A DNA stretch of 64,000 nucleotides, taken from NCBI GenBank assembly GCA_001662655.1, contig KV460212.1; one strand, given 5' to 3'. How positions within the stretch are numbered: the stretch's first letter is position 1; each line of letters opens with the position of its first letter. The notes beneath the pieces are model-generated. The model saw nothing but the letters and a program-made list of their open reading frames with translations, did not search any database and was not told the origin of the DNA. The translations under genes were made by a program, and so were the position numbers. Below are positions 1 to 64,000 of this stretch, in pieces. Source of the DNA: Pseudogymnoascus verrucosus. Its lineage: Eukaryota.

Positions 1-4
1 GGCG

Positions 5-1620
5 ATGTCGATGAATCGACGCGTTCTTGTGAGCGCTATACTCACGGCAACTGCAACGATGGCGATGGCACATGAGCACGATGAGGCGGAGATACCAGAT
101 GGGAGTGCCGTCAGCGCAGAGCCGTTGGTTAGTTGATCCTGGGGTTCTCGCGGAGATAGTGGGAGCTGAAGGGGGGTTGATAAGGTTGGATGGTGCTGAC
201 GGATTGTAGGATGCGATTCTTTGGATACATATTATCATACAGATGGTTGCCTTTGGGATTATCTTCCCAGTAGGGATGGTGCTTGGTGTAAGTTATCCCT
301 TTCCCCCACTGCCGATGCCCCTTCCTGGAGGTCGGAATAGAAGCTGACGCGCCACCTCTCCATAGATCGTCCGCAACCGCTGGCATGTCCCCGTCCAAGT
401 CCTCGGAACCGCCATAGCAATCGTAGGCTACTTCCTCGGCCACGCCCACAAAGGCCGCCAATTCGCACCCAACGTGCACGCCAAATTCGCAAACTGGCTC
501 ATGCTCATGCTCGTCGCCCAGGTCGTGATGGGCGCCTACCTCCGCCTCCACCTCACCAAGGGCATCAACGGCAAGGTGCGCCCCGGTGTCCTCCTCGGGC
601 ACAACATCCTCGGCAAGGCCATCCCCGTCGCTAGCTGGACGCAGATGCTGTTTGGCGGCATCGCAGCGCTCGGATTCTGCCGCGACGACCACCTGGGACA
701 GTGCCTTGCTCACTTCATCATGGGGTCCGCATTCATCGCTTACGGTATCATCATGATGATCATGCTGCTCGTCGGTCAGGCATGGCTACGCCGCTCAGGC
801 CGCAGCCAGGAGTTCTTCGACAGCGCCGTCATTGCGGCATGGGGTTGCGTCAACACGTTCACCGAGCACCGCTGGGGCGGCGCATGGGTCGAAAACGACA
901 TCCAGCACACTGTCATGGGCGTCATCTGGTGGGCAGCGGGTCTGGCAGGCATCTGGCTCGCCAGAGGCCGTGATGGTAGCCCCAAGCGCAACTTCGTGCC
1001 GGGCTTCGTCCTCTTCTTGACGGGATGGGGTATGAGCGCGCATCCGCAGCATAACATGCTTAGCACCATGGTGCATGTTGCGTTTGGATACACGCTCATG
1101 GCGGCGGGTGTGACGCGGATGGTCGAGGTTATGTTCGTGCTGAATGATAAGGCGTCGACGGACAGCGGCGAGCCGAGGTCGTTCCAATATATTCCACCTT
1201 TCGTAAGCTACCCCTTTCCTCTGATATAACTGTAGAATGGTCTGGCTAACTAGTGGATAGCTACTTATGGCCTCTGGTTTCACATTCATGAGCGCTACCG
1301 AGGAACAGATGGCTCTCCTCTCCGGCGCAGGCATCGACCACGTCTCGTACATCCTGGTGCTCTACTCCTTCGCCTTCCTCATGTTCCTCCTCGTCAACGT
1401 ACTTCTACACATCTACGCTGTCAACGCGGGCCCATCAGTGCCTCCCAAGGACGTCGAGGGCGTGCGCAGACACAGGCCATCGGATAGCAGACAGATCCGC
1501 GAGGCGGAGGAGTTTGAGCTCGACGGACTGATCAGCGATGATGAGGGAGGCCGGGAGAGGGAGAGTGGGCTCGAGAGCCCGAGTACTCTAGGGAAGAACA
1601 GCGAGGTCAGGGTTTCTTAG
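5..1620 (+). CDS. YTP1: Ytp1-like integral membrane protein (4 exons, approx. 5-127, 210-286, 366-1202, 1261-1620)
   Basis: Signal-like N-terminus followed by AHEHDE. Spliced reading gives DAILWIHII...GIIFPVGMVLG|IVRNRWHVPVQ...GQCLAHFIMGSAFIAYG...NTFTEHRWG...MSATEEQM, typical of fungal Ytp1-family proteins. Introns are GT-AG. Confidence 0.75.
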
Positions 1621-2259
1621 AGGGGAAGTGGAAAATGGGGAATTGTAGTATATATGTGTTTGAGTTTGGCACGGAGTTGGGGGCATTGCGATTGCTAAGG
1701 AATGGTTCACTTATACTATTTTAATGCGGGATTGAACGCCATAGGAAAGTGGGAGTGGTTTTTGTGAATAGAGACGTTTGCATTCAAGTTTGCGTGTTGT
1801 TCTTTCCGTGCTGGTTGGTAAACGTAAATGTGAGAATACTTGATGACAAAGCCGGTCAGGATAGAAACTTGTTCCAGTGACTCAGACGGCGGCGGGCGCA
1901 GGTGCAGCTGCGCCTCGAGAAGAATTACAAAACCAGTAGAAGTATTTTATATTTCTAACAATCCGTCAAAGAACTATCATACTATCCAAAAACAAAACTA
2001 TTATCCCAAAGACATCTAGAGTTGTCGACCCCCAGAGCCAAGCAGGCCAAATTCCCCAAACCACCAACTCTCAGCCTCGCGCCGCCTAGCCAAAAAAATG
2101 CCTTCCGCCATCCCAGCCTCGCCACCACCATCTCCAATCTCACAACCACAACACCCCCCCAAACAACGCAAACAAAAACAACCACCCCAACCACAACCCA
2201 ACCCCGCCAAAATACAACCACCAGATGCGCAAGCCCTGCCTCTAACCATCCCTCTAAAA

Positions 2260-2823
2260 ATGCCACCCCCGACCCGCCTCCTCGTCGCCTCAATCGGCAA
2301 CCCAGCACCCTACCTCAACACCCTCCACTCAGCAGGACACACCGTCCTGCGCGCGCTCACCATCCCCCTCTCCACCCCACCCTTGGTGAAATCACGACCC
2401 CACGCCAACGGACTCCTCGCGCACTCCCCCACCCACCCCATAACCCTCTGGCACTCCCCAAGCATGATGAACGTCTCCGGCCCCGCCGTCGCAACGGCCT
2501 TCCGAGCGTTCCAGCGCGAGTACCCCGGCGCGGAGCTGGTGGTGCTGCATGATGAGCTTGAGAGCGCGTTGGGGGTTGTGAGTGTCAGGGGGGGAGATAG
2601 GGGGACGAAGGGACATAATGGGTTGAGGAGTCTGGCGAAGGCGGTGGGGGGGGGGTATACGAGGGTTGGGGTGGGGATTGGGAGGCCGGTTGCGAGGGAG
2701 GGGGGGGAGGTCGCGAAGTATGTTTTGAGGAAGATGACGGTGGGGGAGAGGGAGGCGTTGGAGGGGTGTGTGGGGGGGGTTTTGGAGGAGTTGGAGAGGT
2801 TGCTTGAGGGGGAGAGGAAGTGA
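2260..2823 (+). CDS. PTH1: Peptidyl-tRNA hydrolase (Pth1 type); start could be upstream at 2098
   Basis: Pth motifs LLVASIGNP, HSAGH, MMNVSG, LVVLHDELE, GHNGLRS, RVGVGIGRP, YVL. Confidence 0.85.
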   Translation: MPPPTRLLVASIGNPAPYLNTLHSAGHTVLRALTIPLSTPPLVKSRPHANGLLAHSPTHPITLWHSPSMMNVSGPAVATAFRAFQREYPGAELVVLHDELESALGVVSVRGGDRGTKGHNGLRSLAKAVGGGYTRVGVGIGRPVAREGGEVAKYVLRKMTVGEREALEGCVGGVLEELERLLEGERK

Positions 2824-3153
2824 GGGGGGACGATTGTGATACCTTGGTGGGATGGAGAGCGGATGTTGTCACATTGTATGATTATAGCGAGGGAGCGGAT
2901 GTAGGAATAGCTGCTGTACTGTCACGTTGACAACAGCGAAGATGATACCCAAAGAATAGATCTCATTGATTCTCACCCCCGGAGCAGTTACATAAGTAAA
3001 CCACCATATCTGAGGCCCGAACCACAAGTCAGTCGAACAGGGATTACATCCACACCGGCTCTCCGCCAGGTCCAATTTTAAGTATATAAAAGCATCGCCC
3101 ACGCCCCAACGCCAACCCATCCATCCATATACACGCTCCCCCACCCAACCCGC

Positions 3154-4259
3154 TCAAACAGTCCCGCTAATACTCAACTCCCTAATCTCCTGCAACACCT
3201 GCTCAACCCTCGTATCCAAGTGGCCCTCCGCATACTGATCCCTCGTCTCAGCATCAAGATACTGCTGTACCTGCGCCATGCGCGAGTACGCCTCTGCGCA
3301 GAAGCGCAGCTGGATCTTGACCAGGGCTTCGAAGGAGGGGTCGAGGTAGGGGACGCGCAGGTCGATGAGCTGGGGGAGCTCGGTGAAGAGCTGTTCGTTG
3401 AGCTGCTCGTAGGCGACTTTGGCCATGTCGGCTTCCTTTTCGGCGCGGGGGAGCTTCGAGGCGTCTTTGTCGGGCTTCTCGACGAGCTTCTTGACTTTGG
3501 CGCGCATCGCGTCGTAGTCGAGGAGCTTGTGGTTGCGCTTCTTGATGCCTGGGGGGTGTTAGAGGGGGGGGTGGGATCAGTGCGGGGTGTTGGGTGGAGG
3601 CATACATTCGTTGATGTCGGGGAAGTAGGCGCAGAACCTGGAAATCGGCTCGAGAACAGTAGTTCTATTTATGTTAGCACGGGATCTCCGGAACGAACGA
3701 GAGAGCATACCGATATGGTCCGTCTAAAGCTTTGATCGTCTCCGCGTCTAAATCTGCCACTGCTTGCTTGTAACTTCTGCTCACTCCATCGTTTGCGCCT
3801 GAATCGCCGTAGAATGCGTCGATCGTCTCCGCAATCGCCATCTGGGATCTCGTCATAGCTATCAGAGTATCAGCATTGGTCCTGCTCGTATATGCCACTG
3901 TGCTTCCATACCTCGTAGCGAGTCTAAATATCCCTTTGCTTCCTTTTGCAATCGCAGTGATGCGGCTTCCATTGTGCGGTATCGTCTTGGAATAATGTCA
4001 GCATAGCTGCCACGATAGCTGCCTGTTCAGACCACCCACCTCTCTTCCACTTCATAATCGCGGTCGTTTGTTTTCTCGACGTGACCTGTCCATGTAAGTA
4101 TACATCATAGTACTGGGTGTGCTTCGTAAGTACCAGTCTTCATCATGACCTGGGTGGTCGCCCGATTGACATTCTTCTTGAATCCTATACCCGTCATGGT
4201 CAGAATCGCCCTCTGTATGCCAACCTTCTCAGGTACCAAAACATACCTGCCCACGACAT
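3154..4259 (-). CDS. RVS161: Amphiphysin/N-BAR protein Rvs161/Hob3 (multi-exon)
   Basis: MSWAG|FKKNVNRATTQVMMKT start across micro-exons; C-terminal ELPQLIDLRVPYLDPSFEALVKIQLRFC. Confidence 0.92.
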
Positions 4260-4696
4260 ATTGGCGGATGTTACTTAACGCTGTGATCTAAGGTTGTGAG
4301 GTTCTTGTTATATGTCTTTCATGCGTTAGAGGCGTATTTGTTTATGTGGTTGAGAGCGTTTAACAGAGCAGCATGTGGTGTTAGGCCTTGGTTTGAATTC
4401 CCTCCGTTGGATGACGACGAAGTCACTTTTCGTGGCTGAGCCCCTCCACGTCGGCGCCCAGAGTTAGGCGGCAGAGGAACAACAAATATCCGACTATCAG
4501 CCACAACACCCAGGGGTGTCACTTTTCCTTCCCGTCCCAATATATAATTAACATACTCAAATCAATCGATAATATGGCACGTTATATAAGGTTTCTTGGT
4601 GTTGCATTCGCTTGTTATTCCATAATTGTACCACTGTGTGCCATTTTGGCACTTATTGATAAAAATACATCGCTAATTTTCCGTCCTTGAGTTCAT

Positions 4697-6338
4697 TCAC
4701 GCTGGAGAGTCTATCCGTGACCCATCCATAAACTCCTCTGATTCACCATCTTCTGGATCCTTAGTGCCCTCCGTCGTGTCCCCCAAGTAGCAGGCTGATA
4801 AAACAGTCCCAGCCAATAGCAAGCCTCCACAGAATGTGAATACTCTATCACGATGCGCATCGCCTAGAGAATCATATTAGCACGTCATATATAACAGACT
4901 GAAGGGATAGCACGTACCTTCTTTAGTCAAGCAAAGAAGTACAACTACGAAGAAGTTGAGTGGGATTCTCAAAAATCCGTAGACCTTTGCTCGCACTCCA
5001 TCGCCAACTATGCGGCCCCGTAGTGCTCCCATACAAGGGTAATAGATTCCGATGCAGCCCTCGAATAAACAGAAGCACCAGAATGTCAGTGTCTCGCTCT
5101 TTATCAGAACTGAAATAAGTAGCGAGGCCGTTGAGACAGCAATGGCAACTGTGAGGAAATGAGCAGGCCCTAGCATGGCAATAGACTTGCTGGCAGCCGC
5201 TTCGGAGGATCCACGGCTGAAGGCAATAGAGCCAAGCATCATAGAAGCCATAAAGGTGGCAAAGATGAGCCCGAATGGGATCGCAGATTGCTCTTTTGTG
5301 GATGGGTTAGAGTAGGCGTGGGCTGATTTGAGCGCAGCAGACCAGAAAAAGACGAAGAGGTACATGGAGCCCTCGAAGACGCAACATACGAAGCCCAATA
5401 TGAGGATTCGTTTATCTGCGGTAGTGTTAGCATACGTACGAACCAATTTACGCGATTCAAGACAAACCTTTGAGTATAGCTCTTAAACTAGACTCATCAG
5501 AAGTGCCCTTTGACTCCTCTGTCCTGTCTCCGTAGTTCTCATTCTGAGGACCAACGTTAGCCGTCCATTCGTCTGTATTGAGAGTGTCAACTTACCCATC
5601 CCCTTTTTATTATTACCATTGCAGTCATCAAGAGCACAATGGCAGCCATGAATGGGCTCGTCTTGGTGCCCGTCATAGCGACAACACTCTCTCCCACAAC
5701 ACCGGACAGAATTGCAACTACGCCATTCAGCGTCGTCATAAGGCCAAACATGCTATCCAAAGTCATGTTGCTCCTATCCAAGCTTCGAGCAAAATACTCC
5801 GTGACCATCCAAGACTCAAAGACGCTATACATCAGGGTCGTTGCAACACCGCCGAGCAACCTCCCGATGAGTAACGTGACAATCTCGCTCGAGAGCTTCG
5901 TCAAGCAGGAAAGTGCATATGTGACGCAAAATGCCATACATGCCATACGCCTGCCATACCTATCGGCGAGAGACCCAACAAATGTCGCACTAACAGCTGC
6001 AGCAACAAATCCGGCAGCAAATAGCATAGCAACTGTCGGCTCTGCGAGTCCATACTCATCTTTATAGAGCGTGTAGACATACGGTCCCTGCTTTCGCGTC
6101 AGTACAGCCGCAATATTTAGCTTTCTAGGAGGGGTCTAATTGCCTGAAGCCAGTCCGAGCCCATTACAAGCAAATAGACTGGGATGAATTTCCATTTGAA
6201 CGCTGTTGCGGCATTGTTGAGCTCGACAGACCCAGCCTTGGCATCCTTTAACGCCTCTTTGTCACGTCGATATTGCGAGTACGCCAGGCCCACGCTGCCT
6301 ACCACCAAGACCGCGAAAGTGGTCCGGTAGAGATCCAT
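4697..6338 (-). CDS. MFSD5/MOT2 (DUF791) family MFS transporter, multi-exon
   Basis: Hallmark DWLQ|GPYVYTLY, GSLADRYGRR, SVFESWMVTE, FEGSMYLFVFFW, RAKVYGFLRIPLN. Last exon ends in TGA at 4697. Confidence 0.85.
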
Positions 6339-7492
6339 GATTGATTGATTGATTGACCTAGTCCCCAGATCTCGGCTCGGGCTCTAGCAGTAGTCCTCCT
6401 CGCTCTGCTTGGCAACAACGATTGATATCCGGTGAGTCCGCTCGGGTTGCAGTTATGGCGCCAGCACTCTACACGAACAGTCAATACGTGCAAAAACCAA
6501 CAACGACTCGATCAACCTCAACACAGCCGCGACATAGGTGCGACGTACGTGTATGGAAGTCAGCTGACTGTCAATCCATTCCTCCTCGAATATATACGGG
6601 GTCTCTTGTTAGTTGTTTGACTGTTGGGGGCAGCTGTTGGAGTACATCTGGGGCTGAACAATCGAGTTGTACATACAATAGAGTACAATCCAGTACATGG
6701 GCTTGGGATCTCTTGGTTTCCCTAGGCTCCCGTTGATCGGGGTCCTATCGAATCGCGCTATCTGTGTTTCACAATCCTTCCGTGGCGGATCTTACTGATC
6801 TCAGAGGTCTGGATTATTGATTTTACACGAGCGATATCCCGTTGCGGCAAGAACGGTCCAGGAATAGGTTTTTGTATGTACTCCGTGCCGCCGATGTTAG
6901 TGGCAGTGTTAGAGTACTTGCATCTAGCCAACACACCAGACTCCACTGCGTATATTAAAATCGACAGGGACATCGACATCCATCGACAGCCCTCTCAGTT
7001 TCATTTAGCCCTTTTATACGAGATTGGCATACTATCCTTACTAGTTCTCGTATGTCCATGACGTACCGCGGTTGGGGAAAGCTTCTGGGAAGGTTGGGAA
7101 GGAAGATCACTATACTGTCGTTGGTCCGATAAAGTACATTGCAACCATACGATACTCGGTACCTTGTATGACCATCAAGGGGCTGATAATTACTGTATGA
7201 ACATACGAGTACTCCGTACAGCTAAGTCTACTTACTGCATGCGGGGAAACTTGAGAGAGGAAGGAGATCTTACCAACACGTGTGAAAGGATCAATCTCCA
7301 TCATCCCAACTGCCAGCTGTCGTTACGGAGCTACTGAGTTGCAGAGCTGAAGAGTCACTGAATTGCGATACTGAGTCAATTACCTCCTCTGTGATATTCA
7401 GAGCTCAAGCCCGTGATTCAACTCACACTTGACAGGACAGCAGCAGCCAGCTTACTCGCCTTCACGCGGATATACGCCAGCCTTACCCAACG

Positions 7493-8477
7493 ATGGCGAC
7501 CTTTGCGAGATCCAACCGGGTCGTGTTCAATGTGATCATTGGTGTCGTTGCCTTCTTGTTTTTCATGTCTGTTTACCATGTCTCGTACAATTACGATGAT
7601 ATTATAGATAAAGTAAACGGGAAGACGTGAGTTTCCCGAATTGAAGCGCCCATATTTGATGGAAGCATTGAGGCAGCCTTGCTAACATGTCAACAGTTCC
7701 CCAGAGAAACCCGCGCCGAACACGCCGCCGAAAGTTGAACCCCCCAAGATCGGAACCCCCAAGGTAGAAGACACCAAGGTTGCAGCCCCCAAGGTCGAAC
7801 CCCCCCCCAAAGTTGAAGCCCCGAAAGTCGATACCAAGAGGCCCTCCTTCCGCGAGATCGGGAAGAAGTACGGCACCGACAAGGTCACCGCGCACCACTA
7901 CCAGCACATGTACGAGAAGTACCTGGAGCCGCTCCGCGACCAGCCGCTGAAGATGCTCGAGATCGGCCTCGGCTGCGACATGTCCTACGGTCCCGGCGCC
8001 TCGTACCATACCTGGCTCGAGTTCTTCCCCAACGTCGACCTCTACTACATCGAGTACGACGCGGCGTGCGCTGAGAAGTGGGCCGCCAACACCACCGGCG
8101 CTACCATCTTCACCGGCGACCAGGCGGACGTGCCGTTCCTCAAGAAATTCCTGAACGAGACCGGAGGTGGTTTCGACGTCATCATCGATGACGGCGGGCA
8201 CACTATGGTGCAACAGAAGACCTCTATCGATATCCTCTTCGATTCGGTCAAGCCGGGTGGCATCTACTTCGTCGAGGATCTGGAGACTAGCTATGCGCCA
8301 AAGTACGGCGGTGGTCAAGGCGTCGCGACCACGTTCGTGGAGCGCGTGAAGGCCAGCCTGGATGGCATGATGCTGTCGAAGCCGACCCCGTACTTTATGG
8401 CATACGTCTACTCGGTCGACTGCATGAAGGAGGTCTGCGCATTTTCCAAGAAAATGCCTGGGGAAAAATACGACTGA
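7493..8477 (+). CDS. Type II membrane SAM-dependent methyltransferase, MycE/TylE-like sugar O-methyltransferase family (exons 7493-7626, 7697-8477)
   Basis: Short basic N-tail, one TM segment (VVFNVIIGVVAFLFFMSVY), a P-K-V-E repeat stem, then GTDK..H.Y...Y, LKMLEIGLG, GDQAD, FDVIIDDGGH, KPGGIYFVEDLETSY. Confidence 0.8.
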
Positions 8478-9704
8478 TCACGCCAAGTAGCCGCTGCGTC
8501 GCTGGTGAAACTACATATGGGGCCACTGACCCCAGAAACCATAGGCGACCTATTTTTGGTATTCTGAACCTGCAGGCGTGTAGCTTGCAGAAATTTCGGT
8601 GTTCGTCATTTTTTAGCACCAATACCGTTTTATTTTCCGAGAAAATGGGAACATATATGAGGGGTGAGGGTTAACTAGCATGGGGTGGGGTGGCATATAT
8701 ACGATATATGGGAAGGACAATTTGAGGTCCTATGATCTAACAGGGGCATCATTCTCAGTATGTAAGGTTGGACTGGGGATCCGGTAGCATGCTTGGCTGC
8801 ATGACGATAGCGTGTTTGTATACTTTTGTTCGAGGATAGCATAGGATACTGAGAAGTGTAATATATATATTGCTCAAACTTTGGAGTCAGTCAACCTAAT
8901 GAAGGCGCTCGTCTCGTTTGAAGGCCATTGCCATGTTAGCCACACCTATGCCCAATGGTATGGTATTGTGATACCGGTGACACGGCAGTGACGCCGTCGT
9001 CGATTTCCCACATGGTTAACTAACCCCTACATGCCATCACCCGCGCCGTTTATGCTGCCAAGGTATGGCAGCTTATAAACTCTAAATTCAGCAGCTCCTA
9101 GGGCCTCACAGTCTCTAATTTCTGGGGTCATATGACAACTTGTCATCGTTGAGGAGTTTCATCATATTGCAAGTTATTGATTGGCCTTGATCCGCCGGCC
9201 CATATGCTTCTCTTACCGTCTCCCTCGCATCACTTCTGATATTTTTACATTCATTGGCGAACTTGGTGATCTTGACTCAGATCTGTGAAGCATTTTGAAG
9301 AAGGGTCTCCGGAAAGGGTCGTATCTTACATCTTCTTACAAAAAGTAAAGTGGCTATTCCCAAACCCACAATGATTTGCTCGTCTGGTCGTGACACGCTG
9401 TCGGTGAGAGTTAACAGTGAGACAACGATGACCCGGAAATGGATTCGGCAGATCTTCTTCTTATAAAAAAGTTGCTGGAATAAAACCGCATCTGGAATGA
9501 AACAATAGCTGAAATAAAAGAGCAGTTGAGGAAACAGGGCTGAGGAATACGAAGGCAAAAATAATTGGTTGTCTCGAGCTTCTCAATTCACTCGCAGAGA
9601 GTAGTCCGGGGTGGTACCAGCGTAGAATTGAAGAGCATAAATAGGACGGTCATATCCCTATGAATATTCTCTCGTCTACAGCAACCATACTTTCATCTAC
9701 TTTC

Positions 9705-9730
9705 GAAAAGAAAAGAAAAGAAAAGAAAAA
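9705..9730. repeat. (GAAAA)n microsatellite
   Basis: gaaaagaaaagaaaagaaaagaaaaa seen directly. Confidence 0.9.
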
Positions 9731-9750
9731 CGTTGTCTACCAATACAAGG

Positions 9751-10100
9751 ATGCATTTTTCCAAACTTCTCCCGCTTGCCGCCCTTGCCTCACTATCAAC
9801 TGCTGCTCGACTTCCTCCTAATCTTAGGGTAGCGTCTCGCTTTTAACTCTCATAAATATACGTCAAGGTAATAGCGGTGCCGTTTCTGGGGATGGCATTA
9901 ACCTATGGCAATTGGTAGATATGCACCTAAAATACTAGGCTGGTTGTGATTATAATTGGAATTATAGCTCTTGGAATTATAACTCTATGGATAATTGCTA
10001 CATTAGTGGTATTACCAAGTGCTGCTTGCACAACTGGTATGCATTTCTCATCTTTGAAATGGCAATCACTGGTAGCGTCTCCAGCCGCCCTTGCGATTAG
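9751..10100 (+). pseudogene. Degraded small secreted Cys-containing protein
   Basis: MHFSKLLPLAALASLSTAAR signal peptide then an early stop. A shifted frame reads ...KY*AGCDYNWNYSSWNYNSMDNCYISGITKCCLHNW...RPCD*. Context is AT-rich. Confidence 0.4.
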
Positions 10101-10625
10101 TAACTATTGGGGCCTACACAGCGTGCATCCTATTTCAATGTATGGATGCATAGGTTAATTATGTATATTTTTATTGAGCTGAGCTGCATATATATTTAGA
10201 GAATAATCTATTGCGCTGCTCATATGACTGGGATTCGGGGTTCTTAAAACCTTTATTATCTGTGATTAATGTGTTATTTGAAAAAGGGTTAAAAACACTC
10301 CAATTCTTCATGAATCACCACTTTAAAAAGAAACCTTTGACAAATATTCATTGTAATAGCTGAAAAAATACACCTGCATTACAATTTACTGTCTTCTAAA
10401 TGTATTTCTAGAACATTTGATATCGGGCGACTGAGCCAGAGCATCTATTCTCATTGGTCAAAACTCAAGCGGGGTGGCTCCCGCATCTGGATAGATAAGG
10501 TTAGCCTTCCCGATAACAGATCTGAAAATAATTCATCCACCGCAGATATCATAAAAATTCCCAACCCTACGCAAACCTCAAAACTCCCTCCCACGAAACA
10601 ATTCACACCAAACAAAACCGCCAAC

Positions 10626-11026
10626 ATGCCTTCCGTCGCCAACTGCAATGTCCCCAACAAGTCCCGCCGCAAGTCCAACAGGAACAAGATCCAGAGGCGC
10701 CGCGCCACCGCCGGAATCGCCAAGAACCCGCGTGGAATGGCTCTAAGCAGCGTTATTCACCCCACGAGCGGCCCGTTGGCGCCACTGTCGGGAAAGAAGG
10801 CGAGGAAGGTTGAGCAGGCCAGGAATCATGCGAGGCAGCGTGCGTTGGAGAAGGAGTTGGCTGAGCGCGGTGAGGTGTCGATGACGGGTATGTTTTACTC
10901 ACTGGATTGCATGGTGTGGACTACAGTACTGATTGTTTAATAGATGCGCCTGTGACGACTAAATCGAAGAAGAAGGCTTCTGAGGGAGCTGCAGCGGATG
11001 GTATGGATGTTGATGAGGCTCTATGA
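10626..11026 (+). CDS. Small basic protein resembling ribosome biogenesis factor Alb1 (2 exons)
   Basis: MPSVANCNVPNK start and PLSGKKARKVEQARN resemble Alb1 MPS.N..N.P and LSKKRAKKIERN. Intron approx. 10888-10943; ends ...GMDVDEAL*. Confidence 0.55.
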
Positions 11027-11794
11027 GCGCTCCTAGCACATCGAGGCGGCGGGGGTTGGCAGCCTGGGAAGGAGATATTAAATGGATGGAAAGACAATAC
11101 GGTTCACCAATGAGAGGCCCCAGTCCCATTGGATATATATGAGCCGGGGAGACCCAAGGATGAGTGAGGCAGGCGCAACCAGAGGCGTGTGCAGAAGGAG
11201 GCACAGCAAACGCACCAAAAATTGCGGCGAAAAACGAACACGGCCGAATCGATGACCGGTTTAGAATTACGAGAGGTTTTAGCATGGGACTGGTTATATG
11301 TGTTTTCATGGCGGTTGGAGTTAAGGCAACTGCGGGTTGATACCGGTGCATGGAGTCTGAAATGATTACAATTAAGATCTCGAAGGGTGGCAGCTACTGA
11401 ATATACGTTATTGAAGCATGCAATTTTCTCTTCATCAGTGCATGTTCTTAGCCTGTGCATATTGCAAATAATAGGGCCCTCTGGTATTCTAAACGTGAGA
11501 AGAGCTTATATATTGCTATGTATGTTATGGCGGGAGTGGAAGATCCCAGCCCGCCATAATACTGTATACTATGCGGGCCTTATCAGGGAAAAGACCCGTC
11601 GTCCGGATTGGACAACACCAAATAATGCCCCGTGTATATCCCAGCGCCGGTTTCCATAAAGTCAGGCAGTCAATGCGCAACGAACCGAACTCCAAGGACA
11701 CTCCCAAAACCAAGCCCTCCGCGCAGCCACGTAAATGCTAGATCCCGTCCCAACTCGCACACTATTCTTAGGTTATGTTGTAGTACCTTCCACT

Positions 11795-12635
11795 TCACGG
11801 CTCGCCAAGGAGGCGGGCAGTGATATCTCCCATATATGCTTCCTCGAGTTCATAGTCTTGTCCGTCCATCCGATCAATGCCAACGAAGTTGAATGCCTCG
11901 ACCACTCGGTCAAGGTCGAATCCCATGTTGACGAAGCGATCGATGAGCTCTTTGTTGTAGCCTTGGTATCTTCGCTTTATTAGCATATTTCTCATATCAT
12001 ATCCATCCAGTAACCCCTTACCTTAGCATCAGTTCCCTTTGTTCTTGCTCTCTGGTCTTCGCAACCTTTGGCTTGCTTGACGGTGATTGGTATGTCCCGG
12101 TTGCCTTATTTGATACTGGAGCACCGGCGTACTTCTGAGCCCACTCTCTTGCTTGTCTTTCGAATTGTTCGGGGTTGTTCATGAGCATCGTTGCGACTTC
12201 GGCGTCTTGGGGGTCTTTCGGCTCGGGTGTGCTCAGGAGGGATTGCAGAGACAGTAAGGCGGACTTGATGGTGAGAACTGGAGACCATGCGGAGCCTAGC
12301 GTATCGAGACAGATTGCTCCCTGCGGTAGATTAGTATGCTACGGGTTGGGAGGAAGAAGAGGCTCCCGACTTACAGTTTGACTGCTAACGTTCGGATGCC
12401 ATAAACGAGTCTCAAACTTCATGACCGGCGGCCTAAACGGGTACTCGATGGGAATCTTGATGTCCACCACATACTGACCACCAGCATAGGGGGTATCCGG
12501 AGGCCCAGGGAAGCTTGCCTTCAGGTGCGTGAGATCCTCACCGGACCCCGCCGCGTGTGCCTCTATGGTCGATGATTGATCTTTTTGGATATCGCCCAAC
12601 TCCTTTGCGATGCGGCGTATGCGGTTACTAGCCAT
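11795..12635 (-). CDS. UBC1: Ubiquitin-conjugating enzyme E2 with C-terminal UBA domain (3 exons)
   Basis: RIRRIAKEL, GPPDTPYAGG, YPFRPP, WHPNVSSQT|GAICLDTL, PEPKDPQDAEVA; UBA segment LIDRFVNMGF. Confidence 0.93.
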
Positions 12636-13413
12636 TTCGGTGGAATAGGTATAATATTTCGTGTATGTGTAACTCGTATGGTGGCCTTGTGAGCCAAGGG
12701 GTTGACGTATGGCCGTTAAATGAAGTGCGGATCTGTTCGAAAAGTGATTGTGAATGACCCACTTCGTGACGATTCACACTCAGTCGATAATCGTTCGTAC
12801 TTGACGGCCGACGATTCTACTCTCAAAGTATTAGTAAATGAGTAGATTATTAGGTATAACCAAGTGCTGAAAGAGGCTCGGTGTATTCCGAATGTTGGAA
12901 TAATGGAACGAGCTGGGATGCTCTGGCGGGGTAATAATGAGGGTCAATAGGTTCAAGCTAGAAGTTACTCACAGAAGGGGTCCCTATCTACTATAGAGCT
13001 ATAAATGAGTTCGAGCCGAGTCAGAGACAAAGAGTTTATATTGGTTCTATATCGCTGCTTTGTTATGTTATGCAGTGGTCTCAGTGAGCAACGTGAGGTT
13101 CCGAGTGCAGTTAAGGCTGAGGCTGATACATTTCGGGTCAGGCTGGCACGCACAGTCACGTGACCGACTGTTTTTGGAACGGCGTTCGCGTGTCGCTGTC
13201 GCCTTCCGGAGCTGTCCATCGCGAGGCAGCTGGAAGCTTGTCATCGCATTACAAACACGACAATACCTTGCACCATCACCATCACAACCTGACCACCTAC
13301 AACGTCACAAATACTGTGGTCAAGCTCTCTTTTTATAGAAGAGGGATAGTATAGGCATTTCATCAGCCTATTCAAACAATTCCTCCACAGCTGGGTAAAC
13401 TTGTAGCAACACT

Positions 13414-14982
13414 ATGGTTAGTTTGCCCCTTCGACCTCAAATCCAAAAGCTCAATCAACTAACTTTATTTCACTTCAGGGTAACCAGCAGTCTGGCCTTG
13501 GAGGCCCAGGCGGAGGCGGTGATGATAAGGACTCAAAGGACAAGAAGGTAAGCCATCTCGACCTCATCTCCAACTATTCCAAACGCTGACCTCAACCAGA
13601 AGGAGAAGCCAAAGTACGAGCCACCGCCACGTCCAACGACCCGCATTGGGCGCAAGAAGAAGAAGGCACAAGGACCCAACGCGTCTGCGAAGCTCCCACA
13701 AGTCTACCCGACGTCACGATGCAAATTACGATACCTGCGAATGCAGCGAATCCACGACCATCTGTTGCTCGAGGAGGAATATGTGGAGAACCAGGAACGC
13801 CTTCGCAGGGCAAAGACGGCAAAGGAGGGCGGTGCACCAGTCGCCAATGGCGACCCGGATGCCGAGGATCGTAATGCCGATGAGCGTGGCCGTGTCGATG
13901 ATATGAGAGGTAGCCCGATGGGAGTCGGAACTCTGGAGGAGATGATCGATGACGACCATGCCATTGTTTCCAGCACAACGGGCCCGGAATACTACGTCTC
14001 CATCATGTCGTTCGTCGACAAGGATCTGCTCGAGCCTGGGGCAAGCGTTCTGCTGCACCACAAGTCGGTGTCCATCGTTGGTGTTTTGACCGATGATGCT
14101 GATCCGCTTGTCACGGTCATGAAGCTGGACAAGGCACCAACGGAGTCTTACGCGGATATTGGTGGACTGGAGCAGCAAATCCAGGAAGTCAGAGAGTCCG
14201 TCGAGCTGCCTCTCATGCACCCCGAGCTTTACGAGGAGATGGGCATCAAGCCTCCGAAGGGTGTCATTCTCTACGGAGCACCCGGTACAGGAAAGACGCT
14301 TCTCGCCAAGGCCGTCGCCAACCAAACCAGCGCCACCTTCTTGCGCATTGTTGGCAGCGAGTTGATCCAGAAGTACTTGGGTGATGGACCACGTCTCGTT
14401 AGACAACTATTCCAGGTAAATACATCCACTCCACCCCACCCCCCCCACACACACATATACTGACCCCCTCCCCAGGTTGCCGCCGAGAACGCCCCCTCCA
14501 TCGTCTTCATCGATGAAATCGACGCCATCGGCACCAAGCGCTACGAATCCACCTCCGGCGGCGAGCGCGAAGTGCAACGCACGATGCTCGAACTCCTGAA
14601 CCAGCTCGACGGCTTCGACGACCGCGGCGACGTCAAGGTGATCATGGCGACCAACAAGATCGACACCCTTGACCCCGCACTCATCCGCCCCGGCCGCATC
14701 GACCGCAAGATCCTCTTCGAGAACCCGGATCAGCAGACCAAGCGCAAGATCTTCACGCTGCATACCAGCAAGATGAGCTTGAATGAGGATGTTGATCTGG
14801 AGGAATTTATCACGCAGAAGGATGATCTTTCGGGAGCGGATATTAAGGCGATTTGCTCGGAGGCGGGACTTATGGCGCTGAGGGAGCGTAGGATGAGGGT
14901 GCAGATGGCGGATTTTAGGGCCGCGAGGGAGAGGGTGTTGAAGACGAAGACGGAGGGCGAGCCGGAGGGGTTGTACTTGTAA
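13414..14982 (+). CDS. RPT2: 26S proteasome regulatory AAA ATPase subunit 4 (Rpt2); first coding exon is only ATG
   Basis: M|GNQQS start, Walker [27 protein letters not shown]-terminal PEGLYL. Confidence 0.96.
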
Positions 14983-15357
14983 GATGTGCCTGGCCGGAAT
15001 TGGGGGAGATGGTGAGGATGTACTTTAATCACTAGCTGAGAGAGAATGCAAGGTTGTTGCGTTCAGTATTATCTAGAGATGCGATCGTGTAGTCAGAACG
15101 TGATCATGCAAGGGGTATATTTATTCTACTGAGACTAGGAATGAAACATGTCAGTATCCCTCTCTAGCCAGGCACAGCGACGTAGACATGCAAGGGCCAA
15201 GTATCCGCACGGATTCAAACTGATTTGTATATATATTTACTGCCAGAATTAACAATACCAGCATTAACAATAACCATACTTTGATTAACAATTAACCTCC
15301 CCACCTCCTCCTCCTCTCCCACCACACACCACACCACACCACAATCACAACCAAAGC

Positions 15358-17994
15358 CTAAGCCAACACCGCCTTCAACGTCAACTTCCGACTCGAAGCT
15401 CCCACATACACCGTCTTCGGCGCATCACTAATAACCCAATCCTGCTTCCCCGCATCCCAGTTACTGATATCCCTCCTCGTCAACTTAAACCTCACAGCCT
15501 TGGAGCGGCCGCGGGGAATGGCGAGGTCGTTGAAGCCGCGCAGGACGACGGGGGGATCGTTGGGGCCGCCTAGGGAGACGTACTGGGGGTTTGTTAGCTG
15601 GTGTTCTCTAACACTGGTGGGAAAGGGTAGGGGAAAAGGGGGGAACTTACAAGTTGCACAACCTCCGTTCCGTCGAGCTTGCCGGTGTTGGTAATAGTAG
15701 CGCTGACTTCGTACATCTCATCCCATAACCCGCTGTTACCACCTGGTGCACCGCCGGCGGGGAGTTTGCGCTGCTTCGACCCGTCCTGGCTGCCCTTCGG
15801 CGCATCGCCGTTGCCGCCCTCGGAGTTGCCAGTCGTGGAGTCGAGATAGGGGTACACGTATGCCTTCACAGCCTTGAACCCCTTTGGCATCTTATTCGCA
15901 GATGGCGATTTATCCACCGTCCCAAACGTCTGCGCCGCGTTCGTCTTCCCGGTAGTAGGTTTGTACTCGTCGTCCTGGAGTTTGCGGACGCCGATGGCGG
16001 AGTACTCGAAAGTAGTATACGAAAGCCCAAATCCGAATTCATACGACGGCTCAATACCGGCTTTATCGAAGTGGCGGTAGTCGATGAAATTCCCCTCGGA
16101 GAAGGTCATCTGCGGCACCTTGGAGCTGTCGTTGTAGAGGATGTTAACGCCCCAGTCCTTCGCCTCTTTGCCCCAGGTGAACACGCTCTTGGCGGAGGGG
16201 TTGATCTCGCCGTAGAGCACGTCGGTGATTGCGTTTCCGCTTTCTTGGCCGGGGATTCCGGCCCAGAGGATGGCGGTGATGTTGGGGTGGTGCTTGTAGG
16301 CCTCGAGGAGCACGGGGCCGACGGTGTGCAGCACGACGATGGTGTTAGGGTTCACGGAGGCGACGGCGGCGATGACGGCGTCACCGTTCTGCCAGAGTGT
16401 GAGGTTATTGCGGTCTCCCTCGTTTTTGTCAACGGTGATGTAATCCTCTCCCGAATCGGCATTTGCGAAGACGAGAGCGACGCTCTTGCCAGCGGCTGCG
16501 GCGCGGATGGCGTTGAGGTCGTAGTTATTCGAGATATTGACGAAGGTGCTGCGATCTGTCTCGGCCTGGGCGCGGAGGGCGTCGACGGGGGCGATCAGGT
16601 AGGGGAAGTTTGCTGTTCCGCTACCCCATCCCATGGCGAGAGTTCCCTTGTCGCAGCCGCGGTCGTCGCAGGAATTGATGCCGGCTGGGTTGAGATGTGC
16701 GTCTTCACCGATGACTGCTACGCTCTTGGGATTGTTAAGGGGGAGGGCGCGCTTGGTGTTCTTGAGGAGAACGGTGGAGCGGGCGCCGATCTCGCGGATT
16801 ACGTGTTTGTGGTCGGATTGGACGTTGACGTGCTGGTTGACGACGCCGAAGTCCGCTTCACCCAGGGTGTGGAAGTAGCCGGTCGTGTTGCGAGTCCAGC
16901 TGGAGAAGTTTATGGGGATGCGGGACTTGTCGCGTCCGACCTTGTAGTAGGCGGACATGATGCGCACGGCCATGTCGTCGACGCGCCATTGGGGGACAGT
17001 GCCGTTCAGCACCGCCGCGGTGAGGTTGCCGCCCCAGTAGCTGTAGGTTCCCACGCCGAAGACCTGCTCACCGGGCATGGTCATGTCGAGCCCTGCAAGG
17101 GCACTGGCGACGCCGCTGTGCTGGGCGCCCCAGTCGGCCATGACAAAACCCTGGAAGTCCAGCTCGTTCTTGAGGAGGTGGTTGAGGAGGTAGCTGTTCT
17201 CGCAGGCGTAGCTGTCGTTCAGGCGGTTATACGAGCACATCACGGATCCCACGCCGGCCTTGACGGCGTCGGCGAAGGGCCACATGTACATCTCGTGCAT
17301 GGTCGCGTCGTCCATGTTGGAGCTCATCTGCTGGCGGTAGTGCTCCTGCTCGTTGCCGATGAAGTGCTTAGCGCAGGCGATGACGCCGGTGCCTTGGATG
17401 CCCTTAATCGTCTCGGCCATGGCGACGCCAGTGAGGACGGGGTCGGGGGCGAATCCTTCCCAGTTGCGGCCGCCTTCGGGAGAGCGGCCGAGAGGGCCGG
17501 CGACGGGACCGAGGATAACGTCGACGCCCTTGTCGCGGAATTCCTCACCCATAGCTTCACCGCGGGCTTTGAAGAGCTTCTTGGACCAGGTGGCGGCGGT
17601 GTTTACACCGGCGGGGAAGGCGGAGTTTTGGTCGCCTGGGGAGGTGTTAGGGAAATTCTCACTTTGTGGTTCTAGAGCTAGGCGCGGTCTACTCACTGAA
17701 TCTAATTCCCAATGGGGAATCTTGGAGGCAGAAACCATTGAATCCGAGGCGGGGGATGCCTCCGGTAGCTCCAACACAGAGGTCTTGCATCCATCCCGTG
17801 CCGGTGGTGATATTCACCTTCTCAAGCAGGGTGAGTCCGCTAACGAACTCAACAGCCTTCTTATACGCGTGGTCCCAACCCTGACCGCCGTGCATCCAGG
17901 GCGAGGGGTAGCTAGGAGGAGACAAGCCATCAGTCTGGGCACTGGCGCCGACCGCGAGGGCAGCGGCGCCGACAAGGACAGAATGGATGTGCAT
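15358..17994 (-). CDS. Secreted GH3 beta-glucosidase (3 exons)
   Basis: Signal peptide, SPPSYPSPW, CLQDSPLGIR, GRNWEGF, KHFIGNEQE, nucleophile motif MADWGA, ADSGE, PSYEFGFGLSYTTF, FnIII-like tail. Confidence 0.95.
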
Positions 17995-18476
17995 CTTTCA
18001 CACGATCAATCGAGCGTGTAAGAGGTGGAAAGGAGATTGTCGACGCTGAGAGGGAGTCTGCGACGTGCCTTCTTTCAGGTCGTCGGGAGGGGGGGCGTAT
18101 CAACGTCATATAGATATACAAAAAGTAGGAAATGCTCGTCGCCTAAAGGAACGTGGCAGTGAATACTGCAGTACTGTACCGTGAGGAGTGGATATTTTGA
18201 CTGACGATCAATCAGTATGCATGTCGGTAGGTCAATGGCCGGATGAGAAGGTTGGATGGGTAGATCGTTGTACCTGTACGTGTGGAGCAGTGGTGGGGTT
18301 TCTGTGGGTTTTGTGGTTGCTTCCCCCGTTCTCCCCCCCGTCTCCCCGTTCTCCCCGTCTCCCCCCCTTTTGAATTGCTGGTTTGGTGATTAACGTGGGG
18401 TAACTTGGGGGTGCACAGACGAGTAAACTTACATACAGTATAGTGTACATACTTTACCAGCCGCTTTTTGCTGGGA

Positions 18477-18497
18477 CGGCCGGTACACCGCACACCG
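18477..18497. promoter_or_regulatory. Overlapping CGG-N8-CCG and CGG-N11-CCG Zn2Cys6-type sites upstream of the beta-glucosidase
   Basis: cggccggtacaccgcacaccg contains CGG(18477)-N8-CCG and CGG(18481)-N11-CCG, about 490 bp upstream of the ATG. Confidence 0.4.
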
Positions 18498-19557
18498 AAT
18501 CAATTGCCATAGTACTGTGCTGTATGTGCGGATGGATGTTTTTACGCACAGTCCTATGCTGAACGCTGAGTTGTACTTCCTATTGCGGGCTTTGTGGGCT
18601 CCAAGCCGCTGTCGGTTGTCGGGGAGACACTGGTAGCTGGTAGCTGGTAGCTGAGCCCCTATATCCTCGTCGCCGCGTCGCCACTGCCGTCTCACAGCGC
18701 GTGCATACAGAACAGCACACGACACGACAGAGACAACGCGGCGAAAATGTCTTGCCAAGTCGTGACGAAAAGTGAGGGAACGGTAAATACACCAGGCACA
18801 GCCAACACAGCAAGACTGCACACACAGTCGGACCGACTCAGCAGAAAAAGGCGGAGAGTGCAATACGGCAATAGCTTCATCTCTCCGCGGCTGACATCTC
18901 ATCTGAAGTGTAACAGGGGATAGACAGCTAGCAAGGCCCAGCTCGAGCGGTGGCTTACACCCCAACGAACGTGCGGGCGAGCGAGCAACGTGTGAGTCGG
19001 TCCGTGATGTCTATATTTCGAGCTTCCCACAGCACGAGAATCTCTTGTCTTCGCAAGTACCGCAACCTCACCAGCTGACGAACCAGCGCACCTATCGGGA
19101 TCTCCAACGGCGAAACTCCAATCCTGCCAGTCCTGCACGGAAGTTGAAGGTCCTGTTGCTGATCGGAGATGCTGACTCCAATAGGGGGGAGAGAGACCAA
19201 TGACAGGTGCCGTGCGACGGGCATCTTTGCCGGGTACGGGTTAGCTGTGGCGTACCGGGTTATGGGGGTGTGGACGGTGCAGTAACACACTTTGAGCCAT
19301 GGCAGGGGTACTGTTAACCTTGTATGGGCGACTGCTGGACTGCTGGACTCCGTATGGCTAATATACTGTGCTGTACATGTACGTGGTACGATTGCTTGGC
19401 TGGGCCTATGTGCCGTTTATCGAAATGTGGGCGGGGTTTGCGGGGGGCGCCGCAGATTTGTTGTGTTTCTTTAGTGGTGGGGGCTGTGGTACTGTGTTGT
19501 ATGGGTACGAGACACCAAGACTCTTATTTTGGTGTCTTGTATGGGGTGTATATATGC

Positions 19558-19640
19558 CGTGTTGATATGTTGTGCTGACGTCGTGTTGATGCCCGTGTTG
19601 ATATCGTGTTGATGCCATGTTGATATGCTGTGTTAATATA
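19558..19640. repeat. Degenerate tandem repeat, about 7 copies of GTGTTGAT-like units
   Basis: gtgttgatatgttgtgctgacgtcgtgttgatgcccgtgttgatatcgtgttgatgccatgttgatatgctgtgttaat. Confidence 0.75.
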
Positions 19641-20212
19641 TGCCGTATACCCCGAGTATTCTCGTGGGAAGCACGGAGCTATTGCACGTGTGCTACCCGT
19701 GACTGACACCTAAACCCATCTCCCATCCCATCTCCCACCACCGCGGAATCCAGGCTTACGGTTAGCGTCAGTGCACTGTACTACAACAACTCCCGTACTG
19801 CAATAGGAAGTTCGCTCCTTCCCTCCCGGCGTCCCTCCCCCATCACCCGCGCCGCCTCTACTTCGGGCTTTTCCCGGCGTAGTTCCAATTCGACAGCAGC
19901 GCCCGCCACCTGCACCTACGCAAGCCCCACAGGCGCCATCGGCGACTTGGCCGGGCCACTACCAACAAGCTTGCTGCCAACCGAGGTTCCCCGGATACGC
20001 CACAACTGTAATTTGACCTGTAATTTGAATAACAAACCCTAGGCTGTACAATCTGTCATACAAACGCTCTTCTCTCAGCGGTGTGCTACTTTCACTTCTC
20101 ACACACAGCTAGCACAATCAAAATCCTGAGCCCCTACGCAGATCTACCTGCTCCGGAACTCCGCACACATACCCCGCTACTTCAACCAACCCCGCCATCA
20201 ACCTCCCCAACC

Positions 20213-22063
20213 ATGCCGCCAACCCCCTCAGCCGCCCTCCTCCGCCACTCCGTAACGGCCCTTCTACGTCGGAGTCCGCACCTATCTACTCTATCTCCCC
20301 ATGCTCTCCGCCTCCCGCGCGCTCTAACCTCACAATTCCACAGCTCACCTGCGCCCCGCCTCGCCGTCCCCGCTGCCAAAAAGGAAGTGCAACGTCCCAT
20401 CGTCGTGAACCTGCCTTCGGGCGAGGAGAAGGAGTTGTAAGTCCCACTCCCATTTTCCCACCTATGCCATTCAAATACGGCAATCCGCTGACCAGATTGC
20501 CGATACAAAGACCGACGAGATGGCTGAGGTGAGAGAGTGCCCCGCCAACCCAAAATTTTATAGTGGTCACGTGCTAGGTATTAATGCGATGTGTGTGATA
20601 GGGATCATTGCCATTGCAGCCAGTGCGTGAATCAGGATACGCTGCAGAGGTCGTTTGACTCGTTTACGGTGTGTGGTTATCTAATTCTTTGAAAATAGGA
20701 GTGGTGGTGCTGATATTTGGTATAGAATACGGATAAGACGCCTCAGAATGTTACGTCCAAGGAAGATGGGTTAGAAGTCATATGTTCGTCTTTTCCGTGA
20801 AGCGAAGAACCGAATTCGTGCTGTGCTAATAAACACCAGGGCAAGAAACCGGCCACAAAAGCTTCTTCCCATGGGAATGGCTAGTGACAAACATGAACAA
20901 GAAGCCCTCTGCGCCGAAATACTCCTTCTGGGGCGCGGAGATCGCGAAGAGTCCGCCGGCGGTGCATTATGATGAGGTTATGGCGAGTGATGCCGGGGTG
21001 GGGAAGTGGACGGCTAAGATTGTATGGGATTCCTATTGTGGCTGTTTGGATGTTGCTAATGGGGGATACAGCGCGAACACGGATTCTGCTTTGTGGATGG
21101 GTGTCCGGTTTCTCCTGAGAAGACGGAGGAGCTGTTGAATCGGATTGCGTTTATTAGGGAGACTCATTATGGTATATCCCCTCTCACTAAACCACCTTTC
21201 CACCTCTTCCCCCTTCCCTACCCCTTCCCCCTCCCTCTCCCCTTTTCCACCTACACGCAAACCCCCCTAGCAAACTCACCCTCTAACTCCCCCCAGGCGC
21301 CTTCTACGACTTCACCTCCGACTTAACCATGAAAGACACCGCCTACACCACCCTCGCCCTCCCCGCCCACACCGACACAACCTACTTCACCGACCCCTCC
21401 GGCCTGCAACTCTTCCACCTCCTCTCCCACGTCGGCCACGGCGGCGCCTCCCTCCTAGTTGACGGTTTCGCCTGCGCCGCCCAACTCCGCATTTCCCACC
21501 CAGAAGCGTACGACATCTTGTCCCGCGTCCCCGTTCCTTGGCACGCTAGCGGGAATGAGGGGGTTGTTATTACCCCGGCGACTTGGGTGCCGGTGTTGAC
21601 GCTGGATGAGGGGGGAGGGGTGAGGCAGTTGAGGTGGAACAATGATGACCGGGCGAGTATGCCGGTGGAGAATGGGGGGGTGGGGTATGAGGAGTGGTTT
21701 GAGGCGGCGAGGGTGTGGAATGGGATTATTACGGATAAGAAGAATGAGTATTGGGAGCAGCTTGTGCCGGGACGGCCTGTTAGTAAGTTTTATCCCTTTC
21801 GTTTTCTGTTGAGAAGGGACTTTGTTGCGGGGGGGAGGGAGAGGTTTGCTGACTGTTGTGTAGTTTTTGATAACTGGCGGGTTATGCATGCGCGCTCGGC
21901 GTTTGAGGGGAAGAGGAGGATGTGTGGTGGATACAGTGAGTTATCATTTACCCCTTTGACTGCGGTGGGAATACTGACCAGAGTAGTTAATCGCGACGAT
22001 TTCATCTCGCGGTACTGGAACACGAATTTCTCGCGCGAAGAGGTGTTGAAGCGGATTATCTAA
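20213..22063 (+). CDS. Trimethyllysine dioxygenase (carnitine biosynthesis; Fe/2OG TauD-like), multi-exon, mitochondrial-type presequence
   Basis: WLRDHCHCSQC Zn motif across exons, IAFIRETHYG, DTAYTTLALPAHTDTTYFTDPSGLQ, RWNNDDR, FDNWRVMHARSAFEGKRRMCGGY. Confidence 0.88.
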
Positions 22064-22317
22064 ATGAGATGGAATGTGCTCTTAGACGACACTACAACAC
22101 ACAGAAACAGCACATAGACGAGAGATCTAGATGTTTATATTTACACCACTATATACGTACGTAGACGCATATTACGATAAATGAAGATATTGATCTGATA
22201 TGGGTGCGACCCTTTCTATGTAATCTAGAAGAAATAACCGGTATAATACAGAATGGTATATATCTACACACCCCAATCATCCAACCCACCCTCTCTCTCC
22301 AATCCCCTCAAGTCAGC

Positions 22318-23148
22318 TCACCAAGCACCAAACCACACCGCCGCCACCGCCCCAACAGCAGCCAACCGCCCACTAACCCCGCTCCTCACCCCCTTTCCCT
22401 CCCCCGTCTGACTAGCCACCGCATCCACCACACTCGTCCCCGTCCCCACCACACTCGTCGTCGTTGCCCTCGTCGCCACCGGCGCAGTCGACGTCACATT
22501 CCTCGTCACAATCGGCGCACCACTCTGCATCGTCCACGTCCTCGCACACCCCGTCTCCTCTAGGCCGCCTCCATACTGCGCATTCAATTCCCCCATCAAC
22601 ACGCCCTCCCACCCCTCCGGAAACTTCTCCGCCCCCTCGCTAATCCGAAGAGGGACGAGTTGTCTATCATCGTGGCAGCCTAGTTGCGCTGTGGTTGTTA
22701 CTGCTTTCCCTCCTTTCGTCGATATAACATCCACGCAATGCGGGCCCCCCGTCTCCTCCGCACCGGATAAATCACAACTCCAAACCGTCGTAATTCCCTT
22801 CTCCCCCGTCATCTTCCCCCTCCACCCCCCATTCTGGGTATGCCACAACTGCGCGGGAAACACACTGAGATGGCGACACGCATCGTTATCATCGTTCTCA
22901 TCGGAGGGACAATCGATAGACCATTCGAAGACGCCGGATGTACCGGTCACAGCGGGCGCGGCGGAGAGGAGGGTCGCGTCGAGTACCGCGGGGGGAGTGG
23001 GGAGGTGGATGAATGCTGGGTAGAGGGGGAGAGTGGCGGCGGGGGCGGTGGTGTGGGTTCCGCTGCGGGCGTGGGCGGGGAGGGCGGCGGAGAGGAGGAG
23101 GAGGAGGGCGGTGGTTGTGGCGGGTAGGAAGTGGGCGGTTGGCGCCAT
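22318..23148 (-). CDS. Secreted, probably GPI-anchored Cys-containing cell-surface protein
   Basis: Signal peptide, Cys-containing core, Thr-rich linker, hydrophobic C-terminus (LAAVGAVAAVWFGAW). Confidence 0.7.
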   Translation of the reverse strand: MAPTAHFLPATTTALLLLLSAALPAHARSGTHTTAPAATLPLYPAFIHLPTPPAVLDATLLSAAPAVTGTSGVFEWSIDCPSDENDDNDACRHLSVFPAQLWHTQNGGWRGKMTGEKGITTVWSCDLSGAEETGGPHCVDVISTKGGKAVTTTAQLGCHDDRQLVPLRISEGAEKFPEGWEGVLMGELNAQYGGGLEETGCARTWTMQSGAPIVTRNVTSTAPVATRATTTSVVGTGTSVVDAVASQTGEGKGVRSGVSGRLAAVGAVAAVWFGAW

Positions 23149-24232
23149 GGTCGGGTGGTGCCGTGGTGGTGGAGGCGCGCGGGTATTGTGGTGGTGGTTT
23201 AATGCAAGGCCGTTATATGTGCATGCGTTAGAGGAAAACGGAGAACTTGGTAAATGGGGAGAGGGGATTTATATTATATTATACTATATTACATTACCTC
23301 CGCTATGGCCAATTTTTTTTTGAGGTGGTGAGATTGAATGGCAGGCATGTCATCCTTCGGGTGAGAAATTAGACTGTGCCCGCCTGTGCGGCGGTGGGGG
23401 TTGTGGCTATTTTTAAGTTTTAAGATGTTTCATGAGCGGTGGATGGGTGTTCTAGGGGGATAAGGTGAGATTAAAAGATTAATGGGATTATGGGGATTAT
23501 GCTATAGCGTGGTTGATGATGCCTGAGACGCGGGGGGTTTCGGTGGAAGGCTGGGGGGAGGGGGCGGTAGCCTTGTGAGAAGGGGAAGGTTGGGGTGCGG
23601 ATGTCACCGGATTTGATGGGGGGATGTGATAGGCTGGCATGGAAGGAGACGGTTGAATATTCGTGGGAGAATGGATATGGTATTGATGGGACTGGAATGA
23701 TGTTACTCATGCTAGGCTCTGTTGAAGACCTTGTGGGTAATTAAGGATGACAGAATGACAGGATGACAAGCGTGTCAAACAGAACAGTGACTGTGATCGA
23801 GTGCATCAATTATCGCTTAGTAAGCCAGCGAGCAAAGTCAGTTATGGAGCTGTTTATTACCTTCAGCGGGTCGATAACTGTTTGTTGATGTCAGTTCGAT
23901 GTCTCTTCGCTGTCATATAAGATCGTCGTGATACAAGCGGTTTTAGATAAGTATATTTAGAATCCTTCCTGAGGATCAACACCCGTTGCGTACCCGCCAA
24001 GAGAAGTCGCTCCTGGCTGTGCTGTCCTGCCCCGCACCAAGACAGATCCACGACCTACCAAAATCAGAATCCTACGAACAAAGGGTGTAACATGACGTAT
24101 CAGGCCGCGCAAGAGGAATATATAACTCTTTGAGAGTGCCGATTCTTGTTTTTTCAACCCTCAACGTGGACTGCTTTAAAGCGACTCTTTATCAGAAATT
24201 CACATCTCGCAGTACACGCGACACTTGCAAAC

Positions 24233-24853
24233 ATGACTTTAGCCACCACCCTTCTCTTTCCCGTCCGTGCCGCCCAGGGGGTGTTTGCGCTGATCGTCAT
24301 GGCTATGATGGCAGATGGTGAGTCTAGCATCTCATACAGTAATCCCCTGCAATGTGCTGACATCCCGTAGCCACCGTGAACTACTGGACCCCCCCAAACG
24401 AGGTGGGAGAGGTTCCACTCGTCCTATTCACCTCCGTGCTGGCCCTCTTCGTCGTCGCCTACCTAGTTATCGCCCCCATCTTTTTCCCCAAAGCCGCCCA
24501 CAAGTACGCTGTTCTCACCGTTGAGATTCTCACCATGCTTCTCTGGATCGGTAGCTTTGCTTCACTCGGGAGTTTCACTAGTAAATACTGCTACTACTCC
24601 CGCCACCAACGTCGAGAAAAGAAGTGCGACGAGTTCATCGCGGCTGTTGTCTTTGGAGCTTTTAGCTGGTGAGTTATATGCTTCACCCTGGATATCTGCG
24701 GTTTATGGACTTCTGGCTAACCTGGGGCATTTTTCTAGGGCACTTTTTGTTGGGACCACGACCATGGCGGCGTTGCACTGCTGGCGCACTCGTGGCGGCA
24801 ATAGCGAGCCTCCGCATGCTATGAAGCCACAGCAAGCCTATACTGGGGCCTAA
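24233..24853 (+). CDS. MARVEL-domain membrane protein (3 exons)
   Basis: Four TM segments; VRAAQGVFALIVMAM, VEILTMLLWIGSFASLG, AAVVFGAFSW|ALF. Confidence 0.75.
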
Positions 24854-25498
24854 AGCGTTGTTCAAGCGATGTGCCTGGGGAACGGAATAGCTGAGGAGAT
24901 TCGTCTCACTTCCTGTTTGCTTCTATCACTCGTAGACGCCGATATGTCGTTATGATACCTGCTCTAATGTCTTGCCGTATTGGGATGGAATGGATGGAGT
25001 TGTTACTTTTCACAATTAATTAATTAATAATAGTAATAATAATAGTATTAGGCTCGTGGTTATTAATTTCATACAAATTTTAACCAGCACAATCAAACAC
25101 CAGCTGGGTGGAGCGTACCATCTCCAAAAATGAACTTCAAACATGTGAAGATGCACAATATGCAAACAATGAGTGCACAGCAGCGGATGGAAGTGGGCGT
25201 GGAAAATGAGCGTGGAAAATGAGGCCAATTTCCTGGGAAATAAATGAGAGTTGAGAATCGGGATCGCGCTTACTAGGCATATTGAAACTGACGTCTCGTC
25301 ACTTACCCAATGTGGAATAATAGGACCTATATCCTAGCATGTTGATACAGGTTATTTACATGCTTACAAAGGAAGCACTATAATGGCATAAAGATGATTG
25401 ATAACAGTAGTATTATATTGTGATATTACAGGCTACCGACTTGGCGGAGAGATCCTCCTCCAAGGCCATAATAATACCAACTTTCCTTAACAACATCA

Positions 25499-27409
25499 TC
25501 ACTCCGCAGTCCACCTCCCCCAGTACGACGGGTCGAAATTCAAGTTCCCAAGCGAGTTTAAGTCCCAATTGCCTGCCTTGATGGTAATATGCTCATCACC
25601 AACATAGAAGTTCTTAATCAACAGACCGATCTTGTTGGGCGAGTTCTCACCAAGCAAAACTGGTTTGTTGTCGTCGCTGGCATCAGTAAAGGCGCTAAGC
25701 CTGCTCCTGCCAACATTTGTCGATCTGGGCTCAAGGGACTCAATCCATACATTTTCTATTTTGAAGTTATCGATATTAGACAACGGGTTGACGCCAAAAA
25801 GTGCCGGGGAGTGTCCTTCCGCTCGCCAGTTGGATACTGTGTAGTTAGTGATGTGCGAGCTGGTGTCGGCGGTCGAGGTGGATGAATCATCCAAGTAGCT
25901 TGCGGAAGAGCCTACAAGCGCGTATGGATACTTGGTTTGCTGAGAAATATATCGCGAGTGAATGAGGTCGACATGGTCGACTGTGATGTTCGTCAAGTTA
26001 CGCTGGTACCATCCGAATTGAATGATAGGAGCAGTGTTGGTTTTCCAGGCCACGATTCTCTCAGCAAGGACGTTGGAATAGTAGGTCTTGATAACATCGT
26101 CTCCAGCGTGGTAGAAGACGTCGTGAACATGGCTGTTTGGATACATTTGGATTCCGTCCGTCTGACCGAAGAACGCACCAACTTGCTTGTAATCCGACGC
26201 GTGGATACTGAACTCTTCCATTTTCGATGCATCGGAGGCGTAGAAGTCCATCGAATTGAATGGAGGTGAGTTTGTGGTCAGGCCATTGATAGTCCATCTC
26301 GCACCTGGTTGGACGTTGTTTCCTCGCCATAACTTCAGCGAAGTAGCGTCGCTCTTTATGTTTTTGTAGCCCTCGGCTGTGTTAGCTTGATAAACGTACT
26401 GTTCACCTGAGAGCACACCAAATCCAGTCGCCTTTAGCTCTGGTTCTGGACTGTTGTACTCAATGGCCCCCTTGACGTAAGCGCCAGGAGCAATGTAAAC
26501 CCAAGTAACGGACGCAGCAAGAACTGCGCGGGCTTTGGCGGTGAAGTAGTATACCCCTGGGGCAAAGTAGACGATGGACTTATCAGTCTGGTCTAAGCCG
26601 GTCACGAGGCCAGGTTTGACTCGCAGGGTGTTGGCCTCGTCGTTTGGAATCAGATCCTTGGAGGGGAATGGGCTGGCAAAGATCAAAAGAGCATTCCGTG
26701 GTTCAACTCCAACAATCGGCATGCTGTCGTCGTAACTCGGGACGTATCCATAACCATCTGGCTTCTCGTTTTGGACGTATTGGGAGCCTTCCCCCTCACG
26801 GCCGATGCGATACTCAAAGAGATCATCCTTAAGTTCAACTGAGAAACGAACTCCGTTGGGGTTGTAGGGCACAGTGATAAGAGCGTCGCCACCCGCTGCC
26901 TTGATACGGTAGTTAAGATTCGAGGGCCGAATGATAACGTCCTTAGCAGAGATCTTCTTGCCATTGTTCCTAGATACCTTGACTACCACATCCGACCCGT
27001 ACAAGAACTGAGTCCAACCCATCGTGATCCCAACATCGACCTCGAGCGTAATCTGATCCCATTCATCACACAATGACTCGAGGTCTCCAGGAAGGCAGAT
27101 CTTGCCATTGCCGTTCCGTGGGATTGTCTCGTAGACAAAGGAGTCATAGTAGTCATTAGAAGCCTTAGATGTTGCCACCTGAACGGAGTACAGATGCGAT
27201 TGTCTGACATTGCCAACCTCCACTGGGGTCTGGGTGTTGATCTCTCCGGTAGGGTGCCACCATGTGTTCAACTTAGATGTAGTTGCAGTCCGATTGGAGG
27301 AAGTCAAGTGTCCAGCCGCATTTGATTTGCGTTCTAAGACAGCACCCTGAGAGGTATCGAGGAGGCTGGCAATAAGCAGCAGTGGCCAAATCTGCTTCGC
27401 AGAAAACAT
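25499..27409 (-). CDS. Secreted GH49 dextranase, intronless
   Basis: Signal peptide; TWWH..GEINTQTPV..GNVRQSH.YSVQV, SFVYETIPRNGNG, GVEPRNALLIFASPF, catalytic region QTDGIQMY...GDDVIKTYYS as in Dex49A. Confidence 0.92.
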   Translation of the reverse strand: MFSAKQIWPLLLIASLLDTSQGAVLERKSNAAGHLTSSNRTATTSKLNTWWHPTGEINTQTPVEVGNVRQSHLYSVQVATSKASNDYYDSFVYETIPRNGNGKICLPGDLESLCDEWDQITLEVDVGITMGWTQFLYGSDVVVKVSRNNGKKISAKDVIIRPSNLNYRIKAAGGDALITVPYNPNGVRFSVELKDDLFEYRIGREGEGSQYVQNEKPDGYGYVPSYDDSMPIVGVEPRNALLIFASPFPSKDLIPNDEANTLRVKPGLVTGLDQTDKSIVYFAPGVYYFTAKARAVLAASVTWVYIAPGAYVKGAIEYNSPEPELKATGFGVLSGEQYVYQANTAEGYKNIKSDATSLKLWRGNNVQPGARWTINGLTTNSPPFNSMDFYASDASKMEEFSIHASDYKQVGAFFGQTDGIQMYPNSHVHDVFYHAGDDVIKTYYSNVLAERIVAWKTNTAPIIQFGWYQRNLTNITVDHVDLIHSRYISQQTKYPYALVGSSASYLDDSSTSTADTSSHITNYTVSNWRAEGHSPALFGVNPLSNIDNFKIENVWIESLEPRSTNVGRSRLSAFTDASDDNKPVLLGENSPNKIGLLIKNFYVGDEHITIKAGNWDLNSLGNLNFDPSYWGRWTAE

Positions 27410-28593
27410 CTTGACTGCGGATATTGAGGTCAGACTCCTAATGATGCAGGTGGGAAAAGAAATTAGAGGACTGCCTTCAAAATAACTCTTGGGGGGACAT
27501 CATAGCTCTTTTATATACCATGGGCGGTGATGCCAAAGTCTCTCGGGGCCTTGGAATTTCCCCGAGATAATTTAATGCGGGGTTATTCCAAGCGTAAAGT
27601 ATTGGAGTAGATCCGGGGTTAAGGTAATATTAGTGAGGAACACTCTATGAAACGACAATCTTACCCTGTCAAGCTCTTCCACGCTTACTTTTGAAAGATT
27701 ATAGTGGCATTTACTTGCAAGGTTGATTTCAACGTGCTGATCAACAAAGATGCCGAGCGGAGTCGGAGGCTAGCCGCTTGAGGCAATTCTCCGTGGTCGC
27801 CAACCTCGTGGGATACCATCAGTCACTGACCTTGTTTCAAAGATCCCACGTTTTCGTGAGGGGTAGATTATAGATTTCGCAATTCGACCCCGCAATAATT
27901 GGAGATTTTCTCCTGCTATAGTGTCTAGTGAAATACATATAGACTTCATCCCGATGGTCAGTACTCGGCCTTACTATTACGGAGGTCTCGGGCGCGGGTC
28001 GGCAAGTAGAGAGCACGGCCATTATATTGCGGCGAATTCCCTTCTTAGGTTAAATGCCTGTGGTCCTTAAATCGCTAGTTTTCGACACCAGCTTGAGCTA
28101 TATACGCGGGGGTATAGTGGCCGTGATGGCCTCGCTGCTGATTTTGCGATACCAGCAAATAAAGATGAACCGGCGGAAACTGCAGTTGAAATAATTTTTC
28201 GCCGCCATGGAGACGCGATGTTTGTAATGTTTGTATTCGTCTATGTTTATGTACCATAAATTAGCGAAAAATGACATTTTATATGTGCGAAGGTATAATA
28301 ATAATAATATCCAAAATAAAATATGTCACTAAGTGCTTCTGTAAAAATATATCGAGAGTATCAGCTGAATTAATTACCAATTACTGGGCTACATATGTCT
28401 CTATAACTGAGGGCTATTTTGTCTATTCGCCTCTGATTTTCCAGCAGCAAGGTGTATCAAGGAAAGTTTGAGCTATCTAATTAATTTGTTTGCAACGAGC
28501 GATCATAGTCTAATATATATTCTATAAGTTCTTCTCTATCAAATTTGACAAATACAGATCTATGGGAAAGCCGGAGCTCTATCACTAATCTAA

Positions 28594-30785
<2,192 letters not shown>

Positions 30786-31773
30786 TCACAAATAACAAAA
30801 GAGAAAGGTGTTATATACTGTACGTCTTTCTGATCCAGCGATCGCTGGATCATACAATGGGGCTCCGAGAAGGACCCGTACGAGTGGAAGTGATACTTAA
30901 CTTACCGGAGGACCCAAATCTACAATTTGTCGGCGAACTACTGCTTCTGGACATCCATAGACAAACTTTGTAAACTCGCGCAGTACCCATACTGGGAACC
31001 CCGCCAGGTAACCGGATTGGAACGAACCGGACCACTTCAACATTCACCCCACAGTATTTAGAACCTCCGTTCGGGTGACGCATGTATCTCCACATAAATA
31101 GCTAGCGCAGTATGGAGTATGTTATATGGCGGCCTAATTCCTAAAAGAGGGAACGATATTTTTTCGATTTGAAGTTCCTGTTGGCTTCGGCGAATTTCCT
31201 AAAGTGTATAGCGTAATATTTGCTTGAGCTCCCGACGCTAAAACAATTTGGCAGTTCTTTTAGTAGCTCACTTGTCAGCTAATGGGCAAGCTCAGGGTGG
31301 AGATGTTTGGAAATCTGGGTTGACCCACCATACCCTAGGGTCAGGGTCCTGTTCTATTGGCTAGACCCCCGGAGAAGCACCGTCCCCTGTCGACCAAACG
31401 TGACAGCCTCATGGACCTGGACCGCTTTTGACTTCGGCCCTCGGCCGACACTTTGACGGGAGGTAGACTTTTCCAAATAATGGAGCGCAAATGATAGATT
31501 TCGGACTGTAGAGTACAGAGTATGGGGTACGGGGTCCGGGGCGAAGTTGTCGCATGGGTTGTTTTGGTGTCTGATGGGAGGCCCTTCTTTATGGGGAGTC
31601 TGCAATACGTGGGCATCCCAAAGAATATATAAATCACGCCATGCCGCTCCCTCACACTCTCACATTCTCTCATTATCACATCATCATCTTCTCATAACTT
31701 CGTCCCTACCTGGGGTTCTCACACATTTGTTCTACACAACACCTCACGAGGCTGCATTCAGCTATAATCGAGC

Positions 31774-33532
31774 ATGGCTGCTGATTCTCATGATGCCGAT
31801 ACAAAGGCGTCCGACGGAGATGCTACCCACGTCGATAGCAGCGCCGTAACGCGTCTGGCAGAGAAAAAAAACTCAGACTTCGCCGACCTCGTCGAGGATG
31901 CTCAGTTGGGCACGGCCAAAGAACAACAGATGTCAATCATGCAAGCCCTTAGGCTCTATCCCAAGGCCATTGGGTGGTCGGTTCTTTTGTCTACAGCCAT
32001 TATCATGGAAGGCTACGACGTCGTCTTAATGGGATCCTTCTTTGCCTTCCCTCCTTTCCAGGAGAAGTACGGTGTGCTGAACCCAGACGGCAGTTACGGA
32101 CTCACAGCAGCATGGCAAGCTGGTCTTTCAAATGCCATCAATATCGGACAAATCCTCGGCTTATTCGCAAACGGCATTATCTCAGAGCGTTTTGGTTACA
32201 GAAAGACAATGATAGGATCATTACTCCTCACAATCGCATTCATCTTCGTTCTTTTCTTCGCACAGAACGTACAGACGCTCCTCGTGGGAGAGTTCCTCAT
32301 GGGATTTCCCCTTGGTGTCTTCCAAACACTCACCGTCACTTATGCTTCCGAGGTCTGCCCTGTTGTTCTACGGTGTTATCTGACCACATACGTCAATCTG
32401 TGCTGGGTCATTGGCCAGTTCATTGCATCTGGAGTACTAAAGGGACTCGTGGACAGGAAGGATGAATGGGCCTACCGGATCCCCTTCGCTATACAGTGGG
32501 TCTGGCCAATCCCAATTCTCGTGGGCGTGTTTCTCGCTCCCGAGAGCCCATGGTGGCTAGTCCGCAAAGGCCGCGTCGAAGAGGCCAAGCAATCTATATT
32601 ACGATTAACAGGCAAAAACGACCCAGATTTCAATGTCGATGAGACGGTTGCCATGATCATCCACACAAATGAGCTCGAGAAGGAGATTGCTGCAGGTACA
32701 TCTTATGCGGACTGCTTTAAGGGCACAGATCTTCGACGTACAGAAGTTGTTTGTCTCACATGGGCGGCACAAAACCTCTCTGGGGCTGGTCTCATGTCTT
32801 ATTCCACCTACTTCTATGTGCAAGCTGGGCTTGCGACATCAAACTCTTTCAGCATGTCTCTTGGTCAATACGGCCTCGGAATGGTTGGGACGCTTTTCTC
32901 TTGGGTTCTAATGACTTACTTTGGTCGTCGTACGCTCTACGTCGGAGGCTTAGCCTCACTTTGCGTGGTCCTCTTTATAGTCGGCTTCGTCTCTCTTGCT
33001 GGCACTGAAAACGCTTCTGCGTCATGGGCTACTGGCTCAATGTTGCTGGTCTATACCTTTGTATACGACTCCACCGTCGGACCGGTATGCTATTCACTCG
33101 TTTCCGAACTTTCGTCCACTCGTCTTCGCACCAAGACCGTTGTCCTTGCAAGGAACACCTACAACATGCTCAGCATTGTCAACAACGTCATAATCCCTTA
33201 CATGCTCAACCCAACTGCGTATGTATTAAAATTTCTATCAGTGTTAAAACCATTGTAATTGCACCGGCAAGAACAGCTAATAATAATAATACAGCTGGAA
33301 CTGGGCGGGCAAGGCTGGATTTTTCTGGGGCAGTATTTGCTTTACGGTTTTGATCTGGTCCTTTTTCCGCCTCCCTGAGCCCAAAGGTCGCACCTATGGC
33401 GAACTCGATATCCTGTTCGAAAGAAAAGTCGCCGCTCGGAAGTTCAAGGATACTGCTGTTGATCAGTTTCAAGGAGACTCTAAAGTCTTCGCAGAGAAGG
33501 CCATACATCTTGAGGAGGTTGAGAAAGCATAG
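31774..33532 (+). CDS. Maltose/alpha-glucoside permease (MAL31/MalP-like), 2 exons
   Basis: LYPKAIGWSVLLSTAIIMEGYD, TYASEVCPVVLRCYLTTYVNLCW, PESPWWLVRKG, SSTRLRTKTVVLARN, LPEPKGRTYGELD. Confidence 0.92.
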
Positions 33533-34120
33533 GGTCACTTCCGTCTCCATTGGTCGGAGTAGATCAAGGTACAATATGCACGGGAACTAGACTCTTTTGG
33601 AGTTACTGAATATATAGTAGCGGTTACTCCTCAGAGGCTAAAACTGTCTAATTTCAGAATAAAATTGTCTCGCAGTGTTGGATGATCTACGTACCTGCAA
33701 ATATCAAAGTAGTTTAATGTTATTAGCGGATTGATTTAAATTATGTGTCTGTCTTATTCTCACTTTGTGAACCGCCCTGTTTGTGAGTCGAAATAGCGTC
33801 CAGGGATATATAGTTTTACTCTCGTCCTAAACCAAATCAGCAATAGTTTTTGCTGCTAATTCATTTGACAGGGTTATTTTCGACTGGTCTACCTTATCAT
33901 ACTGGTCCTCAGCCCTTCTCATAATATGTCCATGCGCTCCTATACTCGGATTAACCTTGTTCCATCCCCAGGTTCGTGGGGATCTTCCCCATGAACCTTC
34001 CCCACAACACCAAATGCCTTCTGCATCCCATGACCTCCACTAAGAATTCCACAATTCAAAACTTTACAGAACACTTATAGCTTTCACCAGACAACTTCAC
34101 TAGTGTCGCAGCATTTTGCG

Positions 34121-35870
34121 ATGCTCAGCCCCTATGGCCAAAGCGGGCCCGTCAGAATACCAGAAGTCCAATTCTATGGCAGCGTACGTCGTGCGTGCGA
34201 TTGCTGTAGAAGAAAAAAGATCCGATGCGATACCTCTCTACCATGCGGGAACTGCCGTACGAAATCGCTTACATGCACCTACTTGCATTCTCCAAAGATG
34301 AAGGGACGGGAGAAGAGCCAAGATAGTGCAGGGCTGGGTTCTATTTTCCAAAGCAATGGCGAGCCAGTCTACGAGGGGCAACAGAGATTACCAACCAGCA
34401 GCTCGTCACCAACGTCACTGGAGTATCAATTTGCGTGCTCTTTGGACAATTTGCAACCAAATTTACCGAGCAATATCTCTGTTGCAAGCCACAACGATGC
34501 AGCCTCCCTATCCGTCGGGTCGCCAGTATATCCCGAAACCTACGGTGCGCCGGGCCTAGTTGCACGGCCTGCTGCCTCTGAAGATTCTTACGATGGCTGG
34601 CCTGACAAAAAACCGCGTATCCAAGTGTCGATTGTAGATCTCTTACCGCTAATAGAGATGTACTTTGACCACCTTTTCCCGATAATGCCGGTCTTGGATC
34701 GAAACAAGTATCTCAATTCAAAAGTGCTCGAGGATCAGGTTGCTCTACCTCCAGGAGAGCATGCTTTACTAACTGCTGTTTCAGCACTGACAATAGTGCA
34801 GCTCAGTCTCCCAGGGCACTTTGTGCCGAATGATATTCCAACAATATCTGCTGGGATGTTAATCGAGGAGTGTTTACGGACGCGCCATAGATGCAATTAC
34901 ATTGAAAACCCAAATCTATCAACCGTTCTGACATCCTTCTTTTTATTTGGCTATTACGGAAACCTCGAAAAGCACAACCAAGCTCGACATTTTCTTCACG
35001 AAGCCATCTCGTTTGCTGAAGCAATTAAACTTGATGACGAAGTCTACTTATCCCAGCTGGAGACTAGACAGGAGCAGTGGTATCGAAGGACATTCTGGCT
35101 TTTGTTTATTACTGAAAGGTATATGCCAAGAATTGTTCACCGATCGGAGTTAACGGTTTTGTAGGGCATATGCTCTTCAGCAGCAGAACCGTATTAAAAT
35201 CCAGACCTCATTAAACAAACTACCCGCAGTCTTTGGATCGGAAGAGCCGCAACTTCTATACGGATTCGTCAATCTTGTCAACTTATTTATCGTCATCGAT
35301 AGCACGTTCCTATCTATGGTGAATAGTACGTCAAAAAGCGCCGACTTTTCTAAGACTTGGCTTGTTGAAGTTCTCCGCAAGCTGGCTGCGTCGTCCATAA
35401 CATATGAAACCCTTGAAACGCACCAACTAGACATCTTGGTATCAAGACAATGGCTACAGATGCGTCTGTGGCAGCTCAGTGTGAAGCAGGGCCTACTCAC
35501 TACGAACTCTACCGAGGAGCCTTTTAATTTACAATACCCGATTCTCCTTGCACGAGATGTCGTGAGAACTATCAGCTCGGTGAATCAGGAAACATTAGAC
35601 TCTCACGGTATTGGAATGGTTAGTTGGCCGAAGAGCTCTTTCACCAGAACAACTACTTACATCTGTCTGGTATTATAGGAGCAAAAGCTGGCCGATATAG
35701 CCGCCTGTTTAACAGACGTGCTAAAATGTGCTGAAGGTGATATGTCGGAGCCATATCCGCAAGGTCGTGAATACCTTGTGGCTTTGTTTGAACAACTGTC
35801 GCGGATGAGGGGAGCCCAATCGCGTTACTTGCAGCCCTTACTAGAGAAGTCCCATGCCGTCACTTGCTAG
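34121..35870 (+). CDS. Zn(II)2Cys6 transcription factor, MAL activator/MalR-like (3 exons)
   Basis: RACDCCRRKKIRCD...PCGNC......CTY; fungal TF domain YFDHLFPIMPV, SFFLFGYYGNL, RRTFWLLFITER|AYALQ, DILVSRQWLQMRLWQL, DSHGIGM|EQKL. Confidence 0.88.
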
Positions 35871-36873
35871 GGATTCTCATTGCAAACGGATTTCGAATGA
35901 ACTTGGAGGGATACGTGCAATAAGATGGCCAAGATGAAGAGCTGGCGAATAGCCGCATCGCTGGTGCCGCCATGGTGAAGATGCTTGGAAGGGACTCCAA
36001 AAAGGTATTTCTTCGTTTCTTTTGTGTCCACCACTCGTCCTTAAATTTAGTGTGTGGATACCTCAAGCTACAAATAAGTGTACAGTGATTAACCCGGGGT
36101 GCAATAGTTTAGAAAGTGGGCAAACGAGATTTGTCAACGAACTTTGTAAAACAGCGACGGAGGTTAAATGTTTGAAGTTACTACGGAACATACGGAACAT
36201 ACGCTCAAGAATAGACAACACTGAAGATCCTCTAATACTGTGCTGTATGTAGAGAGGAACTATAGTACATAGGCAGGCAACGTTACATACCGATTTGTAA
36301 TGTCCAAAGGTTGAAAGGCGTAAGCTGCCAAGTCAACCGAACGAACCCATTAGATAAACAGGATACAAAGAATAAAGAACATATCATATCTCCTAATCAA
36401 CAAATAGCGTACCGACAGGGAGGACCCTGAGCACGGCTGCGGTAGTGCTTACAAGGTTTGACAGCAACGCCATGCGGGGTAGCTCCGGTTGTTACCACCC
36501 CCGGAAATATTTCACTTCATTCTCACATCTCAATGGTCGACTCGCAAGCCATCGCAGCCACAATAATCATGTGTCCATAGGTAACATATATTACTGTCGC
36601 ACAACCTTCTACATTCTGCTAGTCGCATAATGCGCCTCACCGTTGAACATGGATTAATGATGTCAGTATATGTCGCCCAGGGCGAGCCTTGTAGCCTTGT
36701 TCGCACAGCTTTTACTCATAAACAAACTTTCCCTCCGAGTCGGAGAGGAGGATTTTCGCTACGACCACACGAGTCCCCCATCCCCCCAAATAGTATATAC
36801 AGTCCGAATACCAATTCTTTCCACCTCATCGTGTGCCTATTCTTCTAATTGCGCCAGCTAATAGTTGCACAAT

Positions 36874-39177
36874 ATGGCGGACCCCAACGGTGATCCCGAG
36901 ATTAACAACGCGTAGGCAAACCCTCGTGATTACAAAACAGCTGAAACAACGAGCAAGGCTAACCATTACTTCTTCCCCACAGCCCAGCGACAGAATCTGT
37001 CGCAGATCCTACTCCTGATGCTACTACAGAGAAGCGCAAGGGCTCCGTTTTCGTAGATAAAAGCCTTGAAAAGGACAGTTTCGCAGCCCTGACCGAGAAT
37101 GTCACCGGAGAGTCCGTTACTTATCCCCCTTCAGCCGTAGCCTCACTAAGTCCATTCACAGGATCAAAAATCCCCTCGTTGGCATCCCCAAGGAACAGTT
37201 AATCCAGGATGTTGAGGGCTTCGCTTCAGAGTTTGACCTCCGTGAAATGATACCGATGCTCATCAAAGGCGCCCTCGTCGCACAGAACCCAGCGGGCATT
37301 GATGAAATCACCGAGCTCGATGACGAAGATCGCCGAATTTTGCGCGAGGAAGTCACGCACAAGTGGAAGCATCCAAGAATCCTCTACCTAACCATCGTGC
37401 TGAACTCGATTGCCGCCGCCATTCAAGGATGGGATCAAACAGGTAGGCTAATCATCCGCGGCGCCGGGAGCTCAGCGGCTTACATTGATCACAGGATCCA
37501 ATGGAGCCAATCTCACATTTTCGCCGGCGCTTGGGATTCCTGACACTGGAGAATTTTGTAAGGATCCTGCCAACGCGGCGACCTGTGACAAGAATTCTTG
37601 GATAGTGGGGTTCATAAACTCCGCCCCATACATTGCGATTTGCCTTTTGTACGTGTGAACCATGCCCATTAGCCTACATTTATTCTAACCCTCTCCATAG
37701 TGCAGCCTGGATATCCGACCCTATCAACCACATCCTCGGTCGTAGGGGAACAATCTTTCTTGCCGCCATCTTCAGTCTGCTCGCTCCGTTTGGCGAAGCC
37801 ACCGTGCAGACATGGCCCCAACTTGTCGTATGCCGTATCCTTCTCGGGATTGGTATGGGACTGAAAGAAGTCACTGTTCCCGTCTATTCTGCAGAGATTG
37901 CACCAAGGACAATTCGTGGTGGTTTGGTCATGTCCTGGCAGGTCTGGACTGCGTTTGGCATCCTTCTCGGGACATGCGCAAACCTTGTCTTTGTCAACAC
38001 AGGCAAACTTGTCTGGCGCCTTCAGTTTGGCTCGGCATTTGTTCCTGTTATCCCTCTCCTTATAGGCGTCTATTTCTGTCCTGAGTCTCCGCGTTGGCTT
38101 TTGAAGAAAGGTCAGGTAAGCAAGGCATACAGATCTCTTGTTCGTCTACGAAACTCGGAACTACAGGCGGCGAGGGATTTGTATTTTATTCACGCCCAAC
38201 TCGTCTATGAGGATGCTCTATTGGAGAAGTCTGGACTATCGAAGAACAGCAACATGTTCACTCGATTCATCGAACTGTTCACCATCCCCCGTCTTCGTCG
38301 AGCCACCCTGGCTTCGGGAGTCGTTATGCTGGCGCAGCAAATGTGCGGAAGTAAGTGCAACACTGTTCGCCATCCGTGATGCCAAGCTAACAATTACGCA
38401 GTTAATATCATGTCATTTTACTCCTCCACCATCTTCCGCAATGCGGGCGCCTCCGACATCGTCGCGCTCCTCGCATCCTTCGGCTTCGGCCTCGTCAACT
38501 TTGTCTTCGCTTGGCCCGCCGTCTGGACAATCGACACCTTCGGCAGACGCGGTCTACTCCTATTCACCTTCCCAAATATGTCATGGACCCTTCTAGCCGC
38601 TGGCATGGCCTACTTCATCCCTCAAGATCAAACCGCCCATCTTGGCGTCGTCCTCTTCTTCGTCTACATATACGATGCGTTCTACTCTCCTGGCGAAGGC
38701 CCCGTCCCCTTCACCTACTCCGCCGAAGTCTTCCCCCTCTCACACAGAGAAATCGGTATGTCCTGGGCCGTGGCGACCAACAATTTCTGGGCCACCGTCG
38801 TCTCGCTCACTTTCCCGCGCCAGCTGCGCGCCTTCGGCACGCCTGGTGCATTCAGCTTCTACGCCGCTATGAACCTTGTGGCTCTCTTTTTAATCTTCTG
38901 CTTCATGCCCGAGACGAAGCAGCGCACGCTCGAGGAGCTGGATTACGTCTTTGCTGTGCCGACGAGTACGCATACCAAGTATCAGATGTTCACCGTGCTA
39001 CCGTGGTGGTTCAAGAATATCCCAAATTTCCTGCGTAGGAGGGAGCCGACGCACTGCCCGGAGTTGTATAAGTTTGAGGATGACTCTTGGGCTAATGCCG
39101 AGGATTCTAAGGACTCAAAGGGATCGGGGCCGGAGACGGCGCCGCGTGAGAAGGATGAAGTGGAGGTACCGGTTTGA
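36874..39177 (+). CDS. MFS sugar porter (polyol/inositol transporter-like), multi-exon
   Basis: [79 protein letters not shown]. Confidence 0.9.
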
Positions 39178-39634
39178 GGCCGAGATGAGAGTGGGTGGAG
39201 GTGATGTCTATTGAGTTGGGTTTTAGAGTTGGGAGATGAGATGCGGGTAGCTGATATAATTTGAGGGGGTGCTGATGCTTTTTTTTTGTCCTTTTTTTTC
39301 CAAGTCGAGTTTTGATATCCTGTCACTATCTCGTAGCTAATTACTCCCAAGATATCCTATTTGAACGACGTTTTGCTTTTTGGCATGGGACATTGCACAA
39401 TTCCAGATCCTCTCTACTTCAATTCTGATGACGTTAATTTGATAACCAATGGACGTCAATCAAATGCTTTCACTACATCGGTTAAGGCTCAGCAAAACTG
39501 GGATTTTATAAGCCTAAAACCTAGCGACAACGCAATAACATATAGCTAGCAAAGTTCAATCCGTCCAACAGTGAAAAAACCAGTCCACCACCCCCAATTC
39601 GATCCCTCTCAACTCTGGAAATAAAATCCAAGCA

Positions 39635-40984
39635 TCAAATTCCATCCCTCGCAGCTATCATAGTCGTCTCGTATGCATCCAGCGCCTCGCAAACACTCGG
39701 TAGTAGTGTATCTATGCCATAGTCGAGGATATTCTCCACTGCGCACGCAACGGCCCTCAGCCCCTCCACACTGTCCATAAAGTGCCTCGCAATCCTTTCG
39801 ACGCGGAAGCTACACGGCTCGTCTTGTCCTAGGATGCCCTCTACCCAGTGTACGTTTATCTGCGCGTACGCCTGGTCGATCGTGATGGAGAAGAAGCGCA
39901 GCGCGCTCGCGTCAACTGCTGTCACGCCATAGGCTCGCCGCATCAGCTCAAGCTGTCCGTTTAGGGCAATGGCGCCGGCGCCAGCAACTTGGTTTGTGGC
40001 CACGTAGTGCGTGCCTTTATTTGCCTGCGACTTAAACTCTATGGCCAGGAATGGGAAACGCGCATCCTGGTTTGGCATTACGTAGCTGTGCCTAGATTCG
40101 TCAACCAGATGCATCATCATTGCTTTTTGGCGCGTAGTGAAGGCCGGTCTGGAAAATCCGAAGACAAAGTCTGGTTTGGGTCTTGGGAGAGAAAGAAGTG
40201 ATGCCACATCAGCGAGTTCGGGTAAAAGGGGTATGGGATTGCACGGTGCCACAACCGACTATAACACCTTACAAACCTCTCATCAAGAATCCGCTCTGTA
40301 GCGGGAACGACCGTTGATGCTAACTCTTTAATAGCATACTCATTTTGAGTTTGAATCCTGCGTATTGTCCGTATAAGATCCTGAAAAGCTGCATTGTCCA
40401 TCTTGGGGGTTTCTCTAGGCCGTTCTATCATCTCAGTCGCTCGCTGTATCCGTTCAATTGGAAGTTCTCCGTACTCGATATGAATATTGCGGTAACTCAG
40501 GGAATCGCGATAATCTAAATCATTCTCGTCTGCGGCGACTATTGCAGAGCTTCTCGTCGACGCGCTAGGAGCACTGACACTATAATTATCACCGTATGAG
40601 GAGCACTCGTCAGGGTGTACTATTTCCGTAGAAGCTTCTGAGGATCGCAGAGATCGACTGGACCCGCTTAGCCAACCTTGAATTCCTTTCTTTTTGCTAG
40701 TTTGCTGAGTTGCTGTAAAATGATAAGAACATGAACGGTGCTGACAGTAGACAAATAGGTAAACAGCGCAAGGGATGGATATATAGGGAACTGAGAACAT
40801 GTCTCCCTCTTGGGGATCAGCTCCTGCTGCAGCTCATCATTGTTTTGGTCTTTGTCCTTCCCTTGGTCTTGGAATCTTGTTTCCGGATTGCCTACGGACA
40901 GTTAGTGGCTGTGAGGACCATGACAGAGTGGAGGGTCTCACATAGGCTGCCACCTCCTCTATTATTTTCATTTTTGTTATCCAT
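39635..40984 (-). pseudogene. PD-(D/E)XK-nuclease-like hypothetical protein with a 1-nt frameshift near 40235
   Basis: LPRPKPDFVFGFS...FPFLAIEFKSQ...ATNQVAGAG motif. The upstream frame ends WHRAIP and the downstream frame resumes IPLLPEL; one extra base in a C-run would join them. Confidence 0.6.
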
Positions 40985-41694
40985 GTTGATACATTGATCA
41001 GTAATTGTCGGGCCAGTTAGTCAGATGAAGTCTGAAGTGGTAAAAGGGTTGTGTTGTATTGTTTTGTATTGTAAGATTATTAAAAGTCAAACAGAACTGA
41101 CGAGACAACTCGATGGGGTTTTATCACAGAAATACGGTCTTTGTTTGCCGGATACCTGACCAAAACATCTCGGTTATGTGCGTTACATTACACTGGTTGT
41201 CATTGGTCTATGTTAGAATGTTCAATGCACATGCTCTTTGTTTATGGTTGCCGTCTTGCCCCCATTAGTAGCACAACTTACTCGTGCCTCCCAGATGTCC
41301 GAAGGCGGACTGTACAAACAAGCCGGTGACTAGTTCTAGCAATTTAACCTGACAGATGTATTTCTAAGCAAATAACATGCTAATTATAGCCCTTTGTAAT
41401 TGGAAGCCTTTGTTATATATACAGTTGCTGTAACCACTGTTGTCATCCGCAGTCCCTCTTCAAACTTTTGGGTGGCATGTTTTGAGAGACATGAGAAGTT
41501 TTGTTAAGTCCTTTATATTCTTTGATAATTAGTAGCAAGGTATTCGGTATCCTCTTGTGGCTTCATTAATTTGGAACGGCACAATCGATGAGAGAAATAC
41601 TAAGCTATCCGATTTGAGCCACATATTGCTTCCTTTAGTAAAGTAACCTGGCATATTTCTGTGTCCACTACGGAAATGGTTCTAAATCTTTAGT

Positions 41695-41754
41695 TCTAGG
41701 TGGCATATTGCTACGAGCCCATAGGTATGGGCTCGTAGCAATATGCCACCTAGA
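41695..41754. repeat. Perfect inverted repeat, 29-bp arms with a 2-nt spacer
   Basis: tctaggtggcatattgctacgagcccata-gg-tatgggctcgtagcaatatgccacctaga. Confidence 0.97.
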
Positions 41755-41960
41755 GCCAACTCCATGATAAACGAGAGTAGGTAGCTGAGTGAATTTAAAT
41801 GAAGGGCGGTATAACTCGTAATAAATCTCGCCTACTGATCATATTCACAGGCAGCGTGGAAGTGAATTATTATACAACACTCTGTTACCTTAGCTTATTC
41901 TTTCAACCCCAACCTCTCAGCGTGACAACAACTACAACATCATCCCGATTGGATTCCAAC

Positions 41961-42762
41961 ATGGGTAGCAGCACTCAGACTGGTGCAGCTCCTGCGTCTC
42001 GCGGTTCCAAAAACCGTAAACGTCCCCGCGAGGTCAAAGATGAGATCAATAACGAGATAAAGGATGAAGATGAAGATTCCAGCGCCCTCCCCACTCACTG
42101 TCACCGTCGTCGTCGCCATCGCAACTCTCGTTCTCGCACTCCCTCTCCATCTCCAAGTCTCGGAGGAAACGAAAACACGCCCGAGGAGGAAGATATCTCT
42201 CCGGATGACCTCCCCGCCAACCTCGACCGACACGCATGCCTGCGCTGTGTCAAATTTCTTGCTTCCGAACCAGCCTTCGAGTGTGAATTTCCTGCGCGCT
42301 CGATAAAGTGCACTCGCTGCACCCGTCTCAACAGCAAGTGCGAGCCAGTGAGTACCCTGTACCCTCTATTTATTGTTCTGTATTGTTCTGAAGGGTAACC
42401 CTCCGGTGTGGTAGATCCCCGCCTTCGCCGATGCAGAAGCGCGTCGCATTCTAAGCCTGCAGACCAAATACGAACATTCGCCCCCCTGCGAGGTAGGGAA
42501 TCTGCGTGACCGCGTGGTGGCTGCTGCTGAGGCTTTTTCGGTCTCGGTCCGCATGGAGGCACAGCGCCGCCCGAAAACTCTGATGGAAATCAACCTTGCG
42601 ATTTTGCGTAGCCAAGAGGAGATTGTTGTGCTTCTTCGCGGAATTAAGGTCAGTGTCTATCTCTTCTTTCCTCGTTGGGCCGTCACTGACGTTTGGCAGG
42701 CAGAGTTGACTGCCCAGGGTCGGGAAGAGAAAAGGAAGGGGAAGGGAAAGGGGAGAGATTAG
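41961..42762 (+). CDS. Hypothetical protein with atypical Cys6 cluster (3 exons)
   Basis: Basic/RS-rich N-terminus, CLRC-x11-C-x8-CTRC-x6-C, helical C-terminus. Introns approx. 42348-42414 and 42649-42699. Confidence 0.65.
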
Positions 42763-44011
42763 GTTGGGGTATTCTGCCGCTGGTCTTGTGTCGTAGCACT
42801 TGCTTTTTCGTGCCGGCTCTTGCCATTTGTGTTGCCTGCGGGCGTGGGCTTTCGCCCTTGGGCTGGGTTATTAACTACATTGTTTATGGACGGAAGAGAT
42901 AATGCTGACGAGGAAGGATTTCCCCAAGACCTCCGGCTGATGTGTAACTTGCAATCCCAGCCATCGCATATGCGCCACCGTGATAACATCGCTTCCATCC
43001 CCGTTGACAAACACGGCCTTACCCCAAACATATCCCCCCTTCAGTCCACCCCACCACCACCGCAGCAACTATATCTTCTCCACTTTTGACCCTTAGGACC
43101 CTTGGCATCTTGGCCGACGATGTTCCCCAACAGTCAGGTCATACGGCCTTCACTTAAGTCTTCCTTGATTTGGAACGGCGCGATTGATGTGAGAAAGGGA
43201 AATACTCTGAGCTCAGCCCATAGTTGACATACGACGTCGTCGAACTTCCGGATGAAGCTAGTCCATACTATATTTGTTAACGATGCCCAACTGCCGCAGT
43301 GGCGCACCACCTTAAATTCAGGGTAGCCGAGTGCTGAGTATCTGACAGATGCAAACAGAACAAATTATCGTTCTAACTCCAGTAGGTACACACCGAGGCA
43401 AAGGCGCGGCTCGTGCTATCAGCACTAACAAGCTTCCTGTTGTGGAATTTAAAGATTCTGACGAGTGAATCCCCCGCAAAACAACCGGAGACGATCCATT
43501 TGAGGAAAGAGCTCTGGTCTAAACGCTTGGCGGGGTTCTCTTGGCGACTACAGTGGTCACAACGGACTTGCCTCACTCACCCAACAACCCCGTGCCTGCC
43601 AAGCAGCCTCGCGCACGCGATCTGGCGTTGTAACGTCCCTCCTGCCTTTATGCGATTAGGTTATCAGTTCTGGGCATGGTGGGTGCGGTGACGGAGCCAG
43701 TAAGTGCATCTCGTTCTGTCAGCTGTGAGTATGGATCGCCGGCCCTACGGCCTCGTTTTTGCTTCGGCGTCCGTACGTGCATCTCTTTCGTAGATTGCAA
43801 TGAATGATCATCGCATCTACCGCCGGGTTTTGCTTAGGTCGATGACCCTACATAGCCGTCAGGATGTGCTGGGGATGGGGCTATAGTTCCGTAGTGTTAT
43901 GGGCAATGGGTATATAAGGCTGGGAAGTCAGGCCATTGCCCGCCATCTCTCTACTCCCATATCCACGAGACGTTGCTTGCTTTGTTCCGATCCTCAAGAT
44001 ACCCCGCCATC

Positions 44012-45515
44012 ATGAAGCTCTCTATCATTGCAGCTCTGGGTGTCGCCACCTTGGTCACCAGCAGGAGCATCAAGACCGCCAACCATGTGGCCATGGAGCG
44101 GTTGATGGACATGAAGGTGTCGTCCCGTGAGAAGCTCCGCAACGACGGGTACTTCGCGGCTGGGAAGTGGAAGTCCACCAAGAAGGTGCAGGCCTGTACC
44201 AATGGCAAGGCTGGCGAGTACAGTTGTAACGGCGTGGACCTACAGGCCTTTGCGAGCCACGAAGACTTGGGAAGCAAGACGAAGGAAGGCAATGATATCT
44301 GGGGTATGTCTTTTGACTAAGTTGGGCTTTACGGGTAGCTGACTGAAATACTATCTAGGCTGGACATCAGACGATGGCCGTGAGTTTGCTGCCGTTGGGC
44401 AGACCGACGGAACCGCCTTTGTGGAGGTCACCAAGGATGGCCAGATCAAGTACTTGGGCAGACTCCCCACCCAGACAGCGAATAGCATTTGGCGTGACAT
44501 GAAGGTCGTTGATGGATATGTCTACATTGGATCTGAAGCTCCAGGGCACGGCCTGCAAGTCTTTGACCTTCGTAAAGTATATCAGCCCTGGGAACGAGTT
44601 GACGGTATAATATTCTAACGGCACTACTAGCTTCTAACGGTCACCAAGCCGACAGTCTTTGATATCAAGAAGGATCTCACGGCGTGGTTCCAGGGCTTCG
44701 GCAGCTCCCACAACATCGTTTCGCACGAGGAGGCCAACATGATCTACGCTGTCGGTACTGGACGTAACACGTCATGCAAGGGTGGCCTCTTCATGGTCGA
44801 TGTCTCAGACCCTGCGAACCCCACATCGCCCGGCTGCGCGAGCGAAGACGGATACGTGCATGATGGTGAGCCCTTAACCCCCCACGCAAAGCCCAGTCTA
44901 ACTCTCCCAGCTCAATGCGTCATCTACAAGGGCCCAGACTCCCAGTACAATGGAAAGGAGGTTTGCTTCAACTACAACGAAGACACCCTCACCATCGTGG
45001 ACGTGACCGACAAGTCCGCCCCTAAGCAGATCTCTAAGACTCCATACTCGGGCTCCTCCTACACCCACCAGGGCTGGATCATCGATCCAGAGAACATGGC
45101 GTACCTCCTCCTCGACGACGAGCTCGATGAGATGGACAAGACCGGTGCGGCCGCAAACGGCCACACCACGACGTACATCTTCGACGTCAGCACCCTCGCC
45201 AAGCCAGCCTACAAGGGACTTTACCAGTCGCCAGTCAAGTCTATCGACCACAACCAGTACATTATCGATGGTCTGTCTTACCAATCTAACTACGGCTCCG
45301 GACTGCGCATCGTCGATGTTAGTTCCGTTACTCAGGACCCTACCGGCAAGGGATTCAAGGAGGTGGGCTTCTTTGATTGCCACCCTGAGGATGATGCGGT
45401 TGGTGGTGAAGTCGAGTTCTTTGGCTCGTGGAGCGTGTACCCATACTTCAAGAGCGGATATATCCTGTTGAACAGCATTGAGAGGGGTCTGTACTCGCTG
45501 AAGCGCAGTGCATAA
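44012..45515 (+). CDS. Secreted choice-of-anchor B family/LVIVD-repeat protein (multi-exon)
   Basis: Signal peptide; CTNGKAGEYSCNGVDL, GNDIWGWT, SIWRDMKV, HGLQVFDL, DGYVHDAQC, YTHQGW, IDHNQY, GSWSVYPYFKSG. Confidence 0.8.
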
Positions 45516-45810
45516 ATTAGGCTATGTAGGTTTGGGGTGTTGTGGAGGTTATGAGGAAGGGGTGAGCTATGTTTGTTTACATATTGGAAAAAGGCCCTGT
45601 CTATGAATATCTACGATATATGATTGAATATACAATTACTTCATGTATTATAGTGGACTACATTTATGCAGACTTCATGTGTCTTCACGTGATCCAACAG
45701 CGAGTTTGTGTTTCATGCTGGAGCCTGGAGTTGTTGGTTGGTTGTTGGTTGCGGGTAAGAGCATCTCAGCTTTATACTGCCAGTCTGCTAAATAATCTCA
45801 TCAGTTAGCA

Positions 45811-46653
45811 ATGTCCAAGTCCACCGCAAACCAGCCCGAGCCCTTCATCGTCCTCCCAACATCCACACACACACACACCCTCATCCTCCTCCACGGCCTC
45901 GGCAACAACGGCCAAAAGTTCGGCACCAAGCTCCTCTCAACAGGCATCTCCTCCAAAGGACTTACATTCACCTCCGCCTTCCCCGGCACAAAATTCATCT
46001 TCCCCAACGCCCGCAAACGGCGCTCGAGCGCCTTCCGCCGCGCAGTGATAAACCAATGGTTCGATATCGCTTCTGTAGCGGACCCGTCACATCGCAGGGA
46101 TACGCAGGTGCAGGGCTTGGTGGAGTCGGCGGAGCATGTACGGTCTATTATTGCGGAGGAGCTGGAGACGATTCCAAGGGGGAATATTGTGCTGGGGGGG
46201 TTGAGTCAGGGGTGTGCGATGTCGATGGCTGCTCTTCTGAGTCTGGAGTTTCCGTTAGGTGGGTATTTTGGGATGAGTGGGTGGTTGCCGTTTAGGGAGG
46301 ATATTGAGGATGTTGTGGCGCCGGTTAAGGAGGAAGATAATCCTTTCGCTGATGATGAGGCAGATGGGGAGGTGATAGAGCCGCCGCTTATGGCGGTCGG
46401 TTTGGTGAGGGATATCTTGTCGCTGGATACTGCGACGCCGAGTAAAGAGAGGACGAGCTTGACAACGCCGGTTCTCTTGTGCCATGGGGAAGATGATGAG
46501 AAGGTGAAGTGCAAGCTAGGAGAGGAGGCTGTCCAGTGCCTCTCCTCACTTGGTATGCAGGTGACTTGGAAATGCTATGCGGGGTTGGGGCATTGGTATA
46601 AGATTCCAGATGAGATTGACGATATATTTGAATTTCTTGAAGCAATACTATAA
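45811..46653 (+). CDS. Phospholipase/carboxylesterase (acyl-protein thioesterase-like alpha/beta hydrolase)
   Basis: THTLILLHGLG, QWFDI, GGLSQG nucleophile, HGEDDEKV, GLGHWY. Confidence 0.88.
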   Translation: MSKSTANQPEPFIVLPTSTHTHTLILLHGLGNNGQKFGTKLLSTGISSKGLTFTSAFPGTKFIFPNARKRRSSAFRRAVINQWFDIASVADPSHRRDTQVQGLVESAEHVRSIIAEELETIPRGNIVLGGLSQGCAMSMAALLSLEFPLGGYFGMSGWLPFREDIEDVVAPVKEEDNPFADDEADGEVIEPPLMAVGLVRDILSLDTATPSKERTSLTTPVLLCHGEDDEKVKCKLGEEAVQCLSSLGMQVTWKCYAGLGHWYKIPDEIDDIFEFLEAIL

Positions 46654-46950
46654 TTAAATCCGTGGAATACATATGAGAGCCTTACGTGCTTGGCAGATTA
46701 CATCACTTGTATACCACACAACCCGATTTTATAGCTGCATTTATAGAGTTACTATTATCCATGGACATTAGAAATGTGTTACTCTAGTACATGAAGATGT
46801 TTCTGCATTTTGATTTCTTCTCTTATATTCTCTTCTAGGCTAGGCTGGTATGGGAGATACCCCTCCACGAGCCCAATTTAACCGCTCAAGGTTGCTGGAT
46901 TCAGTATCTCTATTGAGCATCGTCGAAGTCTCGCCCATAGCCATTTAAAT

Positions 46951-48254
46951 ATGGACGAAGCCCAAATGTTAGGGAATTGATTAAACCCCGTATAATCACC
47001 TACTAACATTTGTCGAAAATCTCTAGTAATCGCGGCTCTGACTCCAGCGCGTCTTTCGACTCCCTCGAATTCCCCGAACTTGTTAAGCCAAATGAACGCA
47101 TCGTCAAATTGAACCAAGAAGTTCTTGAAATCCTCCAGGCTGCGCTTAAGCTTAATCCTGAGATGAACCTACTTGCAATCTTCCCAGAGGACTATAGCCA
47201 GCGCAGACAGGGCAAGCTTGCTGCATCTACAGCAAGCGGCGCAGAGTACAAAATAAAAAAGTTGCCACCTCCTCCACCTATCCGACCCCAACCCCCTTTA
47301 GGTTCTCGGGACTTCTGTGCCGATGCTATCGCATTGTCGAAAACTGCGATAGTTATACACCCGCTGTCTGACGAAGCGATAGCATTTTTGTCTAATTTTC
47401 TAGAACCACTTGAGTCCTCCCAAGTACTACTAGACTCTTCAGATAGCCTTATGAAGGCTATAAAGCGGATGCTCGCCCAGCCGGATAAATTGTGGGAAGA
47501 TCCTATAAGAGGCGTTGTGCTTAAATGCAATGACGATCTTCCTGTCAAAGTCGTTCGAGGCTACAATGATCACACAGAATACACATCGATGCAATACCTA
47601 GCTAAACATGCACCTGATATACCCGCCCCAAAGCCACATGGGTTTATAAAGTTAGGCAGGATCCATGTCATTTTTATGACTCTTATACCGTCTATAACTT
47701 TAGAGAAGGTGTGGGACAACCTTACAGACAGAAATAAGACATCGATCCAACACGAGCTAAACGAAATATTTCTCAAGCTCCGCAAACTGAAAAAGAACAG
47801 CGCACAACGACTCGGTGGTTTGGATGGGGAGGGCGTGAAGAATGATTTCATGTTTGGACATCGAAGTAGCGAGGTTATGACGACAGCCGCTGAGTTCGAA
47901 GACTTTCAATTCTCAGCATGTCCCCGAGCAAGCAAAGCATGGGTCACCTTCCTCCGCAGCTTCCTGCCTGTCCAATCCGAGGATTGCGTCTTCACTCATG
48001 GCGACGTGTGGATGGCTAATATCATGGTTAAGCTCGACGACAGCAGCAGCAATTACACTCTATCCGGCTTGATTGACTGGGAAAACAGCGGCTTCTACCC
48101 AGAAAGTCAGGAATCGATTTGGATGCTATCTGGGCTAACGAGATACACCGAAACTGACTGGTATAAACATGTACCCCCATGTGTCTCCCCGAAAAGATAT
48201 ACGGTCCATTGGCTTGTCCACCGGCTTTGGAGCCACACAGTAGACAGCACATAA
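46951..48254 (+). CDS. Aminoglycoside-phosphotransferase/kinase-like protein (2 exons; intron approx. 46968-47026)
   Basis: ATG at 46951, GT donor, TACTAAC branch at 47001, TAG acceptor. Motifs PVKVV, EYTSMQYL, IPAPKP, VFTHGDVWMANIMV, GLIDWENSGFYP. Confidence 0.8.
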
Positions 48255-48502
48255 TTGATTTGAGCGTTATGGGGGTCGTCGAAGAACGAAGCGTTTCTCT
48301 GATTATTCTAGTCTACAACTATAGGGGTATGGCCGTTCGTAAAAATGACGAATTCTAAGCTAACGAAAAAATGACATTGAAATATATGAAACCCGACGAC
48401 GCTCAATCCGTCACAAACGCTAAATTTGAATCCGAGATGGTATATAAAAAAAAATATGATAAATACAACTTCCTAAACCCTATTTGCTTGCTCCTCCCCT
48501 TC

Positions 48503-50965
48503 CTATGTGGCAGACCTACTATTGCAGAACTGACAACGAGCATGCGCAAAATGCCAGTCTCGTACTTTCTTCGCCTCACTCCTTCGGGCTGCATCCTGCT
48601 CGCCTAATGGCAACAGCCCAATCTTCTCTTCTGTATTCTTCGACCGACGATGAAGCTCATTATGCCAATTACTCTCATGCTGCTCCCTTACATCAACAGC
48701 TGGCTTCCGCTTAGTTAGAAAGTTTCGGAAAGAGAAACCTTCAGAAATGTAGATCTTGAACTCGAATTGCTGCTGACGTTTCCCGAATTGTCGACTCCAT
48801 TTCGTAGGGGGGATGTCGAGCAGCTCTGGCCACTTGTTGAAGGCATCTCTATCATCGAGGAATTTCTGGCCGAAGACTACCTCGCATGGCAAGTGTTTGA
48901 CGACATGAAAAATCGTGTATAAATCATCATCCCCGTCTCTATGTGATGGGTCTGCACTCCCGTGACCATCAGGTTCGAGCGGCTCGTCGGTTGCAGGTGC
49001 GTGTGGTGATTGTTCAGGAAGATCCGACTCTGGCTCACGCCAATCCAAGGTAAGATTCGAGACGTAGACCTGCCCAAGAGTCTCTATCTTTTTGTTATTA
49101 CCAAGCAATATCGTGGTCCTAGCCTCTATGCGCGCATCAATCCGAAACCCTTCCCTCGCTGCGCATTCTAGGGACATGAGGTTAAGATCTGATCCAGTGT
49201 CGGCTACAGCCTCTAGTTTTCGCCCATCAATTGTGCATCGTATCCTGCTTCGGGGGGATCCAATCCACAGCAGTGACGGGATGTTGCTTATCTCAGCCGG
49301 GCAGTTCTCAAGCAGGTGTCTATACTTGGTGAGAATCTCGGCCTCCTTTAAGAACTTCATTCCCATAACCAGAGGGACCGGGCAGTCCTCTAGGACATAA
49401 AACCGACGTTTCTTCTGCCAAAGAGGGCTGCCTGGGAGCCCAACGGTTTCTAACACCCGTCCGATTGACCACACAATATCTCCATTTCCAACTTCGAATC
49501 GCTTTATGTCTTTGGTTTTTCGGCGAATACGGAATCCGTGCTCAACAGCGCAAGCTTTCGAAATGATGTTCTTTTCCGATCCAGAATCGGGACAGGTGAG
49601 ATGATCTTGGCCATTGATTCGGACTCGGAGAACCTTTCGTCTGTTCTCACGTGGTTTTGCATTTAGTGAGAATATACAGGGGTTCTCTCGATGTCGAAGG
49701 CCAACCGCCCCCTTGTGCTTGCTACCCCTTGGGCGTCCTTGACCTGTTAGACCTGCATATATCTCTTTTCCTTCTGTAACGAGTAGCCCCTGAGAAATAG
49801 GCATAATATCAAGCTGCGAGATACGTCTAGGCGGCTCTATCGGTTTACCTCGCTCGGTCCTAATAGAACTCTCACTATACGCCTTAGGGCTTCCGATCAG
49901 AGCGTGCTGGTGCTTGCTTAGAACGTCAGAGGCAAGCTTAGCGTGCTCAGCCGGAATGTCGGTTTGGTCGCTGCTAGCTTCACGGATCTTGTTTTTATTC
50001 CTGTTAAACAGGTTAGAGATGCCGCTATAGAAGCCGGCGCGAGGGCCGTAGCTGATCGCGACATCGATTTTGCAGCTGTCATCGTCACGGGTACTGTCTC
50101 GGTAGTTGCTATTGTGACTAGTATCGTCTCTGTAGTTGCTTGGCAAGTTGGAAGAGTCGCAGAGGTAGCTGTGGAGAGGGATATGGTTGTGCGTGACTTC
50201 GACGTGCGGCAGCCGCTGCCGCCACGGAAGACCGGCGGCGACCTTGAGGGGCTCGCCCGCAATATCAGCTTGGTGACGTGCGGAGCTAGGGAGATCATCT
50301 TCGTTGTTGATCAAGGGGTCGTGCAAGCTAGAGGAGTTATGGAGGTTGTCTTCGTGATTGGTTACCGAGTCGAAAGAGTCGGTGTAATGGCTAGCGGGAT
50401 GGGCCGATGGTAATTCGAGGTGTATCTCGCCATCGTCTTGGTCGTAAGGGGAGGAGAGGGATTCGTTGGGCTCAGGGACGAGGTCTTGGATTCGTGAGCT
50501 AACCACGGGGCCCGGCGGGTTGGAGGAAGCGAAGACAGACTCGCTAGGCGCAAGCTTGCCATTCACATGGTCGACAGGATTCGTGCTTTTGACCTTCCTG
50601 TACAATATAATGTCAGTCTTCGACCTCGTCCATTATCTGAATTAACATCCGAGGTAGCAAGCGCCAACTTAATAGCTCTTGCTAATGCCAGGGGGAGCTA
50701 TGGAAGGAGATATCAAATATACATACGCCGCTCTATAGCATACGTCCTCGTAGGCTTCCCTGTATCTCAAGAGTTTATCACTACTCGTAGGAAACCACCG
50801 GCTGTGGTTCTCTAAACAATGCTTCCATAGACTCTCTCGCGACGCATAATCCCCACAGTCGGGGTCATCAAAACAGTGTATGCAACTAAATGTGCCTTTG
50901 TGTCTCCGATTAACATAATCCAAGTGCTCTTTGAGGATGTGAGACTGTGTGTCCGCCTCACTCAT
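48503..50965 (-). CDS. Protein with N-terminal C2H2-like finger and two retropepsin-like aspartic protease domains (exons approx. 50965-50727, 50597-48503)
   Basis: Exon 1 has CIHC...HCLENH. Exon 2 has VRINGQDHLTCPDSGSEKNIIS...LVMGMKFL and CTIDGRKLEAVADTGSDLNLMS...VVFGQKFL. Confidence 0.75.
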
Positions 50966-51282
50966 CTTTTATAGCATGCATAGGCGTAAACAGGTCGTGG
51001 GACGGAAACATTAAGTTTGTAGAAACACAACAAAATGACAAGATCGATAGTCGAAAAGAGTTTTGACGTAACATACGGCCAATAGTATTGGACTCGAGTT
51101 GTCGGGCACAAGTATAGCTTTATGTTAAGGCGCAGCCGTCTTGGTTGGGCTGCAAGATGTGGCGTATCTAGCAAGGCTGCATGAGGTAGCACAGATGAAC
51201 TTCCATTTTCTCCATCACCATCTTCAAAGTCTCCCACCTCTCTCTTGCGGACCCAAACCCCGTTTCCGATGTAAAGCAGCAA

Positions 51283-52431
51283 ATGAATCAAGGCTATGAG
51301 CTGCCGCCCGCGAAACCCCTAAATGGCTTCCCTCGAGTAGCCCACAAACTCGCCTCGGACCCCGATAGAACGACTACGATATTCCGGCGCTTCGATCGGC
51401 TGTCAGCGAGGAATCTAATACTCCTCGAGGCGGAAGTGGCAGAGCTAGAGGCGCGGCAAGATCGATTCGATGAGGAGGATAAAATATCAACGTCGGAAGA
51501 AGTGCGGAGCTGTCATACTGAGTGGAGTACGTTTGAGCGTCTGGCAACGGAGAGAGATGCGGATGGGAACCCTACGAATCTGGGACAGGCTACGAAACTC
51601 GAACTTGCGTTGAAAATCAGGTCGAAAATAAAAGAGTATCATAAGCGCTCGTTCAATATCTAGGCGCAGATTCAAAGTTAACTCCGAGGAAATAGATGAA
51701 GCGCTCGCTGTCCACCAGACGCTGTTGAATTCTAAGCCGCCAGCTGCGACGACTATAAAGGGCATGAGAGAATGGTTCTTAGACACGCATAATGGGAAAC
51801 AGTACGGTGCGCCGCAGCTTTGGGGGGCTAGTGAGAAGAGATTCGATGATCCGTATGATCTCGTCGCTCTGCGCGTGCCAGCGGATCAAGACCGGCTCTC
51901 CGAGTTTATCTTAAACTATTTCGGCGGCTTCTTTCCGGTTCGTCCCTTCCTTTCGTAACACTCCTTCCACTTCTCCTACCTTCTAACGTTCCTTCCCCCC
52001 TTTCCCCTTCCCCTAACAACCCCCGACCCATCGAAAACCACAACAGATATACAGAACCAAAACTAACACTAACACCTACCCCCTAGGCAACATCAACAGA
52101 CCCCCACTCCTCCTACATCCGCGAATCCACCCTCGCCAAAACCATCGCCATCATCTCCTCCATCCTCTCCGCCATCCTCCTCTTCGGCTCCATCGCCTCC
52201 CTCTACTTCGTGCACAACGGCCTCGCCCTCCTCGGCATGTTGGGGGGCTGGACAGTCCTCTTCGCCGTCTGCGTCGGCTGGTTGACGAATGCGCGAAGGG
52301 ACCAGGTCTTTGCGGCGACGGCGGCGTATTGTGCCGTGCTTGTGGTTTTCGTTAGTGGGACGCTTGGAGGAGCGGCGGGAGGACAGGTGGTGGTGGGGGA
52401 GGGGGGGTGGAATTGTACGAGGGGAGGGTAG
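51283..52431 (+). CDS. DUF6594-like protein with C-terminal TM helices (3 exons; first donor reads AT, possibly a pseudogene)
   Basis: GFPRVAHKLASDPD...IFRRFDRLSARNLILLEAEVAELEARQ, KIKEY.EAL, DLVAL....DRLS, TM block ending FAATAAYCAVLVVFVS. Confidence 0.72.
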
Positions 52432-55050
52432 GGAGGGGGAGGTAGAGATGGGTTAGGAGTGTTGTTGTGAGTGTTACGAATGTTCTTAATTGTTTAGAAA
52501 TTTATTAGAAATTTAGCCTCCGAGTAACTAGAACGTATGAATGCTCTGAGGCTAAGCTGGTGGGATTGGCTCCGTCGCCCCAACCATAGGTATCAGTTCC
52601 CAGCTTTGCACAATCCCTTTTCAGACCCTCAACCGGCAGATTTAAGTGATAGATATCACGCACGAGTATTATAAACATTCGCCCCTTCCTCCTGAAACCC
52701 TCTCATCTCCTCCTCCCCCGTCTAATCACACTATCATACAACCCCATCCCACCGCGTCACCAACGATACGATATAAAACACGTGATATGGGGCTGTGCAA
52801 GACATCAGGGGACGGAGTGTAACCCATCTCGGAATACAGGGAGAGGAGTCGTCAAGTACGAGTACACGTACAATAACAATGACGAGGCCCTTCGATGCGC
52901 TGTTCTATTGACGACAACACTTTCCCTTCACCGGTGAACTCAGCGTCACAAAAATAATCACCCTCCCCCAAACCAAGCGTCGCGCGCGCCTGTAAATGCA
53001 TGCAGTAAGCAGCGAAGGAACGGCGCTTGCTTCCCAACAACTCACCTCGACGACACTCGCCAGCGGCTACCAGGTCGTCGTCAGGGCCGCGTTGAAACAG
53101 ATATGAAGCAATCACGTGAGACCCGTAATCGGCGCAGCAGTGGGTGGTGGTACGCAAGTGCCTCTCTCCACTCGAATTCAAGAGTTTTTGTTCTAGGGAG
53201 GAAACAGGATGGTGCTGAAAGCGGACACGAGCAGCGGCGGCGACGGCGGCGAGGTTTCTATTCTTGTCCCAGTCGTGGAGGGAAAGAGGGAAAGAGGGAA
53301 GAAAGGGAGGGGACACGGCTAGTGGAGGAGAGAGGTATTAGGTAGGTAGAATATGGTTGATTGTACACTAGGTTGTTCTGGAAAGGGACTTGTGTAGTAC
53401 ATACTTTAGTGTATGAGCGGATCCCTCAACGGTTCGTGCTTTCTTCTGTCTCGGGGGTCTGGAATTGGCTGGGAGCAGCAGATCGCAGTTGAGGGGAAGT
53501 TTTGGAAAAAAGGGGGAATGATTGGCTTATCGGGCCGCTAGGTGTGCTAGGTATTAGAGTAGCATATAGTGTGGATACCGCTGTGAACGGCGCCAAGTGG
53601 GCGTCAAGCCGTTCGATCGGTCGAGTTCCTTACTACTTCTAGTACTTTTACCCCTGGGCCCCTGAAACAAGTTAGATTTACTGTACCGTACCTAACTCTG
53701 GTATACGCGGTGGGTTTGGGTGGTCGAGGAGAAATCGCCATCTCGATCGCCATTGGGACGTGGCGTGTTCGATACGACCCCAGCGGCCGTAGATGGGGGG
53801 CCAGGCCGGTGAGGAGGCCCGATGCTGGCCATTCGTTTGGGAAGGGCTTCCGCCACTGCAGACGCGTAGACGCCGTGGGAGGGAGTTGTACGTGGGAGGA
53901 CGGTAGGAGGAGGGAGGCGAGTGTGTTATACGGGGTGCAGTACGGGGTATAGTGGGGAGGAAGAGGATGGTCTGGAGTAACAGGGGAAAGCAAGGAAGGG
54001 TGTCGTATGTGAATCTAGAGAAATATGTGCTCCGTAGTATGTGAACCCAGAATACTATGTAGTAGTTGTTGTAACGTGTATATCCACCAGTAGAGGATAA
54101 TAGTACGAGGTGTACATGCACAGCAATAAGAAATAATATACGAGAGAGGCCGAGTCCGTGTAGAGTTGACTATTTCAGTATGACGATGTACCCTCAATAT
54201 GGCTGGATGTGCTGTCAATCTGGCGTCAATCTAGAGTCAATCTGGCTATTTGCATTCATCGAACCGTGGATGTAGCAGCTTGGGACCATTGGAAAACTAA
54301 AAAAGTACCCGTACATACACTAAATACACTAGAAACATTGGAAACAGCTTGTTTTTGTTGTCCCTGTTCATGCTCAATGCTCTTTCTTGCTCTTGTCTCC
54401 TCTTGTCTCCACTCTCTTACATTATACCGTCGTAGATTAGTGTGGTAGCTGCAACGACATCGGGGGCCCATCGACCGGCCGGCCATCAACCGCCCATCAT
54501 CTCCTGCCTCAACATCTCCCCATCCCCTCCCAAGCACTGGCTCTCCTTCTTCCTCTCTCATACACCAACTTCAACCACGCATCACCAATAAACCAACTCT
54601 ACTCACTCTTCTTACACTCCCAGAATACTCTGGACGACGATCGTTGATTCTATATATTACCATCCTGGTACAATAACCGCCGCTCGTTAATTGTTGATCG
54701 TTAATTTATCCACTCGCTTCCTTTATTACCCCAGCCGTCGCCACTGACAACCTGACCACCCTGCACCCGCATCAAGAGAGACTACAACAATTTAGATTAG
54801 ATTAATTGTGGCCACCACCCCCCTCGAAACTCACATACAATACACTCAAATACCCCATTGTCGTCGCTGGTCGGAGACATCACACACTCGCTCAACTACT
54901 ACTACCGAATAATACACGTACAACTGAATCAATTGGCATCAAAACGAGAGCACACGACACACCAGTCCACCCCTTTCTTATCGCCAAAAAGTTGGCAACA
55001 CACATACCTTCCCAGCAAATCAACGCTATACCCCTCACAAAACCGCAGCC

Positions 55051-56521
55051 ATGAATATCAACAAGCGCCTCGATCGCGTGAAGCAATGGGCCGGCGAGAA
55101 GATTGGCGCCGAGTCCAAGACGAGCGTGTCTGATGAATTCCGCAGTCTCGAGACCGAGATGCAGCTGCGCCATGATGGTTCGTCCTGCCCCTATCACCAG
55201 GAGTAAGGAGGTCTCCTTGCTAACACAACACACAGGCATGGACAAGATGCACAAATCGACCACCGCATACATCAAGTCGCTCTCGAAGCGCGACGAAGGC
55301 GACGACAGGGAGAAGGTCCTCCCCGTTGCGCGCTTTGGCCAGACCCTCGCGAACCACGGCGACGATTTCGAGCCCGATTCCGAGTTTGGCAATTGTCTCA
55401 TCGGTTGGTCTACCCACGATATCTTAGGGAGATGCATATACTAACATCCATCAGCAATGGGACGAACCAACGAGCGCATCGCCCGCGTCCAAGAGACCTA
55501 CACCGCACACGCCACAACCGGCTGGCTCGAATCCCTCGAGCGCTCCCTCGTTCAGATGAAGGAATACCAAGCCGCGCGCAAGAAGCTCGAGGGCCGCCGC
55601 CTCGCCTACGACGCCTCGCTGTCCAAGATGCAGAAGGCGAAGAAGGAGGACTTCCGCAGCGAGGAGGAGCTGCGTTCGCAGAAGGCGAAGTATGAAGAGT
55701 CTAGCGAGGACGTGTTCAGGCGTATGCAGGATATCAAGGAGGCGGAGGAGGATAGCGTGGCGGATCTGGGCGCGTTCCTCGATGCGGAGCTGGAGTACTA
55801 TGATCGTTGCCGCGACGAGCTCATGCGTCTCAAGCGCGACTGGCCTGCTGCGTAAGTCGTCCACAATCCCCAAATCCAAGAGCCCTTCTAACATACCCCC
55901 CGCAGCCAAAAACGCGCCCAGTCAACCACCCGCGCCAACCGCTCCCGCTCAAACACCGCACACTCCTACAAAGAGCGCTACGCCGCCCACGAAGACACAA
56001 TCCCAGAGGACCAGCAGCGCCCCGCCATCCGCTCCTCCGCCCGCGTCCCATCAGCAACATATCTCTCCCCCACCACCTCCCACGAAGCCCCTCCTCCTCT
56101 CCCATCCAACCGCCCCTATCTTGCGCGCGCTCACACCATCGAGTCCCCCAGGCGCGATATCACGCCCCCTGGTCGCCAGGCTAGTTTCGCGAGCGACGCC
56201 GGAGTGGCGAGGGATCGCTTGAGACCGACGAGTCGGATTCGCACGGCGGATTTGTTTGGGGATCCTAGTGATGACTCGGCGGCGTATAGTGGGACGGATC
56301 GCTCGCCGAGGGCGGGGAGTGTGAGCCCTGCTACGTCTGCGGGGAGTGGGGGGGATGTGTCGAGGAAGGCGAGCTGGGCGAATTTGAGAGGGGGGGTGAA
56401 TGGGGTGAATGTGAATGGGGCGGCAGGAGGGGTGGTGAAGAAGGGACCCCCGCCGCCGCCGCCGTCGAGGGGGAGGAAGATTGCGCCACCGCCGCCGCCG
56501 CCGATGAAGAGGGCGTATTAG
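55051..56521 (+). CDS. BAR-domain protein with Pro-rich C-terminus (4 exons)
   Basis: KQWAGEKIG..SKT.VSDEF..LE.EM, ARKKLEGRRLAYDA, FLDAELEYY, KKGPPPPPPSR. Confidence 0.85.
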
Positions 56522-57803
56522 AAGGGCGTTGTGGAGGGCCAAGGCCGTGTTTTGCTACTTGTCTATTGTCATGAGGCTACGCTTTGTCCTGCGGCCTTCT
56601 GGGTTTGTTTTGTTTTGTCTATTTTGTAATTTTTTTTGGCGGGATTTGGGACGGATGGACCATACCGTACCTCAACGCGAGGATGGGTGGCTTTTTTTCT
56701 TTTTACTGGGTTGGGGTCGTGGATGGGATTTGTACTGTACAATAGCTTGTGGGCTTGAGAATGCGGCGAGTGAGTTCGTATGCATGGGATGTGAGAAGGG
56801 AGAGGTCTTTGGGACGCGGTGGGGTGGGATGCGTCATAGATAGAGGAAGAAACCTACTATGATAGTAAACTTCTATTACATGAACCTGTTCAGAATATGC
56901 ATACATGCGCACTGAACTCCATGATTCCGCTGTGATTTACAATCGCGCTCATCCTTCAACAACATTAATAACCTTTCTTGTCTGGAAGTGAGAATAGGAT
57001 TTCCAAAGAGGGGATCGCATCGCGAAGGAGGGGCAATGGAGGGGTCGGACTGCAGTCCTCCGACCTGCAAAAGCGGGATCCCCCCCACTTTCCGTCCACA
57101 TTTTAACTTTTTTGCTCTGAATACGGCGAGACTCTAGACCGAGCGGCGGCAAGGAGTCATCCATACGGACGTACTGACCATGCCTCGGTATGGGGGGAGG
57201 AGGACAAACGGGGGTGGTCTTGGGTAATCAGATTTGATCACCGCGATTAGTTTCACTTAGCTTCATGGGAGAAGGGTAGAATAAGGATACGCTTTCGTCG
57301 CTCTCTGCCGCATGTGGGCCAATGCAATCGTCCGTAAATGGTAGGTATACTCGAGTCCTGCCTGTGGTGAAGGTGTGTGGTTGGGAGAGGCGTAGAGAAA
57401 AAGTGATGAGGGTTTACCAAGACCGCGGAGTCGCGCCGTTGAAGTGCCGATGCGACGTCACTTCCCTTACCTTTTCCAACGAACTACCCCTCGTCATCGA
57501 CGGTGCTCCGACCCCACTTCACCGATGAGGGGCGGGTTTTCTGTTCTGGCTGCTTGCTTGGATGGAACACAACATCACCCACTTCGGAGGTTGATTGCAT
57601 TTGTAAGCTTGAGCTGTGCGATATCCACTATATTTATTCTTATTAGAGAGCTGAGAGGCGAGGGGTATTTGGTTATATAACTAAGTTGCTTCACCTGAGT
57701 TGAGTTGGGAAGAATCAATCGTCTACATACGTATCGCATTGTATAGCTTCTTGTTGAGGAATCGAAAGAACAACACCACACATAAACCACAGAACACATC
57801 ACA

Positions 57804-58952
57804 ATGGCATCCCAAGGCAAGATCCAAAACGTCGGCGTCATTGGCTATGGGTACGCCTTCCACTCCCCCTCATCTCACAATAACTCCCCATACTAACAAC
57901 ACCCCTCCAGCATGTCCGCAAAGGTCTTCCACATCCCCCTCATCCAAACCACCCCCTCCTTCCGCCTCGCCGCCATCGTGCAACGCAAGCCCACCGCCGA
58001 CAACTCCGCCCCCGCCGACCACCCAACCGTAAAGCACCACACCACAACCGACACCCTCCTCTCCGACCCAACCATCGACATCATCATCGTCACCACCCCC
58101 CCCGACTCGCACTTCTCCCTCTGCACCGCTGCCCTCAAGGCCGGAAAGCACGTTTTCGTCGAGAAGCCCTTCGTGCCCACCTCCGCCGAGGCCACTGCGC
58201 TCATCGAGACTGCGCGAACGGCTGGGAAGCTGATCTGCGTGTACCAAAACCGCCGCTGGGATAGCGATTTCCTGACCTTCAGGAAACTGCAGAAGGATGG
58301 CACCCTGGGACGCATCGTGGAGTTCGAGACGCACTTTGATCGTTATAAGGCTGTTAAGCCGGAGACGTGGAAGGGACAGCTGGAGATGGATAATGGTGGG
58401 GGTGTGATCTATGATCTCGGTACCCATTTACTGGACCAAGCGTACGTAGCATTCGGACTTCCCGTCGACGTCACGGGGATCTTTTCGAACCAGCGCGGCG
58501 AGGGCGAGGGCGCGGAGCCAGACGCATTCACAGTGCTGTTGAGATACAAGGACGGCCTCCTCGTGACTGCTAAGGCGGGGATAATGTCCATCGACACCGC
58601 GCAGCTGCGCTACTGGGTCCGCGGCACAGAGGGGTCGTATAAGAAGCACCACCTCGATTGTCAGGAGGACCAGCTGAAGGCGGGCTTGAAGCCGGGGGAT
58701 AAGGGGTTCGCGGTGGAGGATAAGGAGGCGTCGGGGACGTTGGTGAGGATGGTGGGGGGGAAGCCGGTGAAGGAGGTGTTCGAGAATATCGAGCCGGAGA
58801 CTTATGGCGCGCTTTATAGGGGGTTTGCGGAGGCGGTGGAGAAGGGGGATGAGGGGCTTGTGCCGGTTAAGGCGGTGGAGTCGAGGGATGTTTTGAGGAT
58901 TATTGAGGCGGCGAGGGAGAGTGCTAAGACTGGGAAGGCTGTTAAGCTGTAA
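57804..58952 (+). CDS. Gfo/Idh/MocA NAD(P)-dependent oxidoreductase (2 exons)
   Basis: VGVIGYG|MSAKVFHIP, GKHVFVEKP, YQNRRWDSDF, YDLGTHLLDQ. Confidence 0.9.
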
Positions 58953-59211
58953 AGCGTCCCTGAGAAATAGGGTTAGTTAGTGGTATATATTCTCAGGTTT
59001 TGCAATTTATACACTTTCAAAAAGCCGCGGCAGAGCCGTCAGTCAGCAAGCACCCGGAATATCACTTGCAAACAGCAATTTTTAAAAACCATCGCATTAC
59101 TAACTATCATCTCACCCCCCATAAAGTCATCGCAAACTCATCGCTATCTGCAGCTCACTCGCCGGCTCATGCGTCCTACCACCCAGCAGCGCCCGGCCCC
59201 CCTGCGGCGAT

Positions 59212-60314
59212 TTAGCCACCCTTCTCCTTATGTCTCGAAGAGTGATTCCCCACAAACTCCCGACACCACGCAGTGCACACAGCCATCACCTGCGTGACCG
59301 GCTCCACAAGTTCCTCATCCTCATCCTCATCCTCGTCCAGATCGCCCTGCATCTCGGCCTCGAGAGCAGAGCGGCCTCCCTTTTCCTGGTGGCGGGAGGA
59401 GTGATTACCGACGAACTCCTGGGACCAGGACTTACGGGCTGCCATGACCTCGGTGGCAGTGATGGCGTCACTGGTGTCGATTGGGGCGGCGAGCTCGACG
59501 GGTGGGTTTGGGTCTTTGAGACTCGCTCCTTGGGTCTCGCGATCGAGAGAGTAGCGGCCGCCTTTTTCTTTGTGGCGGGAGGAGTGGTTGCCGACGAATG
59601 GTTGACACCATGAGTTGCAGGCGGACATGGTGCGGGTGGTTGCTGTGGGGGTGTTAGTTTCTTAGTTCGCTGGGAGGAGGGAAGGGGGGGGGAGGGGAGA
59701 GGTAAGGGGTTAGGGGCTGACTTACCATCTCCTGGCTGAACAGTCTTCTCCATGAATACCCAAGAAGCCTCGACGCTGTTGCCGCCCTCGGTGGGCTCAT
59801 CCTTGTGGAGCGTGATATTAGCGCGTCCAGCAGTGAATTCCACGCCCTTCATCTTGCCGTCTCCAGGCTGGCGAACGAAGATGCCAAGAACATCGATGAG
59901 ACCCGCCTCATCGAGAACAATGCGCAGCTCCGCCATGAAAGCTGCATACTGGGGCGAGGACAGATCAACCTCGTTAGCATCATTTCCCTGAGTCCATTCG
60001 CACACCGCGACACCAGTGGGGACAAAGCGGTAGACGAGAGGCTTGATAGCAGAGCCAACGATGATGTCGAGTTCGATGGGAACGGCGACGGCGCCGATGC
60101 CGACGAGGCGCTCGTCGTCGCCGATGGTGAAGTGGGTGTGGAGCATTTGGACGCCGAGGTTGTGGTGGACTTTGTGGCGGAGGAAGAGGGAGGCGAGGGT
60201 GATGTCGATGGTCTTGGAGGCGTTTTTGGCTTTGAAAGTTTCTTTGGCGGTGAAGAATTCGGGGAGGGTGTTGTAGTGGGTGGAGGAGTAGGGGAGGATG
60301 GTGGAGGAAGCCAT
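59212..60314 (-). CDS. Hypothetical protein: His-motif N-terminal domain plus three C-terminal 24-aa repeats (exons 60314-59726, 59642-59212)
   Basis: G|GTAAG donor, CTAAC branch and CAG acceptor join ...VQPGD|ATTRTMSACNSWC in frame. TATA-like element upstream at about 60453. Confidence 0.82.
59215..59628 (-). repeat. Three 72-nt coding repeats (59557-59628, 59374-59445, 59215-59286)
   Basis: MSACNSWCQPFVGNHSSRHKEKGG / MAARKSWSQEFVGNHSSRHQEKGG / MAVCTAWCREFVGNHSSRHKEKGG. Confidence 0.95.
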
Positions 60315-61308
60315 ATTGGCGGTTTGGGGGGTTGTTTTGGAGAAGTTCAAGAAGAAGTTCGTGTTGGGTTGTGTGGTGGAAGATGGTGAAAGAGAATAAG
60401 AGTGTGTGTCGATGGTGGAAGAAGGAGAGGGGAGGAAGGTAAAGTGGCTTATTTTATAGACGCCGCTCCTCCTGCGTGTGGAATCAGGGTAGAACCAGAA
60501 GCTGTTGGACATGAGAATCAGTAGAATCAGTTCGCCTACGGGTTATATTGAATCTCTCTAGCAATCACCACTTTATGAATGCCATGGGGTTAATGCCGCC
60601 GATTTACGTAGGCCTTGAAGTATTCAAGGAATGTGACTGGATCTAGTCTACGATGAGATCTATGATAAGTTCCGGTTCTGTATGGCCATATATAGCAACG
60701 CCATGGTCATAGACCGGAGCAACAAAGAAAAACAGGAAAACCTTCATGTTGGTCTATTAAACGTTTGATTGTCCGTTCCGAGAATCAATTCTATGCTGAC
60801 GTTGTATTAGAGTTGGATCTACTATAAGTGCAAGGGATAAACATCTTTAAATGCGGTTAGTAGGCAGAGTCTCTGTTGCTGAAAATATGCCAACGTCCTC
60901 AGTCCACAATCAAGTTCCCAAAGTACGGTCCAGTCTGTGGCCAGTGTCTGTCAAAATAAGGAGCAGTTTCTTTGTCAAACAGACGCCTTGGAAAGTTCAA
61001 GTGGCATGGCGCCCAGAACAGATCTGGTTGGTAGCTCTCACAAGAACTGCCTGATCAATTGAGACTCAATTTTATAACTATAAACAAAACATATGTAAAA
61101 TATACTAATAACACTCAAGCTCCCACCAGCTACACATGCTAACCACAAGGGTGCCATCAGCTTTATGAGTACATACAGTACAACCAGGATATCGTGTACA
61201 AAGTCCAAGGACCGCTTCCAAAATAAACCAAAAATCATCGACCATCATTATTCCTTCATGTGCCCATTTTTAAAACAAGTAACCCTCCCCCACCTCCATA
61301 CACTCTTT

Positions 61309-64000
61309 TTACAGCTCATCCTTCATGTTCGTCTCGGTGGACGAAACTGCACTGCTGACGCTGCTCGCGAAATCCTCAACGCTCTCAGTAGCCGACGCCG
61401 CAGCTTCGGAGGCGGCAGAGATGACAGATTCAAGACGCTGGCTTGCCGAGGCGACAGAGTCGGAATAGGCGGCTTGGACGGAGGAGAACATCTTCTCGTG
61501 GATGGGCTTTGGCGTCCCCTGAATCATTCCCGAGACAACAGCGGATGCGCGGCTGAGGCGCTGCTCAGCCTGGCTCGTTAGAGCGTCGTATGCGGCGCTA
61601 GCCTGGGCGATGACAGATTCTACTGGCGCCGGGGTGCCCTTAACGGCAGAACTGGCACTGCTTATCGTTAGTAATAATCTATAGTGGAACCTGGGATTCA
61701 CTTACGCAGAAGAGGCTTGGGCGTATTTCTCGGATACAACGCTAGCCATGTTTTCGGCAGAGCCTTTCTCCTTTCCGTGCATGGCGGCAGACGCTGCGGC
61801 TAGAACGCTCGAGTACTGCTCAGCAGCCACGCTAGTTGCGCTTTCGAAGTTTCCCTGGGTGGACTGCTGCAACAATGCCTCGCTCATGGCCTTTGTAACA
61901 TCCGCGAGACGCTCGCCGGCCTCACCAGCCATGCTTTGGATTTTCTCAGAGTAGGTATCCTGCTCATCGGATACACTCGACGCGTTCGGGGCCGCGTTCT
62001 TGACAACACTGGTCGCTGATGAGATAACGGATGACAAGGTCTCAAGAACTTCCTCGGCGGAGGAAGATACGGTCTCGAGAACCTCTTCCGCGGACGAAGA
62101 TGCCTTCTCCAGAAGGCTGCTGGCGCTCTCGCTGACAATGGAGGTCGCCTTCTCTACCGATCCTTGCGAAGTCCCAATGATTGCGCTCGACGCCTGGTCC
62201 AGAATACTGCTTGCGCTCTCGCTGACAACCGAGCTCAGGCTCTCCACGGTTCCTTGCGAGGTTCCGATGACTGCGCTCGATGCCTTGTCTGCCAGGCTAC
62301 TGGCAGATGCCTGGGCAACTGACACGACACTTTCAACGGAAGCCTGGGCCGCCGACACAAAGCTTTCAGCAGATCCCTTTGACGAGCCACCAACACTATC
62401 AGAAACTGAGGATGCGGCACCGACAACGCTATCGGAAACCGAAGATGCGGCGCTGGCGACACTTTCACTGACTTCTGAGGCATATGACTTGACGTTATCA
62501 GCCACAGACGATGCGCTCGCAGCTATCGAAGATCCTGCGTCCACAATGGTGGAGCTAGCGGCCTCAAGGGGGGAATCCGATGAGGTTTCGGCAGAGCCAA
62601 CAATGGCTTCGCTTGCCTCATGGACCCTCTCGACGACTTTTTGTGCGGCTGCCGCTGCCGCTGGGGGTAAAACATGGGTGCTAAAATCATCTGACGCGTC
62701 GCCCATAGCCAGCTTCCATCTGCCAGTTTCCTTTAGTCGTGAAAGTTCTGTGGCAGAATCTTCAGCAATGGCCATAGCCCTGCTTTCGATGTCTTCCGAT
62801 GCAGCCCGGGCAGCCTCCAAGCCTGGGTGACCAGTGACTACCTCCTCCACATCTTGTCGCCACTCGTCAAACTTGTTCTTCAGAGCGTGATACTTAGCCC
62901 AGTCTTTGTGTGTGACTCCATCAGTCCAAGCCCAGCGCATACCTATCTCTTGGAGTCCGAGGTCGCGAATGTGATCGATGATTTGGAAAGTATCCTCAGA
63001 CGCCTTGGATATCAGGTTGGTGGTCTCCTGGTCGAACGAATGACGCCACTCTCGGACTGCTTGGGCCTTGTCGCGAATTGCCAGCCCAGCCTTGCGAGTG
63101 GCACCGTTGAGGTGTTCTTCTTCACCATGCAATCTGACAATCGCCATGATGGCCATCTTGAAGGACTGTATTTGCGACTTGACGGTTTCTTCGAGTTGCA
63201 TCAAATGAGCCTCTCCCACTCCCTGGGCTTGGGTATTTATGGCTCGGTCGGTAATTTCTGTAATTCTTGCCTCCAGCTCATCCGATCCTTGATCTGCTGC
63301 CTTTGCAAATTTCTCTTGCCACGTCCTTAGGTCTTCCTCGACAACCTTTTGGGCATTGGCTCGCTGCTCCTCCTCCGTAAGAGGAGTGGGAGAGGCTTCC
63401 TCCTGCGTTGTAGTCGTAGTAGAAGTAGAAGTCTCGGATGACGTGCTGGAAACGACGACCGACTCAGTAATAGATGATTCGGTGGAGGCGGTGATTGAAG
63501 CAGTCGAAGTAGTTGTATCTACCTCATCAACGATAGATTGCAGCTTCTTTCCATCGCGATATCTGCCGAGACGCTCGCCAATCCGGATAAGTTGTGGCTC
63601 AACGTTCTCGCCGTACAAAATCCTCGCCTTTGGCCAGATGGTGCGATCGAGGAAAGCCACTCCGGATGTCCATGCCCACTGCGCGTAAGGAATACCTGTA
63701 TTAACGGTGAAAGTTTTGCCGATTTCGTATGCCTGTTGGCCGTATGGCTCAACGGCTGCATAAGCAGGTAAGATAGAGGCGTAGTACGTCTGCAATGCGT
63801 TCTCCTTTGCGAACTTCGCATATGGGACAGCAACATCAGCCGCCTTCTGAACATACGGTGCTAAGGTCTTATCATATTGCTCTTGGGCGAGCTTGTTAAG
63901 CTTGGCGACTTGCGGTTGGACTTGTCTCTCCCATTGCTCCTTTCCAATCGCCTGCGCTTGAGCTACGCGGGGTGCACCGTATTTCTTTCCATAGAAGGCA
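61309..64000 (-). CDS. She10/Osw7-like secretory-pathway protein with Ser/Ala-rich repeats and C-terminal KDEL; 5' end outside window
   Basis: ILYGENVEPQL.RIGERL, DLGLQEIGMRWAWTDGVTHKDWAKYH, ASSA.IGTSQG repeats, intron approx. 61657-61705, ends MKDEL*. Confidence 0.7.

What the first reader, a model, noticed from the sequence alone, without database searches (positions are those of the whole stretch)
4697..8477. Divergent MFSD5/samt-1-like transporter and type II membrane sugar O-methyltransferase: candidate fungal Golgi glycan-methylation module
Seen: the two genes are head-to-head with about 1.15 kb between ATGs. The methyltransferase has Golgi-enzyme architecture (short cytosolic tail, single TM, Pro/Lys stem, C-terminal catalytic domain) and motifs of the MycE/TylE/OleY metal-dependent sugar O-methyltransferases (GTDK, LEIG.G, IIDDGGH, EDL). 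Established: MFSD5/MOT2 proteins are usually labelled molybdate transporters, but the C. elegans MFSD5-family gene samt-1 is required for O-methylation of glycans and was proposed to carry SAM into the Golgi. Inference: the pair supplies lumenal SAM and methylates cell-wall or secreted glycans, which would tie the transporter family to SAM transport by gene neighbourhood.
Basis: partly seen in the sequence, partly recalled or inferred. Interest (0 to 1): 0.85.

Follow-up and report, generated by a model that had tools for sequence, protein, structure and literature searches.

The report
Fungal Golgi sugar-methylation gene pair
A fungal membrane transporter of the family thought to carry the methyl donor SAM into the Golgi sits next to a membrane-anchored sugar methyltransferase in several distantly related fungi, which points to the so far unidentified enzymes that put methyl groups on fungal surface sugars.

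Summary
Observation confirmed. A 475-aa MFS_5/MFSD5 transporter (minus strand) and a 304-aa methyltransferase (plus strand) are head-to-head, ATGs 1,155 bp apart. All five introns appear spliced in public contigs. The methyltransferase has an N-terminal membrane anchor and a MycE/SpnK fold (TM 0.83), with the two Mg-binding aspartates and the catalytic His intact; MycE Tyr208 is not matched. The pair is not peculiar to this genome. It recurs in five Pseudogymnoascus assemblies, Chlorociboria, five Lachnellula species, two metagenome-collection contigs, and the dothideomycete Hortaea. Two paralogous pairs each kept their own partner. In Acidomyces and Hyphodiscus the same transporter clade instead adjoins an unrelated, also membrane-anchored FkbM methyltransferase, which argues for SAM supply rather than molybdate uptake. 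Linkage is not universal (one unlinked locus; most genera untestable). The SAM-import idea for MFSD5 is already published for worms and plants. The fungal pairing and this enzyme family were not found in ten literature searches. Golgi location, SAM transport and the acceptor sugar remain inferred. Best reading: a lumenal SAM-supply plus glycan O-methylation module (about 0.7).

The parts
4697..6338 (-). MFS_5/MFSD5 (DUF791, MOT2/SAMT-1/GoSAMT family) transporter gene, 5 exons (6338-6144, 6087-5596, 5543-5468, 5415-4918, 4863-4697), 475 aa; first intron GC-AG
   Evidence: Pfam PF05631 above cut-off; gene model and 458/475 identity to P0121; four introns spliced in public contigs
6339..7492 (.). 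1,154-bp divergent intergenic region, presumed shared promoter region
   Evidence: Head-to-head ATGs; similar spacing (about 1.4 and 1.1 kb) in L001 and L003; no conserved DNA stretch found by blastn against those two; one contig in run X15 spans both spliced genes, which does not show a single transcript
7493..7626 (+). Methyltransferase exon 1: short basic N-tail and single hydrophobic anchor (about residues 10-27)
   Evidence: translation; hydropathy on P0001
7697..7817 (+). Methyltransferase Pro/Lys-rich stem (start of exon 2)
   Evidence: sequence; intron 7627-7696 spliced in contigs
7818..8477 (+). MycE/SpnK-type SAM- and metal-dependent sugar O-methyltransferase domain; D210, H213, E238, D239 (full-length numbering) match MycE D275, H278, E303, D304; four family-conserved cysteines C138, C169, C287, C292
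   Evidence: phmmer to 3ssm E 1.3e-22 and 8ia9 E 2.8e-21; AlphaFold model pLDDT 93; Foldseek top hits SpnK/MycE, TM 0.81-0.84; conservation counts

Best explanation
The two genes are a secretory-pathway methylation module. The MFSD5-type transporter brings cytosolic SAM into the Golgi lumen (possibly exchanging it for SAH; inferred). The type II membrane enzyme holds its MycE-like domain in the lumen, binds Mg2+ with two aspartates, and uses His213 to deprotonate a hydroxyl of a sugar cis-diol. It then O-methylates a terminal sugar of cell-wall or secreted glycoprotein glycans. The best guess for the acceptor is the 2- or 3-OH of rhamnose or mannose. Shown: gene structures, splicing, family membership, fold, catalytic residues, N-terminal anchor, conserved linkage. 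Inferred: Golgi location, lumenal orientation, SAM transport, glycan acceptor and position.
For: (1) Consecutive locus tags or accessions for the pair in 5 Pseudogymnoascus assemblies, Chlorociboria (g2726/g2727), Lachnellula cervina, arida and willkommii, and Hortaea werneckii (D0863_07383/07384). Two more Lachnellula species have both on one contig, two accession numbers apart. Head-to-head DNA seen in L001 and L003, with no other window gene syntenic there. (2) Two Helotiales methyltransferase lineages each go with their own transporter subclade (quick trees). (3) A second methyltransferase family (FkbM, PF05050; no BLAST similarity to the first, best E 1.4) adjoins the transporter in Acidomyces (KYG40765/66, KXL49470/71) and is annotated fused to it in Hyphodiscus (P0135). 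It is also N-anchored, 65 of 69 scorable among 120 listed. What the two partners share is use of SAM plus a membrane anchor. (4) N-terminal hydrophobic segment in 72 of 84 scorable fungal homologues (120 listed) and 77 of 105 scorable representatives (143 new), against 12 of 68 ORFs from non-fungal loci. (5) Both cysteines of each pair kept in 117 of 121 and 102 of 114 representatives, against 6 of 46 and 0 of 64 non-fungal loci, as expected of lumenal disulfides. (6) Structural top hits are sugar O-methyltransferases. 11 of 21 prokaryote-type loci examined have a glycosyltransferase, NDP-sugar or wzm/wzt neighbour. One representative carries an O-FucT-family domain (P0503), and L011 has an O-FucT-family ORF nearby. 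(7) Published: MFS_5 mutants lose glycan methylation in worm and plant. Lomentospora prolificans has a 2-O-methyl-rhamnose cap (PMC4396840) and encodes a homologue (P0099); the related enzyme ThnM1 methylates the rhamnose 2'-OH (PMC9275233).
Against: No biochemistry. No report of O-methyl sugars in Pseudogymnoascus was found. MycE Tyr208 does not align to a Tyr (a nearby Tyr is kept in 57 of 60). Linkage is incomplete: of 6 fungal-type loci among the 80 fetched, 2 are paired, 1 (L011, 7 kb upstream and 10 kb downstream) has no transporter, and 3 have too little upstream DNA. Many genera with the enzyme (Zymoseptoria, Aureobasidium, Trichoderma, Apiospora, Lomentospora and others) had no transporter among the 120 of 394 hits listed, so linkage there is untested. 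Coccidioides and Uncinocarpus make 3-O-methylmannose (PMC6693751) and have the transporter, but neither appears among the 120 listed hits of either methyltransferase search (439 and 202 total). Arabidopsis members also transport molybdate in a yeast assay and reach the plasma membrane (PMC10397214). Trees are short searches with SH-aLRT only; the transporter clade holding all linked copies has support 94 and the careful search did not finish. Cysteine and motif counts are inflated by profile-based selection, the loss of the second cysteine pair in 6 of 60 is one clade (one event), and the neighbour count has no background control.
Confidence: 0.72

Rival explanations
1. Same lumenal SAM-supply logic, but the acceptor is not a protein-linked or wall glycan: a glycolipid, GPI side chain or secreted small-molecule glycoside is methylated in the secretory pathway.
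For: All characterised close structural relatives (MycE, SpnK) act on sugars of small natural products. Fungi do use sugar O-methyltransferases in natural-product clusters (SdnD/TdnD in sordarin, PMC12006653 Table 1; its family was not checked).
Against: No backbone synthase or glycosyltransferase among the long ORFs listed around the pair or in L001/L003. Flanking genes are Ytp1, peptidyl-tRNA hydrolase, BAR, UBC and a proteasome ATPase. The eukaryotic members lack MycE's N-terminal domain and carry an anchor and stem instead.
Confidence: 0.14
2. The transporter is a plasma-membrane molybdate importer (MOT2) and the neighbour is an unrelated gene kept beside it by ordinary synteny or a shared promoter.
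For: Databases label the homologues 'Molybdate-anion transporter'; molybdate transport by Arabidopsis MOT2 proteins was reported (PMC10397214).
Against: No molybdoenzyme or Moco gene was recognised among the window's long ORFs. Flanking synteny is lost while the pair stays. The partner was exchanged for an unrelated methyltransferase of the same architecture, which molybdate uptake does not predict.
Confidence: 0.07
3. The enzyme is membrane-anchored but works on the cytosolic face or outside the cell, and the transporter moves the methylated product or an NDP-sugar rather than SAM.
For: Topology was estimated only from hydropathy and flanking charge; N-glycosylation sequons are not uniformly kept (0-3 per fungal protein). 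Pfam describes MFS_5 as a sugar transporter.
Against: Basic residues precede the anchor in most homologues; paired cysteines are typical of the anchored members; worm and plant mutants show a methylation-specific defect.
Confidence: 0.07

Closest known systems
C. elegans SAMT-1 and Arabidopsis GoSAMT1/2 (MFS_5, MFSD5/MOT2)
   Same: Same Pfam family PF05631; proposed Golgi SAM importers needed for glycan or polysaccharide methylation (bioRxiv 2021.07.06.451061, passages; the samt-1 paper itself was not held).
   Different: Those are described by mutant phenotype; the passages read mention no neighbouring methyltransferase. Here a fungal paralogue clade is physically tied to a methyltransferase, and a second fungal paralogue clade showed no such partner in these data.
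MycE / SpnK / ElmMI / ThnM1 SAM- and metal-dependent sugar O-methyltransferases
   Same: Catalytic-domain fold (TM 0.81-0.84); D275, H278, D304 equivalents.
   Different: No N-terminal auxiliary domain (matches start at about residue 160 of MycE); membrane anchor and stem instead; four conserved cysteines; Tyr208 not aligned; not in a natural-product cluster.
Mimivirus R132
   Same: Stand-alone MycE-type catalytic domain proposed to O-2-methylate a sugar of surface glycans (PMC10117803, passages).
   Different: Viral; lies with a sugar-synthesis cluster, not with a SAM transporter. No sequence comparison was made here.
Plant Golgi polysaccharide methyltransferases (GXM/DUF579, QUA2, CGR; recalled, from no call)
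   Same: Type II membrane Golgi enzymes fed by GoSAMT.
   Different: Different protein families; not linked to the transporter gene as far as recalled.
'Hard-surface induced protein 5' (database name of the fungal homologues)
   Same: Same family (names).
   Different: A name from an expression screen (recalled as Colletotrichum) with no assigned activity; no paper found.

Membership tests
MFS_5 / MFSD5 (PF05631) | Profile score above the Pfam gathering cut-off | tested here: met
   150.9 and 54.6 bits for two exons; 258.8 bits for the 96%-identical P0121; cut-off 25
MFS_5 / MFSD5 (PF05631) | 12-TM MFS topology | tested here: inconclusive
   A crude hydropathy scan found 9 segments in P0121; MFS_1 also matches over residues 54-403; no proper topology predictor available
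SAMT-1/GoSAMT Golgi SAM importers | Golgi location and SAM transport or a methylation phenotype | not testable with these tools
   Only gene-neighbourhood support
MOT2 molybdate transporters | Molybdate uptake | not testable with these tools
   No molybdoenzyme gene recognised nearby
MycE-type sugar O-methyltransferases | Catalytic-domain fold closest to MycE/SpnK | tested here: met
   Foldseek ranks 1-10 are SpnK/MycE, E 5e-18 to 3e-16, TM 0.81-0.84; next listed hit E 3e-8, TM 0.45
MycE-type sugar O-methyltransferases | Mg ligands D275/D304 and catalytic H278 | tested here: met
   D210, D239, H213 align (a 20-residue tag offset in the PDB chain is my inference); kept in 58, 60 and 59 of 60 aligned sequences; residue roles from PMC9275233 and PMC10117803
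MycE-type sugar O-methyltransferases | Active-site Tyr208 | tested here: inconclusive
   Aligned position is Asp/Asn; a Tyr three residues on is kept in 57 of 60; model coordinates not available to check
MycE-type sugar O-methyltransferases | N-terminal auxiliary domain of the full-length bacterial enzymes | tested here: not met
   Matches cover only the C-terminal domain; replaced by anchor and stem. It works like MycE's catalytic domain but is not a MycE orthologue
Type II Golgi membrane enzymes | Short basic tail, single N-terminal TM, stem, C-terminal catalytic domain | tested here: met
   72 of 84 scorable homologues; no second segment reaching the same cut-off in the catalytic domains
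Type II Golgi membrane enzymes | Lumenal orientation and Golgi residence | not testable with these tools
   Indirect only: cysteine pairs
Natural-product biosynthetic gene cluster | Backbone synthase and glycosyltransferase nearby | tested here: not met
   None recognised among listed ORFs; only selected ORFs were scanned against Pfam

The most novel reading that the evidence does not exclude
One fungal MFSD5 paralogue clade is a dedicated Golgi SAM-supply cassette that travels with, and can swap, its client enzyme. Its neighbours therefore name two families of Golgi glycan O-methyltransferases: a widespread eukaryotic type II MycE-like family (fungi, diatoms and unassigned eukaryotes; one member fused to an O-fucosyltransferase-family domain) and a type II FkbM family. 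These would be the first identified enzymes for O-methyl sugars of fungal glycoproteins (such as 2-O-methyl-rhamnose caps), and would nominate anchored FkbM-type proteins as candidates for the still unidentified invertebrate glycan methyltransferases.
Probability: 0.4. Interest if true: 0.88.

Novelty: new variant of a known kind. Interest (0 to 1): 0.76.

Why it matters
O-methylated sugars on fungal and invertebrate glycans are recognised by lectins and antibodies, yet the enzymes 'remain to be identified' in C. elegans (PMC7614267), and my searches found none named for fungi. The function of MFSD5, which has a human member, is disputed between molybdate uptake and Golgi SAM import. A two-gene fungal unit, found with two unrelated anchored methyltransferase families, gives independent genomic support for SAM import. 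It is also a minimal system that can be moved into yeast, making both questions directly testable.

Tried and rejected
No whole genome is held for this window, so paralogue content of this organism is unknown. The single metagenome scan returned mostly prokaryote-type loci (74 of 80). Pseudogymnoascus F-3775 has the two genes on separate small contigs with a 90-aa methyltransferase fragment: uninformative. The 716-735-aa transporter models (P0122, P0123, P0254) appear to be annotation fusions with the flanking BAR gene (PF03114 on P0122 and P0123; cluster members), not real. No transporter-methyltransferase fusion among 143 new representatives. An alternative methyltransferase intron (7613-7706) was rejected by the spliced contigs. 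Contig depths were not used to claim co-expression levels. blastn of the intergenic region against L001/L003 found nothing. Ten representatives looked up for taxonomy gave a named record for only one, and the Atlas gave only Ascomycota and diatom clusters, so no animal member is claimed. The careful transporter tree did not finish in two runs. PMC3193595 and PMC4103367 were not held. Three look-ups in earlier scan findings returned nothing. No complex prediction was run, as no binding is claimed.

Full report
What is there. The window is fungal, close to Pseudogymnoascus (97-98% to P. destructans proteins). On the minus strand a five-exon gene (6338-4697) encodes a 475-aa MFS_5/MFSD5 transporter. 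On the plus strand a two-exon gene (7493-8477) encodes a 304-aa protein with a short basic tail, one hydrophobic segment, a Pro/Lys stem and a methyltransferase domain. The ATGs are 1,155 bp apart. In 4 public runs laid (of 24 listed), contigs skip all five predicted introns, including the GC-AG intron. Runs X7 and X15 carry both spliced genes; these come from a related strain, and their RNA status is a guess by the tool. Flanking genes are Ytp1, peptidyl-tRNA hydrolase, a BAR protein, a UBC and a proteasome ATPase; no natural-product or molybdenum cluster was recognised.

The enzyme. The domain matches only two PDB sequences, MycE (E 1.3e-22) and SpnK (E 2.8e-21). A confident model (pLDDT 93) has SpnK and MycE as its first ten Foldseek ranks, TM 0.81-0.84, far above COMT-like enzymes. 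MycE binds the sugar 2'/3'-diol at a Mg2+ held by D275 and D304 and deprotonates it with H278 (passages of PMC9275233 and PMC10117803). The equivalents D210, D239 and H213 are present and kept in 58, 60 and 59 of 60 aligned sequences. Tyr208 is not matched in register, and MycE's N-terminal domain is absent. The fungal family is anchored: 72 of the 84 homologues with a scorable N-terminus (120 listed of 439) have a hydrophobic segment near the start. So do 77 of 105 scorable more distant representatives, against 12 of 68 ORFs from non-fungal loci. Two cysteine pairs are near-invariant in the representatives and rare in the non-fungal loci, which fits a lumenal domain, with the caveat of profile-driven selection. 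Among 21 prokaryote-type loci whose neighbours I scanned (57 of 80 neighbour ORFs, no background control), 11 have a glycosyltransferase, NDP-sugar or wzm/wzt gene alongside. One representative carries an O-FucT-family domain.

The pairing. Consecutive tags or accessions put the two genes together in P. destructans (ELR02268/69), P. verrucosus (VE01_02872/71) and three more Pseudogymnoascus strains. The same holds for Chlorociboria aeruginascens (g2726/27), Lachnellula cervina, arida and willkommii, and the dothideomycete Hortaea werneckii (D0863_07383/84). L. suecica and L. occidentalis have both genes on one contig, two accessions apart (species of two truncated names assigned by matching contig length). 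DNA shows the head-to-head layout in L001 (Hyaloscypha-like) and L003 (Cadophora-like), where no other window gene has a homologue. Quick trees show two transporter clades in Pezizomycotina; every linked copy falls in one (support 94). Within Helotiales two methyltransferase lineages (support 99 and 97) each go with their own transporter subclade (91 and 100), suggesting the pair was duplicated as a unit. Against this: L011 has the enzyme without the transporter in 17.8 kb, three fungal loci have too little upstream DNA, and most genera could not be tested because only 120 of 394 transporter hits are listed.

A second partner. The Hyphodiscus transporter is annotated fused to a FkbM (PF05050) domain that begins with its own anchor; I read this as two adjacent genes merged by the annotation. 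In Acidomyces the two are separate, consecutive genes in two assemblies. These two transporters are sisters in the tree (93) although the hosts belong to different classes, which hints at transfer or ancient retention; this was not tested. The FkbM family is anchored in 65 of 69 scorable members and shows no similarity to the MycE-like enzyme. A transporter that sits beside two unrelated enzymes sharing only SAM use and type II architecture is best read as supplying SAM on the lumenal side. This is the strongest new argument, but it rests on two species.

Mechanism. Cytosolic SAM crosses the Golgi membrane through the transporter; the anchored enzyme methylates a cis-diol sugar on passing glycans; SAH must return (inferred). 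Rhamnose is an attractive acceptor: the related ThnM1 methylates rhamnose 2'-OH, database names of the fungal homologues come from rhamnose methyltransferases, and L. prolificans, which caps O-glycans with 2-O-methyl-rhamnose (PMC4396840), has a homologue. That is one correlation, and its transporter was not among the listed hits. Coccidioides and Uncinocarpus make 3-O-methylmannose (PMC6693751) and have a transporter in the linked clade, but neither appears among the listed hits of either enzyme family, so a further enzyme may be involved.

What is known. Golgi SAM import by MFS_5 proteins is proposed from mutants in C. elegans and Arabidopsis (bioRxiv 10.1101/2021.07.06.451061). A later paper reports molybdate transport and calls the family moonlighting (PMC10397214). 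Ten full-text searches listed no paper on a fungal MFSD5-methyltransferase pair or on this enzyme family's activity. The library lacks most subscription papers, supplements were not searched, and I saw most hits only as listings. Papers read as keyword passages only: the bioRxiv preprint, PMC4396840, PMC6693751, PMC7614267, PMC9275233, PMC10117803, PMC10397214, PMC12006653 (one table) and PMC8773788. The MycE structure paper and the samt-1 paper were not held and are cited second-hand.

Verdict. A real, conserved two-gene unit; a new variant of the known Golgi SAM-importer plus methyltransferase arrangement, using enzyme families not previously tied to it in the literature I could search. Confidence in the glycan-methylation reading about 0.7; interest 0.76.

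Noticed in passing
P0135 (Hyphodiscus, KAG0651315) and P0128/P0338 (Acidomyces): MFSD5 beside an anchored FkbM methyltransferase; the FkbM family is patchy across Mortierellomycota, chytrids, Hypocreales and Colletotrichum.
   Followed up: yes
L011:927-3881: An unlinked copy of the methyltransferase lies 3-6 kb from an O-FucT-family ORF and other ORFs that look like type II membrane proteins, possibly a small glycan-synthesis cluster.
   Followed up: partly
P0503; P0458, P0460, P0461, P0472: Distant representatives: one fused to an O-FucT-family domain, several with tandem duplicated methyltransferase domains; organisms unknown.
   Followed up: partly
window 6088-6143: GC-AG intron in the transporter gene, confirmed by spliced contigs.
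   Followed up: yes
window 6380-7306: In run X15 one contig runs through the intergenic region and joins both spliced genes, so the 5' ends may overlap or be read through in that relative.
   Followed up: no
window 3154-3860 (minus strand): BAR-domain (Hob3/Rvs161-like) gene just downstream of the transporter; several public models fuse the two by mis-annotation.
   Followed up: partly
window 25499-35164: GH49 dextranase-like gene, an alpha-glucosidase-like ORF, a sugar-transporter-like ORF and a Zn2Cys6-like ORF together: a likely alpha-glucan use cluster (only GH49 checked against Pfam).
   Followed up: no
window 48503-50632 (minus strand): Long ORF with two retropepsin-like aspartyl protease domains, no reverse transcriptase seen in it.
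   Followed up: no
L006, L008, L014, L022, L043, L080: Some prokaryote-type homologues have an N-terminal signal-like segment, suggesting exported MycE-like enzymes; L006 and L008 also keep the first cysteine pair.
   Followed up: no

What the first reader, a model, noticed from the sequence alone, without database searches (positions are those of the whole stretch)
59212..60314. His-motif domain fused to three conserved core-like repeats: possible novel fused enzyme/precursor (RiPP-like) or multi-site metal-binding system
Seen: a roughly 195-aa globular-looking domain (FLRHKVHHNLGVQMLHTHF...ERLV...VEFTAGRANIT...EASWVF) with no signal peptide. It is followed by three 24-aa units M-x-x-C-x-x-W-C-x-x-FVGNHSSRH-[KQ]-EKGG, separated by acidic spacers that are themselves related (R..L..E.QG...EL..P...T[EQ]V). 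The last unit ends exactly at the stop codon. Established: borosins and plant BURP peptides fuse a modifying domain to core peptides, some of them repeated. Inference: an autocatalytic precursor releasing Cys/Trp/His-containing peptides, perhaps cut at GG-R. Alternative: tandem C-x3-C-x6-H-x3-H metal fingers. No Kex2 KR sites, DUF3328 gene or obvious tailoring genes are adjacent.
Basis: partly seen in the sequence, partly recalled or inferred. Interest (0 to 1): 0.82.

Follow-up and report, generated by a model that had tools for sequence, protein, structure and literature searches.

The report
Orphan fungal domain with tandem Cys/His tails
A Pseudogymnoascus gene joins an undescribed, apparently metal-binding domain to three conserved copies of a short Cys/His tail module, and relatives carry from one to about thirty such modules, so it may be a new self-processing peptide precursor or a new metal-handling protein.

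Summary
The gene lies on the minus strand and has an 83-nt intron. Unit 2 has no cysteine. The product is identical to P. verrucosus hypothetical protein VE01_02895 (339 aa).

The first ~195 residues form a confidently modelled, internally duplicated alpha/beta domain. It has no Pfam family, no PDB sequence relative and no structural neighbour. H61, E106 and E159 are invariant and H59 nearly so.

Across the family (307 representative clusters, Ascomycota and Basidiomycota) the usual state is one C-x3-C-x6-H-x3-H tail. Its leading strand is modelled as the last beta-strand of the fold. At least four lineages have amplified the tail into arrays: 1-4 units in Pseudogymnoascus, 7 to about 17 short C/H units elsewhere, and about 31 (M/L)RGG-delimited units of at least 8 types in one 1863-aa protein.

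The three units in the window are old duplicates. Synonymous sites are saturated, yet FVGNHSSRHKEKGG is identical in units 1 and 3.

My best reading (0.4) is that a metal-dependent domain docks and acts on each tail module in turn, like a RiPP enzyme-precursor fusion. The close rival (0.33) is a metal-capturing tail array, as in Pra1. Nothing shows modification or cleavage. The family appears undescribed and is directly testable.

The parts
59726..60314 (-). Exon 1: Met1 to the first base of codon 197. It encodes the ~195-aa internally duplicated alpha/beta domain of an undescribed fungal family.
   Evidence: Translation. 100% match to P0003. AlphaFold2 block pLDDT is mostly 93-98 for residues ~11-150 and 77-93 for 151-200. 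No Pfam family. No PDB sequence or fold match. The two halves align to each other with hhalign probability 94%, E 1.5e-7.
60129..60143 (-). Codons for L58-H59-T60-H61-F62, the family's LLHxHF motif. H61 is invariant and H59 is conserved in at least 90% of rows.
   Evidence: Conservation lists of alignments A2, A4 and A5. Coordinates read.
59997..59999 (-). Codon of invariant Glu106, in strand beta5 (family motif PYEF; CEW in this protein).
   Evidence: invariant; strand 101-109; coordinates.
59838..59840 (-). Codon of invariant Glu159 (family motif E-x-T-x-GRANI). It is the pseudo-symmetric equivalent of Glu68.
59643..59725 (-). 83-nt intron (GTAAGT ... CTAAC ... CAG) that separates the domain from the tail.
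   Evidence: Sequence and splice check. The spliced product equals the database protein P0003. No RNA data were available.
59212..59642 (-). Exon 2: residues 197-339 plus the TAA stop. It holds three tail modules and two spacers.
59557..59640 (-). Module 1 (residues 198-225): docking strand TTRTMSAC followed by C-x3-C-x6-H-x3-H and KEKGG. The strand is modelled as the last beta-strand of the domain.
   Evidence: AlphaFold2 strand 199-209 follows strand 181-191, with mean pLDDT 84 for residues 201-210. It corresponds to the family's single tail.
59446..59556 (-). Conserved RYSLDRETQG block plus variable Pro/Ala/acidic spacer 1 (residues 226-262).
   Evidence: Unit-to-unit distance varies from 44 to 80 residues among orthologues.
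59374..59445 (-). Module 2 (residues 263-286), MAARKSWSQEFVGNHSSRHQEKGG. Both Cys are replaced (by Arg and Ser), and the copy may be decaying.
   Evidence: In the orthologue P0004 only the second Cys is lost and GG has become EG.
59287..59373 (-). RSALEAEMQG block plus acidic spacer 2 (residues 287-315), including the leading strand VEPVTQV of module 3.
59215..59286 (-). Module 3 (residues 316-339), MAVCTAWCREFVGNHSSRHKEKGG. It ends at the stop codon.
   Evidence: 13 of 42 bases differ from module 1 across an identical 14-aa block. All 9 Pseudogymnoascus orthologues with two or more units end in KGG.

Best explanation
VE01_02895 is a cytosolic two-exon protein with two parts.

(i) The first part is a ~195-aa, internally duplicated alpha/beta domain. 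It belongs to an undescribed family found across the Dikarya that has no known fold relative. It carries an invariant or near-invariant His-x-His / Glu / Glu set, which I take to be a metal centre.

(ii) The second part is three tandem copies of a 28-40-aa module. Each module has a short docking strand (T-x-V-M-A-x-C), a Cys/His knuckle (C-x3-C-x6-H-x3-H), then KEKGG and RYALExExQG. Variable acidic or Pro-rich spacers separate the modules.

My preferred mechanism is that the domain binds one module at a time by beta-strand addition at the edge of its second half. This places the module's Cys and His next to the His/Glu centre, where the domain acts on them (oxidation, cross-link or similar). 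The protein would then be an enzyme-substrate fusion: a self-contained, multi-core, RiPP-like precursor. The modified units would later be cut out near the GG motif.

Shown here: the architecture, the internal duplication, the conservation pattern, purifying selection on each unit, copy-number and sequence variation across the family, and strand placement in models.

Inferred, not shown: metal binding, catalysis, any covalent modification, cleavage at GG, and any released product.
For: 1. Family arrays. Of the 148 non-Pseudogymnoascus representatives listed, 7 carry tandem tail arrays by a repeated 5-mer count:
- P0091: about 31 units of at least 8 types, delimited by (M/L)RGG.
- P0029: units bounded by RGG.
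- P0136: about 15-17 HGICAAK units.
- P0152: about 9-11 units.
- P0074: 7 units.
- P0105 and P0072: smaller arrays.
Several unit types between conserved delimiters is the layout of multi-core precursors.

2. Arrays arose repeatedly. On a FastTree of 153 N-domains the arrays fall in at least four places: a 15-row clade (support 95) holding the Pseudogymnoascus rows, P0029, P0027 and the single-tailed P0015; P0091 alone; P0136/P0152/P0074 (99); and P0105 and P0072 inside a 25-row clade.

3. Each copy in the window is kept by selection. Units are 19/28 aa identical but only 50-60/84 nt identical. dN is 0.18-0.25 and dS is 1.29 or saturated. The identical 14-aa block of units 1 and 3 differs at 13 of 42 bases. 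Among 25 units from 10 orthologues almost every position is conserved, while the spacers change in length from 44 to 80 residues.

4. Every extra unit keeps the strand-like segment. In the models that segment is the last beta-strand of the fold, and it is the pseudo-symmetric partner of the strand bearing invariant E106.

5. Weak support for docking. A test of the tail-less domain against distal unit 3 gave weak support: score 0.38, best of 3 controls 0.08. That mark is reached by 51 of 78 solved complexes and 2 of 108 mismatched pairs. At 0.60 or under, only 5 of those 78 solved complexes and all 4 mismatches that passed (of 180) reach it. Runs agree in at least 84% of contacts and partner pLDDT is at least 51.

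6. The H/H/E/E set is kept in the array-bearing relatives. H61, E106 and E159 are invariant in alignment A4, which includes them.

7. Named hits come only from scattered non-model fungi, and the family is fast-diverging at 25-45% identity. This suits an accessory function.
Against: - No enzyme signature of any kind was found: no Pfam family, no PDB sequence relative and no fold relative.
- The commonest and probably ancestral state is a single C-x3-C-x(5-9)-H-x3-H tail (41 of 107). Taken alone, that looks like a structural zinc site.
- The leading strand of the tail is part of the fold, unlike the free cores of borosins or BURP precursors.
- Units in Pseudogymnoascus are as conserved as the domain itself. 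They are not hypervariable like many cores.
- The conserved block continues across the supposed GG cut site into RYALExETQG.
- The only constant across all arrays is Cys plus His, which a metal-ligand role explains equally well.
- Neighbouring ORFs that Pfam could name include no transporter, methyltransferase or DUF3328/UstYa-type tailoring gene. The only protease-like ORF is a retroviral-type aspartyl-protease ORF about 9 kb away.
- There is no RNA evidence for the splice or for expression.
- The docking test gave only weak support and used no alignments.
Confidence: 0.4

Rival explanations
1. Metal-handling protein with no covalent chemistry. The Cys/His modules would be flexible metal-capturing arms, for Zn or perhaps Cu. 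They would dock on the domain and hand the ion to, or share it with, its His/His/Glu/Glu site. The protein would then serve as a cytosolic buffer, chaperone or sensor. Tail amplification would simply raise capacity or avidity.
For: - The family consensus tail C-x3-C-x6-H-x3-H is a classical four-ligand set.
- The invariant residues of the domain are classical metal ligands.
- Across otherwise unrelated arrays the only shared feature is Cys plus His. In several arrays they form dense CxxH or HxxC pairs every 14-20 residues (P0136, P0152, P0074, P0105).
- There is a precedent: the fungal zincophore Pra1 combines a His-triad domain with a flexible C-terminal CHTHXXGXXHC zinc-binding tail. That tail has been proposed to forage zinc for the triad (PMC11741385, passages read).
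- No tailoring genes lie nearby.
Against: - In P0091 and P0029 there is only about one Cys and one His per 37-47-aa unit. Non-ligand residues and the (M/L)RGG delimiters are strongly conserved, which ligand spacing does not require.
- In the window, nearly all 28-40 residues of each unit are under purifying selection, not only the ligands.
- Unit 2 has lost both Cys yet keeps the rest of the unit.
- Named hits come only from non-model fungi. No named orthologue from a model fungus appeared. This is odd for core metal homeostasis, though the libraries name few proteins.
Confidence: 0.33
2. An ordinary structural zinc knuckle at the C-terminus of a domain of unrelated function. The extra copies would be neutral tandem duplications with no role of their own.
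For: - Most relatives have one tail.
- Its first strand belongs to the fold.
- Unit 2 of this gene and of P0004 shows signs of decay: Cys lost, GG changed to EG, RY changed to RS.
Against: - Units 1 and 3 are saturated at synonymous sites yet identical over 14 residues.
- 22 of 25 units in 10 orthologues keep both Cys.
- Arrays of 7 to about 31 units arose in at least four lineages.
- Neutral duplicates would not persist in this way.
Confidence: 0.1
3. Strand-exchange scaffold. The spare docking strands would insert into the domains of other molecules, so that multi-unit proteins form metal-dependent chains or networks. The role would be structural or storage, not catalytic.
For: - The tail strand completes the fold.
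- Distal unit 3 gave weak support for docking to a tail-less domain: score 0.38 against a best control of 0.08, with the same counts and caveats given under the best explanation.
- One domain faces up to about 31 units.
Against: - No precedent was found here.
- In the full-length model the domain's own first unit already fills the site.
- Having several unit types in one protein is not needed for a scaffold.
Confidence: 0.07

Closest known systems
Fused burpitide precursors: plant BURP-domain peptide cyclases with repeated core peptides
   Same: One polypeptide combines a His-bearing, presumably metal-dependent domain with a variable number of tandem short units. Copy number differs between species.
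   Different: There is no BURP domain and there are no CH motifs (no Pfam hit). The domain lies N-terminal to the units. There is no signal peptide. The first unit's strand is part of the fold. No cross-link has been shown. What I say about BURP proteins comes from recall plus abstract starts in search listings (PMC12186524).
Borosins (OphMA-type fusions of an N-methyltransferase with a C-terminal core)
   Same: Both are cytosolic and lack a signal peptide. Both place the acting domain N-terminal and the substrate peptide at the C-terminus of the same chain.
   Different: No SAM-dependent methyltransferase domain is present. The units are rich in Cys and His and occur in tandem. Knowledge of borosins is recalled.
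Kex2-processed repeat proteins and dikaritin precursors (UstA type)
   Same: Both have tandem short units with conserved delimiters, and unit number varies between species.
   Different: There is no signal peptide and there are no KR sites. The delimiters are (K/R)GG. No DUF3328/UstYa neighbour was found. A large folded domain is fused in front. PMC7329392 was seen only as a listing and abstract start.
Pra1/Aspf2 zincophores
   Same: Both have a globular domain with a His-based metal site and a flexible C-terminal Cys/His tail that binds metal (PMC11741385, passages read).
   Different: Pra1 is secreted and glycosylated, has an HRXXH motif and belongs to a different family. The protein here has no Pfam hit, appears cytosolic, and has tandem tail units that each carry a docking strand.
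Polyubiquitin-type precursors cut after LRGG
   Same: Relatives P0091 and P0029 have units ending in (M/L/I)RGG. The units here end in KEKGG, and the protein itself ends in GG.
   Different: The units are not ubiquitin folds. Cleavage is pure inference. The LRGG rule is recalled, and a literature search for such fungal precursors found nothing relevant.

Membership tests
Borosin (fused alpha-N-methyltransferase precursor) | SAM-dependent N-methyltransferase domain | tested here: not met
   No Pfam family at E up to 1 for either exon product. None of the 145 family members scanned shares any Pfam family.
Burpitide / BURP-domain cyclase | BURP domain with four Cys-His motifs | tested here: not met
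   No Pfam hit. The domain has an H-x-H motif and two Glu, and no repeated CH motifs.
Burpitide / BURP-domain cyclase | Repeated core peptides fused to the domain, with copy number varying between species | tested here: met
   1-4 units in Pseudogymnoascus and 7 to about 31 in other lineages. This is an analogy of layout only.
Dikaritin / Kex2-processed repeat protein | Signal peptide, KR-delimited repeats and a DUF3328 (UstYa) gene nearby | tested here: not met
   The N-terminus is polar (by inspection). The delimiters are KGG or RGG, not KR. No DUF3328 was found among scanned neighbouring ORFs. The ORF scan can miss intron-rich genes.
Classical C2H2 zinc finger | C-x2-4-C-x12-H-x3-5-H spacing and a zf-C2H2 profile match | tested here: not met
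   The spacing is C-x3-C-x6-H-x3-H. No Pfam hit. Unit 2 has no Cys.
Generic Cys2His2 metal-binding knuckle | Four ligands conserved across homologues, and metal actually bound | tested here: inconclusive
   The ligand pattern is conserved in 41 of 107 relatives by a strict pattern, and in looser form in more.
Pra1/Aspf2 zincophore | [quoted passage not shown] | tested here: not met
   No Pfam hit. The motif is H-x-H, not HRXXH. There is no signal peptide by inspection. Features of Pra1 were taken from PMC11741385.
JAMM/MPN+ metalloprotease | MPN fold with E ... H-x-H-x7-S-x2-D | tested here: inconclusive
That these chains are MPN-domain subunits is my recollection; the output does not name them. 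No such rows appeared for the second model. The residues after H-x-H do not fit the recalled motif.
RiPP precursor in general | A post-translational modification of the core, and release of a peptide | not testable with these tools
   This needs mass spectrometry of the native or expressed protein.

The most novel reading that the evidence does not exclude
The domain founds a new, Dikarya-wide class of autocatalytic peptide-forming proteins. Under this reading, a fold without known relatives uses a His/His/Glu/Glu metal centre to modify or cross-link Cys and His in tail modules. Those modules dock as its own last beta-strand. Cytosolic proteases that cut after (K/R)GG, in the manner of ubiquitin processing, then release up to about 30 different small Cys/His peptides from a single gene.
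Probability: 0.2. Interest if true: 0.92.

Novelty: new variant of a known kind. Interest (0 to 1): 0.72.

Why it matters
Few classes of fungal ribosomal peptides are known, and most were found by chance. If this reading holds, a family with 307 representative clusters, an unknown fold, and tails ranging from one Cys/His knuckle to about 31 delimited units would add a new enzyme class. It would also add a new genome-mining handle: the LLHxHF ... PYEF ... ExTxGRANI ... WxF signature followed by Cys/His units.

If the rival reading is right, the family is instead a new type of intracellular metal-handling protein whose capacity is tuned by tail amplification.

Either way it defines an unannotated domain family worth a Pfam entry and a structure. 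It also shows that many database models of the family are cut short at the intron before the tail.

Tried and rejected
- **Pfam.** No family for either exon product. No shared family among 145 members.
- **PDB by sequence.** Nothing with the single protein. With the family profile the best E-value was 0.66.
- **PDB by fold.**
  - Foldseek found no match at E <= 0.001 for the P0003 model or the P0015 model.
  - VIA-align over 48,161 chains gave a best Z of 3.0 (rmsd 2.9 over 58 residues) for P0015.
  - For P0003 it matched only the low-confidence C-terminal helix, with Z up to 3.5.
  - The residues of the tail itself were barely tested by these searches.
- **ESM Atlas.** Only the family's own unnamed clusters came back (TM 0.77-0.85). 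The next best had TM <= 0.28.
- **JAMM/MPN idea.** It was raised by weak rows and dropped: there were no such rows, and the motif does not fit.
- **Cupin idea (H-x-H ... E).** This was a recalled motif. It has the wrong spacing and there is no fold match.
- **Whole-genome search for paralogues.** No genome is held for this window. tblastn found no paralogue inside the window.
- **RNA evidence.** No RNA holder was listed. The two runs I laid hold only DNA contigs of relatives, with the intron present.
- **Context of relatives.**
  - The family alignment was too diverse for a locus scan.
  - A metagenome scan with P0091 found no relative.
  - I did not use the second scan that is allowed after an empty first one.
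- **Search for longer homologues.** With alignment A4 the search covered only proteins of 3262-5000 aa, because of one long row, and found nothing. It therefore says nothing. Relatives of about 450-3260 aa were seen only through the length-blind representative search.
- **Literature.** Five searches found no description of this family or of a fungal Cys/His fused precursor.
- **Earlier findings of this scan.** None.
Full report
**What is in the sequence**

The finding lies on the minus strand. An 83-nt intron follows, with GTAAGT, a CTAAC branch site and a CAG acceptor (59725-59643). Exon 2 (59642-59212) then encodes 143 residues and ends in TAA. The spliced product is 100% identical to a 339-aa database protein named hypothetical protein VE01_02895 of Pseudogymnoascus verrucosus (P0003). 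Without splicing, the frame runs on into unrelated Pro-rich sequence.

The tail holds three units ending FVGNHSSRH[KQ]EKGG, and the last unit stops at the stop codon. A 5-mer occurring three times was seen in 0 of 5000 shuffles. Unit 2 reads MAARKSWSQEF, so both cysteines are gone.

**The units are old and kept by selection**

- At the DNA level the units are only 60-70% identical, and Tandem Repeats Finder does not report them.
- Over 28 codons the pairs share 19/28 residues but only 50-60/84 bases.
- dN is 0.18-0.25. dS is 1.29 for units 1 and 2 and is saturated for both pairs that include unit 3.
- The 14-residue block FVGNHSSRHKEKGG is identical in units 1 and 3 although 13 of 42 bases differ.
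- In 10 Pseudogymnoascus orthologues I found 25 units:
  - one protein has 1 unit, and it is degenerate (P0014);
  - four proteins have 2 units;
  - four proteins have 3 units;
  - one protein has 4 units (P0168, 434 aa).
- Nearly every position of T-x-V-M-A-A-C-N-S-W-C-Q-E-F-V-G-N-H-S-S-R-H-K-E-K-G-G-R-Y-A-L-E-x-E-T-Q-G is conserved.
- The distance between units varies from 44 to 80 residues.
- 22 of the 25 units keep both Cys.
- All nine proteins with two or more units end in KGG.
- Unit 2 of this gene and of its closest relative P0004 shows small signs of decay: Cys lost, GG changed to EG, RY changed to RS.

**The N-terminal domain**

It has no Pfam family and no PDB sequence relative. A length-blind HMMER search of 1.84 billion representatives found 307 clusters at E <= 0.001. 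Most are about 180-250 aa. The few that carry names are all 'hypothetical protein'. They come from Ascomycota (Pseudogymnoascus, Endocarpon, Glutinoglossum, Diaporthe, Sarea) and Basidiomycota (Bondarzewia, Piloderma, Tilletia). None of the 145 members scanned shares any Pfam family.

Alignments give the signature LLHxHF ... ExLV ... PYEF ... GLxxxLGL ... ExTxGRANI ... WxF. H61, E106 and E159 are invariant, and H59 is conserved in at least 90% of rows.

AlphaFold2 models are confident for the domain. For P0003, block pLDDT is mostly 93-98 for residues ~11-150 and 77-93 for 151-200. For the single-tail relative P0015, mean pLDDT is 86.6 and pTM 0.84. Neither model has a structural neighbour:
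- Foldseek against the PDB found nothing at E <= 0.001.
- VIA-align over 48,161 chains gave a best Z of 3.0.
- In the ESM Atlas only the family's own clusters match (TM 0.77-0.85; the next best are <= 0.28).

The domain is internally duplicated. A profile of residues ~33-100 aligns to a profile of ~124-190 with hhalign probability 94%, E 1.5e-7, over 66 columns. This pairs E68 with E159, and the WxF-like strand of half 1 with W185-x-F187. By this symmetry, the strand after WxF in half 1 (beta5, which carries E106) corresponds in half 2 to the first strand of the tail.

**The tail in the family**

Among the 148 listed non-Pseudogymnoascus hits, 107 carry the GRxN-type core motif. Of these, 41 have exactly one C-x(2-4)-C-x(3-14)-H-x(2-5)-H tail after the domain. 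The consensus is C-x3-C-x6-H-x3-H. Many of the other 66 have looser Cys/His tails or stop abruptly.

Some of the abrupt stops are clearly truncated gene models. P0007 and P0008 run into the sequence equivalent to this gene's intron. A group of models ends right after ...KPGQV, where the full-length relative P0092 continues into a Cys/His tail. Truncation is my inference.

In both models the tail's first segment forms a beta-strand following the domain's last strand. In P0003 this is residues 199-209, with mean pLDDT 84 for residues 201-210. In P0015 it is residues 200-208, followed by two short strands at pLDDT about 65.

**The tail has also been amplified repeatedly, and differently each time**

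| Protein | Source | Length | Tail array |
|---|---|---|---|
| P0136 | unnamed | 463 aa | about 15-17 units around HGICAAK |
| P0152 | Diaporthe australafricana | 399 aa | about 9-11 units around RHSLCVKN |
| P0074 | Sarea resinae | 323 aa | 7 units RRCSGHPAPLDGVEAA |
| P0105, P0072 | unnamed | 426 and 367 aa | smaller arrays |
| P0029 | unnamed | 918 aa | units of 45-47 residues bounded by (L/I/M)RGG, each with acidic ...EPVxKLAAGYC-x7-H |
| P0091 | unnamed | 1863 aa | about 31 units of 24-89 residues, almost all ending (M/L)RGG |

The table draws. P0091 has at least 8 unit types, for example QTCTIVSDGHSFSLPRRP, GACHPKVNDDH..., GKCIVPINFPNGH... and QKCKVDVDCGASL.

On a FastTree of 153 N-domains I had first dropped 15 near-duplicate cluster members. 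On that tree the arrays sit in at least four places:
- a 15-row clade with support 95 that holds the Pseudogymnoascus rows, P0029, P0027 and the single-tailed P0015;
- P0091 alone;
- P0136/P0152/P0074, with support 99;
- P0105 and P0072 inside a 25-row clade.

The fewest single/multi changes on the tree is 9, but truncated models inflate that number. P0029's ...EPVEKLAAGYC resembles this gene's ...VEPVTQVMAVC. The KGG here is therefore probably the counterpart of RGG there, which is an inference.

**How it most likely works**

Every amplified unit keeps three things: a strand-like segment, a Cys, and a His (or a second Cys) 2-12 residues away. The domain keeps H/H/E/E, including in the array-bearing relatives.

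I read each unit as a docking strand plus a reactive or ligand pair that is brought to a metal centre on the domain. A docking test of the tail-less domain (residues 1-196) with distal unit 3 (residues 300-339) gave weak support:
- The score was 0.38 and the best of 3 controls was 0.08.
- That mark is reached by 51 of 78 solved complexes and 2 of 108 mismatched pairs.
- At 0.60 or under it is reached by only 5 of those 78 solved complexes and by all 4 mismatches that passed (of 180).
- The runs agree in at least 84% of contacts, and partner pLDDT is at least 51.
- The alignments I supplied were not used.

Two mechanisms fit from here.

(a) Enzyme-substrate fusion. The domain modifies Cys/His in each unit in turn, and the units are released near GG. 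This is RiPP-like and analogous in layout to fused BURP cyclases and to borosins. In its favour:
- several unit types in one protein;
- conserved delimiters;
- selection on whole units;
- a low ligand density in P0091 and P0029;
- named hits that come only from scattered non-model fungi.

(b) Metal handling without chemistry. The units are ligand arms, as proposed for the CHTHXXGXXHC tail of the zincophore Pra1 (PMC11741385, passages read). In its favour:
- the canonical four-ligand tail;
- dense CxxH or HxxC arrays in several relatives;
- the lack of any enzyme signature;
- the lack of tailoring genes among neighbouring ORFs.

Those neighbours are a Gfo/Idh/MocA oxidoreductase, a Ser/Ala-rich protein, DUF6594, an aspartyl-protease ORF, an APH-like kinase and a carboxylesterase.

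I put (a) at 0.40, (b) at 0.33, neutral duplication of a structural knuckle at 0.10 and a strand-exchange scaffold at 0.07. The remainder is unknown.

**Comparison with what is known, and novelty**

The protein is not a borosin, burpitide, dikaritin or Kex2-processed repeat protein, classical C2H2 finger or Pra1 family member. In each case the defining domain or motif was tested and is absent (see the membership table). It resembles them only in layout.

Five literature searches found no description of the family, and the scan's earlier notes hold nothing on it. As a protein family and fold it appears undescribed. As a concept it would be a new variant of either fused peptide precursors or domain-plus-tail metal proteins. 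The boldest reading is an autocatalytic Cys/His peptide factory with ubiquitin-like RGG processing. The evidence does not exclude it, but no step of it has been shown.

**Limits**

- There is no RNA evidence for splicing or expression.
- There is no genomic DNA for the relatives. Selection could only be measured inside this window, and neighbourhood conservation could not be tested.
- The tail itself was barely covered by the fold searches.
- What I say about borosins, BURP proteins, dikaritins, leader-strand docking and LRGG processing is recalled, apart from the listings and passages named above.

Noticed in passing
window 57912-58952 (+): An intact 346-aa Gfo/Idh/MocA-family NAD-binding oxidoreductase lies directly next to the 3' end of the gene (Pfam E 1.5e-28).
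   Followed up: partly
window 61309-63999 (-): A long Ser/Ala/Glu-rich ORF runs off the window end. It gives only weak apolipoprotein-like repeat hits, below the Pfam cut-off. A 130-aa ORF abuts it at 61701/61702, so the two may be exons of one gene.
   Followed up: no
window 48503-50632 (-): A 709-aa open frame has retroviral-type aspartyl protease domains (gag-asp_proteas, E 3e-11). It could be a Ddi1-like gene or the remnant of a retroelement.
   Followed up: no
window 45796-46653, 47007-48254 and 51199-51663 (all +): Three ORFs with Pfam hits: a phospholipase/carboxylesterase, an APH/EcKL-like phosphotransferase and a DUF6594 protein. None looks like a peptide-tailoring gene.
   Followed up: no
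P0102 (Tilletia horrida KAK0567927.1, 399 aa): This basidiomycete relative carries two complete copies of the N-domain in tandem, followed by a single C-x3-C ... H ... H tail.
   Followed up: no
P0064 (650 aa): In this relative the domain sits at the C-terminus, behind a protein-kinase domain (Pfam Pkinase, E 4e-12).
   Followed up: no
P0007, P0008, P0005 and P0013; also P0172-P0176: Many database models of the family seem wrongly built at the intron before the tail. Some stop inside the intron-equivalent sequence. Some translate it in frame. Others end just after ...KPGQV. 'Tail-less' members may therefore be artefacts.
   Followed up: partly
P0014 (Pseudogymnoascus sp. VKM F-4518, 337 aa): This is a degenerate copy. 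The first His of the H-x-H motif is Asn. The single tail unit has lost the Trp, the last His and the GG. The N-terminal 170 residues are unrelated. It may be a decaying paralogue or a bad gene model.
   Followed up: no
run X1 laid on window 59150-60450: One public DNA assembly holds two related contigs. One covers the whole stretch. The second is more diverged, and 274 bases of the tail are replaced there by 94 other bases. That suggests a copy with fewer units.
   Followed up: no
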